A stretch of 64,000 nucleotides of DNA from Promethearchaeota archaeon (GTDB taxonomy: Archaea; Asgardarchaeota; Lokiarchaeia; Sigyniarchaeales; SOKP01). The stretch's first letter is position 1. Each line of letters opens with the position of its first letter. The notes under the pieces were generated by a model that had not been told where the DNA came from, did no database searches, and saw only the letters and a list, made by a program, of their open reading frames with translations. Positions 1 to 64,000 of this stretch are shown one piece after another. Both the position numbers and the translations under genes were made by a program. The stretch covers positions 352,001 to 416,000 of the forward strand of contig JAHPZA010000006.1 in assembly GCA_019058445.1 (NCBI GenBank), given 5' to 3'.

Positions 1-679
1 TTATGGTTGAAGTGGTTGGAATTCCAATCTTATGAGCCGTTGTTATAATATCGATCCATTGATCGGTTTTAACTTTATTTGGACAAACAATTTTTCTAAC
101 CTCATCAACTAAAATTTCTGCTGCGGTGCCTGGTATTGAATCTAAACCCGCATGCTTAAGCTCTTTTAAAGTATTTTCTATTGAATCATCATGGAGTGTT
201 GACATATAATATATTTCTTGAGGAGAAAAAGCATGAGTATGAATACGTGAATCAACATTCTTAACAGTCTTCAAAACATCTAAATAATAGTCAAAAGTTA
301 ATTCGGGATTAATTCCACCTTGAATACATACTTCAGAACATCCAGCATCCTTAGCTTCTATAACCCTATCTCTAACTTCATCGAGAGAAAGTAGAAAAGC
401 TTTTTCATGCTTCGCAGGGAGGCTAAAAGAACAGAATTTACATTTTTGATAACAGATATTTGTAAAATTTATATTTCTATTTATTACAAACGTAACGATA
501 TCTTCTTTTTTTTCAAAACAAATATGATTAGCTGTGTATTGTAATGCCAGAAATTCTTTTCCAGTTACTTTTAACAATTTTAAGGCTTCTTCAGTAGTAA
601 TTTCTTCGGAATTTAACGCTTTCTTTAAAATCTCTTTTATTCCAGGATCTATCCTATTAAATATCTGTTCTGTTATCAT
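1..679 (-). CDS. cofH: FO synthase subunit 2 (radical SAM), 3' end runs off the window
   Basis: Manual translation from ATG at 679: MITEQIFNRID...VTFVINRNINFTNICYQKCKFCSF (CxxxCxxC), then EVCIQGG, HTHAFSPQE, AGLDSIPGTAAEIL. Overlaps the end of cofG. Confidence 0.9.
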   Translation of the reverse strand, partial: MITEQIFNRIDPGIKEILKKALNSEEITTEEALKLLKVTGKEFLALQYTANHICFEKKEDIVTFVINRNINFTNICYQKCKFCSFSLPAKHEKAFLLSLDEVRDRVIEAKDAGCSEVCIQGGINPELTFDYYLDVLKTVKNVDSRIHTHAFSPQEIYYMSTLHDDSIENTLKELKHAGLDSIPGTAAEILVDEVRKIVCPNKVKTDQWIDIITTAHKIGIPTTSTI

Positions 680-1781
680 TTATATTTATTATATCAATAA
701 TTTTTTTAATTTTATTTGATCTAAATTCGGTTTTATTGATAAATTTATCATAAATAGGAAATCTTTCTTTTAATGTGTAACCATTTATTTCACAGATTTT
801 TTTTAGATACGTTATTTGAGGCCATGGCTTTTTAGGATTAATAAAATCTTTTGTAATTGGCGAGATACCCCCAAAATCATCAATCCCAATGTTAATAAAG
901 TCTTTTTCATAACCAGCAATTAAATTTGGAGGAATCTGAATATGAATCTCATTTTCAAATATAATTTTGGCAATCCCAGCAATTTTAACTATTTCTTCTA
1001 TTGATATCGGTTTTTTTGGATGATATGAAATTCCTTCCTTATATATAAAATTTTGAATTATAACTTCTTGTATATGCCCATACTCTTCTTGAATGGTCTT
1101 TATTAAATATAAATCCTTAATTCTATCTTCAAGAGATTCTCCTATTCCTAATAATAATCCTGTTGTAAAGGGAATTTTCAACTTTCCTGCATCTTTAATA
1201 TGTCTAATTCTTTTTTCGGGCAATTTTCCCGGAGAGAATTCATGAACTCCACCTTTATCAAATAATCGCATACTAGTACTTTCTAACATCAATCCCATAC
1301 TAGCATTATATTTTTTTAATCGTTTTAGTTCGTCATATGTCAGTTCTCCTATATTAGTATGAGGTAATAAATTAAAATCCAATAAATACGAACAAATATC
1401 AATAACAAATTGTATAAAATCATCACAATCTCTATTTTTTAATTCTACCTCTACCTCTTGAAAGATTTCAGGTCGTTCTCCTGACATTAATAATGCTTCT
1501 TTACAGTTATATTGAATTGCTTTCTGCACTAAAGCAACAATTTCTTCATTACTAATTAATACAACGTTCCCTTCGCCGTTGATTTTAGGAACTTTATAAT
1601 TATAAAAGCAATATCCACATTGATTCTGGCAATAATTTGACAATGATATTGTGAAATTTTTAGAATATGTGATGACATTTCGCTGTTCTTGAGGGAGTTG
1701 AGCTTTAATTTCTCTTGTTTTTTGTTTTAGATCTTTGATTGTCAAATTCTTTAAATATTCGATTTTCTTAGAATCAACCAT
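657..1781 (-). CDS. cofG: FO synthase subunit 1 (radical SAM)
   Basis: ITYSKNFTISLSNYCQNQCGYC, PHTNIG, SMGLMLE, PFTTGLLLGIGE, GIDDFGGISP; adjacent to cofH. Confidence 0.92.
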   Translation of the reverse strand: MVDSKKIEYLKNLTIKDLKQKTREIKAQLPQEQRNVITYSKNFTISLSNYCQNQCGYCFYNYKVPKINGEGNVVLISNEEIVALVQKAIQYNCKEALLMSGERPEIFQEVEVELKNRDCDDFIQFVIDICSYLLDFNLLPHTNIGELTYDELKRLKKYNASMGLMLESTSMRLFDKGGVHEFSPGKLPEKRIRHIKDAGKLKIPFTTGLLLGIGESLEDRIKDLYLIKTIQEEYGHIQEVIIQNFIYKEGISYHPKKPISIEEIVKIAGIAKIIFENEIHIQIPPNLIAGYEKDFINIGIDDFGGISPITKDFINPKKPWPQITYLKKICEINGYTLKERFPIYDKFINKTEFRSNKIKKIIDIININDNRTDI

Positions 1782-2449
1782 TAATTTCTCCTTATATAAA
1801 TTAAATTTACATAATTATCTCTTTTGTAAACTTTGAGTAATTTAAATTTTCTCCCCTGCTCCATTTTATTAAAACCCTCCCCTTCTACTAAACTAGTAGC
1901 ATCTCTCCCACCTATAATCCATGGTGCAATAGTTATTCTCATCTCGTCTATTAAATCTTGTTTGATAAAACTCCAATTTAAATTGCCCCCACCTTCTAAT
2001 AAAATTGATTTTATTCCCATGTTTGATAGTATTAATAAAAGATTTAATAAATCTACTCTCTTTCCGGTCCCTGATTTTATTATTTTCACGTTTTTAGATT
2101 CGAATTCTCTAATTCTGTCCATAGTCACGCTTTCTGTCGTACCTATTATCGTAGGATAAATTTGTGGTTGATAAGTAATTACGTTTGAATCTAGTGGAAT
2201 TGTTAAAGTGCTATCAACAACAACTCTGTAATATCCTTTATGCTTAAAATATTTAATATGCAACTTTGGATTGTCTTTTAAGATTGTCCCCTTACCCACC
2301 ATAATCGCATCGACAGTTGTACGCAATTTATGAACATCTTTCCAATCTTTCTCATCAGATAATTCAGGATCTCCTGTTCTTGAAGCAATTTTTCCATCAA
2401 TAGTCATTGCGGCACTTAAAATAACATAAGGTTTTAGAATTTTCATCAA
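1781..2449 (-). CDS. arfC: 2,5-diamino-6-ribosylamino-4(3H)-pyrimidinone 5'-phosphate reductase (archaeal RibD_C/ArfC)
   Basis: PYVILSAAMTIDGKIAS, DAIMVGKGTILKDNP, ILLEGGGNLNWS; reductase domain only, no deaminase domain. Confidence 0.88.
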   Translation of the reverse strand: MMKILKPYVILSAAMTIDGKIASRTGDPELSDEKDWKDVHKLRTTVDAIMVGKGTILKDNPKLHIKYFKHKGYYRVVVDSTLTIPLDSNVITYQPQIYPTIIGTTESVTMDRIREFESKNVKIIKSGTGKRVDLLNLLLILSNMGIKSILLEGGGNLNWSFIKQDLIDEMRITIAPWIIGGRDATSLVEGEGFNKMEQGRKFKLLKVYKRDNYVNLIYIRRN

Positions 2450-2534
2450 ATATGTTCTCAGTTGATATTAGATATTCTTTATCTTTTTATTTCAAAAAGA
2501 ATATAAATATAAAAATATAATACATTTAAGTTAA

Positions 2535-4049
2535 TTAAGTAAAGGAAACCAAAGATAATAATTTCACGTTCCTAAACTTGTAATTAAATTTAGGCAAATT
2601 AATTACTTTATTATTAGAAAAACGTTCAAATTCTTTAATTATAAAATCCTGCATTTGCTCATAATCAATATTATATGGTACAGTAATCAAGAGAATTCCA
2701 TTTTTTTTACATAAATTCATTTTTGTATAATCAGATAATTGTTGCTTAAAAAATTCATGATAATCCTTATGAAAAAAATTTGGAAATTTATAGTGCTGTA
2801 TTCCATTAAACTCAAAAGCTAATTTATAATTAATATTACTAATTCTAACTTCAGTATATCCATCTAAATGCATTTTCCCGTTATAATTCGGGATTATTTT
2901 AGAAATAGAAGTTTTAGGGAATGGTTCATTAAAAATTTGTTTAAAAAACCAACGGCATATTTCTTCACTTTTTCCATCTGAGCAATATGGACACCAATGA
3001 TCTCTTAAGATGCTATTATATGTAGTACTCCAAGATTTATGGCCTTTAATTCCACATTTCCAAATTAGTTTAATTTTACTTGGACTAATAGTTTTAACTA
3101 AACTTTGAAATTCATGTTTTTTAGTTAAAAGAATACCTGGTATACCGTTTTCTTGTAAACCTCGGTTTTTTGCAATTTTTTGAATATCTTCATAAGTCAT
3201 AGGTCTATTTTTAGCACAATCTGGACACCAACTGCCTTGCTGAATGTTAGAATAAGAGGCACTCCAGGGTTTATGCTTTTTAATTCCGCATTTCCATGTT
3301 AATATAATTTTACTCGGGCTTTGATTTTTAATCAATTTTTCAAATTCGTTATGAGTAGTTATTAGTTTCCCTCCTTTTTGAGCAGCAAGGTTTTCAAAAT
3401 TTTCATAGGTTTTAGGTAAGTAATTACCTGCACAATGGGGGCACCATGTACCACGTTTGATATTATAATAAGGAGCTCTCCAAGAATTATGTTCTTTAAT
3501 CTTACATTTCCATATTAATTTGGCTTTACTAGGTCTAATTTCTTTAATTAATTTCATAAATTGATTTTTAGTAGTTAGTAATTTACCTTCTCTTTCTTCA
3601 GCTAATTTTTGACATTTCTCATAAGTTATTCTAGAAGTGCTTTCATATGGAATTCTACCAAGTTTTTCCTTCAAATTATCTGGTAAAAATCTTTTAAACT
3701 TTCCTGGAGTTAGCATTTTGAAACTAGTTTTCGATAAACCAAATTTCTCTAAATCCTCTCCTAATGAATTCCAAATAAATTTTGCTGAAAGTTTTTTATT
3801 ATTAATTTTATCTATATTTGATGACAGTAAAGCATAATAAACTAAAATAATAGAAAATATACCATTTTTTTTAGATTCTGTAAAATCTAATCGTTTCAAT
3901 TTCTTTATATCTTTTGAATAAGAATATAAATCATAAGCTTTTTGATATATCTCAACTTTGAGATTTTGGGAAATTGATAGATGTGAAATTATTGTTTTAA
4001 TTTTTTTTTTTAATATACGGTTGTAGTTCTCATCAAAAACTATACTCAT
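2535..4049 (-). CDS. Zinc-finger-repeat endonuclease (three WKC..H.W......GxWCPxC repeats plus C-terminal Vsr-like/PD-(D/E)xK nuclease); probable free-standing homing-type endonuclease
   Basis: Three treble-clef-like repeats; C-terminal SEEICR...LDGY...LAFEFNGIQHY...DYTKMNLCKKNGILLITVPY. Confidence 0.75.
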   Translation of the reverse strand: MSIVFDENYNRILKKKIKTIISHLSISQNLKVEIYQKAYDLYSYSKDIKKLKRLDFTESKKNGIFSIILVYYALLSSNIDKINNKKLSAKFIWNSLGEDLEKFGLSKTSFKMLTPGKFKRFLPDNLKEKLGRIPYESTSRITYEKCQKLAEEREGKLLTTKNQFMKLIKEIRPSKAKLIWKCKIKEHNSWRAPYYNIKRGTWCPHCAGNYLPKTYENFENLAAQKGGKLITTHNEFEKLIKNQSPSKIILTWKCGIKKHKPWSASYSNIQQGSWCPDCAKNRPMTYEDIQKIAKNRGLQENGIPGILLTKKHEFQSLVKTISPSKIKLIWKCGIKGHKSWSTTYNSILRDHWCPYCSDGKSEEICRWFFKQIFNEPFPKTSISKIIPNYNGKMHLDGYTEVRISNINYKLAFEFNGIQHYKFPNFFHKDYHEFFKQQLSDYTKMNLCKKNGILLITVPYNIDYEQMQDFIIKEFERFSNNKVINLPKFNYKFRNVKLLSLVSFT

Positions 4050-4129
4050 TATAAGTTCATTTATTTAATTTGGCTTTAAACTAAATAATTACATTTTCCA
4101 TATTTAAGCAAAAAGAGTTTCAACAAATT

Positions 4130-4225
4130 CTATAATTTTAGAAAATTTTCCATTCTTGAGGCAATTTTACCAACTATGGTCATTGCAGCACTTAAAATTA
4201 TGTAAGGATTTTTAATTTCTTTCAA
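4130..4225 (-). pseudogene. Displaced 5' fragment of arfC
   Basis: TTG at 4225 overlaps the amidohydrolase stop and reads MKEIKNPYIILSAAMTIVGKIASR, then non-homologous sequence and a stop; 4154-4207 matches arfC 2378-2431 at 45/54 nt. Confidence 0.85.
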
Positions 4226-5381
4226 ACGCAAGCCTACCTTTTATATAAACTCTTTTTATATTTTCAGATTTGGCTCTTTGCACTATTAAAGGAAAAATAT
4301 TACTAGAGTCCACTTTAAATGAATAGAAATTTGGATCATTTAAATCAATTAACAAGAAATCTGCTACTTTTCCTTCTATAATAGACCCCCGATTTTTTTC
4401 TAAATTAAAATTTTTAGCAGCATAAATCGTTACCATTTTTAACAGTTCTTTGGCATCTACTTTCACATCTAAATCATTTCTAGTTGAAACTCGTAAAATT
4501 CGGTAAATGTAACGTAATTCTTCAAATAAATCCGTATTATTAATCATGATATTATCTGTTCCTAAACTTATAGGAATTCGTAATTTTAATATGTCTGCTA
4601 TAGGAGGAAAACCAACTCCAAAATAACCATTACTTCTTGGGCATAAGACTAGGGATATTTGGTTTTTTTTGATTAATGCTAAATCTTCTTTCGTATATTG
4701 AGTTCCATGAATTATAACATCTATTAAATCATCATTTATAATCTGTTCAAGTAAACCTTTATCTCTCTTGATTTCGGCATCATGACATGCAATTAGCTTC
4801 TGGAATTTATCCTTAAAATGTTTTAACATTTCCTTAACGTAAGGTGATATAGTATTATAACTGGATAAACCGATTCCATCTCCTGCTTTGAAAATTTCTT
4901 CGATTTCGTTAGCTTCCGTAAACCTACCTAAAATTAAACAATTTAAAGGGAAATTTTTAACTGTATCTTTTAAAAGTTGTATACCTTCTATATTTCTTTC
5001 TCGAAAATCTATAAAGAAGGTTATTCCATTTGAGAGCATTTCTAAAATTGCACTCTCGATACCTTTAATTTTTACGTCTCGAGAAGTGTTCCTTAGTAGG
5101 ATATGCTTTATTCCATTCGGAGGCGCAACAACCTCTATTAAATCTTTGTTAAATCCAATTTCTTTAGCAAAACTATCAGCAATGTGGGTATGGGAATTAA
5201 TAAAACCAGGAATCATTAAAAAATTATGCCTATATGATGCAAGTTCAATATTGGATTTAGGATTGTCGTATCGTATGGTTAAAATTCTTCCATCCTCATT
5301 AATAACTAAAGAAACATTCTCTTTAAGCTCTAAATTATCTCCTATGAGTCCATATCTACTTTCAATTTTCACTTTCGTCAT
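4212..5381 (-). CDS. Metal-dependent amidohydrolase/deaminase (cytosine/SAH-deaminase-like)
   Basis: PGFINSHTH, CHDAE, IIHGT, LCPRSN, LGTDN, GKVADF motifs. Confidence 0.85.
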   Translation of the reverse strand: MTKVKIESRYGLIGDNLELKENVSLVINEDGRILTIRYDNPKSNIELASYRHNFLMIPGFINSHTHIADSFAKEIGFNKDLIEVVAPPNGIKHILLRNTSRDVKIKGIESAILEMLSNGITFFIDFRERNIEGIQLLKDTVKNFPLNCLILGRFTEANEIEEIFKAGDGIGLSSYNTISPYVKEMLKHFKDKFQKLIACHDAEIKRDKGLLEQIINDDLIDVIIHGTQYTKEDLALIKKNQISLVLCPRSNGYFGVGFPPIADILKLRIPISLGTDNIMINNTDLFEELRYIYRILRVSTRNDLDVKVDAKELLKMVTIYAAKNFNLEKNRGSIIEGKVADFLLIDLNDPNFYSFKVDSSNIFPLIVQRAKSENIKRVYIKGRLAFERN

Positions 5382-5495
5382 ATTTTACATGAATAATGTG
5401 GATAAGCATGAAAAAAAATTAAATTTGAATATTAAATATTAAAATTGATATATCTTTTTTAAAATTAGAGCAAAAAAATATTTTCTTAAATTTAC

Positions 5496-6440
5496 ATGCC
5501 ATTCAAATCGGATTTACAAGATTCTAACTCATCATTAGTCATCGCACTTGACAAAGTGGGTATTGTTGATTTGGAAAAGAAAGTTGAGATAGTACAAGAA
5601 AATAAGCGCTACTCCTTTTATCCGAAAATTTCTGCTCTCATTAATCTTCCAGCTCAACAACGGGGTATTCATATGTCTCGAACTTCTGAAACAATTGAAG
5701 AGATTATAAATGACGTAATATTCAGACCTACACCTACGATTGAACGTGTTGGCGATAGAATAGTAAAAAAATTGTTAGAAAAACACCCCTATACCACAAA
5801 AGCAGAAGTCAAATTAAAGGGAAGGATTGTTGTTCAAGTCAGAGAAAGCGAACAAAGAACCATCCAAAAATCGTATGATATAAGTTCTTATGTACTAGCA
5901 GAGAAAAAGAAATCTGGCGTTATTGATTTTAACTATTTCATAGGAGCGAGCGCAGTAGGGATTACTGTTTGTCCCTGTGCAAAAGAAATGTCTCAAGAAT
6001 ATGCTGAAGAAATTATTAAATCAAGAAAGGATATTAATATTTCCGAAGAAGACATTAAAAAATTGATAAATATACTTCCTTTCTCCTCTCATAATCAAAG
6101 GTCAAAAGGCACTATTGTTGTACAAATAAAAGATCTAAATAGTCATATAGTTGATGTGTTAGATATTATTGATATTATAGAGGAATCTATGAGCGGACGA
6201 ATTCAATCTGTTTTAAAAAGACCGGAGGAAGCTGAGTTAGTTAGAAGTGCCCATTTAAAGCCTTTATTCTCCGAAGATGTAATTCGAGAAATGGCAAAAA
6301 ATTTTATAACAAGGGACTTTCCAAATTTAGAAGATAATTTTAAAATTAGCTTTAAAATAGAAAGTTATGAATCCATTCACCCTCATAATGTATATGCGGA
6401 ATTAACCACTACATTAGGACATTTAAGAAAACGAATTTAA
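5496..6440 (+). CDS. mptA: GTP cyclohydrolase MptA (FolE2/IV family)
   Basis: QRGIHMSR, GITVCPCA, SHNQR, VLKRPEE, FSEDVIR, ESIHPHNVYA. Confidence 0.9.
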   Translation: MPFKSDLQDSNSSLVIALDKVGIVDLEKKVEIVQENKRYSFYPKISALINLPAQQRGIHMSRTSETIEEIINDVIFRPTPTIERVGDRIVKKLLEKHPYTTKAEVKLKGRIVVQVRESEQRTIQKSYDISSYVLAEKKKSGVIDFNYFIGASAVGITVCPCAKEMSQEYAEEIIKSRKDINISEEDIKKLINILPFSSHNQRSKGTIVVQIKDLNSHIVDVLDIIDIIEESMSGRIQSVLKRPEEAELVRSAHLKPLFSEDVIREMAKNFITRDFPNLEDNFKISFKIESYESIHPHNVYAELTTTLGHLRKRI

Positions 6441-6666
6441 ACAGCTATTTTCGAAAATCGTATTTTTTTTAAATATTTTTATTAAATTTATTTTTTTCTT
6501 CTATTCTAATATTATAAAAAAAGCTATGTTATAATTCCTTTAATTTCAGTTTATCAAAGATATCAATCAACTTTCTAATAGGAATATAAAATAAATTCGA
6601 GATTTTAGAGATATGATATCCATTTTCTTCGAATTTTAATAATATATAAGCCTCATTCTAAAGTCA

Positions 6667-8259
6667 TTAAAAATGGCATTCTCTTTTCACATGACTCTCA
6701 GTGGATTCGAGAATTTTTCTCATTAACTTTAAAACTAGTTCATTCTTAATATCTTTTAAAGATTCTTCATCCCATAAATTATTCATCTCATTAGGATCCT
6801 CTTTAAGGTTATATAATTCACCTTCATCACGAAAAATTGTAATTCTCCATTCATCAGTAATTAATGTCCTTGTTTTTTCCTTAATGAAATCATCGTCCAT
6901 TTCAATTAGCACATCATCATTAATCTCAGTATTTGGATTATGAATAATTGGAACCATACTTTTTCCTTGCATGAATTCTGGTATAGGGATTCCCACTAAT
7001 TCCAATATCGTTTCTGGAATATCAATTGAACTTACTAAAGATGAAGATACTGTATTTTTTACCCCATTTGGGATCTTCATTATAAAGGGAATATTAGTTA
7101 AAGTATTATATAAAAATGGACCTTTAAAGAAGAATCTATGCGCTCCTCCTAATTCACCATGATCTGTTGTATAAATTATCACAGTATTCTCTGCCAAACC
7201 TGTTTTTTCTAATACATCTAAAATTTCTCCAATTGCATCATCCACCATTTTTTCCATTCCATAACATGCGGCAATAACTCGCTTAGCATCCAATTCTGTT
7301 AAATCTTCTGCTTTTGGAAATACATTTGGTTGTGTTCCCTCAGTATTCACTGGTTTTGAATAGTGTCTTCTATTTATTAAAGTGCTATTTTCATGATTAT
7401 CATGAAATGTATCTGGAAGAATAACATCTTCTGGTTTATACATATCAAAATACTTTCCTGGGGGGGTGAAGGGGTGATGAGGATCGGGAAAACTACAAAA
7501 TAGAAAGAAATTATCTTTGGAAACTTTCCCTTCATTAAATCTATTCAAATAATCAATGACTCCCTCTTTAACAAACGTAGTAGAATAAAGTTCTTCTGGT
7601 ACATTGTGATTCCATACTTGAATCTTAATATTTGAACTATTTTCCGGTATCATTGATTTACCATATTTTCGTAGAATTTCCCGATAAGTATCTTCAGGTT
7701 CTATTCCCAATTTAAGTTGTAAATTCTCGTCCAAATTCACTTTGGTTACTACCCATTCAAGAAAGTCGGGATGCCCACAATAAATTCCATGTCCCGATAC
7801 AATTTTAAATTCCTCCAATCCAAAATAAATCTCATGATCAGAGAGATTTTTATAATATTTAGGAACAGCAAATTCTTGACTTTTAAGGTTCTTAGTAACA
7901 CGCTTCTTACCAAAACGCTTCTTCTGAATTACGCCGAAATAATTTAAATGAATCTTTCCAAAATTCGCAGTGTGATACCCGTTTGATCTTAAAAGATCTA
8001 CGAATGTTTTAGTATCTTGTGGTAAATTTCTCCCATTTGTATTAACTCCATGAACCGAAGGATATTGTCCTGTAAAAATAGTACTCCTGTTAGGCATACA
8101 GATAGGATTATTACAATAAAAATTGGTAAATTTAATTCCTTCTTTTGCAATTTTATCAATATTAGAAGTCTGCAATACTAAATTGTCATTATAGCAGCTT
8201 AAATGATCCTTTCGCTGCATGTCAGTAATAATAAATAAAAAATTCAATTTTTCGTTCAT
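6667..8259 (-). CDS. Cys-type formylglycine-dependent sulfatase (S1 family)
   Basis: NFLFIITD, CMPNR(STIFTG), GKIH, PDPHHP, TTDHG. Confidence 0.9.
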   Translation of the reverse strand: MNEKLNFLFIITDMQRKDHLSCYNDNLVLQTSNIDKIAKEGIKFTNFYCNNPICMPNRSTIFTGQYPSVHGVNTNGRNLPQDTKTFVDLLRSNGYHTANFGKIHLNYFGVIQKKRFGKKRVTKNLKSQEFAVPKYYKNLSDHEIYFGLEEFKIVSGHGIYCGHPDFLEWVVTKVNLDENLQLKLGIEPEDTYREILRKYGKSMIPENSSNIKIQVWNHNVPEELYSTTFVKEGVIDYLNRFNEGKVSKDNFFLFCSFPDPHHPFTPPGKYFDMYKPEDVILPDTFHDNHENSTLINRRHYSKPVNTEGTQPNVFPKAEDLTELDAKRVIAACYGMEKMVDDAIGEILDVLEKTGLAENTVIIYTTDHGELGGAHRFFFKGPFLYNTLTNIPFIMKIPNGVKNTVSSSLVSSIDIPETILELVGIPIPEFMQGKSMVPIIHNPNTEINDDVLIEMDDDFIKEKTRTLITDEWRITIFRDEGELYNLKEDPNEMNNLWDEESLKDIKNELVLKLMRKILESTESHVKRECHF

Positions 8260-8313
8260 TGTAAATTCCCTTTTTTTAAATATTAATGCATACTGAATAG
8301 TTTCATTTTAAAT

Positions 8314-9825
8314 TTAAAATCTCGCATCAATCTTAAATGGAACGACATCACAAGTCTCATGATACCATGTGAGTAGCCTTTCTTTTAAGCTGAAAAGAAT
8401 CTCTGCATAAGCGGGGTCATCTATTACATTAGTTAATTCAGATGAATCTTTATTTAAATCATATAACTCATCCTTCTCATAAAGACGTCGAACATATTTA
8501 TAATCTTGTGTTCTACACATAACTGCTTTACCATGATAAGGTTCCTCATCAATGAGTTGAAGCCTAACACGGGGCCAATAAACTCCACCTTCTATCTTAG
8601 CCTCTATTTCCGTGGCCTGTTTTTCCCCATAAAGGCGGCCTCCTTCACAAAATACCGCATCTCTATGTAATTCAGTTTCACCTTTCAACAATGGAATTAA
8701 GCTCTTACCAAAATGAGTATAACCTGGTTCTATACCCGTGAGTTCATATACTGTTGCAGAAAAATCAACTAATTCAACTAATGCATTACTCACTCGTGGC
8801 TTTACTGGAATATTTTTAGGTGGTTTCACGATTAACGGAACATTTGAAAGACAATCTTCAAAGGTATTTTGATTTTTTTCAACTATTCCATAATCACCTG
8901 TGAAATCACCATGATCAGAAAAGAAGAATATAGCGCTATCATTATAAATCCCTGCCTTTTTTAATTCTTCTATTACTAATCCAAATTGATGATCCAGGCG
9001 AGTACACATTCCATAATAGGTAGCACGTAGCTCATTCCAGCGTTCCTCTGTCCATCCCTGAAGATTTTGGTGCTCATAAATGCCTTTTAAAATAGAGGGT
9101 TTATCGTCCCAATTTTGTGGGGCAGGGATTCGGGGCGGAAGAGTTTTACGATTTATTTTACTAAACCATGGTTCTTCAACCCCATAAGGTGGATGTGGAT
9201 ATGAAAGTGCAAGATCAATGCAAAGAGGCTTATCTCCTTTATAATTTCGAATAAAATCAATTGCTCCTAAAACCATTGCCCAATCAAAATCAAAATAGAT
9301 ATCATCTCCCATTGTATCTAGCTTACCGGCATAAAGGCTATAATAATTATCGCCATCTGTTTTTCCTCTCCACTCCTCCTTCCTAAAATCATGTAGACTT
9401 GGTTTCCAATTATGACCCCATCGTGTAAGATCCTTTGAGGATGGCCAATATTGTACATCACAAACCTTTTTTGAATTCTTTCTTGCCGGAATGAGATCGT
9501 TTCTAAAACTCCACCATACGAAATATCCATTATCTTTAAGTATTTTTAATAAATTAGGTTCACCATGTTCATGATGTAACATATGAGACATTGTCCTGTG
9601 CCCTCTCACATGTGGATACCATCCTGTCATGAAGCTGCATCGGCTGGGCGTACACACAGGATTCTGACAGAAGGTATTGCTAAAAGATACGGAATTTGTA
9701 TTAATTAATTGATCAAGATGAGGAGTTTCTGCTGCGGGATTTCCTAAATGCCCTAAAACATCTCCTCGCCATTGATCTGGATTAAAAATGATAATATGTG
9801 GTTTTTCACTCATAATCTTATTCAT
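8314..9825 (-). CDS. Cys-type formylglycine-dependent sulfatase (choline-sulfatase-like)
   Basis: PHIIIFNPDQ, CTPSR(CSFMTG), YPHPPY, FSDHGD. Confidence 0.9.
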   Translation of the reverse strand: MNKIMSEKPHIIIFNPDQWRGDVLGHLGNPAAETPHLDQLINTNSVSFSNTFCQNPVCTPSRCSFMTGWYPHVRGHRTMSHMLHHEHGEPNLLKILKDNGYFVWWSFRNDLIPARKNSKKVCDVQYWPSSKDLTRWGHNWKPSLHDFRKEEWRGKTDGDNYYSLYAGKLDTMGDDIYFDFDWAMVLGAIDFIRNYKGDKPLCIDLALSYPHPPYGVEEPWFSKINRKTLPPRIPAPQNWDDKPSILKGIYEHQNLQGWTEERWNELRATYYGMCTRLDHQFGLVIEELKKAGIYNDSAIFFFSDHGDFTGDYGIVEKNQNTFEDCLSNVPLIVKPPKNIPVKPRVSNALVELVDFSATVYELTGIEPGYTHFGKSLIPLLKGETELHRDAVFCEGGRLYGEKQATEIEAKIEGGVYWPRVRLQLIDEEPYHGKAVMCRTQDYKYVRRLYEKDELYDLNKDSSELTNVIDDPAYAEILFSLKERLLTWYHETCDVVPFKIDARF

Positions 9826-10001
9826 TTATGATTTCTTCTAAATAAACTTGTTAATTTACTTATTTTTATATATTTAAAATTTATGAAAACTCTCATATTA
9901 TTAAAACTCTTAATTAATGAGAATAATGTTAAGAATAAAAGATATTTTTTAAATATTTCCGTAAATGGGAGGTTATTTTTTAAATAAATTTATTTTTTTA
10001 C

Positions 10002-10017
10002 CCGTAAAAAATTACGG
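10002..10017. promoter_or_regulatory. Inverted repeat CCGTAA-AAAA-TTACGG upstream of the sulfatase pair, possible operator
   Basis: Perfect 6-4-6 palindrome about 180 bp upstream of the 9825 start, in an otherwise AT-rich intergenic region. Confidence 0.35.
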
Positions 10018-10357
10018 TAATAAAATTCATGAATTAGATTTTATTATATAATATTGTTCATAATATCCTACTTCGTAAAATATGTTTCGATTACTAATTG
10101 TTATAATATTAGTTAAAGCAAATTAATACTATTTTTTTTATAATTTTATATTTTTATAGACCTAATTGTTTCAATTGGTTTTAAATTTCCTCTACTTTAT
10201 CCGTTTAAGTAGATTGCGATTATTCAAAACTTATTTACTTAGGAGGAATAAAAATTATTTCTGTTTCATTTTGCAATATGATTTTAAACAAATTTTGATC
10301 AGAAAAAATTTAAAAATTTGTCTACAATTTTTAAGAATATTCAGTATAATAATACAT

Positions 10358-10468
10358 ATGCAAATAGTTTTTAAAATTGAGAGCTGTGAATCTATTCATC
10401 ATCATGATGTCTATGCTGAATTAAGTACTACAATAGGAGAGCTAAAAAAAAAATTAAAACTAATTTAA
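10358..10468 (+). pseudogene. Displaced 3' fragment of mptA
   Basis: QIVFKIESCESIHHHDVYAELSTTIG versus MptA KISFKIESYESIHPHNVYAELTTTLG; 10370-10438 matches 6351-6419 at 56/69 nt. Confidence 0.85.
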
Positions 10469-10573
10469 AAACCTAGAAATAGGATTGATTACAAAGATAT
10501 TTTATTGAAATACATGAATACTTTCGATTCATAAAAACAATTTAAAAATATGATATCTTGAAGTGAGAAAAAG

Positions 10574-11185
10574 ACGAAAAACAATGCAAAAAATATCTGT
10601 TTCATAAGGCATGGCCAGACTAACTCATCATTAAATAATAGGTTGTGTGGTAGCAGAACAGATGAATCCTTAAATGCAAATGGTTATCAACAAATAAAAT
10701 CTCTAATATCATTTTTAAAAAACTACAATCCTGATTCTATTTATACAAGTCCTCTTCTCAGAGCAAAACAATCTGCTAAAATAATTTCAGATTATTTTAA
10801 TCTTACAACAAATGAACTGGATGATTTGAGAGAAATTGATTTTGGTGATTGGGAAAGTTTAACATTTAACGAGATTAAATCAAAATATAGGGAGGAATAT
10901 TTAAAATGGATGAATTCTCCTGATAAATTTACTCCAAATAATGGAGAAAGTGTTAAGGAATTGTCTTCTCGATTAAAGAAAGTTATGGAAGTTATTTTAA
11001 GTACCAATCATAATACAATTTTTTTAATTACTCATGGTGGACCTATTCGTGCAACACTAATTAACTCTTTAAAAATTTCATTATCTCTATATTGGAATAT
11101 TAAAGTCCCTCATGGCTCGGTTACATGTTTAGAATATAAAGATTCAAAAATTTATCTTCAATATATGGGCCAAGTAGTTCTATGA
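10574..11185 (+). CDS. Histidine phosphatase (CobC/PhoE-like); start uncertain
   Basis: The catalytic RHG (10607-10615) lies upstream of the ORF-track start. Also SPLLRAKQSA, LREIDFGDWE, GES, ITHGG. Start is either the in-frame ACG at 10574 or an ATG at 10584 that needs one extra A. Confidence 0.8.
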   Translation, partial: TKNNAKNICFIRHGQTNSSLNNRLCGSRTDESLNANGYQQIKSLISFLKNYNPDSIYTSPLLRAKQSAKIISDYFNLTTNELDDLREIDFGDWESLTFNEIKSKYREEYLKWMNSPDKFTPNNGESVKELSSRLKKVMEVILSTNHNTIFLITHGGPIRATLINSLKISLSLYWNIKVPHGSVTCLEYKDSKIYLQYMGQVVL

Positions 11186-11330
11186 ATTTTGCTAGAGTTA
11201 TTTTCAATCATAAAAGATGCGATAATTACTCCTACATTTTTTTTAATAATTGATGATTTATTTTATTCAAGTAAAAATTTTAATAATTGGCAAATTAAAG
11301 AATATCTGAATTACTAATAAGCATTAAAAT

Positions 11331-12374
11331 ATGAAAATTCCTAAAGGAATTGAAGGAGATTACATTGAAACCAAGAATGATAACCTTATTTTTGATATAA
11401 AGGGATTATTACACCCTGATAATCGAAAAATTTGTTTTCTTCGATTTCATCCTCATAACGAAGGAGATCGGATTAGAGAAGGAATACAATATAAAAAAAT
11501 TTATAAACTTAGTGAGCGGTATTCCTTTTTGAAAGAGAATTTTCCAAGATATCTCTTTTACTCTGAAGAGCTTGATTTAAAACTTCAGGGCGTTGATGTT
11601 AAGGATATTAAACAAATATATTCTCCGAAACATTATTATAAAAGTCTTTTTGAAAAAGATAATTTGTCTAGCTTAGAAAAATATTCAAAGGAGTTATGTG
11701 AACTCTTTATTAATAATGGAAATATTTCTGAAAATTCCATTGGAATTACTGGATCGCCTATGGTTGGCTTAGCCAAAGAAGATTCAGACATTGATTTAAT
11801 TATATACGGAACTCAAACAAGTTTAGCGTTTCAAGAAAATTTGAATGAAATTTTCGAACGACAAAATCATTGTAGAAAATATTCATTAGAGGAATATAAA
11901 CATCATTTTAATTGGAGGGCAGGGGGTTCAAATGTATCTTTTGAGGATTTTATGAGAAGTGAGAAAAGAAAACAACATCAAGGAAAATATTTCAATACTG
12001 ACTTTTTCATCAGATATATAAAAAGTCCTGAAGATTGGAAAGGAAATTTTTATGATTATAAATATTTTAATTGTGGAAGATTGAAATTAACAGCTCAAAT
12101 TATTGACTCCACAGATTCTATATTTACTCCTTGTACATACAAAATACGTCCAATTAAAATCTTAAGCAGTAATCCACTCTTCAATGAAATTGATGAATTC
12201 ACTCTGAAAGAGATTAATTCTTTCCGAGGAAGATTTTGTGAGCATGCTGTAAAAGGAGAAAAGGTATTAGTTGAAGGAAAATTAGAAAAAGTCATTTTCA
12301 AAGATAAGGAAAAATATTCTCGCATTCTTTTAGGTGACCAGGTTAGGGATAAAATGATTATTCTAAATAAATGA
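11331..12374 (+). CDS. Archaeal predicted nucleotidyltransferase (COG1665-like)
   Basis: IGITGSPMVGLAKEDSDIDLIIYG, DFFIRY, C-terminal OB-like SFRGRFCEHA..GEKVLVEGKLE. Confidence 0.75.
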   Translation: MKIPKGIEGDYIETKNDNLIFDIKGLLHPDNRKICFLRFHPHNEGDRIREGIQYKKIYKLSERYSFLKENFPRYLFYSEELDLKLQGVDVKDIKQIYSPKHYYKSLFEKDNLSSLEKYSKELCELFINNGNISENSIGITGSPMVGLAKEDSDIDLIIYGTQTSLAFQENLNEIFERQNHCRKYSLEEYKHHFNWRAGGSNVSFEDFMRSEKRKQHQGKYFNTDFFIRYIKSPEDWKGNFYDYKYFNCGRLKLTAQIIDSTDSIFTPCTYKIRPIKILSSNPLFNEIDEFTLKEINSFRGRFCEHAVKGEKVLVEGKLEKVIFKDKEKYSRILLGDQVRDKMIILNK

Positions 12375-12527
12375 TATTTTAATACTGATCTCTCATGAAG
12401 AGAACTTCCAATTAAATTCATCTATATATTATATATAGGTCTTAAGTCCCTCTATATCATGATATATATTACGTCGATTATGCTTTTATTCTGAACTTCT
12501 AATAAACTAGTAAGAAAACAAAAAGAG

Positions 12528-12752
12528 ATGATGTATTTGAGCATTCTAAAAAAATATAGAACACCATACGAAAGAGCTAGAAAGCAAAGGTATAAACTTT
12601 TAAAATATGTATGTGATAAATGTGGTGCTTATAATCACATAGATCAAGGATATTGTGGTATGTGCATGTCAACTCACCTAAGAAAAGCGACTGCAAAAGA
12701 AAAAACGCAAACCCTCTCTTTAATCGAGAATGTAATTGATAGTAGCTCATAA
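12528..12752 (+). CDS. Small zinc-ribbon protein (eL40-like spacing)
   Basis: YVCDKCGAYNHIDQGYCGMCMSTHLRKA; CxxC-x10-CxxC, basic. Confidence 0.55.
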   Translation: MMYLSILKKYRTPYERARKQRYKLLKYVCDKCGAYNHIDQGYCGMCMSTHLRKATAKEKTQTLSLIENVIDSSS

Positions 12753-12796
12753 AAGTTTCTTATAAAGTAAAGTAAATTGTATTTAAGGTGTTTTGG

Positions 12797-12973
12797 TTGA
12801 AAAAATTTATTAATTTTGATAAAAACATGAATATTTTTTATGATAATATCTGGCTTGACGATCAAAAAGTTGTCATTAAAATTCCGCTAGTGGAAAAAAA
12901 TGACTTGTATACTAATATTGAAGTCGAGAAGTTTAATTTAGCAAATAAAGTATTTCTTTTAGCCTATGAATAA
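12797..12973 (+). CDS. Small hypothetical protein, paralogue A
   Basis: AGGTG Shine-Dalgarno before TTG at 12797; clearly homologous to 13438-13626. Confidence 0.65.
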   Translation: MKKFINFDKNMNIFYDNIWLDDQKVVIKIPLVEKNDLYTNIEVEKFNLANKVFLLAYE

Positions 12974-13437
12974 CTGGAAATCTCGATTTTTATTACTTCA
13001 AATCTTATTTTAAAGCTTTAGTTTTTTTGGTTTTTTTTTCTTCAATACTATTTCTATCTTAATCTTAATCATATGGTTGGAAAGATGGTTATTAAGTGGA
13101 CATATGCATAACTTATCTGATAGAAAACTAAGCATTTAAATATGAGAATGCACTAATTGATCTTAATATGATTAAAATTAAAAAAATATAGCCTAAGTGA
13201 TAAAATAGAACTGAGGTGATAAACAAAAAAATTCAAACATAGCAGAGTTTTTTAGTCAGTTTACTACTAAAATATAAATTAAATATATTAAAAAATAAAA
13301 ATCTAGGAGGTTGGAATAAAAAAAATTAATATTGATTAATACTAAAAAAAATGAGCTTGGCTATTTGAGTACTACCATTGAAAATGAAATGTATTAAAAA
13401 TAAAATAAAAAAAATAATAATTAATAGAGGTGGTTGA

Positions 13438-13626
13438 TTGGGTCAATTTATTGATTTTGATAAGAAAAAAGGAATGTTTTATGATAATATTTGGTTAGAT
13501 GAGCAAAAAATTGTAGTAAAAATGCCACTAACAAGAGAAAATTATTCAGAGAAATATCCTAAAATGGATTTCAAAATCGAAGAATTTAACCTGGCAAAAT
13601 ATACCTATTTACTGGCCTATGAGTAA
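13438..13626 (+). CDS. Small hypothetical protein, paralogue B
   Basis: GAGGTG Shine-Dalgarno; shares FI.FDK...FYDNIWLD.QK.V.K.PL...E.FNLA...LLAYE with paralogue A. Confidence 0.7.
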   Translation: MGQFIDFDKKKGMFYDNIWLDEQKIVVKMPLTRENYSEKYPKMDFKIEEFNLAKYTYLLAYE

Positions 13627-13737
13627 GAGAAATTTTCAATAAACCTCTTTCTTATTTTTCAATTCATTCTCTTATAATAAGGACATTTGGATTAAATTAA
13701 ACTTATTTTCTATATTTCATTCAAAATATTAGAGATA

Positions 13738-14814
13738 ATGAAAAAAATTGAACGCTATAAACAGTTTGTCAACCTCGATCCAGAAGACTTAGACGCTTGG
13801 CTTAATTTAGGAGACGTATATTTTGAAGAAAATGATTATGCTAATGCATTAAATAGTTATAAAAAAGCTTTAGAATTAGATCCATATTCGAGTGAAACAA
13901 TAAATAATGTAGCGTTAATGTATTCTTATAACGGGGATAATAAAAAAGCAATTGAATACTACAAAAAGGCACTAAAACTTTCTCCAGATGATGCGATTGT
14001 ATTATATAACATAGGCTATTCCTATGAAGAAGAGGAAAAAGTTGATGAAGCAATTGACTATTATAAAAAAGCCTTAGAAATAGATCCTACCTATATCGAT
14101 GCCTTGAATAATATTGCTCTTATTTATAAAGAAAATGAGGAATATGATGATGCGATTAAAAATTTTGAAGCCGCACTTAAAATAGATCCGGACAATGTAT
14201 TCATTTTACAAAATCTCGCACAGCTCTATTATGATATGGAAGATTATGAAAAATTAATTTATTATTATCGACTTGCGCTGGAACTAAAACCTGAAAGTGC
14301 TAATATTTGGAATAAGCTGGGAAACGTATATTATGATATGAATAATTTTGAGGAGTCAATTAAATGCTATAAAAAAGCAATTGAGTTTGACGCGTATGTT
14401 ATTGAAACATGGAATGGTTTAGGGCTCTCTTATACCTTTATTGAAAAATTTGAAAAATCCATTGAGAGCTATAAGGAAGCACTTCGACTGGATCCTAATG
14501 ATGATGCGTTATATGAAAATATTGGGTTCAGTTACAATAAATTAGGTATGTATGATAAATCAATCAAATATTATAAAAAATCAATAGAATTAAATCCAGA
14601 TTACTCTTCAGGCTGGAAAAGCTTAGGAAGCGTATATCAAAACAAAGAAGATTATGATAACGCAATTAAGTGTTATGAGAAAGCTCTAGATATAACTCCT
14701 AACGATTTTGAAAGTTGGAAGAATTTAGGGATGATTTATAAACTCAGAAATGATTATCAAAAAGCCGAAGAATGTTTTAAAGAAGCTTCAAAATGGAAGC
14801 TTAAAGTTACTTAA
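13738..14814 (+). CDS. Tetratricopeptide repeat protein (about 10 TPRs)
   Basis: 34-aa periodic W.NLG..Y.....Y..A...YKKALEL.P repeats. Confidence 0.92.
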   Translation: MKKIERYKQFVNLDPEDLDAWLNLGDVYFEENDYANALNSYKKALELDPYSSETINNVALMYSYNGDNKKAIEYYKKALKLSPDDAIVLYNIGYSYEEEEKVDEAIDYYKKALEIDPTYIDALNNIALIYKENEEYDDAIKNFEAALKIDPDNVFILQNLAQLYYDMEDYEKLIYYYRLALELKPESANIWNKLGNVYYDMNNFEESIKCYKKAIEFDAYVIETWNGLGLSYTFIEKFEKSIESYKEALRLDPNDDALYENIGFSYNKLGMYDKSIKYYKKSIELNPDYSSGWKSLGSVYQNKEDYDNAIKCYEKALDITPNDFESWKNLGMIYKLRNDYQKAEECFKEASKWKLKVT

Positions 14815-14876
14815 TTTATTAATAATTTTCAGTCTAAACTTTTTATTTAATCATTTTTTTAAATTAGTGATTACGA

Positions 14877-16187
14877 ATGAAACTCTATAATGCGGATCTT
14901 CATATACACAGTCCCCATTCTATTGCTGTGTCTCAGTCTCTCAATCTAGATACGATGCTTGAGACATGCCGAAAAAAGGGCTTAAATATATTAGGCACAG
15001 GAGATGTATTGCAACCAGATTGGCTAAAGTATTTGGAGTCAAATCTTAGAAAGGATAAGGACGGTTCTTATATCTATAAGGATGTCTTTTTTATTCTGCA
15101 ATCAGAAATAGAGGATCAAGAGAGCATCCACCAAGTAGTTCTCTTTCCTGATTTTGCTTCTGTCCGAGAAGTTCAAAAAAAATTAAAACCATTCTCAAAG
15201 AATATTCTTGATAAATGGGGCGGTCGTCCTAGAGTAAATCTGTCTCCTGCTGAATTAGTTGATACAATCATTGATTGTGGGGGTTTAATTGGACCTGCTC
15301 ATGCCTTTACTCCATTTAAAGCGATATTTCGCCAAAATAAATTTAGTACACTTAAAGATTGTTATCAAGATGCTGCTAAAAATGTTCATTTTCTTGAATT
15401 GGGGCTTTCTGCGAATACTGATTTGGCAGACAGAATGGAGGATTTAAAAGAGATAACATTTTTAAGTAATAGTGACGCCCACTCTCAGGATCCTCGCTCA
15501 TTAGGTCGGGAATTCAATAGATTTGATATTGATAATCCGTCATTTGAAGAGATTCTATTAGCACTCACTAGAAAAAATGGGAGAAAAATCACTTTGAATG
15601 TAGGATTGCATCCGAAGCTTGGAAAATATTATACGATGTTTTGCAACAAATGTAGAAGGAGAATTTTATTTAAAAAAGCAAAGAAAAATCTTGATTTTGG
15701 ATTTTCTCAAAGTACTTCAACTGAAAATTTTGTGATTTATTATTCAAACGATCCCGCTTCAATGAAACAACAATATATTGAGCAAGTTTCAATCAATAAA
15801 ATGATATGTCCAGCGTGTAAAGATGAGTTAAAAAAAAATTTTAAGCTAAAATTGGGAGTAAGTGAAAGAATCGATGTGATTTCCAATTACGAAGTTCCTA
15901 ATCATCCTGATCATAGACCAGATTATATTAATGCCATCCCTTTAATTGATATTATTCGTTCAGTCAAAGGGATTAAAAGCACTTCGAGTAAAACTGTATT
16001 AAAAATATATAATGATTTAATAGATAAATTAGGTAAAGAATTGGAAATTCTTATTGACATATCTATTAATAAAATTGAAGAGGTTAATAAAGACATAGCA
16101 GATGTTATTAATGCGTTTAGAAAAAATGAAATTAGTTACATTCCAGGTGGAGGAGGCACATACGGTCAAATAAAATTGGATTTATAA
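14877..16187 (+). CDS. PHP-domain endonuclease Q family protein
   Basis: ADLHIHSPHS, GTGD, GPAHAFTP, ELGLSA, FLSNSDAHS, LGREFN, LGKY..C..C, GVSERI, PGGGGTYG. Confidence 0.85.
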   Translation: MKLYNADLHIHSPHSIAVSQSLNLDTMLETCRKKGLNILGTGDVLQPDWLKYLESNLRKDKDGSYIYKDVFFILQSEIEDQESIHQVVLFPDFASVREVQKKLKPFSKNILDKWGGRPRVNLSPAELVDTIIDCGGLIGPAHAFTPFKAIFRQNKFSTLKDCYQDAAKNVHFLELGLSANTDLADRMEDLKEITFLSNSDAHSQDPRSLGREFNRFDIDNPSFEEILLALTRKNGRKITLNVGLHPKLGKYYTMFCNKCRRRILFKKAKKNLDFGFSQSTSTENFVIYYSNDPASMKQQYIEQVSINKMICPACKDELKKNFKLKLGVSERIDVISNYEVPNHPDHRPDYINAIPLIDIIRSVKGIKSTSSKTVLKIYNDLIDKLGKELEILIDISINKIEEVNKDIADVINAFRKNEISYIPGGGGTYGQIKLDL

Positions 16188-16271
16188 CATAGTGAGATTG
16201 AAAACAATTTTTAAATACTGTGAAAATAATCTCTAACAAGAAAGCAGAAATAAACGCAAAAACAAATGAGG

Positions 16272-16517
16272 TTATAATTTAAACTCTAAATCTAATTTAA
16301 GCAATTCACCACAATCAGAACACGTCAGCCAATCAAAAATTTTAAGGCTCACAACCATCTGTTCTATAGCCTTCAGAGAAAAACGATTTTTAAACGATTT
16401 CTCAGTGCCACACGTTGGACATGAGATTATAGCTCTAACACTAACAGTATCTTTATCAAGCTCCTCTTCAACAGGAACTTTTTCGCCATTTTTAGATTTG
16501 TTGAAATCACTTTCCAA
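16272..16517 (-). CDS. Small zinc-finger protein
   Basis: CPTC...CSDC; GAGG Shine-Dalgarno upstream of TTG. Confidence 0.65.
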   Translation of the reverse strand: MESDFNKSKNGEKVPVEEELDKDTVSVRAIISCPTCGTEKSFKNRFSLKAIEQMVVSLKIFDWLTCSDCGELLKLDLEFKL

Positions 16518-16763
16518 CTTATGTAACCTCGTGTTTTACATTATAGATAGTGCAAATTTTACCTTATAATCTTTTTCATTTCAATTTTTTCCTACGAACA
16601 AGAGGTACATCCTAAATTATCGCAATTAATTAAGTCTTATTTTTCCTTATTATTTTCTATTCAAGAAAGCAAATTACCTATTCTGATTTAAATAAATATT
16701 ACTTGTATATCACTCTATAATATTATCGTTGTATGATTCTCGTGTTATATAGAGAATAGAATC

Positions 16764-17918
16764 TTGGAGACCGTTACTGTGAAAGATGTTGAATTTAACT
16801 CCCTAGGCTTGAAAATACCTGATTTTACTCAACTAGACACATCTATCAAATCTCGCTTCAAAAGCATTTCTAACTTCTCTCAAAATACCTCATTAACACA
16901 AAATTACGACTCCGATGAGTATTTATCAGAGTTATTAAATGCGTTGAAAATTAGAAGCTTGGTGGTTGGAGTTGGAGGTGCTGGTAACAATATCATCTCC
17001 AGACTCCAAGAAATGGGTTTAAAATTTACTGAAACCTTAAATATTAATACAGATGCCCATGATCTTTTTTATAGTAATGCGAAACATAAAATATTAATTG
17101 GTAAAGATAAGTGTAGTGGTCTAGGATCTGGAAATGATCCAATAGTTGGACAAACAGCCGCAGAAGAAGATTCCAGACGTCTCCGTGAACTTTTGAAAGC
17201 CGATATACTATTTTTAACTTGTGGATTAGGCGGGGGAACTGGAACTGGAGCTGCACCTATTATAGCTCGGGAAGCGAAGAAAAATAACTCATTAGTGGTA
17301 ACCTTTTGTTCTATTCCATTTAGGTCTGAGGGACAGCAAAGAAGAATGAGGGCGAAAACAGGTCTTAAAAAGTTAGCAGAATATTCAGATACTATAATTC
17401 CTATACCAAATGATAATCTATTGCAACTAGTGCCGAATTATCCTATCTTAAAATGTTTTAAAATTATGGATGAAGTGTTAGTAAGAAGTATCCGGGAGGT
17501 CGTGAATCTTATTAATAATTGTGGATTAATAAATATAGATTTTGCAGATGTGAGAAAGATATTTGAAAAGACGGGGGAATATCCTTCTGGGTTAATTGGG
17601 ATAACTGAAACGTTGGGAAATGACTTGATAAAGAAGTGCAAATTAGCAATACATAATCCGCTTTTAAATCCGAATACAAAAGAAGTTGACAGGTGTTTGG
17701 TATCCGTGACAAGTGATCATAAATTATCTTTATCGAATGTGGATAAAATCGTCTCTACCATTTCAAATGAGGTTCCTGAAGACGCGAAAATTAAGTTTGG
17801 AGCTAATATGGACCCAAATTTAAGTACTAAAACCAAAATTTTCGTTTTAGGAAGAGGCCCGATTTCGCCATTTGTAAGAACCGCTGTTGATTCAGAGAGT
17901 TCAATTCCCTTTGAATAA
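16764..17918 (+). CDS. ftsZ: Cell division GTPase FtsZ
   Basis: VGVGGAGNN, INTD, GLGGGTGTG tubulin signature, PF.SEG..R, NIDFADV T7 loop. Confidence 0.93.
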   Translation: METVTVKDVEFNSLGLKIPDFTQLDTSIKSRFKSISNFSQNTSLTQNYDSDEYLSELLNALKIRSLVVGVGGAGNNIISRLQEMGLKFTETLNINTDAHDLFYSNAKHKILIGKDKCSGLGSGNDPIVGQTAAEEDSRRLRELLKADILFLTCGLGGGTGTGAAPIIAREAKKNNSLVVTFCSIPFRSEGQQRRMRAKTGLKKLAEYSDTIIPIPNDNLLQLVPNYPILKCFKIMDEVLVRSIREVVNLINNCGLINIDFADVRKIFEKTGEYPSGLIGITETLGNDLIKKCKLAIHNPLLNPNTKEVDRCLVSVTSDHKLSLSNVDKIVSTISNEVPEDAKIKFGANMDPNLSTKTKIFVLGRGPISPFVRTAVDSESSIPFE

Positions 17919-18027
17919 TTTTCTGAAATCTAATAAAAGTTTATTTTTGTATCATAATTAGTTTAATCATAATTCATTACAAATTTCATTAATCAAATTA
18001 AATTGTGATAAATTGGAGATTGTTTAT

Positions 18028-18480
18028 ATGAGTAATAAACAAATGCCTGAAGAAGAGATAAAAAAGGAAATTAGAAATTATTTAAGACAGAGAAAAGTGT
18101 TAGTATTATGTACGTGCTCCAATAACATTCCAAGAGCAACACCTATGGATTTTTATATTGACAAAAAAGCAGATGATTTTAATATCTACGTAGGACCGGC
18201 TCCCGGGAGAAAAGTTAAAAATATAGAAGAAAATCCAGTTGTAAGCATCGGAATATATACACCTATGGATATCGGGAAAGTTCAGGGAATGCAAATTACA
18301 GCTACGGGAAAAGATCGGTTAAATTTTTTAAGGGAAGGAGATGAAGGATTCGACCACGCTCAAAAAATAGTTCGGGGAAAAAGAAAACTACTTCTAAAAA
18401 TCATACCTGAAAAAATCGAATTATTAGATTATGATTTCATTAAAAAAGGGTATTCTAGACTTCAGTTCTTAAATTTATAA
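18028..18480 (+). CDS. Pyridoxamine 5'-phosphate oxidase-like (split beta-barrel flavin/F420-binding) protein
   Basis: VLCTCSNNIPRATPM, RKVKNIEENPVVSI, GMQITA; GGAG precedes ATG at 18028. Confidence 0.75.
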   Translation: MSNKQMPEEEIKKEIRNYLRQRKVLVLCTCSNNIPRATPMDFYIDKKADDFNIYVGPAPGRKVKNIEENPVVSIGIYTPMDIGKVQGMQITATGKDRLNFLREGDEGFDHAQKIVRGKRKLLLKIIPEKIELLDYDFIKKGYSRLQFLNL

Positions 18481-18522
18481 GGCATATATGAATTGAACTA
18501 AGAATTAGTTAAAATATAGATT

Positions 18523-19431
18523 ATGACTAAAGTTGATATTATTTCAGGATTTTTAGGTGCGGGTAAGACCACATTAATTAAACAATTATTAAAAGACCTT
18601 TCGAAAAACGAGAAAATAGTAATAATTGAAAATGAAATAGGAGAAGAGAATATAGATGCAAAAGATCTTCAAGAACTTAAAGCGTCTGTTAAGGAAATCA
18701 CTTCTGGTTGTATTTGTTGCACCCTTTCTCTAAGTTTAATTACTATTTTAAATGAATTAGGAGAAGAAGGAAGTGTTGATAGAATCATTATCGAGCCAAC
18801 AGGACTAGCAACCCTTTCAGATCTTTTAGAACTATTCAATTCTGTTAATAAAAATACTATTAACCTTAATCTAATTATAACAATCTTGGATGTTCTTGAA
18901 TTAGAACTTTTTGCAGGTAATTTTGGAACTTTTTTTACAGACCAAATAAAAAATTGCAAAATTTTGGTCTTAAGTAAAATAGATAAAGCTTCTTCTTCTG
19001 ATTTAGAATTTGCGAAGTTTTATGCATCAAATCTGAATTCAAATGCTCCTATAGTCAATCATGACTGGACTAAAATAAGTATTTCTTGTCTAGAAAACTT
19101 ACTTCAAAATAAAAAAAAATCCCACAATATTATTCTTAGTGATTATGAGAGAAGACATTCATTTGATGGATTTGATAACATTACAGTTAAACCAAAAAAA
19201 ATATACTCAAAAAATGAAATAAATTTACTATTCAAAGAAATACAATCAAAAAACTATGGAGAAGTCATTCGGATGAAAGGATTTCTTTCTTTAGAGGGTA
19301 ATACTTCCATGAAAATAGATTATGTCTTAGGACAAATATACACCCAACAAAGAAAGATTCCATCAGAATCAGTTTTAACTATCATTGGAAAAGAACTAAG
19401 AATAAACGAGATTAAAAATAAATTAAAATAA
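18523..19431 (+). CDS. COG0523/CobW-family G3E metallochaperone GTPase
   Basis: SGFLGAGKTT, IENE.G, GCICC, IIIEPTG, SKID, C-terminal VIRMKG. Confidence 0.9.
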   Translation: MTKVDIISGFLGAGKTTLIKQLLKDLSKNEKIVIIENEIGEENIDAKDLQELKASVKEITSGCICCTLSLSLITILNELGEEGSVDRIIIEPTGLATLSDLLELFNSVNKNTINLNLIITILDVLELELFAGNFGTFFTDQIKNCKILVLSKIDKASSSDLEFAKFYASNLNSNAPIVNHDWTKISISCLENLLQNKKKSHNIILSDYERRHSFDGFDNITVKPKKIYSKNEINLLFKEIQSKNYGEVIRMKGFLSLEGNTSMKIDYVLGQIYTQQRKIPSESVLTIIGKELRINEIKNKLK

Positions 19432-19592
19432 AGAATTGTTGACTTAAATTAAGTCAGACTTATCATATTTTTTTCATTTTTAAGTTAGGATGATATCAAT
19501 CTAGGGGATTAAAATCTATAAATAATTAGCAAAAAAGATTGATTAAATTTTAGTATAAAATTTAAACTTTAAATTATTCAAAATTTCAAAAA

Positions 19593-20165
19593 TTAGGCAA
19601 AATTCTTGTAAATTTGATACAATTTATTGGCTAATACTGAAAAAGCTTGGTTTACTCCTTGTCCCGTTAATGCACTGGTTAAATAATATCCTAAAAAGTT
19701 GTATCCTTTCATTAAAGCATCGACATTATAATTCGACTTTGGATTTTCTTTATTTTTTACTATACTATCAATGTTTTCAACTAAATCAACTTTATTTCCA
19801 AATAATATTATTGGGAGATGTCCACAGTTTTTTTTAATATCACTAAGCCATTTTGTAATATCTTGGAAACTTTTCTCGCCGTGTTCGTTTTCCTCGTGAG
19901 AAAACACAATAATAGCTGCGCTACTACCTTGATAAAAATTCGGTCGTAATTGCCCAAATGCTTCTTGTCCCGCTATATCCCAAAAAACTAATTGGATGGG
20001 GGTTCCAGAAACCTCTGTTTGGTATTGTGTAAACTGGGCACCAAGCGTCATTACATATGCAGCGTCAAATTCTCCTTTAGTATACTTTTTTATTAGAGAG
20101 GTTTTACCAACGGCACCATCTCCAATAACGGTTATTTTATAAACTAATCCCCTCTCATCACTCAT
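19593..20165 (-). CDS. Rab-like small GTPase
   Basis: G1 GDGAVGKTS, G2 T, G3 WDIAGQE, G4 NKVD, G5 SALT; no C-terminal prenylation Cys. Confidence 0.92.
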   Translation of the reverse strand: MSDERGLVYKITVIGDGAVGKTSLIKKYTKGEFDAAYVMTLGAQFTQYQTEVSGTPIQLVFWDIAGQEAFGQLRPNFYQGSSAAIIVFSHEENEHGEKSFQDITKWLSDIKKNCGHLPIILFGNKVDLVENIDSIVKNKENPKSNYNVDALMKGYNFLGYYLTSALTGQGVNQAFSVLANKLYQIYKNFA

Positions 20166-20358
20166 ATTATCCACTTATAAGATTTTTTAGTAATTGAATT
20201 TAATTGTTTTTTAAACCTAAGATAATATCCTCTTTTTCTATTTATGAAAACAGTTTTTCATTATTAATAAAAAAAAGTAATTTTAAATCTTTACAAAAGG
20301 AAAATTAGATTTTTAAAAATGTAAATCAAAATATTTAACATAAATTCTATTTGTAATT

Positions 20359-21186
20359 TTATTTTTGAGGTATTCTTGAAGGAATCAAAACAATTTCATC
20401 CTCAACTCTTAGATTATAATCTTTTATTTGGGCGTTTTCATTCATAATTATACCTCCTGTAGATAAGAGAAAATCTTCCAAATTGTAATCAAATATAACT
20501 GCCAATTGATCCTTAACTACATGTACAAATTCATTTGATTCTATATTGATTGTTTTCTTCTTCTCCTTTGATTCAATTAATGAGATTGCATAAACAGAAA
20601 TAATTTTTGGCTCTTCAACAAGACTCATTGGTGGAATATATATGATTTCTTCGTCAGTTTTATAAAGGTTCTCAAACATGCTTTTAATTAAATTACTTCT
20701 TTCTTCCTGAGTAAAATATAGTAATTCTTTAATGAATTGCTTTTTATCAACCTCCGATAAACCTAAACGATTAATTTTAGCCAATTCATTAGGGTTGAGC
20801 TCTGTAAAAATAAAATTCTCAATAAAAGGCATCTCTTCATAAGATTTATCTGAATCAACATATTTCTGAATAGATGGCATATCATCCATATAAACTTCGA
20901 TAATATCAGTCGTTTCCTTTTCTTTAAGTAAACTTTTTCTCTTCTCAAGTGCCCTTACCTTAGACACGAATTGTTTTTTTCCAGTTAACTTATCATCCAT
21001 ACTTTCATGATGTATAACTGTATAAATCGTGCCTGTAGATAACACTACCACACTCCCTATAACCAATATGAATAAGAAAAGAGGATTCCCAAAGAAAAAA
21101 ATGAGATAGAATAGTATAGAAACAGCACATAGAGCTATTAATACCCCAATTCTTATTATTTTTTTTTTTGATGTATTTGTACTCAT
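20359..21186 (-). CDS. Two-TM membrane protein with C-terminal ubiquitin-like domain
   Basis: Two N-terminal hydrophobic helices; the last ~80 aa align without gaps to the Ubl at 22201-22554 but lack a terminal Gly. Confidence 0.72.
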   Translation of the reverse strand: MSTNTSKKKIIRIGVLIALCAVSILFYLIFFFGNPLFLFILVIGSVVVLSTGTIYTVIHHESMDDKLTGKKQFVSKVRALEKRKSLLKEKETTDIIEVYMDDMPSIQKYVDSDKSYEEMPFIENFIFTELNPNELAKINRLGLSEVDKKQFIKELLYFTQEERSNLIKSMFENLYKTDEEIIYIPPMSLVEEPKIISVYAISLIESKEKKKTINIESNEFVHVVKDQLAVIFDYNLEDFLLSTGGIIMNENAQIKDYNLRVEDEIVLIPSRIPQK

Positions 21187-21270
21187 AATTTTATCATCAT
21201 TTTCTCACGATTATTATATTCATTTTCTTCAATAAAAATGCAATAGGATTAAATATGAAGTAATTCAAAT

Positions 21271-21942
21271 TCAATCTCTACGAACAAATTTTACAGCTTT
21301 TAAGTACCTCTCATTATTTAATTTATACAAATTTCTTGATTTTTCTTTTTCTACTTCTACCAACTTCAAATTAGTTAAAGCTTCTAAATATTTCTTAATA
21401 GTATTATGATTTTTCTTAAGACCATCGGCTATCTCTGTAATCTTGAGCGGTCTTTCATTCTTCATAAGTGTAATAATAGACTGGACAATATCATTTGCCA
21501 TATAATAGTATAATTGATCATATTTAGGATTTGAATCAAAATTGAAGAATATGCATCGATTCCTGATTTTTTTAGATCTGATAAATTGAAATTTTTCCAA
21601 AGCTGAAAGATGCCACAAGGCCAAATTGCTTCCTAAATTATGTGCTTTCATTATTTCATTGATGTTTTTACCAGGATTTTGTTGTATGTATTTATAAATT
21701 TCATTCCTTGTTGGATTATCAATAATATCCTTTTTCATTAATTTATTTCCAGAAATTATTATCCTTTTCTTGATTAAGGATTTAATAATGAGTTCGATTT
21801 TATTCTTATTTATATCAGGGTTATGTTTAACCCTGTTATTTACAAATTCCACTATATCTTTCATTGAAAAGAAAGGCTTCTTTGACAAATATTCTCTAAC
21901 TATTTCTAAAACTATCTTTTCAGCATTATTCGAAGAGCTCAT
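21271..21942 (-). CDS. Multi-winged-helix transcriptional regulator (COG3398-like)
   Basis: NPTRNEIYKYIQQNPG...LWHLSALEK and LKITEIADGLKKNHNTIKKYLEAL wHTH units. Confidence 0.75.
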   Translation of the reverse strand: MSSSNNAEKIVLEIVREYLSKKPFFSMKDIVEFVNNRVKHNPDINKNKIELIIKSLIKKRIIISGNKLMKKDIIDNPTRNEIYKYIQQNPGKNINEIMKAHNLGSNLALWHLSALEKFQFIRSKKIRNRCIFFNFDSNPKYDQLYYYMANDIVQSIITLMKNERPLKITEIADGLKKNHNTIKKYLEALTNLKLVEVEKEKSRNLYKLNNERYLKAVKFVRRD

Positions 21943-22200
21943 AATCTAATATTTTACTCGTGCCAAATAGCCCGGTTTTTAATAAGCTTCTTTCTTTCTA
22001 AGTTAAAATATTATGTTTATAAATTATATTATTCCTTCACTCAATTTATAGTATTGTTATTTAAGAAACTTTGAGTGTTTCAATTTATTTTTTTCAGAAT
22101 AATAAAAATCTTCACATTTATTCCTAATTCATTCAAATAATCCCAACAGTATCATTCTATTAACTAAAACAAATAAAAAAAAATAAAATGAGTGATTATT

Positions 22201-22554
22201 ATGAGTTTTAAAGATGAATTTGATGAGGATTTAGGAGATGGTATTGAAGTCCCTGTACCAGTATCAAAAACTCCAGCTGGCAAGACTCCCACAGCAGGAG
22301 GGAGTAATATTGCTCTCTATTTCACATCTACAATTGGTCCTGGTGAGAAAAAACAGAAGTTAACCGTTAACGACGGCAATGCCGTAAGCGATATCAAGCG
22401 AACCATTGGAAATATTTTTGGTTTAAATCCGGCTGATTTTCACCTATCCTCGGGTGGAGTAACTATGGATGATGGTTCATCCCTAAATAATTATAGTGTA
22501 TCCAATGGAGACGAAGTCCTCTTAATCCCTGCTAGTACCGCAGGATATGAATAA
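22201..22554 (+). CDS. Ubiquitin-like (beta-grasp) protein with N-terminal extension and C-terminal STAG-YE
   Basis: KLTVNDGNAVSDIKRTIG..FGLNPADFHLSSGGVTMDDGSSLNNYSVSNGDEVLLIP follows the ubiquitin pattern (TI..VK...L.F.G..L.D..TL.DY.I......L.L). Confidence 0.82.
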   Translation: MSFKDEFDEDLGDGIEVPVPVSKTPAGKTPTAGGSNIALYFTSTIGPGEKKQKLTVNDGNAVSDIKRTIGNIFGLNPADFHLSSGGVTMDDGSSLNNYSVSNGDEVLLIPASTAGYE

Positions 22555-22632
22555 AGGTTTTATAACTTTCCAAATTTAATTCTTTTTTTTTTATATTATT
22601 TTTAAAATAAATAAAAATAGTGGTGCTTAGAA

Positions 22633-23301
22633 TTGGCAAAAAAGAAATGGTTTGCTAAGCTAGCTAATTTATTTTCAAAACCACAAAGCACAAATCATAG
22701 AAATTCTCGCACCACTGTAAGCTCTCCTTCAAGATCAATAAATCGTACTACTTCTCGCACTGCTACGAGAACGCCTACAAGAACAGTAAATCATAGAACA
22801 ACTCGCACTACTATGCGCACTCCTACAAGAACTGTAAATCGTACAATATCTCGCACTACATCACGTACTACAGTACACTCTAATACTAGCCCTATTAATC
22901 GAACAAGAACAACGAATACCCAAACAGTATACAGGCAAACGACATCGAATTCAAAATCAGTTCATAGAACTTATACTAGTGGAAGGTCAGCAGTTACAAA
23001 AAAAACATATAGTTTAAAGAAGTTAAGACCAAGGGGTACAATTCTTTACAAGGAAGATTTCAAGTGTATATTTTGTTTTCAATTACCAAAACTTCCTGAA
23101 GATGAGAAAAGAGGAATTGTTATTTGTCCTCACTGTGGACACCCAGCACACGCTGATGAGTTTAGAAGTTGGTTAAAAAGCTCGAGACTTTGTTCTCGAT
23201 GTGATCGACCTTTCTCGATTACCTTCATTCAAAACATAGAAATAATCCCGACGCCTGTGTATATAAAGGCTATGAAGATTATTATGAAAAAAGGAAAATA
23301 A
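22633..23301 (+). CDS. RING-H2-like protein (putative E3) with amphipathic N-terminus and Thr/Arg-rich repeat linker
   Basis: CIFC-x16-CPHCGHPAH...W.....CSRC; N-terminal KKWFAKLANLF; RTT/RTP repeats. Confidence 0.72.
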   Translation: MAKKKWFAKLANLFSKPQSTNHRNSRTTVSSPSRSINRTTSRTATRTPTRTVNHRTTRTTMRTPTRTVNRTISRTTSRTTVHSNTSPINRTRTTNTQTVYRQTTSNSKSVHRTYTSGRSAVTKKTYSLKKLRPRGTILYKEDFKCIFCFQLPKLPEDEKRGIVICPHCGHPAHADEFRSWLKSSRLCSRCDRPFSITFIQNIEIIPTPVYIKAMKIIMKKGK

Positions 23302-23437
23302 TAGTTATATTAAATGTTATTCCTTAAGTTAAAATTTAGCAATAATAAATTAAATCAAAATAGTTTTAGGAAAAGATTCATTATATCTCCCATTAATTAA
23401 CGATAAAAATCGAATTACTCGTAAAAAACGAACACTA

Positions 23438-26377
23438 ATGCTCTCTGATCAACTTAAAGAACAGCTAAAAGGATTCAAGACAGACAAAGAGTTAAAGAAA
23501 GAATTCAAAAAAATCGCTTCTAAAGACCCAGATTCATATTTTCCTACTAAAGAACTTAAAAATTTAGGATACATGAGAAAACATTGCAAATGCGGGACTT
23601 ATTTCTGGACCACCAATAAAAATAGAAATGTTTGTGGCGATCCTGCATGTTCTGGAGGATTTCAAGTGGTTATAGACAATCCCTCTCCTGTGAAATTATC
23701 GTATATCGATGTTTGGAAAAAAATCGTAGAAGTTCTTGAACCTAGGGGTTATAAACCTATAAAAAGATATCCATGTGTGGCTAGGTGGAATCCAACCACC
23801 GAATTTACGATCGCCTCGATTTCTGCGTTTCAACCTTATGTAATTACAGGTGAAGTGGAACCTCCTGCAAAAAAGCTTTTAATTCCCCAATTTTGCTTAA
23901 GATTCAATGATATTGAGAACGTAGGTTTGACTGGCTCACATTGCTGTGGCTTCGTAATGATAGGGCAACACACGTTTGTCTCTCCAGAAGAATGGGATCA
24001 AGGACAGCTGTTCATGGATATGCATGATTTCATTCATAAAGGTGTTGGTTTAGCTAAAGAAGAAATTACGATTCATGAAGATTCTTGGGCAGGAGGAGGA
24101 TCTTTCGGCTGTAGCCTCGAATTTTTCAGTAGAGGCGTTGAATTATTTAATCAAGTATATACTATGTTTGAACAGACTCCTAATGGTCCTCGAGATTTGA
24201 AGCTTAAAGTACTTGATATGGGATTGGGTCAGGAACGCGTCGCATGGTTTTCACAAGGCACTCCTAATATGTATGAAGCAGTATTTCCGTATGTTTTAAA
24301 AAAATTGAGAGAAATTACAAAAATCGAGTTAGATTTGGATTTGTATAATAAATTTTCTCAGTATTCTGCTTATTTAAACATGGATGAAGTTGATAATATG
24401 GATGCAGCTTGGGGGCGTGTTGCTCAAGAACTTAATATTGATGTAAAGGATTTAAAAAAAAAAATCTTGCCTATGACCGGTCTTTATTCCGTTGCCGAAC
24501 ATGCGCGGAGCTTATTATTTGCCATTAATGATGGGAAATTACCGTCAAATGTAGGAGGTGGATACAACTTAAGAGTGATTTTTAGGCGTGCTATAAGTTT
24601 TATTGATAAATTTAATTGGAATATTGATATTGCAGATGTATGTTCTTGGCACGCAAAAGAGTTAAAAGAACTATTTCCAGAAGTTTCTGAACACCTAGAT
24701 GAAATTAGAGAAATACTTGGAGTTGAAAGAGAGAAATTTTATGCTACAAAGAAAAAAGCTAAAAAAATTTTAGAAAAGGTATTAGAAAAAGGTGGAATAA
24801 CTAAAGAGACGTTGATTGAATTATACGATTCGAATGGGATTAGTCCCGATATGGTCAAAACCACAGCAAAAGATTATAATATTAAAATTAAAATACCAGA
24901 TGACTTTTACTCATTAGTTGTCGAAAGACATGAGAAAGTCGAACAAATTCATGCGACAACAAAACAAATCGAGTTAGATTTAGCTGGTATCCCAGAAACG
25001 AAATCCCTCTACTACTATGATTATACGGAAACCTCTAATGAGGCGAAAGTATTAAAAATCCTTGATAATATGGTAATTTTAGACCAATCTGTAGCTTATC
25101 CGACATCAGGAGGGCAATTACATGATATTGGAACGATAAATAATCAACCTTTCAACGATGTATTTAAACAAGGAAACCATATTATACATGTTTTAGAGGA
25201 AAAGCCGAGGTTTAAAGAGGGGGATGTTGTCAAAGTGGAGGTAGATCATGAATGGAGAACACAACTCGCACAACACCACACAGCAACTCATATTGTAAAT
25301 GCTGCTGCCCGGGAAATTTTAGGCTCACATATAAATCAAGCCGGAGCTAAAAAAACATTGAAGAACTCTCACTTGGATGTTACCCATCATGAACAGATAT
25401 CTAATGAGAACCTTATTCAAATTGAGGAAAAAGCCAATGAAATCGTAAAGAAAGGAATAGATCTCTATCTTGATTTTATTCCACGTTCGGATGCCGAAAA
25501 AAAATATGGAATGGCAATATATCAAGGTGGGGCAGTTCCCGGAAAATTTGTTAGAATAGTAGAAGTTCCAAGTGTGGATGTGGAGGCTTGTGGCGGAACT
25601 CATCTTAATAATACATCTGAAGCTGGTGAGATTAAAATTACCAAATCCCAGAAAATTCAAGATGGGATAGTGAGGTTAACTTTTACTGCAGGAGAGGCAA
25701 CAGAAAAATTGAAAGAAAGAAATAAAGAATTATTAAGTGAACTTGGAATTATTTTAAATGTTGATTCTGATAAAATTGTGGGAAGAGTTAAGGAATTATT
25801 AGAAAAATGGAAAAATGTAAACAAAGCCCTAAAAAGTGGCAAAGTTAAACAAGAAGATTTGGAACTGAATTCGAGTGAAACTTATGAGGGAGACTTACTA
25901 TCTGAAATCTCTCAAATTCTTAATGTAAAGAAAGACCAAATCCCGTCAAAGGTTCGAAAATTACTTGGTGAGTGGGAAGATAATAAATCAAAATTGAACC
26001 AGATTAGTCCAGAATATATTAATCAATTAATTAAGAACGCAAAATCCTATAAAACCTATAAAGTTGTTATTGGATCTTTTCGAGATTTGGATAATAAAGA
26101 CATTCAGAGTGTAAGTTCTAATGTATTAAAAAGGGATGATGACTATATTACTATATTTTTTAATGAAAAAACTAAAGCTATAAGTGTTATAGGTATGTTG
26201 GGGGCGAGAGCAATCGAAGAGGGAGTTTTTAACATGGGGAAATTCATCCGTGAAACTGTAGAACACTTTGGAGGTAGAGGGGGCGGTAAAATAGATTTTG
26301 GTTCTGGTTCCGCAGCAAATATATCTATGGATGCAATTAAAAACTATGTAAATAAAAAATTATTTGAAGAACAGTAG
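23438..26377 (+). CDS. alaS: Alanyl-tRNA synthetase (archaeal type)
   Basis: N-terminal CKC/CGDPAC zinc finger, RYPCVARW, PQFCLRFND, DMGLGQER, editing HTATH and ACGGTH, C-Ala GGRGGG. Confidence 0.96.
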   Translation: MLSDQLKEQLKGFKTDKELKKEFKKIASKDPDSYFPTKELKNLGYMRKHCKCGTYFWTTNKNRNVCGDPACSGGFQVVIDNPSPVKLSYIDVWKKIVEVLEPRGYKPIKRYPCVARWNPTTEFTIASISAFQPYVITGEVEPPAKKLLIPQFCLRFNDIENVGLTGSHCCGFVMIGQHTFVSPEEWDQGQLFMDMHDFIHKGVGLAKEEITIHEDSWAGGGSFGCSLEFFSRGVELFNQVYTMFEQTPNGPRDLKLKVLDMGLGQERVAWFSQGTPNMYEAVFPYVLKKLREITKIELDLDLYNKFSQYSAYLNMDEVDNMDAAWGRVAQELNIDVKDLKKKILPMTGLYSVAEHARSLLFAINDGKLPSNVGGGYNLRVIFRRAISFIDKFNWNIDIADVCSWHAKELKELFPEVSEHLDEIREILGVEREKFYATKKKAKKILEKVLEKGGITKETLIELYDSNGISPDMVKTTAKDYNIKIKIPDDFYSLVVERHEKVEQIHATTKQIELDLAGIPETKSLYYYDYTETSNEAKVLKILDNMVILDQSVAYPTSGGQLHDIGTINNQPFNDVFKQGNHIIHVLEEKPRFKEGDVVKVEVDHEWRTQLAQHHTATHIVNAAAREILGSHINQAGAKKTLKNSHLDVTHHEQISNENLIQIEEKANEIVKKGIDLYLDFIPRSDAEKKYGMAIYQGGAVPGKFVRIVEVPSVDVEACGGTHLNNTSEAGEIKITKSQKIQDGIVRLTFTAGEATEKLKERNKELLSELGIILNVDSDKIVGRVKELLEKWKNVNKALKSGKVKQEDLELNSSETYEGDLLSEISQILNVKKDQIPSKVRKLLGEWEDNKSKLNQISPEYINQLIKNAKSYKTYKVVIGSFRDLDNKDIQSVSSNVLKRDDDYITIFFNEKTKAISVIGMLGARAIEEGVFNMGKFIRETVEHFGGRGGGKIDFGSGSAANISMDAIKNYVNKKLFEEQ

Positions 26378-26596
26378 AAGCTCTTAAATCCTTAATTTTA
26401 AAAAATACTAATTTTTCTTCTATATAGAGAGATTTTAAATCTTTAATTTTTTTGGGAGATAACTGGTATAATTAACCCAAACCGTCAATACTTAGCATCT
26501 ATATAGAATATATATGTTACTATAAAATATAAGGAATTCACTTATAACCCCCTATTCTCTTTTTTTTATTGAGAATAGAAGAAAAAAGGGATATAT

Positions 26597-26785
26597 GTGA
26601 AAGAAGATTTATTATTTGAATTATTAGAAGAAAAAGAGGAATATAGCAACCTCCAATATTATCTTGGAAAATCCCAGAATTCAATAATAAGGTTATCGAT
26701 AAATAATATTATCGACCAGATTAATAAAAAAATAAATCAGATTTCTAATGAACTCCTTTCTGTAAATCATTTTAAAAATAAATAA
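26597..26785 (+). CDS. Small hypothetical helical protein
   Basis: 62-aa ORF, GGGA upstream of GTG, co-oriented with the downstream operon. Confidence 0.4.
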   Translation: MKEDLLFELLEEKEEYSNLQYYLGKSQNSIIRLSINNIIDQINKKINQISNELLSVNHFKNK

Positions 26786-26814
26786 AACATAGAATTATAA
26801 ATATTAGATGAAAT

Positions 26815-27627
26815 ATGGTAGAATTAATACAAATATCTGATTTACATTACGGAAGTAATGAATTTAATGAAGAATGTCTTTTAAATGTAATAGATTATAT
26901 TAATGATGTTCGACCGGATGCGGTGATATGCACAGGAGATTTGACCCATAAAGCTAAGAAATATCAATATGAGGATATCGCTCAGTATTTGGCTGATATT
27001 AAAGTTCCAATTTTTAATGTTATTGGAAACCATGATGTGAAGAACAATGGAGTAGTCTTTTTCGAACGGTATATAGGACCAAGGAGATGGAAAATAAATC
27101 TTAATGAGAAAAACACGATGATTATGGGTGTCCGTAGCCCCCGGGATAATACGTCTGAAGGAGAGCTCGGGGATGAACAATTAGAGTGGATGGTGAACCA
27201 TCTAAAACATTCAAAAAATATACTTAAAGTACTTGCACTTCATCATCATCTGGTAGCTGTGCCTTATGCTGGAACGAAGCGAGATACACTAATTGATGCG
27301 GGAGAAGCGCTGGAATTAACCCAAGCATATAACATCGATTTAGTACTTATGGGACATAGACATGTACCTCATGTTTGGAGATTTGGTAATACTGCATTAC
27401 TTTATTGTGGGACAACTTCAAGCGATAAAGTTAGGGCGGATGAATCTCCCTGCTTTAATCAGATTAGTCTTTATGAGGATGAATTGGAAGTTTTTGTTGT
27501 AGATTCCTGTAGTTTACAAAGAAAGCTCTTAATTTCGCAAAAAAGAGGCGAAATTGACTATGTCAGACCAAGAAAGGCAAGAATCGATCATTTAATACAA
27601 ACTAAAGTTTTTCAAGATACATTTTAG
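26815..27627 (+). CDS. Calcineurin-like metallophosphoesterase (Icc/CpdA-like), paralogue 1
   Basis: SDLH, TGD, GNHD, HHH, GHRH. Confidence 0.88.
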   Translation: MVELIQISDLHYGSNEFNEECLLNVIDYINDVRPDAVICTGDLTHKAKKYQYEDIAQYLADIKVPIFNVIGNHDVKNNGVVFFERYIGPRRWKINLNEKNTMIMGVRSPRDNTSEGELGDEQLEWMVNHLKHSKNILKVLALHHHLVAVPYAGTKRDTLIDAGEALELTQAYNIDLVLMGHRHVPHVWRFGNTALLYCGTTSSDKVRADESPCFNQISLYEDELEVFVVDSCSLQRKLLISQKRGEIDYVRPRKARIDHLIQTKVFQDTF

Positions 27628-27752
27628 TAAACGTTCTCTTTCTTCATTGAATAAAAAAAGAATTAAATATCTCAAGAGATATTTTTATTTAACTCAATTA
27701 ATATCTTATTATTTAAATAATAATATCATAAAATTAAATCGTTGAATTAATT

Positions 27753-28586
27753 ATGGCGGGTATTGAGATTATTCAGATAAGTGATTTACACTTTGGCTCA
27801 GGCTTTAAAGATGATTATATCAAAAATGTCATTAAGTATATCAAACTCTGTAATCCTGATGTTGTAATTTGCACGGGTGACGTAATTCACAAGGGAAGAA
27901 TTGTGCAATATAAAGGTATTCTTCCCTATATTAATGAAATTAAAGGAATTACGAGATTTTTAGCCGTGCCAGGAAATCATGATGCAAAGAATAGTGGTCT
28001 TATTTTTTTTGAGAAACTAATCGGTCCACGACGTTCTTATATGCACATAGAGGAAAAAAATTCGATTTTGATTGGACTTTGCAGTGCAAGAGATGACATG
28101 GCAGAGGGGGAAATTGGAGATGAGCAATTAGATTATTGTGGAAGATATCTAAATGCTTATAAAAATTTAGAAAATAAGGTACTCGCTTTGCACCATCATT
28201 TAATTCCTGTGCCTATGTCGGGACAAAAATTTACTACAGTGAGGGATGCCGGAGAACTCTTAGAATTTGCTCAATATTTTGAAGTGGACTTAGTTTTAAT
28301 GGGACATCGTCATGTACCTCATGCATATGTTATAGATTGGGAAGATAACTCAAGCACTACTTTTCTCTATTGTGGTACCTCAACTTCGAATAAGGTCAGA
28401 TCTGATGATTACCCTTGTTTTAATCACATTTTTCTCGATGAAGGCAATTTAGAAGTGTTTATTGTGAATTCCACTAATTTAGAGAAAAGTCTCTTATTAG
28501 AGCGACAAGAACATCATACAAAATTCATAAGACCTCGTAAAACACGTATAGATCATTTGCTTGCTTCAAAAGTTTGGGATGAATGA
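27753..28586 (+). CDS. Calcineurin-like metallophosphoesterase, paralogue 2
   Basis: Same five motifs; tandem paralogue sharing the C-terminal RPRK.RIDHL. Confidence 0.88.
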   Translation: MAGIEIIQISDLHFGSGFKDDYIKNVIKYIKLCNPDVVICTGDVIHKGRIVQYKGILPYINEIKGITRFLAVPGNHDAKNSGLIFFEKLIGPRRSYMHIEEKNSILIGLCSARDDMAEGEIGDEQLDYCGRYLNAYKNLENKVLALHHHLIPVPMSGQKFTTVRDAGELLEFAQYFEVDLVLMGHRHVPHAYVIDWEDNSSTTFLYCGTSTSNKVRSDDYPCFNHIFLDEGNLEVFIVNSTNLEKSLLLERQEHHTKFIRPRKTRIDHLLASKVWDE

Positions 28587-28655
28587 TTGTAACTATAAAA
28601 TCTTAAATATAAAATTTGATAGTTAGTTAATTCAGAAAAGGAGTAAAATCACATC

Positions 28656-29081
28656 ATGCCTGAATATAAATATCCCGCATTAACTGCTGATGCAGTTATT
28701 AAATACGAAAAGAATAAGATAGTCCTAATTCGGAGGAAAAATCCCCCTTTTAAGGGAAAGCTGGCTTTGCCTGGAGGATTTGTAGATAATAAAGAAACTC
28801 CAGAGCAAGCATGCATTAGAGAAGCTAAAGAGGAAACCAACTTAGATATAAAAATTATTAAAAAAATTGGTATTTTTTCAGGTCCCGACCGCGATCCAAG
28901 AGGGCTTGTAGTTACAGTCGCATTTTTATGTGAACCCCAAAAGAAGAGCGAAGCACCTAAGGCTCAAGATGATGCTTCCGGATTAGAAATCGTGCCATTT
29001 TCAAAACTTGCTTCTTTAGAGTTTGCTTTTGACCATAAAGATATTTTAAAAAGAGCCGGAATAATCAAAAATATAGATTAG
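28656..29081 (+). CDS. Nudix hydrolase (ADP-ribose pyrophosphatase-like)
   Basis: LPGGFVDNKETPEQACIREAKEETNL Nudix box, RDPRG, AFDH. Confidence 0.9.
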   Translation: MPEYKYPALTADAVIKYEKNKIVLIRRKNPPFKGKLALPGGFVDNKETPEQACIREAKEETNLDIKIIKKIGIFSGPDRDPRGLVVTVAFLCEPQKKSEAPKAQDDASGLEIVPFSKLASLEFAFDHKDILKRAGIIKNID

Positions 29082-29107
29082 TTTAAAATTTTTCAATCAA
29101 AATTGGA

Positions 29108-29908
29108 TTATTCTTTATCAAAATATAATTCAAAACATTTACAGCAAGGTATACCAATATTTATCTCATTATAATAAAAATCATTAAAATTTTCCGATTC
29201 CTCAATAAGATCTAATAATATTTCTTTTAACTTCATCAAGCTAGGGTCTCTACTGTAATAAAATTTTTTGAGGGCGTCATAATGATTTTTTTTTTTGCAG
29301 ATGGGACAAATTGAAAAATATTGCAAAAACTTTTTGAATTCACTGTCTTCTCTTGGAATAAAAATAGAAAAATCTTCTATTTGATAATAGGGTTCAATTT
29401 TCTCAATCAAGATTTTAAAGATAGTCTCTTTTTTCTGTTTGAGATCTTTATCATAAATAGATATGAAAAAAATCCCATCTAAATCAAACTGTTCAATTAA
29501 GTTATAAATTTCTTCATCAGTAACTTCACGTATATTTAAATCATCCTTAGTTCCTACTAGAACAATTGGTATTTTATAATTATTTATTATTCCATTTTTC
29601 CTAACTGTTTTTATCCAGAAGTTCAATTCTTTAAAAGACGCATGATTTGATAAATCAAAACATAAAATAGCACATGATACCCCCCTACAAAATACAGGAA
29701 ATAGAAAACGAAATCTTTCTTTTACATTAGGATCCCAACAGATAAATTGATAGGAATCTCCATTATTTATAATACATTCAATCGGCCGAAATGACACTCC
29801 CAAATTATTGAATTCAAGATTAAAAGATGCCTTTCCATCTAAAAATGAAGTCTTCCCCGAGCCAGCAGCTCCTCCAATTATCATTTTTAGCTTATATGTT
29901 CTAACCAT
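29108..29908 (-). CDS. Divergent Rab-like GTPase with C-terminal zinc-binding domain, paralogue 1
   Basis: GAAGSGKTS, WDPNVKE (degenerate G3), GTKDD; CPIC...H...PCCKC. Confidence 0.78.
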   Translation of the reverse strand: MVRTYKLKMIIGGAAGSGKTSFLDGKASFNLEFNNLGVSFRPIECIINNGDSYQFICWDPNVKERFRFLFPVFCRGVSCAILCFDLSNHASFKELNFWIKTVRKNGIINNYKIPIVLVGTKDDLNIREVTDEEIYNLIEQFDLDGIFFISIYDKDLKQKKETIFKILIEKIEPYYQIEDFSIFIPREDSEFKKFLQYFSICPICKKKNHYDALKKFYYSRDPSLMKLKEILLDLIEESENFNDFYYNEINIGIPCCKCFELYFDKE

Positions 29909-30063
29909 GATATAGAGAATACCCTCAAATACCTGAAAAAAAATTACCTCAAACTTAACATGAAAATACTTATTAAAAAATGTTTTGATGTTTTACTTAA
30001 TCACAATCGATTTTCGGAGTAAAGCATCGATGATTCTTTATAGGATGAAATAATAAGGTTTTT

Positions 30064-30843
30064 TTAATAGTTTACTCCAAAAAGCTGTTCATAACATTTA
30101 CAGCATGGTATTCCAAATTCAATATTACGATGAAACATATCATCGAAATCATTTGACTCATCAATCAAGTATAATAAAGTATCTTTTAATCTTATTGATT
30201 CTTCATTTCTGCTATAAAAAAACTTTTTTAAATAATTAAAGTGTAATTTACGCTTGCACACGGGGCAGATTGAGAAAAAATCGATAAAATTTTTGAAATT
30301 CTCATCATATTCTGGGAGGAATATAGCGAACTCCTTAATAGAAATTTTATCCAATTTTTTTATTAACTTTTTAAAAATTGTTTCACGATTATAATTATCT
30401 TTTGAAGTATAAAATATGCCATCTAACTGGTAAGTTTTAATAATTTTATTTATCTCACGAACAGTTACCTCCCTTTTTAAATCACTTTTAGTGCCAATCA
30501 AGATAATTGGGATTGTTCCGGCTACTTTCCTTATCGTAGTTATCCAATAATGCAATTCCTCAAATGATTTTCTATCAGATACATCAAAACAGAGAAGAGC
30601 TCCTTTTGCGCCTCGACAAAAACTAGGATATAAACATTTGAATTGCTCCATAACTTTAAAATCCCATAATTGGAGGAGGTAAGAATCCTCATCGTTGACG
30701 AGACAGTCGATTAGTTTAAAAGAAACCCCTATATGGAAAAATTCTTCATCATTGAAAGGAAAATAGGTGCCATTTATAAACGTTGTTTTCCCGGCGCCTG
30801 ATGCGCCACCCATGATTATTTTGAATATACATGACTTAGCCGT
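30064..30843 (-). CDS. Divergent Rab-like GTPase with C-terminal zinc-binding domain, paralogue 2 (probable ACG start)
   Basis: GASGAGKTT, WDFKVME, GTKSD; CPVC...H...PCCKC. The beta-1 strand (KSCIFKII) lies upstream of the ORF-track ATG. Confidence 0.78.
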   Translation of the reverse strand, partial: TAKSCIFKIIMGGASGAGKTTFINGTYFPFNDEEFFHIGVSFKLIDCLVNDEDSYLLQLWDFKVMEQFKCLYPSFCRGAKGALLCFDVSDRKSFEELHYWITTIRKVAGTIPIILIGTKSDLKREVTVREINKIIKTYQLDGIFYTSKDNYNRETIFKKLIKKLDKISIKEFAIFLPEYDENFKNFIDFFSICPVCKRKLHFNYLKKFFYSRNEESIRLKDTLLYLIDESNDFDDMFHRNIEFGIPCCKCYEQLFGVNY

Positions 30844-31004
30844 TTAAATGCACCATCTAACCTTACCTAATAAATACAATTGATTATAATACTAAAAATT
30901 TTTGATTTAAAAAATATTTGGTAACAAAAAATCATAAATAATAGTCGTTATTTAACAAAATCTAATCAAATATTGTTCAATTATCTTTATAATTATTTTG
31001 GATT

Positions 31005-31385
31005 TTATTTGATTTCATAAAGATTTCCATAGGTATCTTTAATAAATAAATAATAACCATTCCCATCTTTTCGGGGAACCTTTATAGTAGGATATCCCAT
31101 AGATAATGCTTTATTTAAGAATTCATCACGATCTTCCACCACTAAGCACACATGAGTAAAAATATCTTTAGATTTTGAAGTATTATCAGTAATAAAAACC
31201 TCGAAGCTTACTTCATCGTTTTCATATCTAATGATTTTTTGTTCTTTTTTTACGTCAAAGAATTGCTCCATTAAATCCGCAGAAACATTGAATGATCGAG
31301 TTTTTCTTAAGTCTAATAAATTGACGAAAAAATCGTCACTACTTACCTCTGAATTTGAAGCTACAGCAATATGTTCAACTTTCAT
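31005..31385 (-). CDS. VOC/glyoxalase family protein
   Basis: VEHIAVAS, THVCLVV, LFIKDTYGNLYEI. Confidence 0.85.
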   Translation of the reverse strand: MKVEHIAVASNSEVSSDDFFVNLLDLRKTRSFNVSADLMEQFFDVKKEQKIIRYENDEVSFEVFITDNTSKSKDIFTHVCLVVEDRDEFLNKALSMGYPTIKVPRKDGNGYYLFIKDTYGNLYEIK

Positions 31386-31513
31386 ATTTTTACCACAAAT
31401 ATTATTTTTTTATATATCAAAATTTAATGTCTTAATTAAATAATAGTCAATATTATTTTAAAAGTAAGAAATAGAATATCAAATTAAATTAAATGAAGTG
31501 AGAATTAAAAATT

Positions 31514-31873
31514 ATGGAAAAAGAAGATAAATTAAGATATATTTCAGGGATTCTATTAATCATTTCTGCCATCACGCATAATGTCCAGTTATTCGTTTAT
31601 GGATTTGCTTGGCATCAAATTACCGCCGCGTTATATGGAGCTAGTTATGCTGTTCTTGGAATTTTACTCCTTAAATTCAAGGACAATAAAATCATACTCT
31701 TAATATGCATAATTATCCCTGCGATTGGTGGTACTCTTGGAGTTCTCAGATTTATAACAATACTTACAGAAGAAAGTGTTGTAAATTATTTTATTATATT
31801 CCATGTTATTGTCGATATTATTGTGGTGCCCAGTTGTATTTACTTATATTTACAACTACGAGAAAAAGAATAA
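31514..31873 (+). CDS. Four-TM hypothetical membrane protein
   Basis: Four hydrophobic segments. Confidence 0.7.
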   Translation: MEKEDKLRYISGILLIISAITHNVQLFVYGFAWHQITAALYGASYAVLGILLLKFKDNKIILLICIIIPAIGGTLGVLRFITILTEESVVNYFIIFHVIVDIIVVPSCIYLYLQLREKE

Positions 31874-32003
31874 AAGAGTAAATTATTCATTTTTTTTTCA
31901 TCTTGTTTTCTAAAATTTTGGGAAAAATCTCAAAATATTTTTGTTTTAGAAAACTATGTAATATTATCCTTTTAAACAGAAATAATATCTTTAAAGTGAT
32001 TAG

Positions 32004-33194
32004 ATGTCAGATTATTACTCTAAATTAATTGAACTGGAAAAAGCCCATCATACGAAGTTATTTAGTAAACGAGACTTCGTTATTACTAAAGGAAGTGGGG
32101 CTCTTTTATATGATGGAAAGGGGAATGAATATATTGATTGCGTGGCGGGACATGCGGTATTGAATATCGGTCATAGTCATCCTAAATTTATTGCGGCTAT
32201 AAAAAAACAGCTTGAAAATGTCGTTATGGTGCCACCTGGATTTCCCGTAGAAGAAAGAGCTAAATTATTAGAAAACTTGGCAGAAATAACTCCGAAGCCA
32301 CTAACACAGTCATTTTTATGCAATAGTGGTACGGAATCAATTGAAACTGCCTTAAAAGTAATTTTAGCGGTAAATAGAGAGAAATCAAATCCAGAAATCA
32401 TCGCGTTTAAAAGAGATTTTCATGGGAGGACCTTAGGATCATTAGCAATGACCCATAATATGAAATATCGTAAACCATTCTTATCATGGTTATCTCCTAA
32501 TGTGAAATTCGCTTCCCACGGAAATATTCAATCTGTAAGGGAATTAGTAAATGAGAACACTGTTGCCATATTTTGTGAACTCATTCAAGGAGAAGGAGGT
32601 ATTCATTTAGTTCCTGATGATTTTCCAAAAGCCTTAAGAGAATTATGCGATGAAAAGGATCTGATTTTAGTAATAGATGAAGTTCAAACTGGATTTGGAA
32701 GAACAGGAAAGATGTTTTCCTTCGAACATTATAATATCATTCCAGATATCATTTGCGTAGCAAAGGCGATAGCTGGGGGATTACCTATGGGAGCCACGAT
32801 TGCTTCAGAAGATTTATATAATAAATTTCAAGAAGGTGAACACGGGACTACTTTTGGAGGGAATCCTATAGTATGCGCTGCGGCAAATGCGGTTATTGAC
32901 ATAATTAAAGAAGAACGATTAATAGATAATTCAGCATTACAAGGGGAAAAGATATTAAAAGATTTAAATACTCTGGCTGAAGAAAGTAACCTCATTAGAA
33001 CTGTAAGAGGAAAGGGCTTAATGATAGGGGTAGAATATAAGAAAAAAGTCAAAGAATTGATTAAAAAGGCTGAAGAAATGTATGTTCTAGTATTGAATGC
33101 TGGTTTAACAGTGATACGACTTCTTCCTCCGTTGGTTATAAATGACAGTCAAGTGGCAAAAGTTTTAGATGTTATGCATAAGATCTCGGAATAA
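32004..33194 (+). CDS. Class III aminotransferase (acetylornithine/[LysW]-aminoadipate semialdehyde transaminase, ArgD/LysJ-like)
   Basis: NSGTESIETALK, FHGRT, ELIQGEGG, DEVQTGFGRTG, AKAIAGG, HGTTFGGNP. Confidence 0.88.
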   Translation: MSDYYSKLIELEKAHHTKLFSKRDFVITKGSGALLYDGKGNEYIDCVAGHAVLNIGHSHPKFIAAIKKQLENVVMVPPGFPVEERAKLLENLAEITPKPLTQSFLCNSGTESIETALKVILAVNREKSNPEIIAFKRDFHGRTLGSLAMTHNMKYRKPFLSWLSPNVKFASHGNIQSVRELVNENTVAIFCELIQGEGGIHLVPDDFPKALRELCDEKDLILVIDEVQTGFGRTGKMFSFEHYNIIPDIICVAKAIAGGLPMGATIASEDLYNKFQEGEHGTTFGGNPIVCAAANAVIDIIKEERLIDNSALQGEKILKDLNTLAEESNLIRTVRGKGLMIGVEYKKKVKELIKKAEEMYVLVLNAGLTVIRLLPPLVINDSQVAKVLDVMHKISE

Positions 33195-33316
33195 CTATGA
33201 ATTAGGCTTAAGCAATATTTAAATTATTAACTCTTTTATTGAAAATTTAAAACCAACCATAACCTATTATTTAATTATTAAAAGAAAAAATGATCCAATT
33301 TTAGCGGTTAACTCTA

Positions 33317-34186
33317 ATGACAAATGTTACTGAAAAAGAATTTGTAGAGAAGTTATTAAACACTATCCGTAAACTCACATCTATAGCAAATAATCAGGGA
33401 GCCAGATTTAGAACTAAATGGAACGAGTATTTAAAAGATATCAATGATAATCCACATTCAGTCCGCCAAATAAAGCTAGATAAAGAAAAATTCATTGATG
33501 ACATTAATTATCGAATACAAATATTAAAAGAAATAGAGAATGCTTTTGCAGATGGATATCATAGTATAAAAAATTTATTGGAAACATTGTATAATTCATA
33601 TTTTAACAACTCTGAGTTATTTAATAAAGATTTTTCCAAAGCAGACCAACTTATGTTAAAATACTATGTTGCAAGAGAAATCTTGGGCAATTTAGTTCAA
33701 TATAATCAAATGGATCATGAAACTGTTCCCCTTAAATACAATGTGATAGCCAGAAATTATTTATTAATTAAACTTAAAGGCCAGAATGATTCAGAAATTC
33801 TTGAAAATCTGAAAAAATTGAAAATTGACATTAATATGACTCAATTACATGAGATTATGGATGAAATTATAGCTGATGGGATTATAACCAAATCACAAAA
33901 AGGCGACCATTTATTCTACGAATTAAAACAAGAATTACAATTATCAGATAAAGGTATAGAAACTTTTAATAGAAATTTACGTTCCCTAGTTGATTGGCCC
34001 ACTCAATTTTGGAGGAGTTTTTATAATATAAGAGAATTAAATGTTACGGTTGAAGATAATATTCCTAACCAAGATTTCTTGCATAAAGTCTTAAGTAGGA
34101 CAGCCACTCAGGGTTTTCCTGCAGCAGATTATGTTATTAAAAACTTAATAAAATATTATGAGGAAATTAAGAAAGATTTAAACTAA
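33317..34186 (+). CDS. Hypothetical helical protein, possible wHTH in the second half
   Basis: 289-aa ORF; QLHEIMDEIIADGIITK...FYEL resembles a wHTH wing. Confidence 0.6.
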   Translation: MTNVTEKEFVEKLLNTIRKLTSIANNQGARFRTKWNEYLKDINDNPHSVRQIKLDKEKFIDDINYRIQILKEIENAFADGYHSIKNLLETLYNSYFNNSELFNKDFSKADQLMLKYYVAREILGNLVQYNQMDHETVPLKYNVIARNYLLIKLKGQNDSEILENLKKLKIDINMTQLHEIMDEIIADGIITKSQKGDHLFYELKQELQLSDKGIETFNRNLRSLVDWPTQFWRSFYNIRELNVTVEDNIPNQDFLHKVLSRTATQGFPAADYVIKNLIKYYEEIKKDLN

Positions 34187-35073
34187 AGTTCTTTTGTTTT
34201 TTTAATGGGAATATCAAATTCTTCTAATATTGGGATAAGATGCGCCTTGTCAGCAGAATTCGTCCCTTTCCAATCTATTACAAAATACTCTACTTCTTCC
34301 AAATTCTTAGTAATCATTTGCTCAACCATTTCATACGTTAAGGTTTGGATAAAATACTTAGGGCAAATATAAGAGAAAGCTACATTCTTGTTTATTAATG
34401 ACTTTCTGAACTGAGGCCCATAATGCGTACCTCCAAATCCGATACAAATCCTTTGGGATTTTTCTTCCTGAAATTGTAGATATTTAATTATTGTATTAAT
34501 TATGGACTTGGCTACTATTTGACCACCTTCATCGATAATCCATTCTTCCTCACTACTCCCTAACTCCATAAACACTAAAGGTTTTTTTAACAGAGTTGGA
34601 CCGTGGTGGGTTACTTCAATATCAAATGAAAATTCCGCGAGTTGTGAAGATTTTTCCTGCTCAATTAATGATAAAAAGCCTGCTTTTAATAATAATGCGC
34701 TTGCGTAAGAAAGTTCTCGGGGATTTCCTCCAAAATCTGCTTTATCTGTCCAATTTCCCGTTGTATGGATTAAAAATGCTGGCCGAGCAGCTTCTGATCT
34801 ATGACGACTCGCAAAAATAAGTAAATCCGGATTGATATCCGTCTCACTTAATCTCAAATCATTTAAATATATCAATGGATCATCTGTTAAACCCAAATAT
34901 ACTTGAACATTTTCTAAAGGAATGCCATTTTGAGCATTAGACTCTAACTGAAAAAGAGGTTTTTCATGCCATTTTGATTTAATTTCCTTAAATTGAAATA
35001 AATGTAAAAATTTATCTCGGATATTCATGGAAGCTTTATCTTCAGTGGAAGTTATAATCAAAAATTGCGGTAT
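34183..35073 (-). CDS. dtdA: D-aminoacyl-tRNA deacylase (archaeal DTD2)
   Basis: DKASMNI, FASRH.S, HTTGN, EVTHHGPT, FMELGSSEEEW, GFGGTHY, CPKY, IDWKG. Start is ATA 35073 (AGGTGA 7 nt upstream) or TTG 35061. Confidence 0.9.
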   Translation of the reverse strand: MPQFLIITSTEDKASMNIRDKFLHLFQFKEIKSKWHEKPLFQLESNAQNGIPLENVQVYLGLTDDPLIYLNDLRLSETDINPDLLIFASRHRSEAARPAFLIHTTGNWTDKADFGGNPRELSYASALLLKAGFLSLIEQEKSSQLAEFSFDIEVTHHGPTLLKKPLVFMELGSSEEEWIIDEGGQIVAKSIINTIIKYLQFQEEKSQRICIGFGGTHYGPQFRKSLINKNVAFSYICPKYFIQTLTYEMVEQMITKNLEEVEYFVIDWKGTNSADKAHLIPILEEFDIPIKKTKEL

Positions 35074-35349
35074 TTATTATTCACCTAGTAATATTCTATT
35101 TTTTTGAACAAATTTGATTAAATCTAAATATAAGTCACAAAATCATTAAAATTCTAAATGGATTTTCATTTTCAAAATTTTATCGACAAAAATGAAGACA
35201 ATTAAATAAACAAATTTCTTTTCTTATTACGAAATTCAAATGGTTAAATAGGTGTTCTTGAAATTAAAGAAAAAAAGGATAAACATGAAATGTTTTTGAG
35301 CTTTATTGCACCATTTACTCATGGTTGAAAAGCTGTATTTTTTCAAACA

Positions 35350-35451
35350 ATGGCAGAAAAAAAAGAAATTTCCTCAATAAAAAATGATTATGAAGTTAAG
35401 CATAAAAGAAAAGATAAAAAGAAAGAAAAGCTGATACCAATTCCGATGTGA
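35350..35451 (+). CDS. Possible 33-aa basic peptide MAEKKEISSIKNDYEVKHKRKDKKKEKLIPIPM
   Basis: ATG-TGA ORF with purine-rich, coding-like composition; below the ORF-track threshold. Confidence 0.25.
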   Translation: MAEKKEISSIKNDYEVKHKRKDKKKEKLIPIPM

Positions 35452-35577
35452 TATATCATCATCAAATCATAAATACAATTCAAATTTTTAGCTTAATTTT
35501 ATATCAAACATAACAAAAAAATTAAAAAGAATCAGATAGATTTAAGGTTATATACAACACCTATATAATATAATTCA

Positions 35578-36543
35578 ATGGAACTTAGTCTAATCATAAT
35601 CATACTACTTGCTCTAATTTTTAGTTTTTTATTTTTTATTGAAGATTTTATCCCTGGGATTCGGTTTAAATTAAATAAATCTTTTATTGCTGGAATCTCA
35701 ATAGCCTACTTCTTTCTCATCCTTTTACCCGAGATAGCTGAAGGATTGCCCGAATTTCCATTTGATCTCAAAATTTTTGAGTATTTATTTATATTAATCG
35801 GTTTTATTTTTATACATGTATCAGAAAAATTGATTCTGCAGAAGGTGGAATCAAAATCTCAAAAAAGAGTACGCAAATTAATAAAAATGGAACAAAATTT
35901 AGAACTGGTAGGGGAAAATATAGAAAATATCTTAAATAAGGAATTAAAACAAGAAAAATTAGATGAAGATGCTCTTAAAGCTCTCGGAGAGACAATAACA
36001 GAATTAAAAGATCAAGAAGAGGAAATAAAAATAGAAATAGAGCAAAAAAAAAAGAAAATACAAATGAAAATTGAAAGAGATTTAAAAGAGATACGTTTTT
36101 TTACTGATTATATCTATCATTTTATCGTAGGGATTATCCTGATTGCTCTTTTAATCATAGATTTATTATCAGGTATACTGTTTTTTATTTTTGCTTTTTT
36201 CAGACTTATTATTACCAGAAGTTCAGAATTTAGTAAAGAAATATTTTCCGATTTAGGTATTGAGATAAAGTACGAGGAATCAGGTACTATACGTTTTGTT
36301 CTAGCTTCATCCGTACTTGTAGGGGTGATAATTGGTACATTATTCGAACTTTTTTTCCCAGTTAATATCGAATTAATATATATTTTATATTCTTTTATTT
36401 CCGGGGTTATACTTTATACAATCGTAAGAGAAGTAATCCCAGAAAAAGAAAAAGGAAATCCCATTTATTTCTTAATTGGAGTAGTTGGATTTACCGTGAT
36501 TATCTTTATTATCCGGATTTTTACTACTTTAATTACCATATAA
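35578..36543 (+). CDS. ZIP-like membrane protein with large cytoplasmic coiled coil
   Basis: FIAGISIAYFFLILLPEI (ZIP TM2-like), FISGVILYTIVREVIPE (ZIP TM7-like), ~90-aa charged loop. Confidence 0.65.
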   Translation: MELSLIIIILLALIFSFLFFIEDFIPGIRFKLNKSFIAGISIAYFFLILLPEIAEGLPEFPFDLKIFEYLFILIGFIFIHVSEKLILQKVESKSQKRVRKLIKMEQNLELVGENIENILNKELKQEKLDEDALKALGETITELKDQEEEIKIEIEQKKKKIQMKIERDLKEIRFFTDYIYHFIVGIILIALLIIDLLSGILFFIFAFFRLIITRSSEFSKEIFSDLGIEIKYEESGTIRFVLASSVLVGVIIGTLFELFFPVNIELIYILYSFISGVILYTIVREVIPEKEKGNPIYFLIGVVGFTVIIFIIRIFTTLITI

Positions 36544-36686
36544 GGAAGAAAATAAAATGAATATTTTTATAATTCTCAACAGTGAAATAATATTGTTGAT
36601 TAAAAATAATTTTTCTAATATTAAATGCGTTTATGATGTCTCATTATAATTTGCTTGTCAACTAGTTCAAATGGGGTTATAACACT

Positions 36687-37115
36687 ATGGTTAAAGTGAT
36701 ACAAGATCTTTGGATTTTAACTGATGGGGGTATTGTACTTTTTAACAGAGTTTATGACCCAAAAGTTTGTGCTCAACTCTTTGGAGCATTAATGACAGCA
36801 TTAGATTCGTATTCTAAAGAAGTTGGAATCGGACCAGGAGGGATAGATAGTTTTGAAATACAAAATATACGTTTTACCATTACCAGAAGTGGAAATCTTC
36901 TTTTTATTGCAAATTCTTCAAAAAAATTTAAACAAAAAAAAATTTTAAATGAATTAAATATAATCTCTGAACGATTTTTCAACAAATACTCTGAAATTCT
37001 TGATAATTTTGATAATTGGAATATGGAAATCAGTGTTTTCTCGGACTTTGAAGAATACATCAAGGATCAATTAGAGAATCCCGTAAAACAATTCTGGACA
37101 GGGATGGCAAGGTAA
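36687..37115 (+). CDS. Longin/roadblock-like protein (Asgard type)
   Basis: IQDLWILTDGGIVLFNR...QLFGALMTAL...LLFIA...LNIISERFFNKY pattern. Confidence 0.7.
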   Translation: MVKVIQDLWILTDGGIVLFNRVYDPKVCAQLFGALMTALDSYSKEVGIGPGGIDSFEIQNIRFTITRSGNLLFIANSSKKFKQKKILNELNIISERFFNKYSEILDNFDNWNMEISVFSDFEEYIKDQLENPVKQFWTGMAR

Positions 37116-37494
37116 TAATATCATAATAAAGGATTGAAAAAATAAGAAATAAATAAAAAAAAGAATTTCAATTTTTTTTTGAATTGAATAATTAATTTGT
37201 TGAGACAGTTTTAAAATTTGGAATAAATTAAATACTCAATTTTTTTCGGTTTGCTTCTATATGGTCCAGCATTAGAGAAAAGTATACTTTATTAGATGTA
37301 TAGACATATATCATAGGATTAAAAAAAATTAGTTAATAAAGGATTTAATATTAAACATGAATTAAAATAAATTAAAAATTTCATATAGTCAGTCATTTTT
37401 TATTTTCAATTAAATAGTTTATCTTATATAAGTAATTTATGTAAGAATTAACACTTACAATCTAACCCATCCCATTTTAAAGCTTATACTTGAA

Positions 37495-39726
37495 ATGCAT
37501 TCAATAAAAAACTTAATGAAATATGGATCTCAGATTGGTATTACAAATTTGATTAATCTCAAACCAAAATCTAGTACTAAAAATGAGCTTACTCTAAAAC
37601 TTAATGAACTTCGGATTTCAGATTGGATTAACGAACTAATACAAGATGAAAGATTTCAAAAGATTAAAGAAGAGCTTATAGCTATCAAGAAAAATGTTAG
37701 GAAATTAGATTTCCAGGAAAGAATCGAAGAACTAAGATCTCTTATACGTAAAACATTGAAATTTAATTATACTAATTTGGATTATATAGATATTACTGGA
37801 ATCAATTTGTATGACCCAAAATATGTTCTTCTAAAATATAAATATGGTCAAATAAAATTTAAGCGGGAATTTGAAAGAGATGTCATACATTCAGCAAAAA
37901 CTAGTGATATATTAAATGAGATATCTGATAAATATTATAATGGAGATGAATTACTTATTGCTTTTTTGCCTGATGGAAGAATCCTCCCATTAGAAGAAAT
38001 TCATCATGTGTGGTTAAAAAAAGCTGGATATTTTGTAGACTCATTCATCTTTATTGCTCCTCAAAAATATGTTGGTGAACTAGCACCATTACTTGATCAA
38101 ATCAGTGAGACTAGATTAAAGTTTGAGCTTGATAGATTTTTAAATAAAATAACATATGCTTTAAATAATATATCTTTCAAGGAACTAGTGTATTCAGAGG
38201 ATGGAACATTAAGAACTCGAATATTAGAGATTCAAAAAAGCAAAGTACTAATTAAGGAGGATGAAGGAAATCGATCTTATACTAAGAAGAAGTTATATGG
38301 ATCTTATGCTTTATCGGTTTTATTTGGAATGAATGAAGCATTTCTAAAAACGACAATAGACAGAATACATATAGGTTCTCAAATGGGAATTACTGAAGAT
38401 AGTCTATTCTTGATTAAATCTGAATTATACTACAAAATATTTCAGATTGAAGATAAAATTGAAGATTTTCTTCAAGAAATTGACAATGCCGTAAATGATT
38501 ATTTAAAAGCAATTTATAATTCTCAATATAGTGAGAATCCAATGTACTTTACTATTCTTGAACTAAGTGCAAGCTTGAGAAATCTTCTATATAAAGCTGA
38601 ATTAATTAGTACACCTACCTATGAAGGATTGGGTGAATTAAATTTAGAGAGCAGAATGTTAAATAATTTGCGTTCTATAGTTTCAAAACATAAATCAAAA
38701 AAAAATGAAAATGTAATCACTAATTTATGGATAGAATTATATGCTGAATTAATAGATAAATATGGTGATATATTAAGATCTAAAAATTTAATTAATGTCT
38801 TCAATTTCGCCTTTGAGAATTTATTTAATGAAATTCAAACAGAAATTATTCCTTTTTACGCCGAAAATACTATTCGTGGTGAATTTATAAAAGAAATATT
38901 AAAAATTTTTCCAGATAATATGTTTATTTCGAGTGGATCACTTTCTTATATCTTATTTAAAGATAAATTATATCTAAATAGAAAATTCTTAATTGAAGAA
39001 AGAATAAATCTGGCTGTAGACAGTGTCATTTACGAAAGAATTGAAGAAAACATATTAGAGTTAGAATTAGGTGATTTTAATTTCTTCATAACTCTCCTAT
39101 CTGAAGATCAATTAAGATTCATGAAAAAAAAAATTATTGAGACTATAAATGTTTTTAAGAGATTTTACTCTGGAGATAAGACATCTATTAAAGAAGAATT
39201 TACAAAGAAAATATTCGAACAACTTTTTAACAACCCTAATTCACCTTATAGAGATATTGAAGTAGTATCTGCTTGGCCTGATTGGCTCATTGGTCCTAAT
39301 GGTCGCGGACTTGAGTTAGATGGTTTAGTTGAGGAAGCTGATTTTGCTTTTGAAATGAATGGACCATATCATAACAATCCTAAACTAATTTCGAAAATGT
39401 TTAATATTCCACTTGCAGAAGCAAAAAAGAAGGTTCAAGCTGTTCAAGAAAAAGATCAAATAAAAATTGATGAGTGCAAAATTCGAGGAATAAGGCTTCT
39501 TATCTTAGATTATAATATGGACTTTGAAGAAATTGTCGAAATCTGTTGTAAATTCTATGCAGATTTATTAAATAATAGAAATATAGATGAGAAAATAGAT
39601 TGGAGAGATTTCCATATAGATTGGAAAAAAATTCTAGAAGATATAAAGAAAAAAAGAATGGAAAATTTAATCTGGAGATTTAATATCAGAAATAAATTAG
39701 ATGATTCTGAAGTTCTCCAAAGGTAA
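37495..39726 (+). CDS. Large protein with C-terminal Vsr-like/PD-(D/E)xK endonuclease domain
   Basis: KEEFTKKIFEQLF...LELDGL....FAFEMNGPYH...KDQIKIDECKIRGIRLLILDY; same nuclease type as 2535-4049. Confidence 0.7.
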   Translation: MHSIKNLMKYGSQIGITNLINLKPKSSTKNELTLKLNELRISDWINELIQDERFQKIKEELIAIKKNVRKLDFQERIEELRSLIRKTLKFNYTNLDYIDITGINLYDPKYVLLKYKYGQIKFKREFERDVIHSAKTSDILNEISDKYYNGDELLIAFLPDGRILPLEEIHHVWLKKAGYFVDSFIFIAPQKYVGELAPLLDQISETRLKFELDRFLNKITYALNNISFKELVYSEDGTLRTRILEIQKSKVLIKEDEGNRSYTKKKLYGSYALSVLFGMNEAFLKTTIDRIHIGSQMGITEDSLFLIKSELYYKIFQIEDKIEDFLQEIDNAVNDYLKAIYNSQYSENPMYFTILELSASLRNLLYKAELISTPTYEGLGELNLESRMLNNLRSIVSKHKSKKNENVITNLWIELYAELIDKYGDILRSKNLINVFNFAFENLFNEIQTEIIPFYAENTIRGEFIKEILKIFPDNMFISSGSLSYILFKDKLYLNRKFLIEERINLAVDSVIYERIEENILELELGDFNFFITLLSEDQLRFMKKKIIETINVFKRFYSGDKTSIKEEFTKKIFEQLFNNPNSPYRDIEVVSAWPDWLIGPNGRGLELDGLVEEADFAFEMNGPYHNNPKLISKMFNIPLAEAKKKVQAVQEKDQIKIDECKIRGIRLLILDYNMDFEEIVEICCKFYADLLNNRNIDEKIDWRDFHIDWKKILEDIKKKRMENLIWRFNIRNKLDDSEVLQR

Positions 39727-40030
39727 ATTCAGCATCTGATTTCAATTAAAATTCCTTTGAAATTATTTGAATCAAAAGTTGATATAATACCTTATAATTT
39801 ACCAATAAAGAAAATGTCATGTGATATTTTAAAAGTAGAAAAGGAGATGGCAATTCTAAATAAAATTATGAAGAAAGCAAAATTTTATTTCAATATATGG
39901 ACATTGAATCCAATTTCCTTGGGATTAATTTGAAACCAAAAATTGGACAATCTTTTAAATCATCAGAAATAATCTATGATAAGGTTATTAATCCAAATTA
40001 AAGGATATAAGATTTTTAAGGGGAATTTTT

Positions 40031-41230
40031 ATGTTATTCACACCCAATGATTCCGAAAACATTAATCAAGAATATCTTGAAAGTTTGATTAAAAATCAAA
40101 TCCAGGAAAGCCATCATCTAGATTATAAAAGAGAAGTCAGTGGGAACAATAATGAAATCGCAAAAGATATTTCAGCCTTTGCGAATTCAGATGGTGGAAA
40201 TATCATATATGGCATTGATGAAAAAGAACATCTACCTAAAAAGATTACTCCAATATTACAAACTGATGTAAGAGAAAGGATCGATTTAATTACTAAGGAT
40301 GGAATAGATCCCCCATTGAATATAAGAATATTTCCTATTCCAGTTAAAACTGATGAAATAGAAGGATATGTTTATGTATTATTTATACCAAAAAAATACC
40401 CCCGAATCCATCAGGCGAAAGGTTATAAGAAATATTATAAACGGACAGAATTTACTTCAAGTCCTATGGTGAACAGCGAAATTGAGCAAGTTTTTGATTC
40501 TTTTTTTACACTTGAGAAAGAAAAAGACGATTTAGTAGGTTTTATTGAAAGAGAATTTTTAGATTATCTGCATAGAAATAATTATTTAAGTAGTTATAGC
40601 TCCACTGATGGTAATGATACTCATGGAAATTTAATCTTGAGCTCCTTTTTAATAATTAGTCCTTTAGATATTAGAGAAACGATATTCAATGATGATATTC
40701 TTACTTTTCTTGAGAAAGACTTATTTCTAAATTCAAATAAAACTGATGAATTGTTCGAAGGAACTCCTATTGTCAGACAAAACGATTATATTTACGATTC
40801 TGACTCAAAACGACTTAAAAATATATTAATTCATAAAGATGGAATAATTATTTATAATTTAAGATATGAAGTACCATTTAATTCTCAGCAGGAATTGACT
40901 CTTAAAAAAAAATTAAATTTGGTATATTTATCTAATTATTATTTGGGATTTTTTAACTTTTTATATGAATTATATAAAAACTTTCTCTATTTTGGAGATT
41001 TAACTATTCAATTGAAAATTATGGGAATTTCAAGCTGGCCACTTCTACAACCTCCTTCTAATCCTAAGCAGTTAAAACTTGATAATATAAAAGTTATTGT
41101 AAATATAGAGGAACTTTCAACGGGTAAATTAGAGGTAATTAAAAGATTATTTGAACCAGTATTAAATGCTTATGGCAAGACTAATAAAGATGCCGAAAGA
41201 TTATATAGTCAAATTAGTAAAATATTGTGA
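40031..41230 (+). CDS. AlbA_2/Schlafen-domain protein
   Basis: QESHHLDYKRE, IAKDISAFANSDGGNIIYGIDE, YYKR. Confidence 0.88.
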   Translation: MLFTPNDSENINQEYLESLIKNQIQESHHLDYKREVSGNNNEIAKDISAFANSDGGNIIYGIDEKEHLPKKITPILQTDVRERIDLITKDGIDPPLNIRIFPIPVKTDEIEGYVYVLFIPKKYPRIHQAKGYKKYYKRTEFTSSPMVNSEIEQVFDSFFTLEKEKDDLVGFIEREFLDYLHRNNYLSSYSSTDGNDTHGNLILSSFLIISPLDIRETIFNDDILTFLEKDLFLNSNKTDELFEGTPIVRQNDYIYDSDSKRLKNILIHKDGIIIYNLRYEVPFNSQQELTLKKKLNLVYLSNYYLGFFNFLYELYKNFLYFGDLTIQLKIMGISSWPLLQPPSNPKQLKLDNIKVIVNIEELSTGKLEVIKRLFEPVLNAYGKTNKDAERLYSQISKIL

Positions 41231-41269
41231 TCACTTAATTAAGAATAAAATCACTAGAGACTTATTATA

Positions 41270-42721
41270 ATGACAAATTTAGCAGAATTACCAAAATTAA
41301 AAGAAGAAACATGGAAATTAGTGCACCATTATCTCGTAAATTTTGAAAAGGGTTATGAAAGGAAAATCTTTAATGAAACAATAGGGCAAAAATACATTGA
41401 GAGTTTAACTCAAACTCCTGAAATTGGAAAATTTCAATGGAATGCAGTTGCAGGCGAAGAATTTAACATTCTTCCTGTTTATATGATGCATTTTTTAGGA
41501 AACATGTATGTATATTGTCAGAATCAATTAAAAAAAATGCAGAAAGCAGAATTAAAAACTAACCAGGGCCTTAAGGACCATTTCGATTCACAGTACATTT
41601 TATTAGAGTCCGAGGTTCTCATTCCCGATTATTTTTCTTACCAAATACTCATCCCCGCATTTAATATTATACTAAAGGATGCAAAAAGTCTTTCACTCGA
41701 TATTAATCATATTTTTATCAATATTACGGATAATGAAGTGCCCTATGGTATTAAAGATTTCAGGAATCCTCCCTTTTTTTGGTCAAAACGCAAGGAAGAG
41801 CAGAAATGGATTAAAGATGCAACAACAAGCATCGAAGTCTCTTATAACAAAACAAAAAGACTTCGTGATGAGGAACCTTATACAGCGATGCCATATTATC
41901 CTTTAGATCCTAATGGAAAAGAAGAATTTAACGAGTTAGTACTTAGCATTCCAGATTTCTTTATGTTGTATTCAGATCGCCATGAATTTTTTCCATTTTC
42001 GATAAGTCATTATTATTGGGTGAAACTTCCAGCTTTTTCAGATTATTTCCCATTTGTAAAGGGATACATTCATTATTCGTTTCCCCGTCCAAACGCCTAT
42101 TTAAGAATGTACGACACTGATACATGGGCCTTTTGGATATCCAATTGGCAATCACATTATGATTGGTACTATAATGCTTTTTATGGTGATGGTCGAGAAT
42201 CAGAATCAAAGCGAATTTTTCGATATGCTGTAAACACTATCCGTACGCTGAATAACATTCAATTTGCTGATTTAAAGGTATTCATTTTGGTATCCACATT
42301 TGAAGGATTGTTATATAAAGAGTCAATTGGTGAAGATTTAATTGGAAATCTAAGAAATAAACGTGAACCTGTTATCAAAGTTTTTAAAAAAGTGAGTGAG
42401 ATAGAAAGTAAGATGTGGATTCACTTTGATAATAACAATGAGTATGAAGAAAATTTAGAGAAATTCCTTAACGATGCTTTTACAGTACGAAATAACATTG
42501 CTCATCCAGAGAAAATAATAGAACCCGAATATCAACCTGAATTTCTATATGATGGGATTCCTCAGAATTATTATTATGGAAGATTAACAGAGGACATTCA
42601 AACTAATTTCAAAGAGTTCCTATGGTTTTTATTAAAAATATGGGTTAATAAGAAGTTCCAGTCGAATGAAGATTGGTATTCCTATTTAGAAGATGTAAAA
42701 AACCAAATCTTAGAAGGGTAA
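41270..42721 (+). CDS. HEPN-domain protein (ApeA-like C-terminal RNase)
   Basis: FILVSTFEGLL followed by VRNNIAH (Rx4H HEPN motif). Confidence 0.72.
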   Translation: MTNLAELPKLKEETWKLVHHYLVNFEKGYERKIFNETIGQKYIESLTQTPEIGKFQWNAVAGEEFNILPVYMMHFLGNMYVYCQNQLKKMQKAELKTNQGLKDHFDSQYILLESEVLIPDYFSYQILIPAFNIILKDAKSLSLDINHIFINITDNEVPYGIKDFRNPPFFWSKRKEEQKWIKDATTSIEVSYNKTKRLRDEEPYTAMPYYPLDPNGKEEFNELVLSIPDFFMLYSDRHEFFPFSISHYYWVKLPAFSDYFPFVKGYIHYSFPRPNAYLRMYDTDTWAFWISNWQSHYDWYYNAFYGDGRESESKRIFRYAVNTIRTLNNIQFADLKVFILVSTFEGLLYKESIGEDLIGNLRNKREPVIKVFKKVSEIESKMWIHFDNNNEYEENLEKFLNDAFTVRNNIAHPEKIIEPEYQPEFLYDGIPQNYYYGRLTEDIQTNFKEFLWFLLKIWVNKKFQSNEDWYSYLEDVKNQILEG

Positions 42722-42739
42722 TTAAAACTTCATAAAGCT

Positions 42740-43708
42740 TTAAACTAAGTTAAGAATGTCACCTACGAGGAGATAGGTATAAACCACGATGCGGTTTGCT
42801 TCCTCTCTGTCGATTTTTGCGTGGGTTGCTTTATGTGAACCCTTTAAAATACTTTCTAATCGATCCCCAATAAATCTAAGATGCGATCCTACTATTTTAA
42901 TATATGTCTCTGATTCACTTTTTTGATTAATAAACTCAATAATTCTATTGATGTATTGTTCCTCACCAAGTTTATGAGATTTCCCATCTATACCTTTCTT
43001 GATATTCTTAGTTGGAGGATAAATAGCATCTGCTAAATCTTTTAGAATTCTTCGACAAATATGGACTGCGTTTGACCAATTTTCAGGATTCTCAGAAGTG
43101 AGATTTTCATATATAGCAACTAATTTTTCAAGAGATTCTGGAACTATTTCTCCTATTTTTTGATCAACATTTTGTTTTATCGCACTAAAGATATCTTCAG
43201 CTATTTTCGAATAATTTAGTTCTAAGTAGGTTTTTGTAATATATTCATAAATAAATGATCGTCGATGTGCTAATATTTCTGAGACTTCTTGAAATCTTTT
43301 TTGTAAATTATTACGCTCATCTAAATCGCTTGCTGAGTCTATTCTCTTAATTATAAATTTTTTCTCACTCTCTAATTTTTCTATTGCATCTGGAATAAAT
43401 TCTAAAAATCCATCTACTTCTAAATATTCCCTTCCTGCCAATGTTGCCAATCTTTCTACTTCACGGAATTCAATATTTTCTTCATAAACATTAATTTTTG
43501 GGTATCCAGAGATTTCTAATTCCATTAGCCTCACCATCTCAAAATTATTCAACAAACGAGCGAGACGAATTGTCTTGAGTGCAATTAAAGCTAGAGAAAT
43601 CTCACTTAATTCAATGTTTTTCAAGATCTCGCTTGCAAGGTGTATAGCCTCATTATAAGCCTTTTTTGAAGGAGGAACTTTAAAAATATCATTTTTAATT
43701 TTTTTCAT
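42740..43708 (-). CDS. AbiTii-like abortive-infection protein
   Basis: EILKNIELSEISL..IALK..RLARLLNN......LEISGY N-domain; C-terminal WSNAVHICRRIL..LAD.IYP...SHKATH. Confidence 0.65.
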   Translation of the reverse strand: MKKIKNDIFKVPPSKKAYNEAIHLASEILKNIELSEISLALIALKTIRLARLLNNFEMVRLMELEISGYPKINVYEENIEFREVERLATLAGREYLEVDGFLEFIPDAIEKLESEKKFIIKRIDSASDLDERNNLQKRFQEVSEILAHRRSFIYEYITKTYLELNYSKIAEDIFSAIKQNVDQKIGEIVPESLEKLVAIYENLTSENPENWSNAVHICRRILKDLADAIYPPTKNIKKGIDGKSHKLGEEQYINRIIEFINQKSESETYIKIVGSHLRFIGDRLESILKGSHKATHAKIDREEANRIVVYTYLLVGDILNLV

Positions 43709-43794
43709 CTATATAACTTACAAAAAATTATAAGTTTAAGAATATTGATATGAATGATCTTCAATTGTGAAATTAGAATTCAAGATGTGTTTTT

Positions 43795-44157
43795 ATGAGT
43801 GAACGAGAAAGTTATGCCAAAAGATATAAGAATCTTTGGATATCATTATCTGATTGGCTTAAAACTAAATCTGGTTGGAAAGTGGGAGGAGTAGCAAAGG
43901 AAGGATCTCGCAGGGAAGGAGATTTTAAGGATAAAAGCGATTTGGATATGGATTTCTGGATAGCTGAAACATATCAGAAGCAGAAAGTCTATGATGACAT
44001 TATCCCGAAATTAAGGAATCATTACAAGAGTAGCCAAGTACAAAAGGGACGTAGCAGCAATGTCATTAAATTCTCCTCGAAGGATCTTAAGGTAGATATC
44101 GTGTTGCTCCCTAAAAAGGAATTCATGGAGAAGAGGAAGAAATACAAAGAAAACTAA
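43795..44157 (+). CDS. Minimal Pol-beta-type nucleotidyltransferase
   Basis: GSRREGDFKDKSDLDM and KVDIV catalytic triad in 120 aa. Confidence 0.75.
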   Translation: MSERESYAKRYKNLWISLSDWLKTKSGWKVGGVAKEGSRREGDFKDKSDLDMDFWIAETYQKQKVYDDIIPKLRNHYKSSQVQKGRSSNVIKFSSKDLKVDIVLLPKKEFMEKRKKYKEN

Positions 44158-44341
44158 AATTATCAATTTTTGAAAGAGATCTATAATTCTATGATTTATA
44201 AAACTATTCAGTTATATAAATAAGAGAGGTTTAAGGATTAATAATTAATACAGCAATAAACAATCTCTAATGATAATATTGGGATTCTACTTATTATTCT
44301 ATAGAATTTGGTTTATATAAATCATTTTTATATAAGATTTG

Positions 44342-44413
44342 CATTGTGACTGTGAAATCATGTTAAAGGCTCACCCTATTGTGATGGCGGATTTTGGTAT
44401 TGATGTAGAATAG
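44342..44413 (+). pseudogene. Possible 3' gene remnant (HCDCEIML..., DUF2695-like CDCE motif)
   Basis: HCDCEIMLKAHPIVMADFGIDVE*; in-frame TAA just upstream. Confidence 0.25.
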
Positions 44414-44573
44414 TCAAATTTTTCTCCGTTATTTTATTTTTGTCGTGCTTGCCTCCTTCTGATGGGATGTAGGATTTTCTTCATATTCCATATGATATTA
44501 CATCCCTATTTTTATTATGTAATTCTATATAATAAAAAAAGAAAAATAAAAAAAAAAATTAATTTTTAAGAAT

Positions 44574-46510
44574 TTAAATACCTAATTTTGTTCTATTTGA
44601 TTCTATATGCTCCATCATAGCATCAACGGCTTGAACAGGATCTGTTTCAACATGCAGGATTCCCCCTGTAACATCCTTACAATCTACAGTTAAGAGTTTA
44701 ACTAAATTGGGACCGCCAGTGACAGTAGGGACCGGATTAACATATGTGTAAAGACCAAAGGCTAATGCGAAGATTGCATCAATTGTTGCCTTCTGCTCCA
44801 TTGGAACTCGCTAATATTGAATTAATTAGCAATATATTCTGGAGCAGCCGCGACTATAGGCAGATCTGGAATAGGCACACCTCCAAGAGCCCCAGATATA
44901 GCTCCGATTAAATCAGCTATTCGCCCTGTATCTGTGCATGTACCATAACTTAACACAGGGGGAACTGATAATTTCTCACATAAAGCTTTTAGACCTGGTC
45001 CAGCTAAATCTTTTGCTTCAAAAGAACAGAGTCCTGCCACTTGTAATGCTCCATTACCACACCCCATAGATAGGACCAATACATCCCTTTTAATTAATTC
45101 CTTAGCAATATTTATAGTATGTACATCTTGTCCATAATCTCTTAACGTTGTACAAGAAACTAATCCAGCTACACCTCGAATTGTGCCATTTTTTATAGCC
45201 TCTAATAAAGGCTCAATGCTACCACCGAGTGCTGCAACTATACTTTCAGTTGAAAATCCAACCAATGCTTCATTCATCTCTAATCCTGTCACTGGCTCTA
45301 TGTTTGCTCTCCGTTCTTGAAAATTATCAATAGCCATTTGTAAGAGTTTTCCTGCCTGTTCTTCTGCCTTTTCAGGAAGATAATCTAATCTTTCGGTTAT
45401 TCCTTCAAAAGCTACAACTTCCGATACTGGAATCAATTTAAACTTATATCTTTCAGCATAGAGCGGATCTATGGGCATAGAACAGTTCATGTCACATACA
45501 AACGCATCAATACAACCGCTCGCTAAGATTGCTTCTTGCATGATCCAATTTCCTGTGAATCCATAAAACACATCATCCATTTCCCATCGCTGTATCATTT
45601 CTTGCCCAGTTTCTATGTTAGCTATGATTCTTAATCCCTTAGCACCAACTGCTTTAGCTTTTTCTTGCCATTCTTGTTTACGCGCCAATTGAACCATCGC
45701 AAATCCTAAAAATGGTTCATGACCATTAGGAACAACATTCACATAATCGGGGTCCAAAACACCTAAGTTTACTCGCATTTTATGGGGTTTAGGTACATTA
45801 AATAAAATATCTTGACAAAATTCATTCACTATCTGACTCTGGTATGCCATAGCCACTCCTAGTCTCATCGCCTTAAGTGCTAAGCTGGCATAATAACCAT
45901 CTATATTTGTAAGACATGAACTAGTTGCCAACATCATTTCGCTATAAATTCCTCCCGGAAAGATATTTAATTTTTTCCAGACATCCTTCCTTTCTTTTGG
46001 TGCTAATGCTTCTACTATTTTACTTGAATCCGTGTAAGATCTATTAAAATCATCTTTTACAAATTCGCATAGGCGAAGCGCAATTTCTTTATCTGAACCA
46101 GAAGTATCAACTCCAAGACGTTTTGCAAAACTTTTCAACTTATCCGGTTCGCTAATTTTATAAGGTGTTTTACCTTCAGCTGTTGCCTTAAGGGTTTTAA
46201 TAGTTGTTTCTGTATGATAATGGTACGTGGAAGCCCCTAAAACATTTCTAAGTAGCATCATTCGCATTGCCATTCCATCTGCTGTAATTCCACATACACC
46301 TCTTTTATCGATAGAAGCATCCGCTCTACAAGGGCCATTAGAACATAAATCGCATCGAGCACCTTTTAAGCAAAATGGACATCTTTTATCAGGGACACCT
46401 CCAAAACCTTGTGCCTCAAAACGATCCCAGATATTAATCATACCATCTTTTTTAATTCTCTCATAAACTTTTCGTACTGACTCATGATACGATAATCTTT
46501 CACCTTCCAA
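44574..46510 (-). CDS. cooS: Ni/Fe-CODH-like protein (CooS, clade-D/CooS-V-like), two exons: 46510-44834 and 44801-44574
   Basis: CPFC D-cluster, CDLCSNGPC..C B-cluster, NGHEP, DMNC, SCTT, MGCG, GTC. Joining the exons gives AAAPEY-MEQKATIDA, about 634 aa from TTG 46510 (GAGGTG Shine-Dalgarno). Confidence 0.9.
44802..44833 (-). other. 32-nt bulge-helix-bulge (BHB) intron in the cooS mRNA
   Basis: CUGCUCCA/UGGAGCAG exon helix, GAAU/GUUC central 4-bp helix, AUA and CAA 3-nt bulges, UUGCUAAU/AUUAGCGA intron helix; canonical cuts restore the frame. Confidence 0.88.
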
Positions 46511-46611
46511 TTTCCACACCTCATTACTTTGTTAAAAATTTTTTAAGATAGATTGGTTTATAAAAATTCTATCTCTAAATTATTGAAATTTCTTAAGTAA
46601 ATATATCTATA

Positions 46612-46632
46612 TTCGAACATGTTCGAACATGT
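46612..46632. promoter_or_regulatory. Palindromic operator-like site upstream of cooS
   Basis: TTCGAACATGTTCGAA (perfect 16-bp palindrome) overlapping ACATGTTCGAACATGT (also perfect); TATA-like TTTTATAAA on the minus strand near 46557-46565. Confidence 0.5.
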
Positions 46633-46692
46633 CCAGAAATGCTATAAAAAATTGAGTAAAAAATTGAAATTTAAAATTGCTTTTAATTTAAT

Positions 46693-49068
46693 TTAGTCAT
46701 ATTCCTTTGCAACTGGATATCCTTTACGATGCCACATCATCATTCCACCAGTCAAATTTCTCACGTCTTTAAACCCTGCTTGTACTAAAAGTTGGGCTGC
46801 CATCATCGATCGTGCTCCACTATGGCAAATAGTTATTACTTCTTCATCTTTATAATCGTTGAGAGCATCGAAATCATTCATGAGTTCACCAAGTGGCACT
46901 AATTTAGCTGATTTAATATGGCTTCCCACCCCATTATATTCCTGAGGAGTGCGTACATCAACCAGGATAGCAGGTGCGTCCTCTGACTCAAGCCTCTCAT
47001 ATAACTCATCAGCAGTTATGTCTGATAAGGCAGGGGCTTCAGGGGTTCTAAGTTCTTTTCTTGTTTTCCGTTCAACCTTTACAGGTGAAATAATTTCCCC
47101 TTGAGGGATTGTACCCTTCTCCAACGTAGCAACAAGCTTTCCTTCTTCTTTCCCTAAATATAATAAGTCAATGGCCTCATTTAATTTTGAATATGCTTCC
47201 ACACTTGATTTAAATCCTGGATCCGTTGCATATACTTTCAATTTTTTGCCTTCTGGGAGTGTATCAAGCCCTTTAATTAATGCATTTAAAGGTCCTGGAC
47301 AGCTTAATCCACAGGCATCTACTGTAATAAATTCATCATCTCCTGTTGCTTTTTCTTTTACGAAAGTTTCCATTTGCGCCTCAAATCCTCCACATGAGGC
47401 TACGATCTCTTCACATGAAGCACTTGCCATTTCATAGAGCTTATACCCTCCTGTTAGATCGTATACTTCTTTGTAACCATGCTGGAGAAGTATTCGAGTT
47501 GCTAAATAGCTTCTATATCCCACCTCACAATAAGCATAGATGGGTTTATTCTTTGGAATCTCTTCCATTCTATCTCTTAATTCTTCAATCGGAATATTTA
47601 TAGATCCCTCAATGGCTCTAGCGTTATGCTCTTCTGGTGTTCTTACATCTAATAAGACTACACCATTGTTTTTAAGATCATCAACATCATGCCAATGCCA
47701 AATAGGCATATCTCCTTTGAGGAAATTTGCTGCAACAAATCCAGCCATATTCACCGGATCTTTAGCTGAGCTGTAAGGAGGTGCATATGTTAGTTCTAGC
47801 TCTTCTAAATCAAAAACTGTACCTCCCATTTTTATAATCGTGGATATTACATCAATTCTCTTTTCCGTCCCTTGCCCTCCCACGATTTGTGCTCCTAATA
47901 CTTTTCCTGTAGGGACTTCAAACAGAAGTTTAAAAGCCATAGGAACAGCTCCCGGGTAATACCCAGCATGGTTATTAGGATGGACATATACTTTATCATA
48001 TTTAATCTCAGAATTTTTCAGCTGTTTTTCTGTTAAACCCACGGCTGCCACACTCACATCAAAAACTTTTACTACTGAAGCTCCTAAAATACCCTTATAT
48101 TCATTATCTCTCCCTGCTATGTTATCTGCTGCGATTCTTCCTTGCTTATTAGCAGGACCTGCTAAGGCAATAGCGATTGGATCTCTCGTTTGAAAATGGG
48201 TTACCTGAACGGCATCTCCTACAGCGTATATGTGAGTATCGGAAGTTTGCATTTTCTTATTCACAATAATATGCCCTCTCTGCCCTAAATCCAGTCCAGC
48301 GTCTTTTGCTAATTTACTCTGTGATCTAATTCCAATCGCTAATATAACCAGGTCTGTTTCAATCATACGACCATTTTTAGTCTTCACATAAGGCTTATCA
48401 CCATTAATTCTTCCAAAAGACTCTACGGGGTCCTCCAGAACTAAGCACACCCCATTTAAAATTAATTCCTGATGAATGAATTGGGCAATTTCTTTGTCGA
48501 ACGCGGGCATAACTTGATCAAGCATTTCTACAATTTTTACTTTAACACCTTTTTCTACTAAATTTTCTGCCATCTCTAATCCAATAAACCCGCCACCTAC
48601 AATAACCGCATGATTAATTGTTCTCTTATCTACAAAGTCTCTAATCTTGACTGCATCAGGAATTGTCCATATGGTATAATAAGGAATAGAATCTAATCCT
48701 TGAAATGGAGGAATTATTGGCTGTGAACCTGTAGCTAGAAGTAAATAATCATAATAAAGCTCGTACTCTTGCATATTTTGTAAATCTCTCACTTTAATCC
48801 TTTTCTTGGCTTTATCGATTGAAATCGCCTCGTTATTAACTCTTACGTCTATATTGAACCGTTCAAGAAATCTTTCAGGTGTGACCAATTCCAATGATTC
48901 TTTTTCCTTAATTACATTTCCAACGTAATATGGTAAGCCACAATTTGCAAAAGATACGTAAGGACCTTTATCAAGCATGATTATTTCAAAATCTTCTCTT
49001 AATCTCCTTAGACGAGCTGCGGCAGATGCGCCACCAGCAACTCCACCAACAATTATTACTTTCTTCAT
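46693..49068 (-). CDS. CoA-disulfide/persulfide reductase fused to rhodanese, TusA and a second rhodanese (Npsr-like)
   Basis: GGVAGG, SFANCGLPY, GGGFIGLE, YAPP; rhodanese YCEVGYRS; TusA CGLSCPGP; rhodanese ICHSGARS. Confidence 0.88.
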   Translation of the reverse strand: MKKVIIVGGVAGGASAAARLRRLREDFEIIMLDKGPYVSFANCGLPYYVGNVIKEKESLELVTPERFLERFNIDVRVNNEAISIDKAKKRIKVRDLQNMQEYELYYDYLLLATGSQPIIPPFQGLDSIPYYTIWTIPDAVKIRDFVDKRTINHAVIVGGGFIGLEMAENLVEKGVKVKIVEMLDQVMPAFDKEIAQFIHQELILNGVCLVLEDPVESFGRINGDKPYVKTKNGRMIETDLVILAIGIRSQSKLAKDAGLDLGQRGHIIVNKKMQTSDTHIYAVGDAVQVTHFQTRDPIAIALAGPANKQGRIAADNIAGRDNEYKGILGASVVKVFDVSVAAVGLTEKQLKNSEIKYDKVYVHPNNHAGYYPGAVPMAFKLLFEVPTGKVLGAQIVGGQGTEKRIDVISTIIKMGGTVFDLEELELTYAPPYSSAKDPVNMAGFVAANFLKGDMPIWHWHDVDDLKNNGVVLLDVRTPEEHNARAIEGSINIPIEELRDRMEEIPKNKPIYAYCEVGYRSYLATRILLQHGYKEVYDLTGGYKLYEMASASCEEIVASCGGFEAQMETFVKEKATGDDEFITVDACGLSCPGPLNALIKGLDTLPEGKKLKVYATDPGFKSSVEAYSKLNEAIDLLYLGKEEGKLVATLEKGTIPQGEIISPVKVERKTRKELRTPEAPALSDITADELYERLESEDAPAILVDVRTPQEYNGVGSHIKSAKLVPLGELMNDFDALNDYKDEEVITICHSGARSMMAAQLLVQAGFKDVRNLTGGMMMWHRKGYPVAKEYD

Positions 49069-49467
49069 AATTATCTCATCATTTTTATGTTCTTACTTCT
49101 TAATTTTTAGTTACTCAAAAAATACTCACTACTTTACTAGATGGGATTAAATATCATTTTTTAAGATAATTCTTATGAGTTGTAAATTATGAATCTGTAT
49201 TTTCTTTTCTAATACAGATTTCTTTAGAAATTTCTTATGAATTAAAAAGATTATAATTATAATTTAGAGGGATAATACAAGAAAAATAATCCTTACATTT
49301 TCAATTAATTTTTCGTTGAATTTGTTTTAGCTGTGAAATATCTTCAGATTTACCAAAATTTCTATTTGACATCGCTGATTAAATTACTATAAATTATCTC
49401 TATAAGCTTAATCGGTAAAATAACACAAGTTCTTTTAAAATCTTTTAGTTTTTTTTCTAAATAATAC

Positions 49468-49486
49468 ATTATACTTTAAGTATAAT
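49468..49486. promoter_or_regulatory. 19-bp palindrome ATTATACTT-T-AAGTATAAT between iscU and the CoADR gene
   Basis: Perfect 9-1-9 inverted repeat, but AT-rich. Confidence 0.3.
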
Positions 49487-49645
49487 TTATACTTTGGATA
49501 AATAATAACAAATTTAAAAATTAGACATATTTTATCTTGTTTTTATCTAATATAACGCACATTTAGGTTAATGTTGATAAATTTATAATAAGCTTCAAGA
49601 AAATTTATACAAAATTTTGAAAAAAGTAAGCTAAAAAAAAAATTT

Positions 49646-50458
49646 TTAATCTAATTTAGGTTGTCTTTCATCCAGAATTATAACCGCATCTATAAATAGC
49701 TCATAATTCTCATCTTCATCAAAATCATGGATGACAACTTTCTCCACTTCGTCAGTTTCACCCTTTATTTCCAAGAGCTCTGATTGTTGAATGATTTTCA
49801 CATCTGAGTGCTTCAATTTGCTTCTTAGTTCAGTATTCCCCGGTATTTCTTTCGCTGAAGTAACTACTATCACTCGACCTGTATATTCTGTTAAATTAAG
49901 TGCAAGTTCTAAAGACTCATCTCCGGAGTCTAAGATTAAAACTCTCTTGTTTTTAAATTCAGTTAAATCTTGAGCTTCTTTATATACTCCTTTTCCTAAG
50001 AATTCATCAACGCCAAGAATAACTTTTATATCTATTTGACAGGATGTCATGACCTCAACCTCAGGCTTAGTTCCATCTCGATAATTTCTAATGGCCGCCT
50101 GTAAAGCATCTGCAGCCAAATTGGAGCAATGCATTTTAATCGGAGGTAATCCATCAAGTTCATCTGCGACATCTTGCCTCGTGATTTTATATGCATCATC
50201 AAGTGTTTTACCTTTTGCCATTTCTGTAACCATTGATGATGTAGACACTGCTGAACCACATCCGAACGTTCTAAATTTAATATCATCTATGATATCCTCT
50301 CCTTTGTCATTCTTCCCCACTTTTATGAACATTTCCATAAGATCACCGCATACAGGATTTCCGACTTTCCCATATCCATCAGGGTCTTCTATTACTCCTA
50401 CATTTCTAGGATTTCGAAAATGATCTAATACTTTTTCTGAATAATTTGTTGATTTCAT
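49646..50458 (-). CDS. iscU: IscU/NifU Fe-S scaffold fused to a degenerate thioredoxin-reductase NADPH-domain-like module
   Basis: YSEKVLDHFRNPRNVG, GNPVCGD, FGCGSA, LPPIKMHCSNLA; C-terminal GVDEFLGKGV...FKNKRVLILDSGDESLELAL. Confidence 0.88.
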   Translation of the reverse strand: MKSTNYSEKVLDHFRNPRNVGVIEDPDGYGKVGNPVCGDLMEMFIKVGKNDKGEDIIDDIKFRTFGCGSAVSTSSMVTEMAKGKTLDDAYKITRQDVADELDGLPPIKMHCSNLAADALQAAIRNYRDGTKPEVEVMTSCQIDIKVILGVDEFLGKGVYKEAQDLTEFKNKRVLILDSGDESLELALNLTEYTGRVIVVTSAKEIPGNTELRSKLKHSDVKIIQQSELLEIKGETDEVEKVVIHDFDEDENYELFIDAVIILDERQPKLD

Positions 50459-51652
50459 TTAACTATCCACCTCTTTATATTGTTTTAATAAATCAGGAGG
50501 CGTTAATGGTGATAAAATCCTTAACCTTTTAACTATTCCAGGTAATACTTCTATAATTTTATCTATATCCGCCTCTTTCGTAAATCTTCCTAAAGATAAT
50601 AATAAACTACCATGAGCTTCTTCATGCAATAAGCCCATAGCTATTAATGTATGTGAGGGTTCTAATGTTTTTGAACTACAAGCAGATCCAGTTGCTGCTG
50701 CAATTTTTTCGTCTTTTAAACCAAGAATTAAAGACTCTCCCTCAATGTAATCAAAACGAAAGTGGGCATTAATAGGAAGCCTTTTTTCAGGATGGCCATT
50801 TAAATGTGATTTTGGGATTGTGTCTAAGACACTTTTTATAACTTTATCTCTTAATTTCCTAAGACGTTCCGCTTCGGTAGTCATTTCTTCTTTCATGATT
50901 TCTGCTGCCTTTGCAAAACCCACTATTCCAGGTATATTTTCTGAGCCTGATCTCATCCCTCGCTCTTGTCCACCACCAATTATAACTGGATTTACTCGAA
51001 CACCTTTTTTCAAGTAAAGAGCCCCTACTCCTCTCGGTCCGTAAATATCGTTTGATGATAAAGTAATTAAATCTATAGGTACTTTTTGCACATCTATAGG
51101 TATGGTACTTTCGCTTGCAACTGCATCGGTATGAAACAAAATCTTTTTCTTAGATGCTATTTCACTTATTTCATTTATTGGTTGAAGGGAACCAACTTCA
51201 TTACTCGCAGTTGCAACAGAAATTAGAATGGTATTATCAGAAATCAAACGCTCAAGCTTATCCAACCGAATAATTCCATATTGATCAACAGGAACTCTGC
51301 TTACTTTAAAGCCTTGTCTTTCTAGATATTTTCCAAGATTTAAAATTGAGATGTGTTCAATTTCAGATATGATAACATGATCTCCTTTCTTTTGACGATT
51401 AAGTGCGGCACCAATTAAGGCTAAATTATTAGATTCTGTGGCGCTTGATGTAAAAATAATATCAGAAGGATTTGGAGCATTAATAAATTTAGCAACATTT
51501 TCACGAGATTGTTCTAATATATCTGTAGCTACATCTCCGTCACAATGTAAAGAAGAGGGATTTGCGAATTTTTCTTTAAAATAAGGAACCATTTCTGTCA
51601 ATACACGCTCATCTACTGGTCGTGCGGCTTGATAATCTAAGTATATACTCAT
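50459..51652 (-). CDS. iscS: Cysteine desulfurase IscS/NifS
   Basis: IYLDYQA, ANPSSLH, FTSSATESNN, IEH, HTDAV, RSGSEN, TGSACSS. The PLP-lysine motif reads SSNDIYGPRG rather than SGHKIYGPKG. Confidence 0.85.
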   Translation of the reverse strand: MSIYLDYQAARPVDERVLTEMVPYFKEKFANPSSLHCDGDVATDILEQSRENVAKFINAPNPSDIIFTSSATESNNLALIGAALNRQKKGDHVIISEIEHISILNLGKYLERQGFKVSRVPVDQYGIIRLDKLERLISDNTILISVATASNEVGSLQPINEISEIASKKKILFHTDAVASESTIPIDVQKVPIDLITLSSNDIYGPRGVGALYLKKGVRVNPVIIGGGQERGMRSGSENIPGIVGFAKAAEIMKEEMTTEAERLRKLRDKVIKSVLDTIPKSHLNGHPEKRLPINAHFRFDYIEGESLILGLKDEKIAAATGSACSSKTLEPSHTLIAMGLLHEEAHGSLLLSLGRFTKEADIDKIIEVLPGIVKRLRILSPLTPPDLLKQYKEVDS

Positions 51653-51731
51653 AACATTATTCCTCCATAAGTTTTATCTTGTTTTTTTATTTTTATTAAT
51701 TCATATATTAAAAGTATAAAAAAATTTAAAA

Positions 51732-52097
51732 TTAAAACCACTGTGTAGCATCAGCTTCAAGAACCAAATCGTTTAATGTCGCGGCACCTACAATTTTTAC
51801 TCCCGGAATTAATTCCACCTTTTCCCATCCTAACATTCGTTTTGAAGCTTCACATACTAAAATTTCTATGCCCATTTCCAATGTTTTATCTAGCATTTCT
51901 TTTACGCTTGGAAAATCTCCGATTTTTATTTGTTCCGCTTCTCCAGGTTTTAGTATTTTTAATGCTGTTCCTAAATAGTACACTTTTGCTCCAAGGTCCA
52001 TAGCTTTTGCTGTCTGGGCTAATATTAAGGGAGAATATTGCCTCTCAGGAGCATCGCTTGTCTGTACATATAAAATCCATTTTTTATCTTCACTCAT
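51732..52097 (-). CDS. DsrE/DsrF-like sulfur-transfer protein
   Basis: LILAQTAKAMD, ILVCEAS, GVKIVGAATL. Confidence 0.8.
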   Translation of the reverse strand: MSEDKKWILYVQTSDAPERQYSPLILAQTAKAMDLGAKVYYLGTALKILKPGEAEQIKIGDFPSVKEMLDKTLEMGIEILVCEASKRMLGWEKVELIPGVKIVGAATLNDLVLEADATQWF

Positions 52098-52113
52098 TTT
52101 CTCTTATCCCATC

Positions 52114-52374
52114 TTATTTTTTTTTCCTAAATATAAATGTTAAAATGCCATCTTCATTGGTAAAATCTAAGATTTCTGTTTCGGTACGTTTTGCCCATCT
52201 CTGTAAATCCTCTTCAGCAGCAGGATCATCGGCTACCACCCTAAAACATTGACCAACTTCAACAGATTCAGATAAATTGCGTACTTCAAACAAGGGTTCA
52301 GGACAAAATAATCCAGTAGTGTCTAATTCCTCTATAATTTCAATATCTTCTTTATCGTTCATTTTAATACCCAT
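52114..52374 (-). CDS. tusA: TusA-family sulfur carrier
   Basis: LDTTGLFCPEP, VADDPAAEEDL. Confidence 0.88.
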   Translation of the reverse strand: MGIKMNDKEDIEIIEELDTTGLFCPEPLFEVRNLSESVEVGQCFRVVADDPAAEEDLQRWAKRTETEILDFTNEDGILTFIFRKKK

Positions 52375-52882
52375 ATTTTATTTTTTTAATTTTAAATTTG
52401 AATTGATCTCTATGATTAATGAGTACAAGTAAAAACAAAAATATTCTCATTATAAATTAGTGAAATTACAAGGCACTCTTAAAAATACGATTAATCCCTT
52501 TCTAAAAGAACCTTATAAATTATAAGTTCTTTAAAAAGGAATCCCTTTCTGAAAAAAGGATGAAGCTTAAAAAAAGATCAAAAAATTTATGAAATAATTG
52601 GAAACTTGGAAAAAAAAGAATGAGAGAATCGAGAAAAGCAATCCAAAACACAAGCGTTTCGGACATGGGATAAAATTTAGTTACCATTTAATTAGGAAAT
52701 TAGGGGATATTATGTATGTTTTCTCGAGTTCCCTCTATCTTCATAAGGAAAATCTAATATATAAATGTTTTTTCCAAAAAGATACGATTAAAAGAAAAAT
52801 CTAATATGGAACTCCATTAATATGGGCAAATCTCAAGTAGTAAAAGGCTGAATTTTAAATTTTTAAAAAAATTGTATATTAT

Positions 52883-53659
52883 GTGAAACAAAAAGAAGAA
52901 GAGAAAATTTTAGAGGAAGACAAAGAAGCAGACGAAATTATTGCGTTAATGAAAGATAATATTGTAATTCAAGCAAATAACTTAGTAAAAGATTATCATA
53001 TCGGAGAGTATATTGTAAGAGCGGTTGATGGTGTTTCTCTCACAATTAGAGACGGAGAGTTTATCGTTATAAGAGGCCCCTCAGGTGCGGGAAAGACCAC
53101 ACTTCTTAATTTAATTGGTGGGCTAGATTCACCTGAGAAAGATAAAGGGACAATTTATGAGCATGGAGTTAAAATAAGTGATATGGAAGAAGAATCATTA
53201 GCTACGTTTAGACTTATTAATTCCGGATTTATTTTTCAAAATTATAATCTCATTAGTACTCTGACCGCTGAAGAAAATGTGATGTTTCCTATGAATCTTG
53301 CTGGAGTAACCTTTAAACAAGCACGAGACCTTGCCGTAAAGTTATTAAAAAGATTAGGATTGGGGCAACGTAGAGAACATTTACCTTTTCAACTTTCAGC
53401 AGGAGAGCAGCAGCGGGTGGCTATCGCTCGAGCAATGGCAAATGATCCTCCAGTGTTATTGGCTGATGAACCCACTGCGAATTTGGACAAAAAGTCTGCT
53501 GAAATTATAAGAGATCTTTTTAAAGACTTAAAAGCGTTAGGTAAAACAATAATTATAGCAACTCACGATGATTATTTAATCGAACTTGCCGATAAAATAA
53601 TCGATTTTGAAGAGGGTAAAATTATAAATGAGGAAATAATCTCAAATAAAAAACAATGA
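52883..53659 (+). CDS. ABC transporter ATP-binding protein (LolD/MacB-like)
   Basis: GPSGAGKT, FIFQNYNLI, LSAGEQQRVAIARA, LLADEPTANLD, ATHD. Confidence 0.92.
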   Translation: MKQKEEEKILEEDKEADEIIALMKDNIVIQANNLVKDYHIGEYIVRAVDGVSLTIRDGEFIVIRGPSGAGKTTLLNLIGGLDSPEKDKGTIYEHGVKISDMEEESLATFRLINSGFIFQNYNLISTLTAEENVMFPMNLAGVTFKQARDLAVKLLKRLGLGQRREHLPFQLSAGEQQRVAIARAMANDPPVLLADEPTANLDKKSAEIIRDLFKDLKALGKTIIIATHDDYLIELADKIIDFEEGKIINEEIISNKKQ

Positions 53660-53682
53660 ATAAAATATTGATATAATTAAAC

Positions 53683-55623
53683 ATGTCTTTAGATTTTGCC
53701 TTAAAGGATTTTTATCGAAAAAGAAAATCGAATTTTCCTTATGTGCTAACTATTACATTAGTCATAGCACTTGCCGAATTCTTAATTTACTTTTCAATTT
53801 CGCTAGGTGTGAATTTAATTGTTCAAAACAATGTATTCTATCAAGAGGACATTGATAACGAATATTATTTTTCAGGAGCTATAAATCTTATATATACCCG
53901 ATTTAATACCCTTATTCTTACATTAGTACTCGTGCTTGCGTTTATGATAGTGGTAGTGATAACTACTACGTTAGTGATTCATAAGAAAAGAGATATCGCG
54001 ATAATGAAAGCATTAGGTACATTGCCTGATAAACTATATGGATTTTATCTCTTAGAAGCATATCTTATTTTTTTATTTGGGTTTCTTTTAGGCTTTTTTC
54101 TGGGCTTAGCTTCCTTCGGCGTATGTGCATTAATTATGAATTTTTTAGGATTTAAACTCATATATCGAATTGATTATGTCTATACTCCCTTATTATTTTT
54201 TTCCTGTTTTATAGGAATTTTTGTGATACCTGGGTATTCTTTGCGAAAAATAGGAAATCAAAAAATAGTAAAATCATTCTCAAAGGACGTTCCTTATGAT
54301 CTCGTCGCTTCTAAAAAAATGTCCATCATAGCGAGATGGCTTTCCTCTTTTGGATTTAATATAAAAATAGCAATAATAAATACAAGTAGGAGAAAAAGTG
54401 AATTTATAAGATTTTTCCTTATCTTTTCTATAATATTCTTAATAATTTTTACGTTAGGCTTAGGTGTTTTTGTGCTAAATACATCTTCACAGGAATGGAT
54501 TAGAAAGTCTCAGGGTGAAGATATCGTAGTAATTGGGCATGAAGATGTGGTAGATGAGTATGCGAATATGTATGAAATGTTTTCTGATCCAACGATTTCT
54601 GTGGATGAGGACGATATAGATTTTACGGACTCTAAATACATGTTTAATAAGACAGAGATACTTGAAATTAAAGAAATGGATAAGGTTCATAAATATGAGT
54701 ATAGATTAATTAAGTTTTGTGATATTGAGGAATTAATTGGATATTATTACTATACGGGAGAGGAAGGAGGTGGAGGATATAGAACAGTTGGTCAAGACAG
54801 AAAAGGTAATTATCCGATTATTGGTGTTGATCCAGACGAGATTATACAAGATTTTGAAATTGAGGGAAGGTGGTTTGATGAAGACGATGCTAATGATAAT
54901 ATGACCATAGGCGATGGGCTAGCCTATGATTTTTTTGACTACCCACTTGATCAAAGCATGAAAATTAAAGATATAGGTCATAGGTTTCATATATCTGGAG
55001 TCATTATTGATAGTTTTTATAGTGGATATGCTGGATATATCGACTTACAAGAGTTTCAAGAGGGAATGAACTTTACTACTAATGAAGTTAATATAATTCT
55101 ACTAGAACTTGACAGTAATGCCTATGATGATATAAAAGAGGACTTAAAAGATCTAATCAAAGCTAAGTTAGGATCTGAATTTACCTGTAAAAATTTAGAT
55201 GAAATATTTGAACAAAATATTAATTATCTGTCGAGCTTAACGCTATATCCGATAATGTTAATAATGATAATGGCCATTATTTCAATTCTCTCTTTATACA
55301 ATTATCAAAAAGCAGGTTTAGTTGAAAAAGCAAAAGATTTCTTAATCATGAGAGCATTAGGGTCCAAAAAAAAAGCGTTAAAAAGAATTTTGTTTTTAGA
55401 ATCATTATTTGTCATAATCCCCTCTCTTTTATTGAGTTTAGCATTGGGGATGATTATTAACTCTGTTATTTTATTCGATCGTGCCTATCTGCCTCCTTTA
55501 TATTTTCCTTTTATCGGTATTGCAATATTATTTGGAGTAATGATACTGTTCAACTTGTTAAGTTTAATTCCAATTATGAAAAAAATCAATAAATTTTCGA
55601 TTAAAGACTTTGATATATATTAA
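53683..55623 (+). CDS. ABC transporter permease (FtsX/MacB-like, two FtsX domains)
   Basis: KKRDIAIMKALG and KAKDFLIMRALG FtsX motifs, extracellular domain. Confidence 0.85.
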   Translation: MSLDFALKDFYRKRKSNFPYVLTITLVIALAEFLIYFSISLGVNLIVQNNVFYQEDIDNEYYFSGAINLIYTRFNTLILTLVLVLAFMIVVVITTTLVIHKKRDIAIMKALGTLPDKLYGFYLLEAYLIFLFGFLLGFFLGLASFGVCALIMNFLGFKLIYRIDYVYTPLLFFSCFIGIFVIPGYSLRKIGNQKIVKSFSKDVPYDLVASKKMSIIARWLSSFGFNIKIAIINTSRRKSEFIRFFLIFSIIFLIIFTLGLGVFVLNTSSQEWIRKSQGEDIVVIGHEDVVDEYANMYEMFSDPTISVDEDDIDFTDSKYMFNKTEILEIKEMDKVHKYEYRLIKFCDIEELIGYYYYTGEEGGGGYRTVGQDRKGNYPIIGVDPDEIIQDFEIEGRWFDEDDANDNMTIGDGLAYDFFDYPLDQSMKIKDIGHRFHISGVIIDSFYSGYAGYIDLQEFQEGMNFTTNEVNIILLELDSNAYDDIKEDLKDLIKAKLGSEFTCKNLDEIFEQNINYLSSLTLYPIMLIMIMAIISILSLYNYQKAGLVEKAKDFLIMRALGSKKKALKRILFLESLFVIIPSLLLSLALGMIINSVILFDRAYLPPLYFPFIGIAILFGVMILFNLLSLIPIMKKINKFSIKDFDIY

Positions 55624-55726
55624 ATAGGTTAGCACTATTATTACTTAAAGCAATGAAAAAAAGTAATGAAATACTTTTCAACCTTAAGGCTTAGTTCTGA
55701 AATTATAAGTATTTCAAATAAAACTC

Positions 55727-56548
55727 TTGACAAAAAATAAGGATAAAAAATTGACTGAAGAGGATTTAAAAGCTAAAATTTTGGAATTAGAAAATGAAAT
55801 TAAAGAAAAAGATCGCGAAATTTATGACTCCTATGATAGAATTGATCAGCTAGAAGAGACTATTATGAAATTAGAATTATGTCTCGATGAAGAAGGGGAA
55901 AAAAATTCAAAGGAAAAGAAAAAAAGTATTAGAGAAACAAAATTAGAAATTGAACTTGATGAAAAGGAAAAAGAAATAAGAGATTTAAAAAATCGGATGG
56001 GAGGTTTACGAAAGGAAAAAACCCAAATTCAACGCGAGCTTGAAAAATATACGAAGGTTGATACTGGAACAGTAATAAGAATTGAAGAGAAAAAGGAGCC
56101 TTTTGAGACTTTAGTGAAAGAGCTACAAGACAAAATTAATAAACAGAATAGATTAATAAATGATTTAAAAAATCAAGTAATTTCAAGCAAAGAGTTCCAA
56201 GAAAAAATGAAACTCAAAGAAGAGAGGATTCTATCCTTAGAAAATGAAAATAAAGAGTTAAATGCATATGTGTTATCTATTAAAAACACCCAAGAAGAAA
56301 CTGAGGATAATTTACTGTATTTAATGAAAACAAAAGAAGCAGATATTGAAAAATCTGAGAATAAAATTGAAGAACAGAAGAATCAATTGAAAAATATAAA
56401 AGAAGTTTTTGGCTTTCAAAATAAAATAATTAGTGAATTAAAAAACCAAATTCAATCTCAGAAGTCTCTCTGGTCTGATTCCCAGCTTAAATCTAAACTT
56501 AAAAGGCTTGAAGAATTAAATGAAAAAATGAGTAAATATATCGTTTAA
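55727..56548 (+). CDS. Coiled-coil protein, paralogue 1
   Basis: E/K-rich heptads; N-terminal ~150 aa homologous to 56829-57767. Confidence 0.75.
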   Translation: MTKNKDKKLTEEDLKAKILELENEIKEKDREIYDSYDRIDQLEETIMKLELCLDEEGEKNSKEKKKSIRETKLEIELDEKEKEIRDLKNRMGGLRKEKTQIQRELEKYTKVDTGTVIRIEEKKEPFETLVKELQDKINKQNRLINDLKNQVISSKEFQEKMKLKEERILSLENENKELNAYVLSIKNTQEETEDNLLYLMKTKEADIEKSENKIEEQKNQLKNIKEVFGFQNKIISELKNQIQSQKSLWSDSQLKSKLKRLEELNEKMSKYIV

Positions 56549-56828
56549 AACTATTTATTAATGATACCGACTTCCGGAATAATTGAAGAATTGAGTTTAT
56601 TTTTTTAAAAAAAATATAAATTTTAGTTTAATATGATCAAAACTTTGCAAATCTCATAAAATTAGTAAATCATTCCAGAATGATTTATTAAAACTAAAAA
56701 TCAATATTAATTAAAAAGAAACCAAATTAAAAATCATTTCACTCTATTAAATAAAAACTTAAAATTTAAAAAAATGTGTTAATGTAAGTTATTAAAATAC
56801 CTCTTGCACGAAAAATTTCCAATTCAAA

Positions 56829-57767
56829 ATGACTGAAGAGAATTTAACGGCTAAAATTAAGGAATTAGAAAGACAATTAGAAACCAAAGAGCAAGAGATA
56901 CTGAATTATCTAGATAAAATCGAAGAGCTTGAAGAGACCGTTCTTAAATTAGAAACTCTTATATCGGATGAAAACGCAAAATCTTCCAAAAAAAAATGGA
57001 AAAAAGCAAAGGATTCAATTCTTGAAACTGAACTTGAAGAAAAAGAAAAAACTATACGAAACTTAAAAGATAGAATGGGGTTCTTAAGAAAAGAAAAAAT
57101 TCAGATCCAACGCAAACTTGAAAGATTTATTAAAGAAGAGAACAATACAACGTTAATTCGAATTGAAGAAAAGAAGGAGCCTTTTGAGACTTTAGTAAAG
57201 GAATTGCAAGATAAAATTAACAAACAACAGATTATAATTGCTGAATTACAGGAGAAAATTAAGATTGAAGAAATTGAGCGAATGAAAGAGACTATTAACA
57301 AATTAAACGCAGAAATAAGGAATAAAAATATCAAAATAAAAGAATTAAGTAATAAAAATTTAGGTTTAGGAATAAATCAAAAACTTATCAATGGTAAATT
57401 AGAACAAGGAGCTCCAAAAAGCTCAGTTAATTCACTAACAGAGGAATTGCAGCGAAAATTAAATAAAGCAAAAAAAGAAATTAAAGATCTTCAAAAACAA
57501 TTAGAAGATTATAAAATATGGAAAGCAGCTCCCGCTGAAAACTCTCAAGATGAAATAATCCGAGAGTTAAGAAATAAATTAGAACGAATTTCAGCTCAAG
57601 ACCATGCAATAAGTGAATTAGATAAGATTTCAAATCAAATTACACACACCTCATCTGAAGATCCTCATCTCGCGTTAATGATTAAAGAATTGAAAAACTT
57701 AATTGAAGATCTGAAAACTCAAAATATTCAACAGAGATTAGAAACCTCTAAATTGAGAAAAAAATAA
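56829..57767 (+). CDS. Coiled-coil protein, paralogue 2
   Basis: Shares IRIEEKKEPFETLVKELQDKINKQ with paralogue 1. Confidence 0.75.
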   Translation: MTEENLTAKIKELERQLETKEQEILNYLDKIEELEETVLKLETLISDENAKSSKKKWKKAKDSILETELEEKEKTIRNLKDRMGFLRKEKIQIQRKLERFIKEENNTTLIRIEEKKEPFETLVKELQDKINKQQIIIAELQEKIKIEEIERMKETINKLNAEIRNKNIKIKELSNKNLGLGINQKLINGKLEQGAPKSSVNSLTEELQRKLNKAKKEIKDLQKQLEDYKIWKAAPAENSQDEIIRELRNKLERISAQDHAISELDKISNQITHTSSEDPHLALMIKELKNLIEDLKTQNIQQRLETSKLRKK

Positions 57768-57776
57768 ATTTAATCA

Positions 57777-58760
57777 ATGTTAGAACTCATAATCCTTGGG
57801 TCAAGTGCCGCAATACCCATAGAAAAAAGAAACTTATCCTCCGTAGCATTAAGATATAAGAATCATATTATCCTATTTGATTGTGGAGAAGATCTCCAGC
57901 GCAGATTTATACAAGCAGGTTTGAAATTCAATAAACCTTTAAAAATATTAATTTCTCATTTTCATGGAGACCATATAATAGGGCTTCCAGGGTTATTATT
58001 TCGTTTTTCTTTAACTGATCGGTCCGCTCCACTTACAATCCTAGGGCCTCCCAACCTCTTTCTGTATTTATACCTTCATAGAAAAATCTTGGGATTGAAA
58101 GCAAACTATCCTATTACTATTGTTGAAATAGATCACTTTAATAATATTCTAACTGAATATGAGGGTTTAGACTCTGAGGAACCTGTTAACAAAATTGAAT
58201 TAGTAGATAACACTATCCACGAAACCAATAGGTATTATCTAAAGTATAGCTTAGTGAATCACTCTGTACTTACCTATGCCTTTGCTTTTGTGGAAAAACC
58301 TCGATATGGTAAATTTAATCCAAAAATAGCACGAGATTTAGGTATCCCTGAAAGTAGACTCTGGAAAAAACTTCAAGCAGGTGAAAGTGTTGAATTTAAT
58401 GGTAAAAATATTGATCCAGTGAAAGAAGGAATAGTTGGCCCAGAAAGACCGGGAAGAAAAATCACTTATTCAGCAGATACAGCACCATGTAAGGAATTAA
58501 TAGAATTAGGTAAAAATTCTGATATTATAATTCATGAAGCAACATTCTCAGAGCGTTTAGCTGAAACTGCTGAAGAAAAAAAACATTCGACTTCAGTCGA
58601 TGCTGCCAATGATGCTCTTAAAATGAATGCGAAACAATTAGTGTTAACCCATATTTCCTCTAGATATCAAGAAGACGCCCTTAAATTGCTTGAAGAAGCT
58701 AAAGAAATCTTTTCCAACACCATCTTAGCTGAAGATTTAATGCGAATTACTTTAAAATGA
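57777..58760 (+). CDS. rnz: Ribonuclease Z
   Basis: LGSSAAIP..RN, FDCGE, SHFHGDH, exosite arm, YSADT, HEATF, HST, THISSRY. Confidence 0.95.
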   Translation: MLELIILGSSAAIPIEKRNLSSVALRYKNHIILFDCGEDLQRRFIQAGLKFNKPLKILISHFHGDHIIGLPGLLFRFSLTDRSAPLTILGPPNLFLYLYLHRKILGLKANYPITIVEIDHFNNILTEYEGLDSEEPVNKIELVDNTIHETNRYYLKYSLVNHSVLTYAFAFVEKPRYGKFNPKIARDLGIPESRLWKKLQAGESVEFNGKNIDPVKEGIVGPERPGRKITYSADTAPCKELIELGKNSDIIIHEATFSERLAETAEEKKHSTSVDAANDALKMNAKQLVLTHISSRYQEDALKLLEEAKEIFSNTILAEDLMRITLK

Positions 58761-58882
58761 AAATGTTCTCTTAAATTTAAGAAAAAGCAAAAGTTTAACT
58801 ATTTCTAAAACATAAAAATCTTTATATAGAAATTCAATTTAATTAGTCATTTAATGACAATCTAATTAAAAAGGTGAAATGA

Positions 58883-60181
58883 ATGTCAAGTAAAGAAAAA
58901 GCATGGTATGAAGATGAAAAACTCAAAAGTTTATACGTCAAAGCACAGAGTAACGCATTTCGGGGATATACTGCTCCTGTTATATGCCCCAAAACGACAT
59001 GGATCGGTACAAATAGCCTTACTGATTTTATTAATCACCTTGGAGCGTATTTAGCTGATGATGAGAAGAGAGTGTTGATTATAGTTGACCCAGCGCTGCG
59101 AAGAATGGCAGAAAAAGTGGCTGATAAAATGAGGTCTATGAAACAAATTGATAGCAAAATTTTCGATCAAGTCTTTCCTGAGGTCCCTAGATATTCTATC
59201 AAGGATGGAGTGAAAGTATGTGAAGAATATGAGCCTAAAACTATTATCGCCATTGGAGGGGGATCTACTATGGACACCGCTAAAATGATATTTTTATTAT
59301 ACGAACAACCAAATATTAATTTTAATACAATGATGGCTCCCAGTTTTTTAGGGTTAAGAAAAAAAGTCCATCTCTTTGTCGCTATCCCCACTACCAGCGG
59401 GACGGGTTCAGAGGCGACCTTTGTTTCGGTAGTAACTGATACGAATCGTGATCCACCTAAGAAAACCTCAGTAGTGCTTTATGAACTTTGCCCCGATTTT
59501 GTTGTACTTAATCCGGATTTTGTAAAAAATATGCCACCCTGGCTCACTATGGGAACAGGAATGGATGCCTTGGCTCACTCTATGGGCACGTATATGATCA
59601 TTATGAGCTCTTTTTATAATGATATGCATAATCAAAAAGCAATTGAATTAATTTTAAAATATTTACCTAGGGCAGTTAAGAGGGGAAATGATATGGAAGC
59701 CAGAGAAAAGATGCAAATCGCTGCGTGGCTAGCTACATCAAGTATAGCTGGTATTGAACACGGTTTTGGACAATCCTTTGGGGCAATTTTTCATGTTCAT
59801 CACGGAATCTGTGTTGCACTCTTTCTATGCGCTTCAATTGCATATCAATCTAAAGTCACTAATAGATTCTATGATCTCGCAAAACTCTTTAAAATTAAAA
59901 GATCGGGAAGACAGAAGGATGAAATTTTAAGGGAATTACTCGAAAAATTGCAGGATTTCATGAAAAGCATTGAATGCCCTCTCTGCATTGAAGAACTCAA
60001 AGATCCCGCGATTTCTTACGACGAGTATATGGCAAAAATGGAGCATTTAATTGAATATTGCTTTAATGATTATTGTACTCTCTCATCAACTCGTCCTTTA
60101 AATAAGAAAAGTATTAAAAAAATCTTTGAAATCGCATATAAAAATAAAATAGATGATTTAATGGAGTTGCATTATAAATGA
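58883..60181 (+). CDS. Iron-containing alcohol dehydrogenase
   Basis: AIGGGSTMD.AK, IPTTSGTGSE, GMDALAH, HVHHG. Confidence 0.88.
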   Translation: MSSKEKAWYEDEKLKSLYVKAQSNAFRGYTAPVICPKTTWIGTNSLTDFINHLGAYLADDEKRVLIIVDPALRRMAEKVADKMRSMKQIDSKIFDQVFPEVPRYSIKDGVKVCEEYEPKTIIAIGGGSTMDTAKMIFLLYEQPNINFNTMMAPSFLGLRKKVHLFVAIPTTSGTGSEATFVSVVTDTNRDPPKKTSVVLYELCPDFVVLNPDFVKNMPPWLTMGTGMDALAHSMGTYMIIMSSFYNDMHNQKAIELILKYLPRAVKRGNDMEAREKMQIAAWLATSSIAGIEHGFGQSFGAIFHVHHGICVALFLCASIAYQSKVTNRFYDLAKLFKIKRSGRQKDEILRELLEKLQDFMKSIECPLCIEELKDPAISYDEYMAKMEHLIEYCFNDYCTLSSTRPLNKKSIKKIFEIAYKNKIDDLMELHYK

Positions 60182-60199
60182 AAACAGAAGGGATATAAA

Positions 60200-62062
60200 A
60201 TGAGCGAAAAATTATTAGGTTATAATGGAAAATTAGCGTATATTGATTTAAATTCTAAGAAAATCGAAGTTAAAGATTTAAATCCTAAAATTGCCGAAGA
60301 TTATATAGGTGGTGCAGGCTTATCTGCAAAATTAACATATAATTTACTTACAGACTCGGATTATGAGGTCTTAAAGGATGATTCTTTATCCGCAAATAAT
60401 CCACTGATTTTTGCGACGGGACCGCTGACTGGAACTGCCACACCTTCAAGTAGCAGGTATTCTATAACTGCAATTTCGCCCTTAACTGGAATTTGGGGTG
60501 AGACAACATCTGGAGGCTTTTTCCCGTTAGCCTTAAGAAGAAGTGGATTCGATGCGATTATTATTACTGGGCAAGCTCAACAACCAGTATATCTCCACAT
60601 AAATAATGGAGAAGTTAACATCAAAGATGCAAATGAATTATGGGGTAAAAATACCAGAGATACAATAGAGTTAATTAGAAAAGAGTTAACAGATGATAAA
60701 ATTAGAGTGGCTTGCATTGGGAAAGGCGGAGAAAATTTAGTAAATTATGCATGTGTTATAAATGATGAGGGAAGAGCTGCTGGAAGATGTGGTTTGGGCA
60801 CAGTGATGGGAAAGAAAAGGCTAAAAGCCATTGCAGTGAAAGGTAATAAATCAATTGAGTATTCAGATAAAGAGGGATTAATGAAAGAAGGGAAAAACGC
60901 ATTAAAAATGCTAGACGCTTCCTTTGCCGTAAGTTTTTGGAATCACTATGGGACATTATGCTATACTGATATGGGAATGATATTGGGAGATGTACCAGTG
61001 AATTATTATACTAAGACGGAATTTGCTGCTGAAACCTTAACGGGAAGAACTTTAAAAGAACGTTATCCCGTCATGAATTACGCATGTGCCGGATGCACAA
61101 TAGGATGCGGGAGAACAACGATGGCAGATATTGACGGATCTGAAGTTGAAATAGATGGTCCCGAGTATGAGACTACAGCAGCTTTCGGTCCAATGTGTGG
61201 GATTCTTGATTTTGAGCCAATTCTCAAAGCAAATCACATATGCAATCTCGAAGGAATAGATACCATCTCTAGTGGAGTATCCATTTCATTTCTAATTTAT
61301 TTATGTGAGAAAAAAATCAATGTGGATAAAATATCTACTTATCTAAAAGATATTCCAGTAGAAGAGATTAAGTGGGGCAACGATAAATTACTCCTTAAAT
61401 TGATTAACCAGATTATTAATAGGGAAGGGATTGGAAATTTATTAGCTGAAGGCGTCAGAAAAATGGCAAAGGAATTTGAAGTTGACCCCGAGTTAGCGGC
61501 TCATGTGAAAGGGCTAGAAGTTCCTATGCATGATCCAAGAGCTTATGTTGGACAAGCACTCTCATATATGACATGCTGCGTAGGTGCAAACCATAATAAG
61601 GGTGATTTCTTCAATATCGATGGGGATGCTGCCTCATACGCAAAAGTTCGAAAAGGTGATAGATTTAGTGTTGACGGTAGAGAGGCTGCTGTACTTATGT
61701 ACCAAGATATCACTAATATTTATGATTCTGCAACAGTGTGCCAATTTCCCCATATTAAAATACCCATTTTGGGCAGGTTATTTAAAGCTGCTACGGGATT
61801 TAATAGCTTAGGAAATAAGAAAACTTTATTAATAGCTGGAGAACGAGCCAATAATCTGAAACGGGTAATTTCATGTAAACTAGGGTGTACCAGACAAGAT
61901 GATCACTTACCAAAAATTGTAACCGAGCCAATAGAAAGTGGTGGAGCAGCCGGAATCAAAATTGATTTAGAAAAAAATTTAAAAACTTATTACAATCTGC
62001 GTGGTTGGGATTGGGAAACTGGTGCTCCCTCAAATGAAAAATTAGAACAATTAGGGATTTAA
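60200..62062 (+). CDS. aor: Aldehyde:ferredoxin oxidoreductase (W/Mo)
   Basis: SPLTG, GRAAGRCGLG.VMG.K.LKA, CAGCTIGC, GPEYET, DTIS.G, MHDPR, YY.LRGWD. Confidence 0.92.
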   Translation: MSEKLLGYNGKLAYIDLNSKKIEVKDLNPKIAEDYIGGAGLSAKLTYNLLTDSDYEVLKDDSLSANNPLIFATGPLTGTATPSSSRYSITAISPLTGIWGETTSGGFFPLALRRSGFDAIIITGQAQQPVYLHINNGEVNIKDANELWGKNTRDTIELIRKELTDDKIRVACIGKGGENLVNYACVINDEGRAAGRCGLGTVMGKKRLKAIAVKGNKSIEYSDKEGLMKEGKNALKMLDASFAVSFWNHYGTLCYTDMGMILGDVPVNYYTKTEFAAETLTGRTLKERYPVMNYACAGCTIGCGRTTMADIDGSEVEIDGPEYETTAAFGPMCGILDFEPILKANHICNLEGIDTISSGVSISFLIYLCEKKINVDKISTYLKDIPVEEIKWGNDKLLLKLINQIINREGIGNLLAEGVRKMAKEFEVDPELAAHVKGLEVPMHDPRAYVGQALSYMTCCVGANHNKGDFFNIDGDAASYAKVRKGDRFSVDGREAAVLMYQDITNIYDSATVCQFPHIKIPILGRLFKAATGFNSLGNKKTLLIAGERANNLKRVISCKLGCTRQDDHLPKIVTEPIESGGAAGIKIDLEKNLKTYYNLRGWDWETGAPSNEKLEQLGI

Positions 62063-62257
62063 TTTGGCCGAAATTCCAATCTCTAACTTCTTTTATTTTA
62101 TTTTTTAATCATAATTTGCTAATAAACTTCTATAATATTTATAGGGAAAATTACTTCCTTCTAAATGATCTTAGAATAAGTAGTGAAGAAGCCCAAATTC
62201 TACTATATATTTAAACTATAAAAATTAAAAAAAGAGAATAAAAAAATTTTTAAGTTT

Positions 62258-62467
62258 TTATATGCCCCCGGCAATATGTGGAAGGATAACAATAGAATCC
62301 TCGGGGGAAATCTTCGTTGATTCATCGGCCTTCTTCCCATTCACAAGAATTCCAAAATATTTTTGTTCCAGATTCAATTCCACTAGAAGATCTTTAACAG
62401 TCATGGTCCTCTCAGGGGTGAAGGTCTCATAAATCCCAGTTTCTAACAATTCAGCAACTTGTTTCAT
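62258..62467 (-). CDS. MoaD/ThiS/SAMP-family sulfur carrier
   Basis: TVKDLL..L, ILVNG, ILPHIAGG-I; next to AOR. Confidence 0.8.
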   Translation of the reverse strand: MKQVAELLETGIYETFTPERTMTVKDLLVELNLEQKYFGILVNGKKADESTKISPEDSIVILPHIAGGI

Positions 62468-62752
62468 TTTTTAACCTCAATTAATTTATATTTAATAATT
62501 ATAAAACTGTTTTTATATTTATATTTATTGTCCTTATTTCTTTTAAGCATTTACACTTATTTCAATAAGTGTAACGTATAAATAAATTAATAACTAGTAT
62601 GAAAAGTTATGATTATCATCAATGATAATAACCAATTCTTTTAAATTTTACGATTTTGAAAAGAAAAACCATTCCTTTTTATTGTTCCCTTAATTCTAAT
62701 GCATAATAAATCTTTAATATTCATTATTCAATAAGCTTGAGTTGGTTTTGAG

Positions 62753-64000
62753 ATTATCGATGAGGAGGATTTCTTAGAATACACTGATTTCCTAGAGAAT
62801 TTACGAAGTTCGATAGAGAAAGTCCAGATAATTGAGGATGCAAAAGAGAGACATAAATCCATTCACCAACTTGTAGATTCATCCATTAAAACATCAGATG
62901 AAATTGTGAGTGATGGGGATTATTTTGAGGCGGGAGAGTTTTTATATTCAGCTGGGGAATTGTTAGAAGAACTTGATTATTCCCACGCGCTTAAATTGTA
63001 TAAACAAAATATAAAATTATGGGAAAAACTCATCGCAGATCTTATAATACAAGCAAAACTTCATGAGACTGCCGAGATTTACCTTCGTATTGCTGATTTA
63101 TATGGAGAAAAATTTAATGACATTAAAGCGAGAAATAAGAATATTCTAAAAAGTATCGAATACTTGATCCAGGAAATCAATATTCTCAAAGATTTCAGTG
63201 ATCCGGAAACCGGTAATTCAGACATGCGAAAATTCACTCAAAACTATGAAAATGTTGCTGAATTATATTTAAAGGTTTTCGATTTTAAGAATGCCATTGG
63301 TTTTTATGAGAATGTGATTGAACTCGCAAAACTTTACAGTTATTTTGATATTTTATCCTACTCTTATCAACAAATTGCGTTTTGTTATGAAGAATTAGAT
63401 GATTATAATAAATCAAAAGATATCATCCTGGATGGAATCGATTATTTTTCTAATTTATTTGAAGTATTTGAAGAGAAAAATAAATATTTAGCCCTAGCTC
63501 AAATTTGTCAAATTTTAAAGAATCTTTATAAGATCTTGGATGATGATGAGCAATTTTACAGTTATTCAAAAAAGGAAGCAGGCGCCTATATCAGTCTTGC
63601 AAAAGGACTTGAGAAAAAAGAAGAACAATTCCAAAAGATCGCTCGATACTATAGAGGTGCTGGCTTATGCTACCAAGAAATCAATAATAATTTAATAGAA
63701 TGCGCGTCTTGTTTTGTTTTAGCAGGCAATTACTCAGAAAAGGTTGAAGATTACTCTGGAGCTGCAATTAATTTCATTGATGCGGCTAACGTGTTTAAAG
63801 AACTTAATAATTTTGAGATGGCATACAAGCATTTTGTAAAAGCGGGAGATAATTACTGGAAAATTGAAGATTTAAATCCTTCTACTGAAAGTTATTTAAA
63901 TGCATATGACACGGCTATTGAAGGAAATTTGGAGTTTAATCGATTTGGTATATTTAATCAAATCGTGCGAGGATTAAATAAAATCGCAAAGGAGGGGCTT
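62753..64000 (+). CDS. alpha-SNAP-like/TPR helical repeat protein, 3' end runs off the window
   Basis: Open frame from 62741 to the window end: ...EAGEFLYSAGELLE...ARYYRGAGLCYQE...CASCFVLAGNY...AAINFIDAANVFKE...AYKHFVKAGDNY. Not in the ORF track; start uncertain (ATT/ATC near 62753 or a later GTG). Confidence 0.72.
   Translation, partial: MIDEEDFLEYTDFLENLRSSIEKVQIIEDAKERHKSIHQLVDSSIKTSDEIVSDGDYFEAGEFLYSAGELLEELDYSHALKLYKQNIKLWEKLIADLIIQAKLHETAEIYLRIADLYGEKFNDIKARNKNILKSIEYLIQEINILKDFSDPETGNSDMRKFTQNYENVAELYLKVFDFKNAIGFYENVIELAKLYSYFDILSYSYQQIAFCYEELDDYNKSKDIILDGIDYFSNLFEVFEEKNKYLALAQICQILKNLYKILDDDEQFYSYSKKEAGAYISLAKGLEKKEEQFQKIARYYRGAGLCYQEINNNLIECASCFVLAGNYSEKVEDYSGAAINFIDAANVFKELNNFEMAYKHFVKAGDNYWKIEDLNPSTESYLNAYDTAIEGNLEFNRFGIFNQIVRGLNKIAKEGL

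What the first reader, a model, noticed from the sequence alone, without database searches (positions are those of the whole stretch)
44793..44847. Bulge-helix-bulge mRNA intron splitting a CODH (cooS) gene in an Asgard-type archaeon
Seen: the gene reads ...GCT GCT CCA GAA TAT [ATTGCTAATTAATTCAATATTAGCGAGTTCCA] ATG GAG CAG AAG. The 32-nt insert adds a stop and a frameshift. The RNA folds as an 8-bp exon helix (CUGCUCCA/UGGAGCAG), a 4-bp central helix (GAAU/GUUC) with 3-nt bulges AUA and CAA on opposite strands, and an 8-bp intron stem (UUGCUAAU/AUUAGCGA) with a 9-nt loop. Established: the archaeal splicing endonuclease EndA cuts after the second nucleotide of each bulge and RtcB ligates; protein-gene BHB introns are rare, with crenarchaeal cbf5 the classic case. 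Applying that rule removes exactly 44833-44802 and restores PEY-MEQK, which contains the conserved active-site Lys. The spliced RNA keeps a stem with a 7-nt loop joined between loop positions 6 and 7, the tRNA 37/38 geometry. Inference: expression of this enzyme depends on tRNA-type splicing and may be regulated by it, conceptually like IRE1/RtcB splicing of XBP1. Other apparent pseudogenes in Asgard genomes may hide similar introns.
Basis: partly seen in the sequence, partly recalled or inferred. Interest (0 to 1): 0.96.

Follow-up and report, generated by a model that had tools for sequence, protein, structure and literature searches.

The report
tRNA-type intron in Asgard enzyme gene

Summary
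On the minus strand, a CODH-family gene (44574-46519) is interrupted by 32 nt (44802-44833). The insert forms a canonical hBHBh' motif: an 8-bp exon helix, a 4-bp central helix GAAU/GUUC, the 3-nt bulges AUA and CAA, and an 8-bp intron stem. Cutting after the second nucleotide of each bulge restores APEY|MEQK, which about 95 uninterrupted orthologs read, and the Pfam profile continues at position 458 on both sides.

- **Other carriers:** Three other assemblies carry a homologous 32-nt insert at the same site. The stem stays 100 % paired through three compensatory pair changes. The 3' exon is still under purifying selection.
- **Splicing machinery:** An EndA catalytic subunit and RtcB are encoded in the genome.
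- **Same genus:** The single-copy gyrB gene carries a stop-containing BHB insert in two species.
- **RNA evidence:** No RNA data cover the junction.

Best reading (about 0.87): a genuine BHB mRNA intron. The protein is CooS-V type (Glu replaces a cluster-C Cys), so it is probably not a CO dehydrogenase. The patchy distribution speaks against a conserved regulatory role like that of XBP1.

The scan had already flagged similar introns in other genes of this genome. My own structure-first genome scan showed no excess over decoy geometries.

The parts
44834..46519 (-). 5' exon of the CooS-V-type CODH-family gene (562 codons, ends ...AAAPEY)
   Evidence: Pfam Prismane profile positions 3-458, E 3.5e-123. 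Best solved relative is 7b7q, CooS-V, E 2.6e-179. It has I-E at the site where canonical CODHs have C-C.
44802..44833 (-). 32-nt BHB intron (third nt of the 5' bulge through second nt of the 3' bulge); adds a TAA and a frameshift
   Evidence: It is absent from about 95 orthologs. Homologous 32-nt inserts sit at the same site in L033, L042 and L114.
44574..44801 (-). 3' exon (75 codons plus stop, MEQKATID...), which contains the Lys aligned to Lys563 of CODH-II
   Evidence: Pfam Prismane positions 458-512. It aligns to 7b7q residues 555-629 and to 1su6 residues 560-634. pN/pS is about 0.09-0.22 in carriers.
44840..44847 (-). Exon helix h, 5' strand (CUGCUCCA)
   Evidence: It pairs with 44793-44800. 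The inner 6 bp are invariant in all four carriers, but a helix of 6 bp or more is present in only 5 of 77 intron-less alleles.
44836..44839 (-). Central 4-bp helix H, 5' strand (GAAU, exon)
   Evidence: It is complementary to GUUC at 44804-44807. It is paired in 15 of 16 cells across the four carriers.
44833..44835 (-). 5' bulge AUA; predicted cut between 44834 and 44833
   Evidence: Read from the sequence. The cut rule comes from established BHB/tRNA 37/38 geometry.
44808..44832 (-). Intron hairpin h': 8-bp stem (44825-44832 with 44808-44815) and 9-nt loop
   Evidence: It is 100 % paired in four carriers. Three pairs changed on both sides and two changed on one side.
44804..44807 (-). Central helix H, 3' strand (GUUC, intron)
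   Evidence: The variants are GUUU in L114 and GCUU in L033 (one A.C mismatch).
44801..44803 (-). 3' bulge CAA; predicted cut between 44802 and 44801
   Evidence: Read from the sequence.
44793..44800 (-). Exon helix h, 3' strand (UGGAGCAG)

Best explanation
The 32 nt at 44802-44833 (minus strand) are an archaeal bulge-helix-bulge intron inside the coding region of a CooS-V-type CODH-family gene of a Promethearchaeota (Asgard) archaeon. In the pre-mRNA, exon sequence on both sides pairs into an 8-bp helix. Four exon nucleotides (GAAU) pair with the intron's 3' end (GUUC), and the intron folds into an 8-bp hairpin. This presents two 3-nt bulges on opposite strands. The splicing endonuclease EndA cuts after the second nucleotide of each bulge. 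RtcB then joins the exons and probably circularises the intron. The result is an mRNA that encodes the full 637-residue protein with the junction ...APEY|MEQK.... The geometry, the exact frame restoration, conservation with covariation, purifying selection on the 3' exon and the presence of the enzymes are shown. The cleavage and ligation themselves are inferred. The intron is homologous in four carriers and is scattered on the gene tree, so it has been lost precisely many times or has moved between alleles. It is more likely a tolerated passenger than a regulator.
For: - Canonical geometry, with a fold z-score of -4.68.
- Removal at the rule-predicted sites gives an open 637-codon frame, identical at the junction to 18 + 77 uninterrupted orthologs that read APEYMEQKATID.
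- Pfam Prismane covers positions 3-458 and 458-512 in the two pieces, with nothing missing.
- A degenerate exon-anchored pattern finds 3 carriers among 400 genomes of the phylum, and a fourth carrier on a metagenome contig. All four inserts are 32 nt, at the same site and in the same register.
- The intron stem is 100 % paired, with 3 pairs changed on both sides. Sliding the register drops pairing from 94 % to 22-46 %. RNAalifold recovers both outer helices independently.
- All carriers have an exon helix of 6 bp or more, against 5 of 77 non-carriers.
- The 3' exon is intact at 75 codons with pN/pS 0.09-0.22, like the last 75 codons of the 5' exon, while synonymous sites between carriers are near saturation.
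- An EndA catalytic subunit with both Pfam domains and RtcB are encoded. Asgard EndA is reported as the broad-specificity (alpha-beta)2 type (PMC5829648).
- An independent Logan contig at 25.6x depth carries the insert with no variant.
- In the same genus, single-copy gyrB carries a 30-nt insert with stop codons in the BHB register. The cuts restore GLEGV|RKRPAMY, and the insert is conserved in G003 with a compensatory change. An EF-2 paralog has a strict 30-nt BHB insert.
Against: - There is no RNA evidence.
- The energy models do not form the 4-bp central helix.
- Only four carriers are known, two of them close kin (L033 and L114), so the covariation statistics are weak: 14-17 of 500 shuffles reach the observed values.
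- L033 has an A.C mismatch in the central helix.
- The 3' exon begins with ATG, so purifying selection on it would also fit a split gene translated as two polypeptides.
- My structure-first genome scan found no excess of ORF-restoring BHB motifs over decoy geometries.
- Most other stop-containing inserts I examined fail strict criteria.
Confidence: 0.87

Rival explanations
1. Split gene: the insert is never removed. The N-terminal 565-aa piece (ending in a few junk residues) and the 75-aa piece started at the ATG at 44801 are translated separately and assemble into an active enzyme.
For: The 3' exon starts with ATG and is under purifying selection. The upstream frame stops 3-10 codons into the insert in every carrier.
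Against: This reading gives no reason for an exact BHB register, an invariant 32-nt length, compensatory changes in the hairpin or the co-occurring exon helix. That ATG is the conserved Met of every uninterrupted ortholog. In the unspliced RNA the ATG lies in the bulge and exon helix, and no GGAGG-like ribosome-binding site precedes it. The break would sit three residues before the Lys that aligns with the active-site Lys563.
Confidence: 0.07
2. Pseudogene: a small hairpin-forming insertion has inactivated the gene, and the resemblance to a BHB motif is fortuitous.
For: The insert adds a stop and a frameshift. Most relatives, including the 94 %-identical sister allele, lack it. The gene is dispensable in many relatives (found in 21 of 41 genomes).
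Against: Four carriers separated by near-saturated synonymous divergence have no other lesion and show pN/pS of 0.09-0.22 in the downstream exon. The stem keeps pairing through compensatory changes. The chance of the exact motif at one of only two frame-restoring registers is below about 2e-4 even for a minimal motif. There is no second copy of the insert in the genome.
Confidence: 0.04
3. Assembly or sequencing artefact: the 32 nt are not in the organism's DNA.
For: The genome is a metagenome-assembled genome. The best-holding run is probably its own source sample.
Against: An independent Logan assembly of that run has it in a 30.5-kb contig at 25.6x depth with 0 differences and no indel variant. 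Homologous inserts occur in three other assemblies from other projects.
Confidence: 0.01
4. Translational bypass: the ribosome hops over the 32 nt, as in phage T4 gene 60, without RNA splicing.
For: A stop codon lies shortly after the take-off region, and a hairpin sits in the gap.
Against: There are no matching take-off and landing codons: TAT precedes the gap, and TCC and CCA end it. The gap sequence differs between carriers, while the BHB geometry is what is conserved.
Confidence: 0.01

Closest known systems
cbf5 pre-mRNA intron of Crenarchaeota (Watanabe et al. 2002; Yoshinari et al. 2006; Yokobori et al. 2009, PMC2738675)
   Same: It is a short BHB intron inside the coding region of a protein gene. 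It is removed by the tRNA splicing endonuclease, is linked to hetero-oligomeric (alpha-beta)2 EndA, and shows patchy gain and loss among related species.
   Different: The gene differs (a CooS-V-type metalloenzyme, not an RNA pseudouridine synthase) and so does the phylum (Asgard/Promethearchaeota). Splicing is not shown experimentally here. Here the motif is a fully canonical hBHBh' with 8-bp outer helices.
Archaeal tRNA introns at position 37/38 (canonical hBHBh' motif; Marck and Grosjean 2003)
   Same: The geometry is identical: 3-nt bulges, a 4-bp helix, cuts after bulge nucleotide 2, and a spliced product that is a stem with a 7-nt loop joined between loop positions 6 and 7.
   Different: The host RNA is an mRNA. 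The exon helix is built from codons (Ala-Ala-Pro / Met-Glu-Gln) and depends on synonymous codon choice.
BHB intron in the 5' UTR of Haloferax volcanii HVO_1309 mRNA (Schwarz et al. 2020, PMC7714728)
   Same: It is an mRNA substrate of EndA, and removal matters for expression.
   Different: That intron lies in the untranslated leader. This one interrupts the reading frame, so the protein cannot be made without exact ligation.
IRE1/RtcB splicing of XBP1 and HAC1 mRNA in eukaryotes
   Same: It is non-spliceosomal mRNA splicing that changes the reading frame, and RtcB-type ligation is used in metazoa.
   Different: The endonuclease (IRE1) and the substrate motif (twin 7-nt-loop hairpins) are different, and that system is a stress-regulated switch. 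There is no evidence of regulation here. This is an analogy only.
CooS-V of Carboxydothermus hydrogenoformans (PDB 7b7q; Jeoung et al. 2022, PMC9311411)
   Same: It is the host protein's closest solved relative (E 2.6e-179). Both have I-E in place of the C-C of canonical CODHs.
   Different: The bacterial gene is uninterrupted. The function of the Asgard protein is untested.

Membership tests
Archaeal bulge-helix-bulge (BHB) intron | [quoted passage not shown] | tested here: met
   GAAU (44839-44836) pairs with GUUC (44807-44804), and the bulges are AUA and CAA. This helix is paired in 15 of 16 cells over four carriers. It is not formed by the MFE or alifold energy models.
Archaeal bulge-helix-bulge (BHB) intron | Flanking helices h (exon-exon) and h' (intron) that hold the motif | tested here: met
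   Each helix is 8 bp. The fold z-score is -4.68. RNAalifold recovers both helices.
Archaeal bulge-helix-bulge (BHB) intron | Cutting after the second nucleotide of each bulge yields the functional RNA | tested here: met
   In silico excision of 44833-44802 gives a 637-codon frame whose junction is identical to about 95 intron-less orthologs. The Pfam profile is continuous at position 458.
Archaeal bulge-helix-bulge (BHB) intron | Structure conserved by compensatory change in homologous introns | tested here: met
   There are four carriers. The stem is 100 % paired and 3 pairs changed on both sides. The sample is small, and two of the carriers are close kin.
Archaeal bulge-helix-bulge (BHB) intron | Host encodes the splicing endonuclease EndA and the ligase RtcB | tested here: met
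   EndA is at C9:770595-770843: a 202-aa ORF with PF02778 and PF01974. RtcB is at C1:114713-116020 with E 2.6e-172. The structural beta subunit was not searched for.
Archaeal bulge-helix-bulge (BHB) intron | Spliced exons and a circular or linear intron observed in RNA | not testable with these tools
   No RNA run holds this organism. The RNA contigs laid are 88-95 % relatives and stop short of the junction.
Ni,Fe carbon monoxide dehydrogenase (CooS) with a catalytic C-cluster | Complete set of C-cluster ligands, including the Cys equivalent to Cys295 of CODH-II | tested here: not met
   The protein has I-E where CODH 6t7j has C-C, the same as CooS-V 7b7q. CooS-V(Ch) shows no CO oxidation or CO2 reduction (PMC9311411). 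It should be filed as CooS-V type within the Prismane/CODH family.
Group I / group II self-splicing introns | Ribozyme core of hundreds of nucleotides that matches the Rfam models | tested here: not met
   The insert is 32 nt. Rfam gives no hit of relevance at E <= 1.
IRE1-dependent unconventional mRNA splicing (XBP1/HAC1) | IRE1 kinase-RNase and twin stem-loops with conserved 7-nt loops at the splice sites | not tested
   The motif here is BHB, not twin 7-nt loops. I did not search for IRE1. This is treated as an analogy only.

The most novel reading that the evidence does not exclude
This intron is one of a population. This Promethearchaeota lineage may carry tRNA-type (strict and relaxed BHB) introns in many ordinary protein-coding genes, including gyrB, an EF-2 paralog, acs and this CooS-V gene. 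These introns would be gained, lost or exchanged on short evolutionary time scales and processed by EndA/RtcB. That would be an intron-bearing protein-gene architecture in the closest prokaryotic relatives of eukaryotes, using the enzymes that eukaryotes kept for tRNA and XBP1/HAC1 splicing.
Probability: 0.5. Interest if true: 0.9.

Novelty: new member of a known kind. Interest (0 to 1): 0.8.

Why it matters
In the literature I could search, BHB introns in archaeal mRNAs are limited to the cbf5 coding region in Crenarchaeota and one 5'-UTR case in Haloferax (PMC7714728, PMC2738675). No paper on Asgard protein genes was found.

- **A testable model substrate.** This is a perfectly canonical example in an Asgard metabolic gene, conserved with covariation. 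It shows that protein expression can depend on the tRNA-splicing machinery in this phylum.
- **Annotation.** Apparent frameshifted pseudogenes in Asgard MAGs should be re-examined.
- **Intron dynamics.** It offers a window on intron gain and loss in the lineage closest to eukaryotes.
- **Function.** The host gene should not be counted as evidence of CO metabolism.

Tried and rejected
- **Structure-first genome scan.** I scanned G000 for strict BHB motifs whose removal merges ORFs. This gave 1,717 and then about 1,000 hits, with the same rate (about 31 per 10^4 raw motifs) for the true geometry and for four decoy geometries. No excess appeared at any helix threshold. Operon boundaries in this AT-rich genome dominate, so the scan cannot count introns. 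In-window hits other than this one are ordinary gene boundaries.
- **Paralog-anchored search (tblastn of own ORFs).** It gave 16 stop-containing gap clusters, with 3 fitting the true geometry against 1-3 for decoys. That is too few to test.
- **Strict-geometry test on 10 profile-defined stop clusters.** It gave 2 true against 1-3 decoy. Even gyrB fails, because its inner stem is offset.
- **Greedy excision on acs.** It gave implausible removals under every geometry. By eye, one acs site is a relaxed BHB with 3 of 4 central pairs.
- **Copies of the intron elsewhere in the genome.** None were found.
- **RNA evidence.** No RNA holder of this organism is listed. X15 and X16 hold only 88-95 % relatives that do not reach the junction. 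X2 has no cover at the junction.
- **L012 (G020).** It looked like a second insert but is a truncation followed by an unrelated gene.
- **Recombination tract.** By eye, no long shared exon sequence beyond the helix nucleotides surrounds the intron in carriers.
- **Rfam.** Nothing relevant was found.

Full report
**What is there.**
On the minus strand of the window, a 565-codon ORF (44822-46519) ends ...AAAPEYIAN*. After a frameshift, a 75-codon ORF follows (44574-44801) that begins MEQKATID. Both belong to the Prismane/CODH family. The first covers Pfam profile positions 3-458 and the second covers positions 458-512, so nothing is missing and nothing is duplicated. The two pieces align to residues 4-555 and 555-629 of PDB 7b7q. 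Between them lie 32 nt.

- an 8-bp exon helix (CUGCUCCA/UGGAGCAG)
- four exon nucleotides, GAAU, complementary to the intron's GUUC
- the bulges AUA and CAA on opposite strands
- an 8-bp intron stem with a 9-nt loop

The 71-nt region folds at -25.3 kcal/mol, against -12.3 +/- 2.8 for dinucleotide shuffles (z = -4.68, 0 of 200 as good). Cutting after the second nucleotide of each bulge removes exactly 44833-44802 and yields an open 637-codon frame. This cut rule is the one implied by tRNA 37/38 introns, where the 5' exon keeps four helix nucleotides plus two bulge nucleotides.

One honest caveat applies. Both ViennaRNA and RNAalifold leave the two 7-nt strands between the outer helices unpaired. 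The 4-bp helix is therefore inferred from complementarity.

**Comparison with orthologs.**
Eighteen orthologs from same-genus to same-order genomes, and 77 of 80 from the species-representative collection, are uninterrupted. They read (A/V)APEYMEQKATID across the site, which is exactly the spliced product predicted here. Their record titles place the lineage in Promethearchaeota, that is, Asgard archaea.

**Other carriers.**
Two of the 80 orthologs (L033, isolate 9R3_44; L042, isolate DZ1M.411) are split at the same codon. An exon-anchored degenerate pattern that only insert-bearing alleles can match finds three carriers among 400 genomes of the phylum: G000, G190 and G210. The same approach finds a fourth carrier on a metagenome contig, L114. 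All four inserts are 32 nt, begin and end at the same positions, and fold the same way.

Their sequences differ (75 % and 50 % identity to the window's insert, counted by hand from the alignment). Even so:
- The intron stem is paired in 100 % of cells. Three pairs changed on both sides (C-G/U-A and A-U/G-C twice) and two changed compatibly on one side.
- The central helix is paired in 15 of 16 cells.
- Sliding the 3' partners by 1-3 columns drops pairing from 94 % to 22-46 %.

With four sequences, two of them close kin, the shuffle statistics are only suggestive (14-17 of 500).

**Exon adaptation.**
The exon helix depends on synonymous choices (CCA for Pro, GAG for Glu). All carriers have a helix of 6 bp or more. 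Only 5 of 77 intron-less alleles do, and one of those is the sister of carrier L033.

**Not a dead gene.**
In all carriers the rest of the gene has no lesion. The 3' exon is 75 codons with pN/pS of 0.09-0.22, similar to the last 75 codons of the 5' exon. Synonymous differences between carriers are near saturation, for example 35.5 of 51.8 sites between own and L033. The gene has therefore been maintained over long divergence with the insert in place.

**Not an artefact.**
An independent Logan assembly of the probable source run holds the stretch in a 30.5-kb contig at 25.6x depth, with no difference and no indel variant. The other carriers come from other projects.

**Machinery.**
The genome encodes a 202-aa EndA catalytic subunit with both Pfam domains and RtcB. 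The literature assigns Asgard archaea the (alpha-beta)2 EndA with the L1 loop that confers broad specificity (PMC5829648). cbf5 pre-mRNA splicing was linked to that hetero-oligomeric type (Yoshinari 2006, cited in PMC5829648).

**Context in the same lineage.**
Earlier notes of this scan listed candidate mRNA BHB introns in other genes of this genome. I tested some of them myself.
- **gyrB.** The gene is single-copy. It contains a 30-nt in-frame insert with two TAA codons. The BHB register (GGCG/CGCU, bulges UAA/AAA) restores GLEGV|RKRPAMY. The same insert is present in G003 of the same genus, with G.U changed to G-C in the central helix and a U-A to C-G compensatory change in the inner stem. 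It is absent from G005, G190 and G210.
- **EF-2 paralog.** It has a strict 30-nt BHB insert that restores QMTD|SDDEEQ.
- **Paralog-defined inserts.** Two further inserts fit (C9:775864-775893 and C6:165856-165897).
- **acs and ligase paralogs.** acs is split and has three in-frame stops, and several ligase paralogs have in-frame stops. They do not meet strict criteria. One acs site is a relaxed motif by eye.

My structure-first scans gave no excess over decoy geometries. The number of such introns in the genome therefore remains open.

**Evolution.**
On a maximum-likelihood tree of 63 orthologs, the three carriers that were included are scattered. Well-supported branches force three changes, and own's sister L031 (99 % SH-aLRT, 94 % identity) lacks the intron. 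L114, a close relative of L033, was not in the tree. The introns are homologous and sit at one site. The choices are therefore an old intron with many precise losses, or transfer between alleles. I cannot tell which. cbf5 shows the same kind of pattern (PMC2738675).

**What the gene is.**
The protein has I-E where canonical CODHs have C-C, as in CooS-V. [quoted passage not shown] The label "cooS/CODH" is right for the family but probably wrong for the activity. The Lys in MEQK aligns with Lys563 of CODH-II.

**Rivals.**
- **Split gene.** It fits the selection on the 3' exon but explains none of the RNA features.
- **Pseudogene.** It is contradicted by conservation and selection.
- **Artefact.** It is contradicted by independent assemblies.
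- **Ribosomal bypass.** It lacks matching take-off and landing codons.

**Novelty and verdict.**
In the library searched, published mRNA BHB introns are the cbf5 case and one Haloferax 5' UTR (PMC7714728). A 2026 preprint treats Asgard tRNA introns only. No paper on Asgard protein-gene BHB introns was found.

This is a new member of a known kind, with unusually clean comparative support, in a phylum where it bears on intron origins. Direct RNA evidence is still missing. The regulatory analogy to XBP1 is unsupported, because the distribution is patchy (3 of 400 genomes).

Noticed in passing
G000 C9:606358-608376 (- strand; locus L030) and G003 C183 (locus L126): Single-copy gyrB carries a 30-nt in-frame insert with stop codons between GLEGV and RKRPAMY. 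It is in BHB register, with a relaxed outer helix. It is conserved in a second species of the genus with compensatory changes, and is absent from G005, G190 and G210.
   Followed up: yes
G000 C10:682100-684277 (- strand; locus L024): One of two EF-2 genes has a strict 30-nt BHB insert with an in-frame TAG in the switch I region. The second EF-2 gene (C9:663619-665790) is uninterrupted.
   Followed up: partly
G000 C10:621084-623089 (- strand; loci L115/L116), and C6:861976-863748, C6:220650-222302, C10:295477-296580, C6:876338-877153: acs is split into two frames and has three in-frame stops, and four AMP-ligase paralogs also have in-frame stops inside profile matches. They fail strict BHB criteria. 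One acs site is a relaxed motif with 3 of 4 central pairs and a 9-bp inner stem.
   Followed up: partly
G000 C9:775864-775893 and C6:165856-165897 (- strand): These are two further 30-nt stop-containing inserts defined by paralog alignment that fit the BHB geometry (ATGG/CCAT with an 8-bp inner stem; GGGC/GCCU with a 5-bp inner stem).
   Followed up: partly
window 46693-49068 (- strand): Directly upstream of the CooS-V gene on the same strand is a 791-aa fusion protein. It combines a pyridine nucleotide-disulfide oxidoreductase, a TusA domain and two rhodanese domains. This suggests a sulfur or redox context rather than CO metabolism.
   Followed up: partly
window 42740-43708 (- strand): This 322-aa ORF has a weak AbiTii (abortive-infection) domain match. 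It lies next to a small nucleotidyltransferase-like ORF at 43795-44157, just downstream of the CooS-V gene.
   Followed up: no
L020 (G033 C1:2631241-2632923): In this closed genome, the CooS-V ortholog matches only through LVKLTT (60 residues past the junction) and sits in a 1401-aa open frame. This could be a fusion or a different C-terminus.
   Followed up: no
L012 (G020 C121): The CooS-V ortholog is truncated six codons after the junction (MEQKAT, then unrelated sequence and a stop) and is followed by an unrelated gene. This is either a rearrangement or a misassembly.
   Followed up: partly
G000 whole genome: ARAGORN calls introns in 19 of its roughly 34 tRNA predictions. Several of these calls are dubious (SeC, Pyl, Stop), which fits the reported difficulty of annotating heavily interrupted Asgard tRNA genes.
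   Followed up: no
L087, L089, L100, L103, L104 (genome contigs): CooS-V genes 78-80 % identical to the Asgard one sit in MAGs labelled Desulfobacteraceae, Chloroflexota, Dehalococcoidia and Acidobacteriota, as well as Bathyarchaeia and Methanofastidiosa. This means either wide lateral transfer or binning errors.
   Followed up: no
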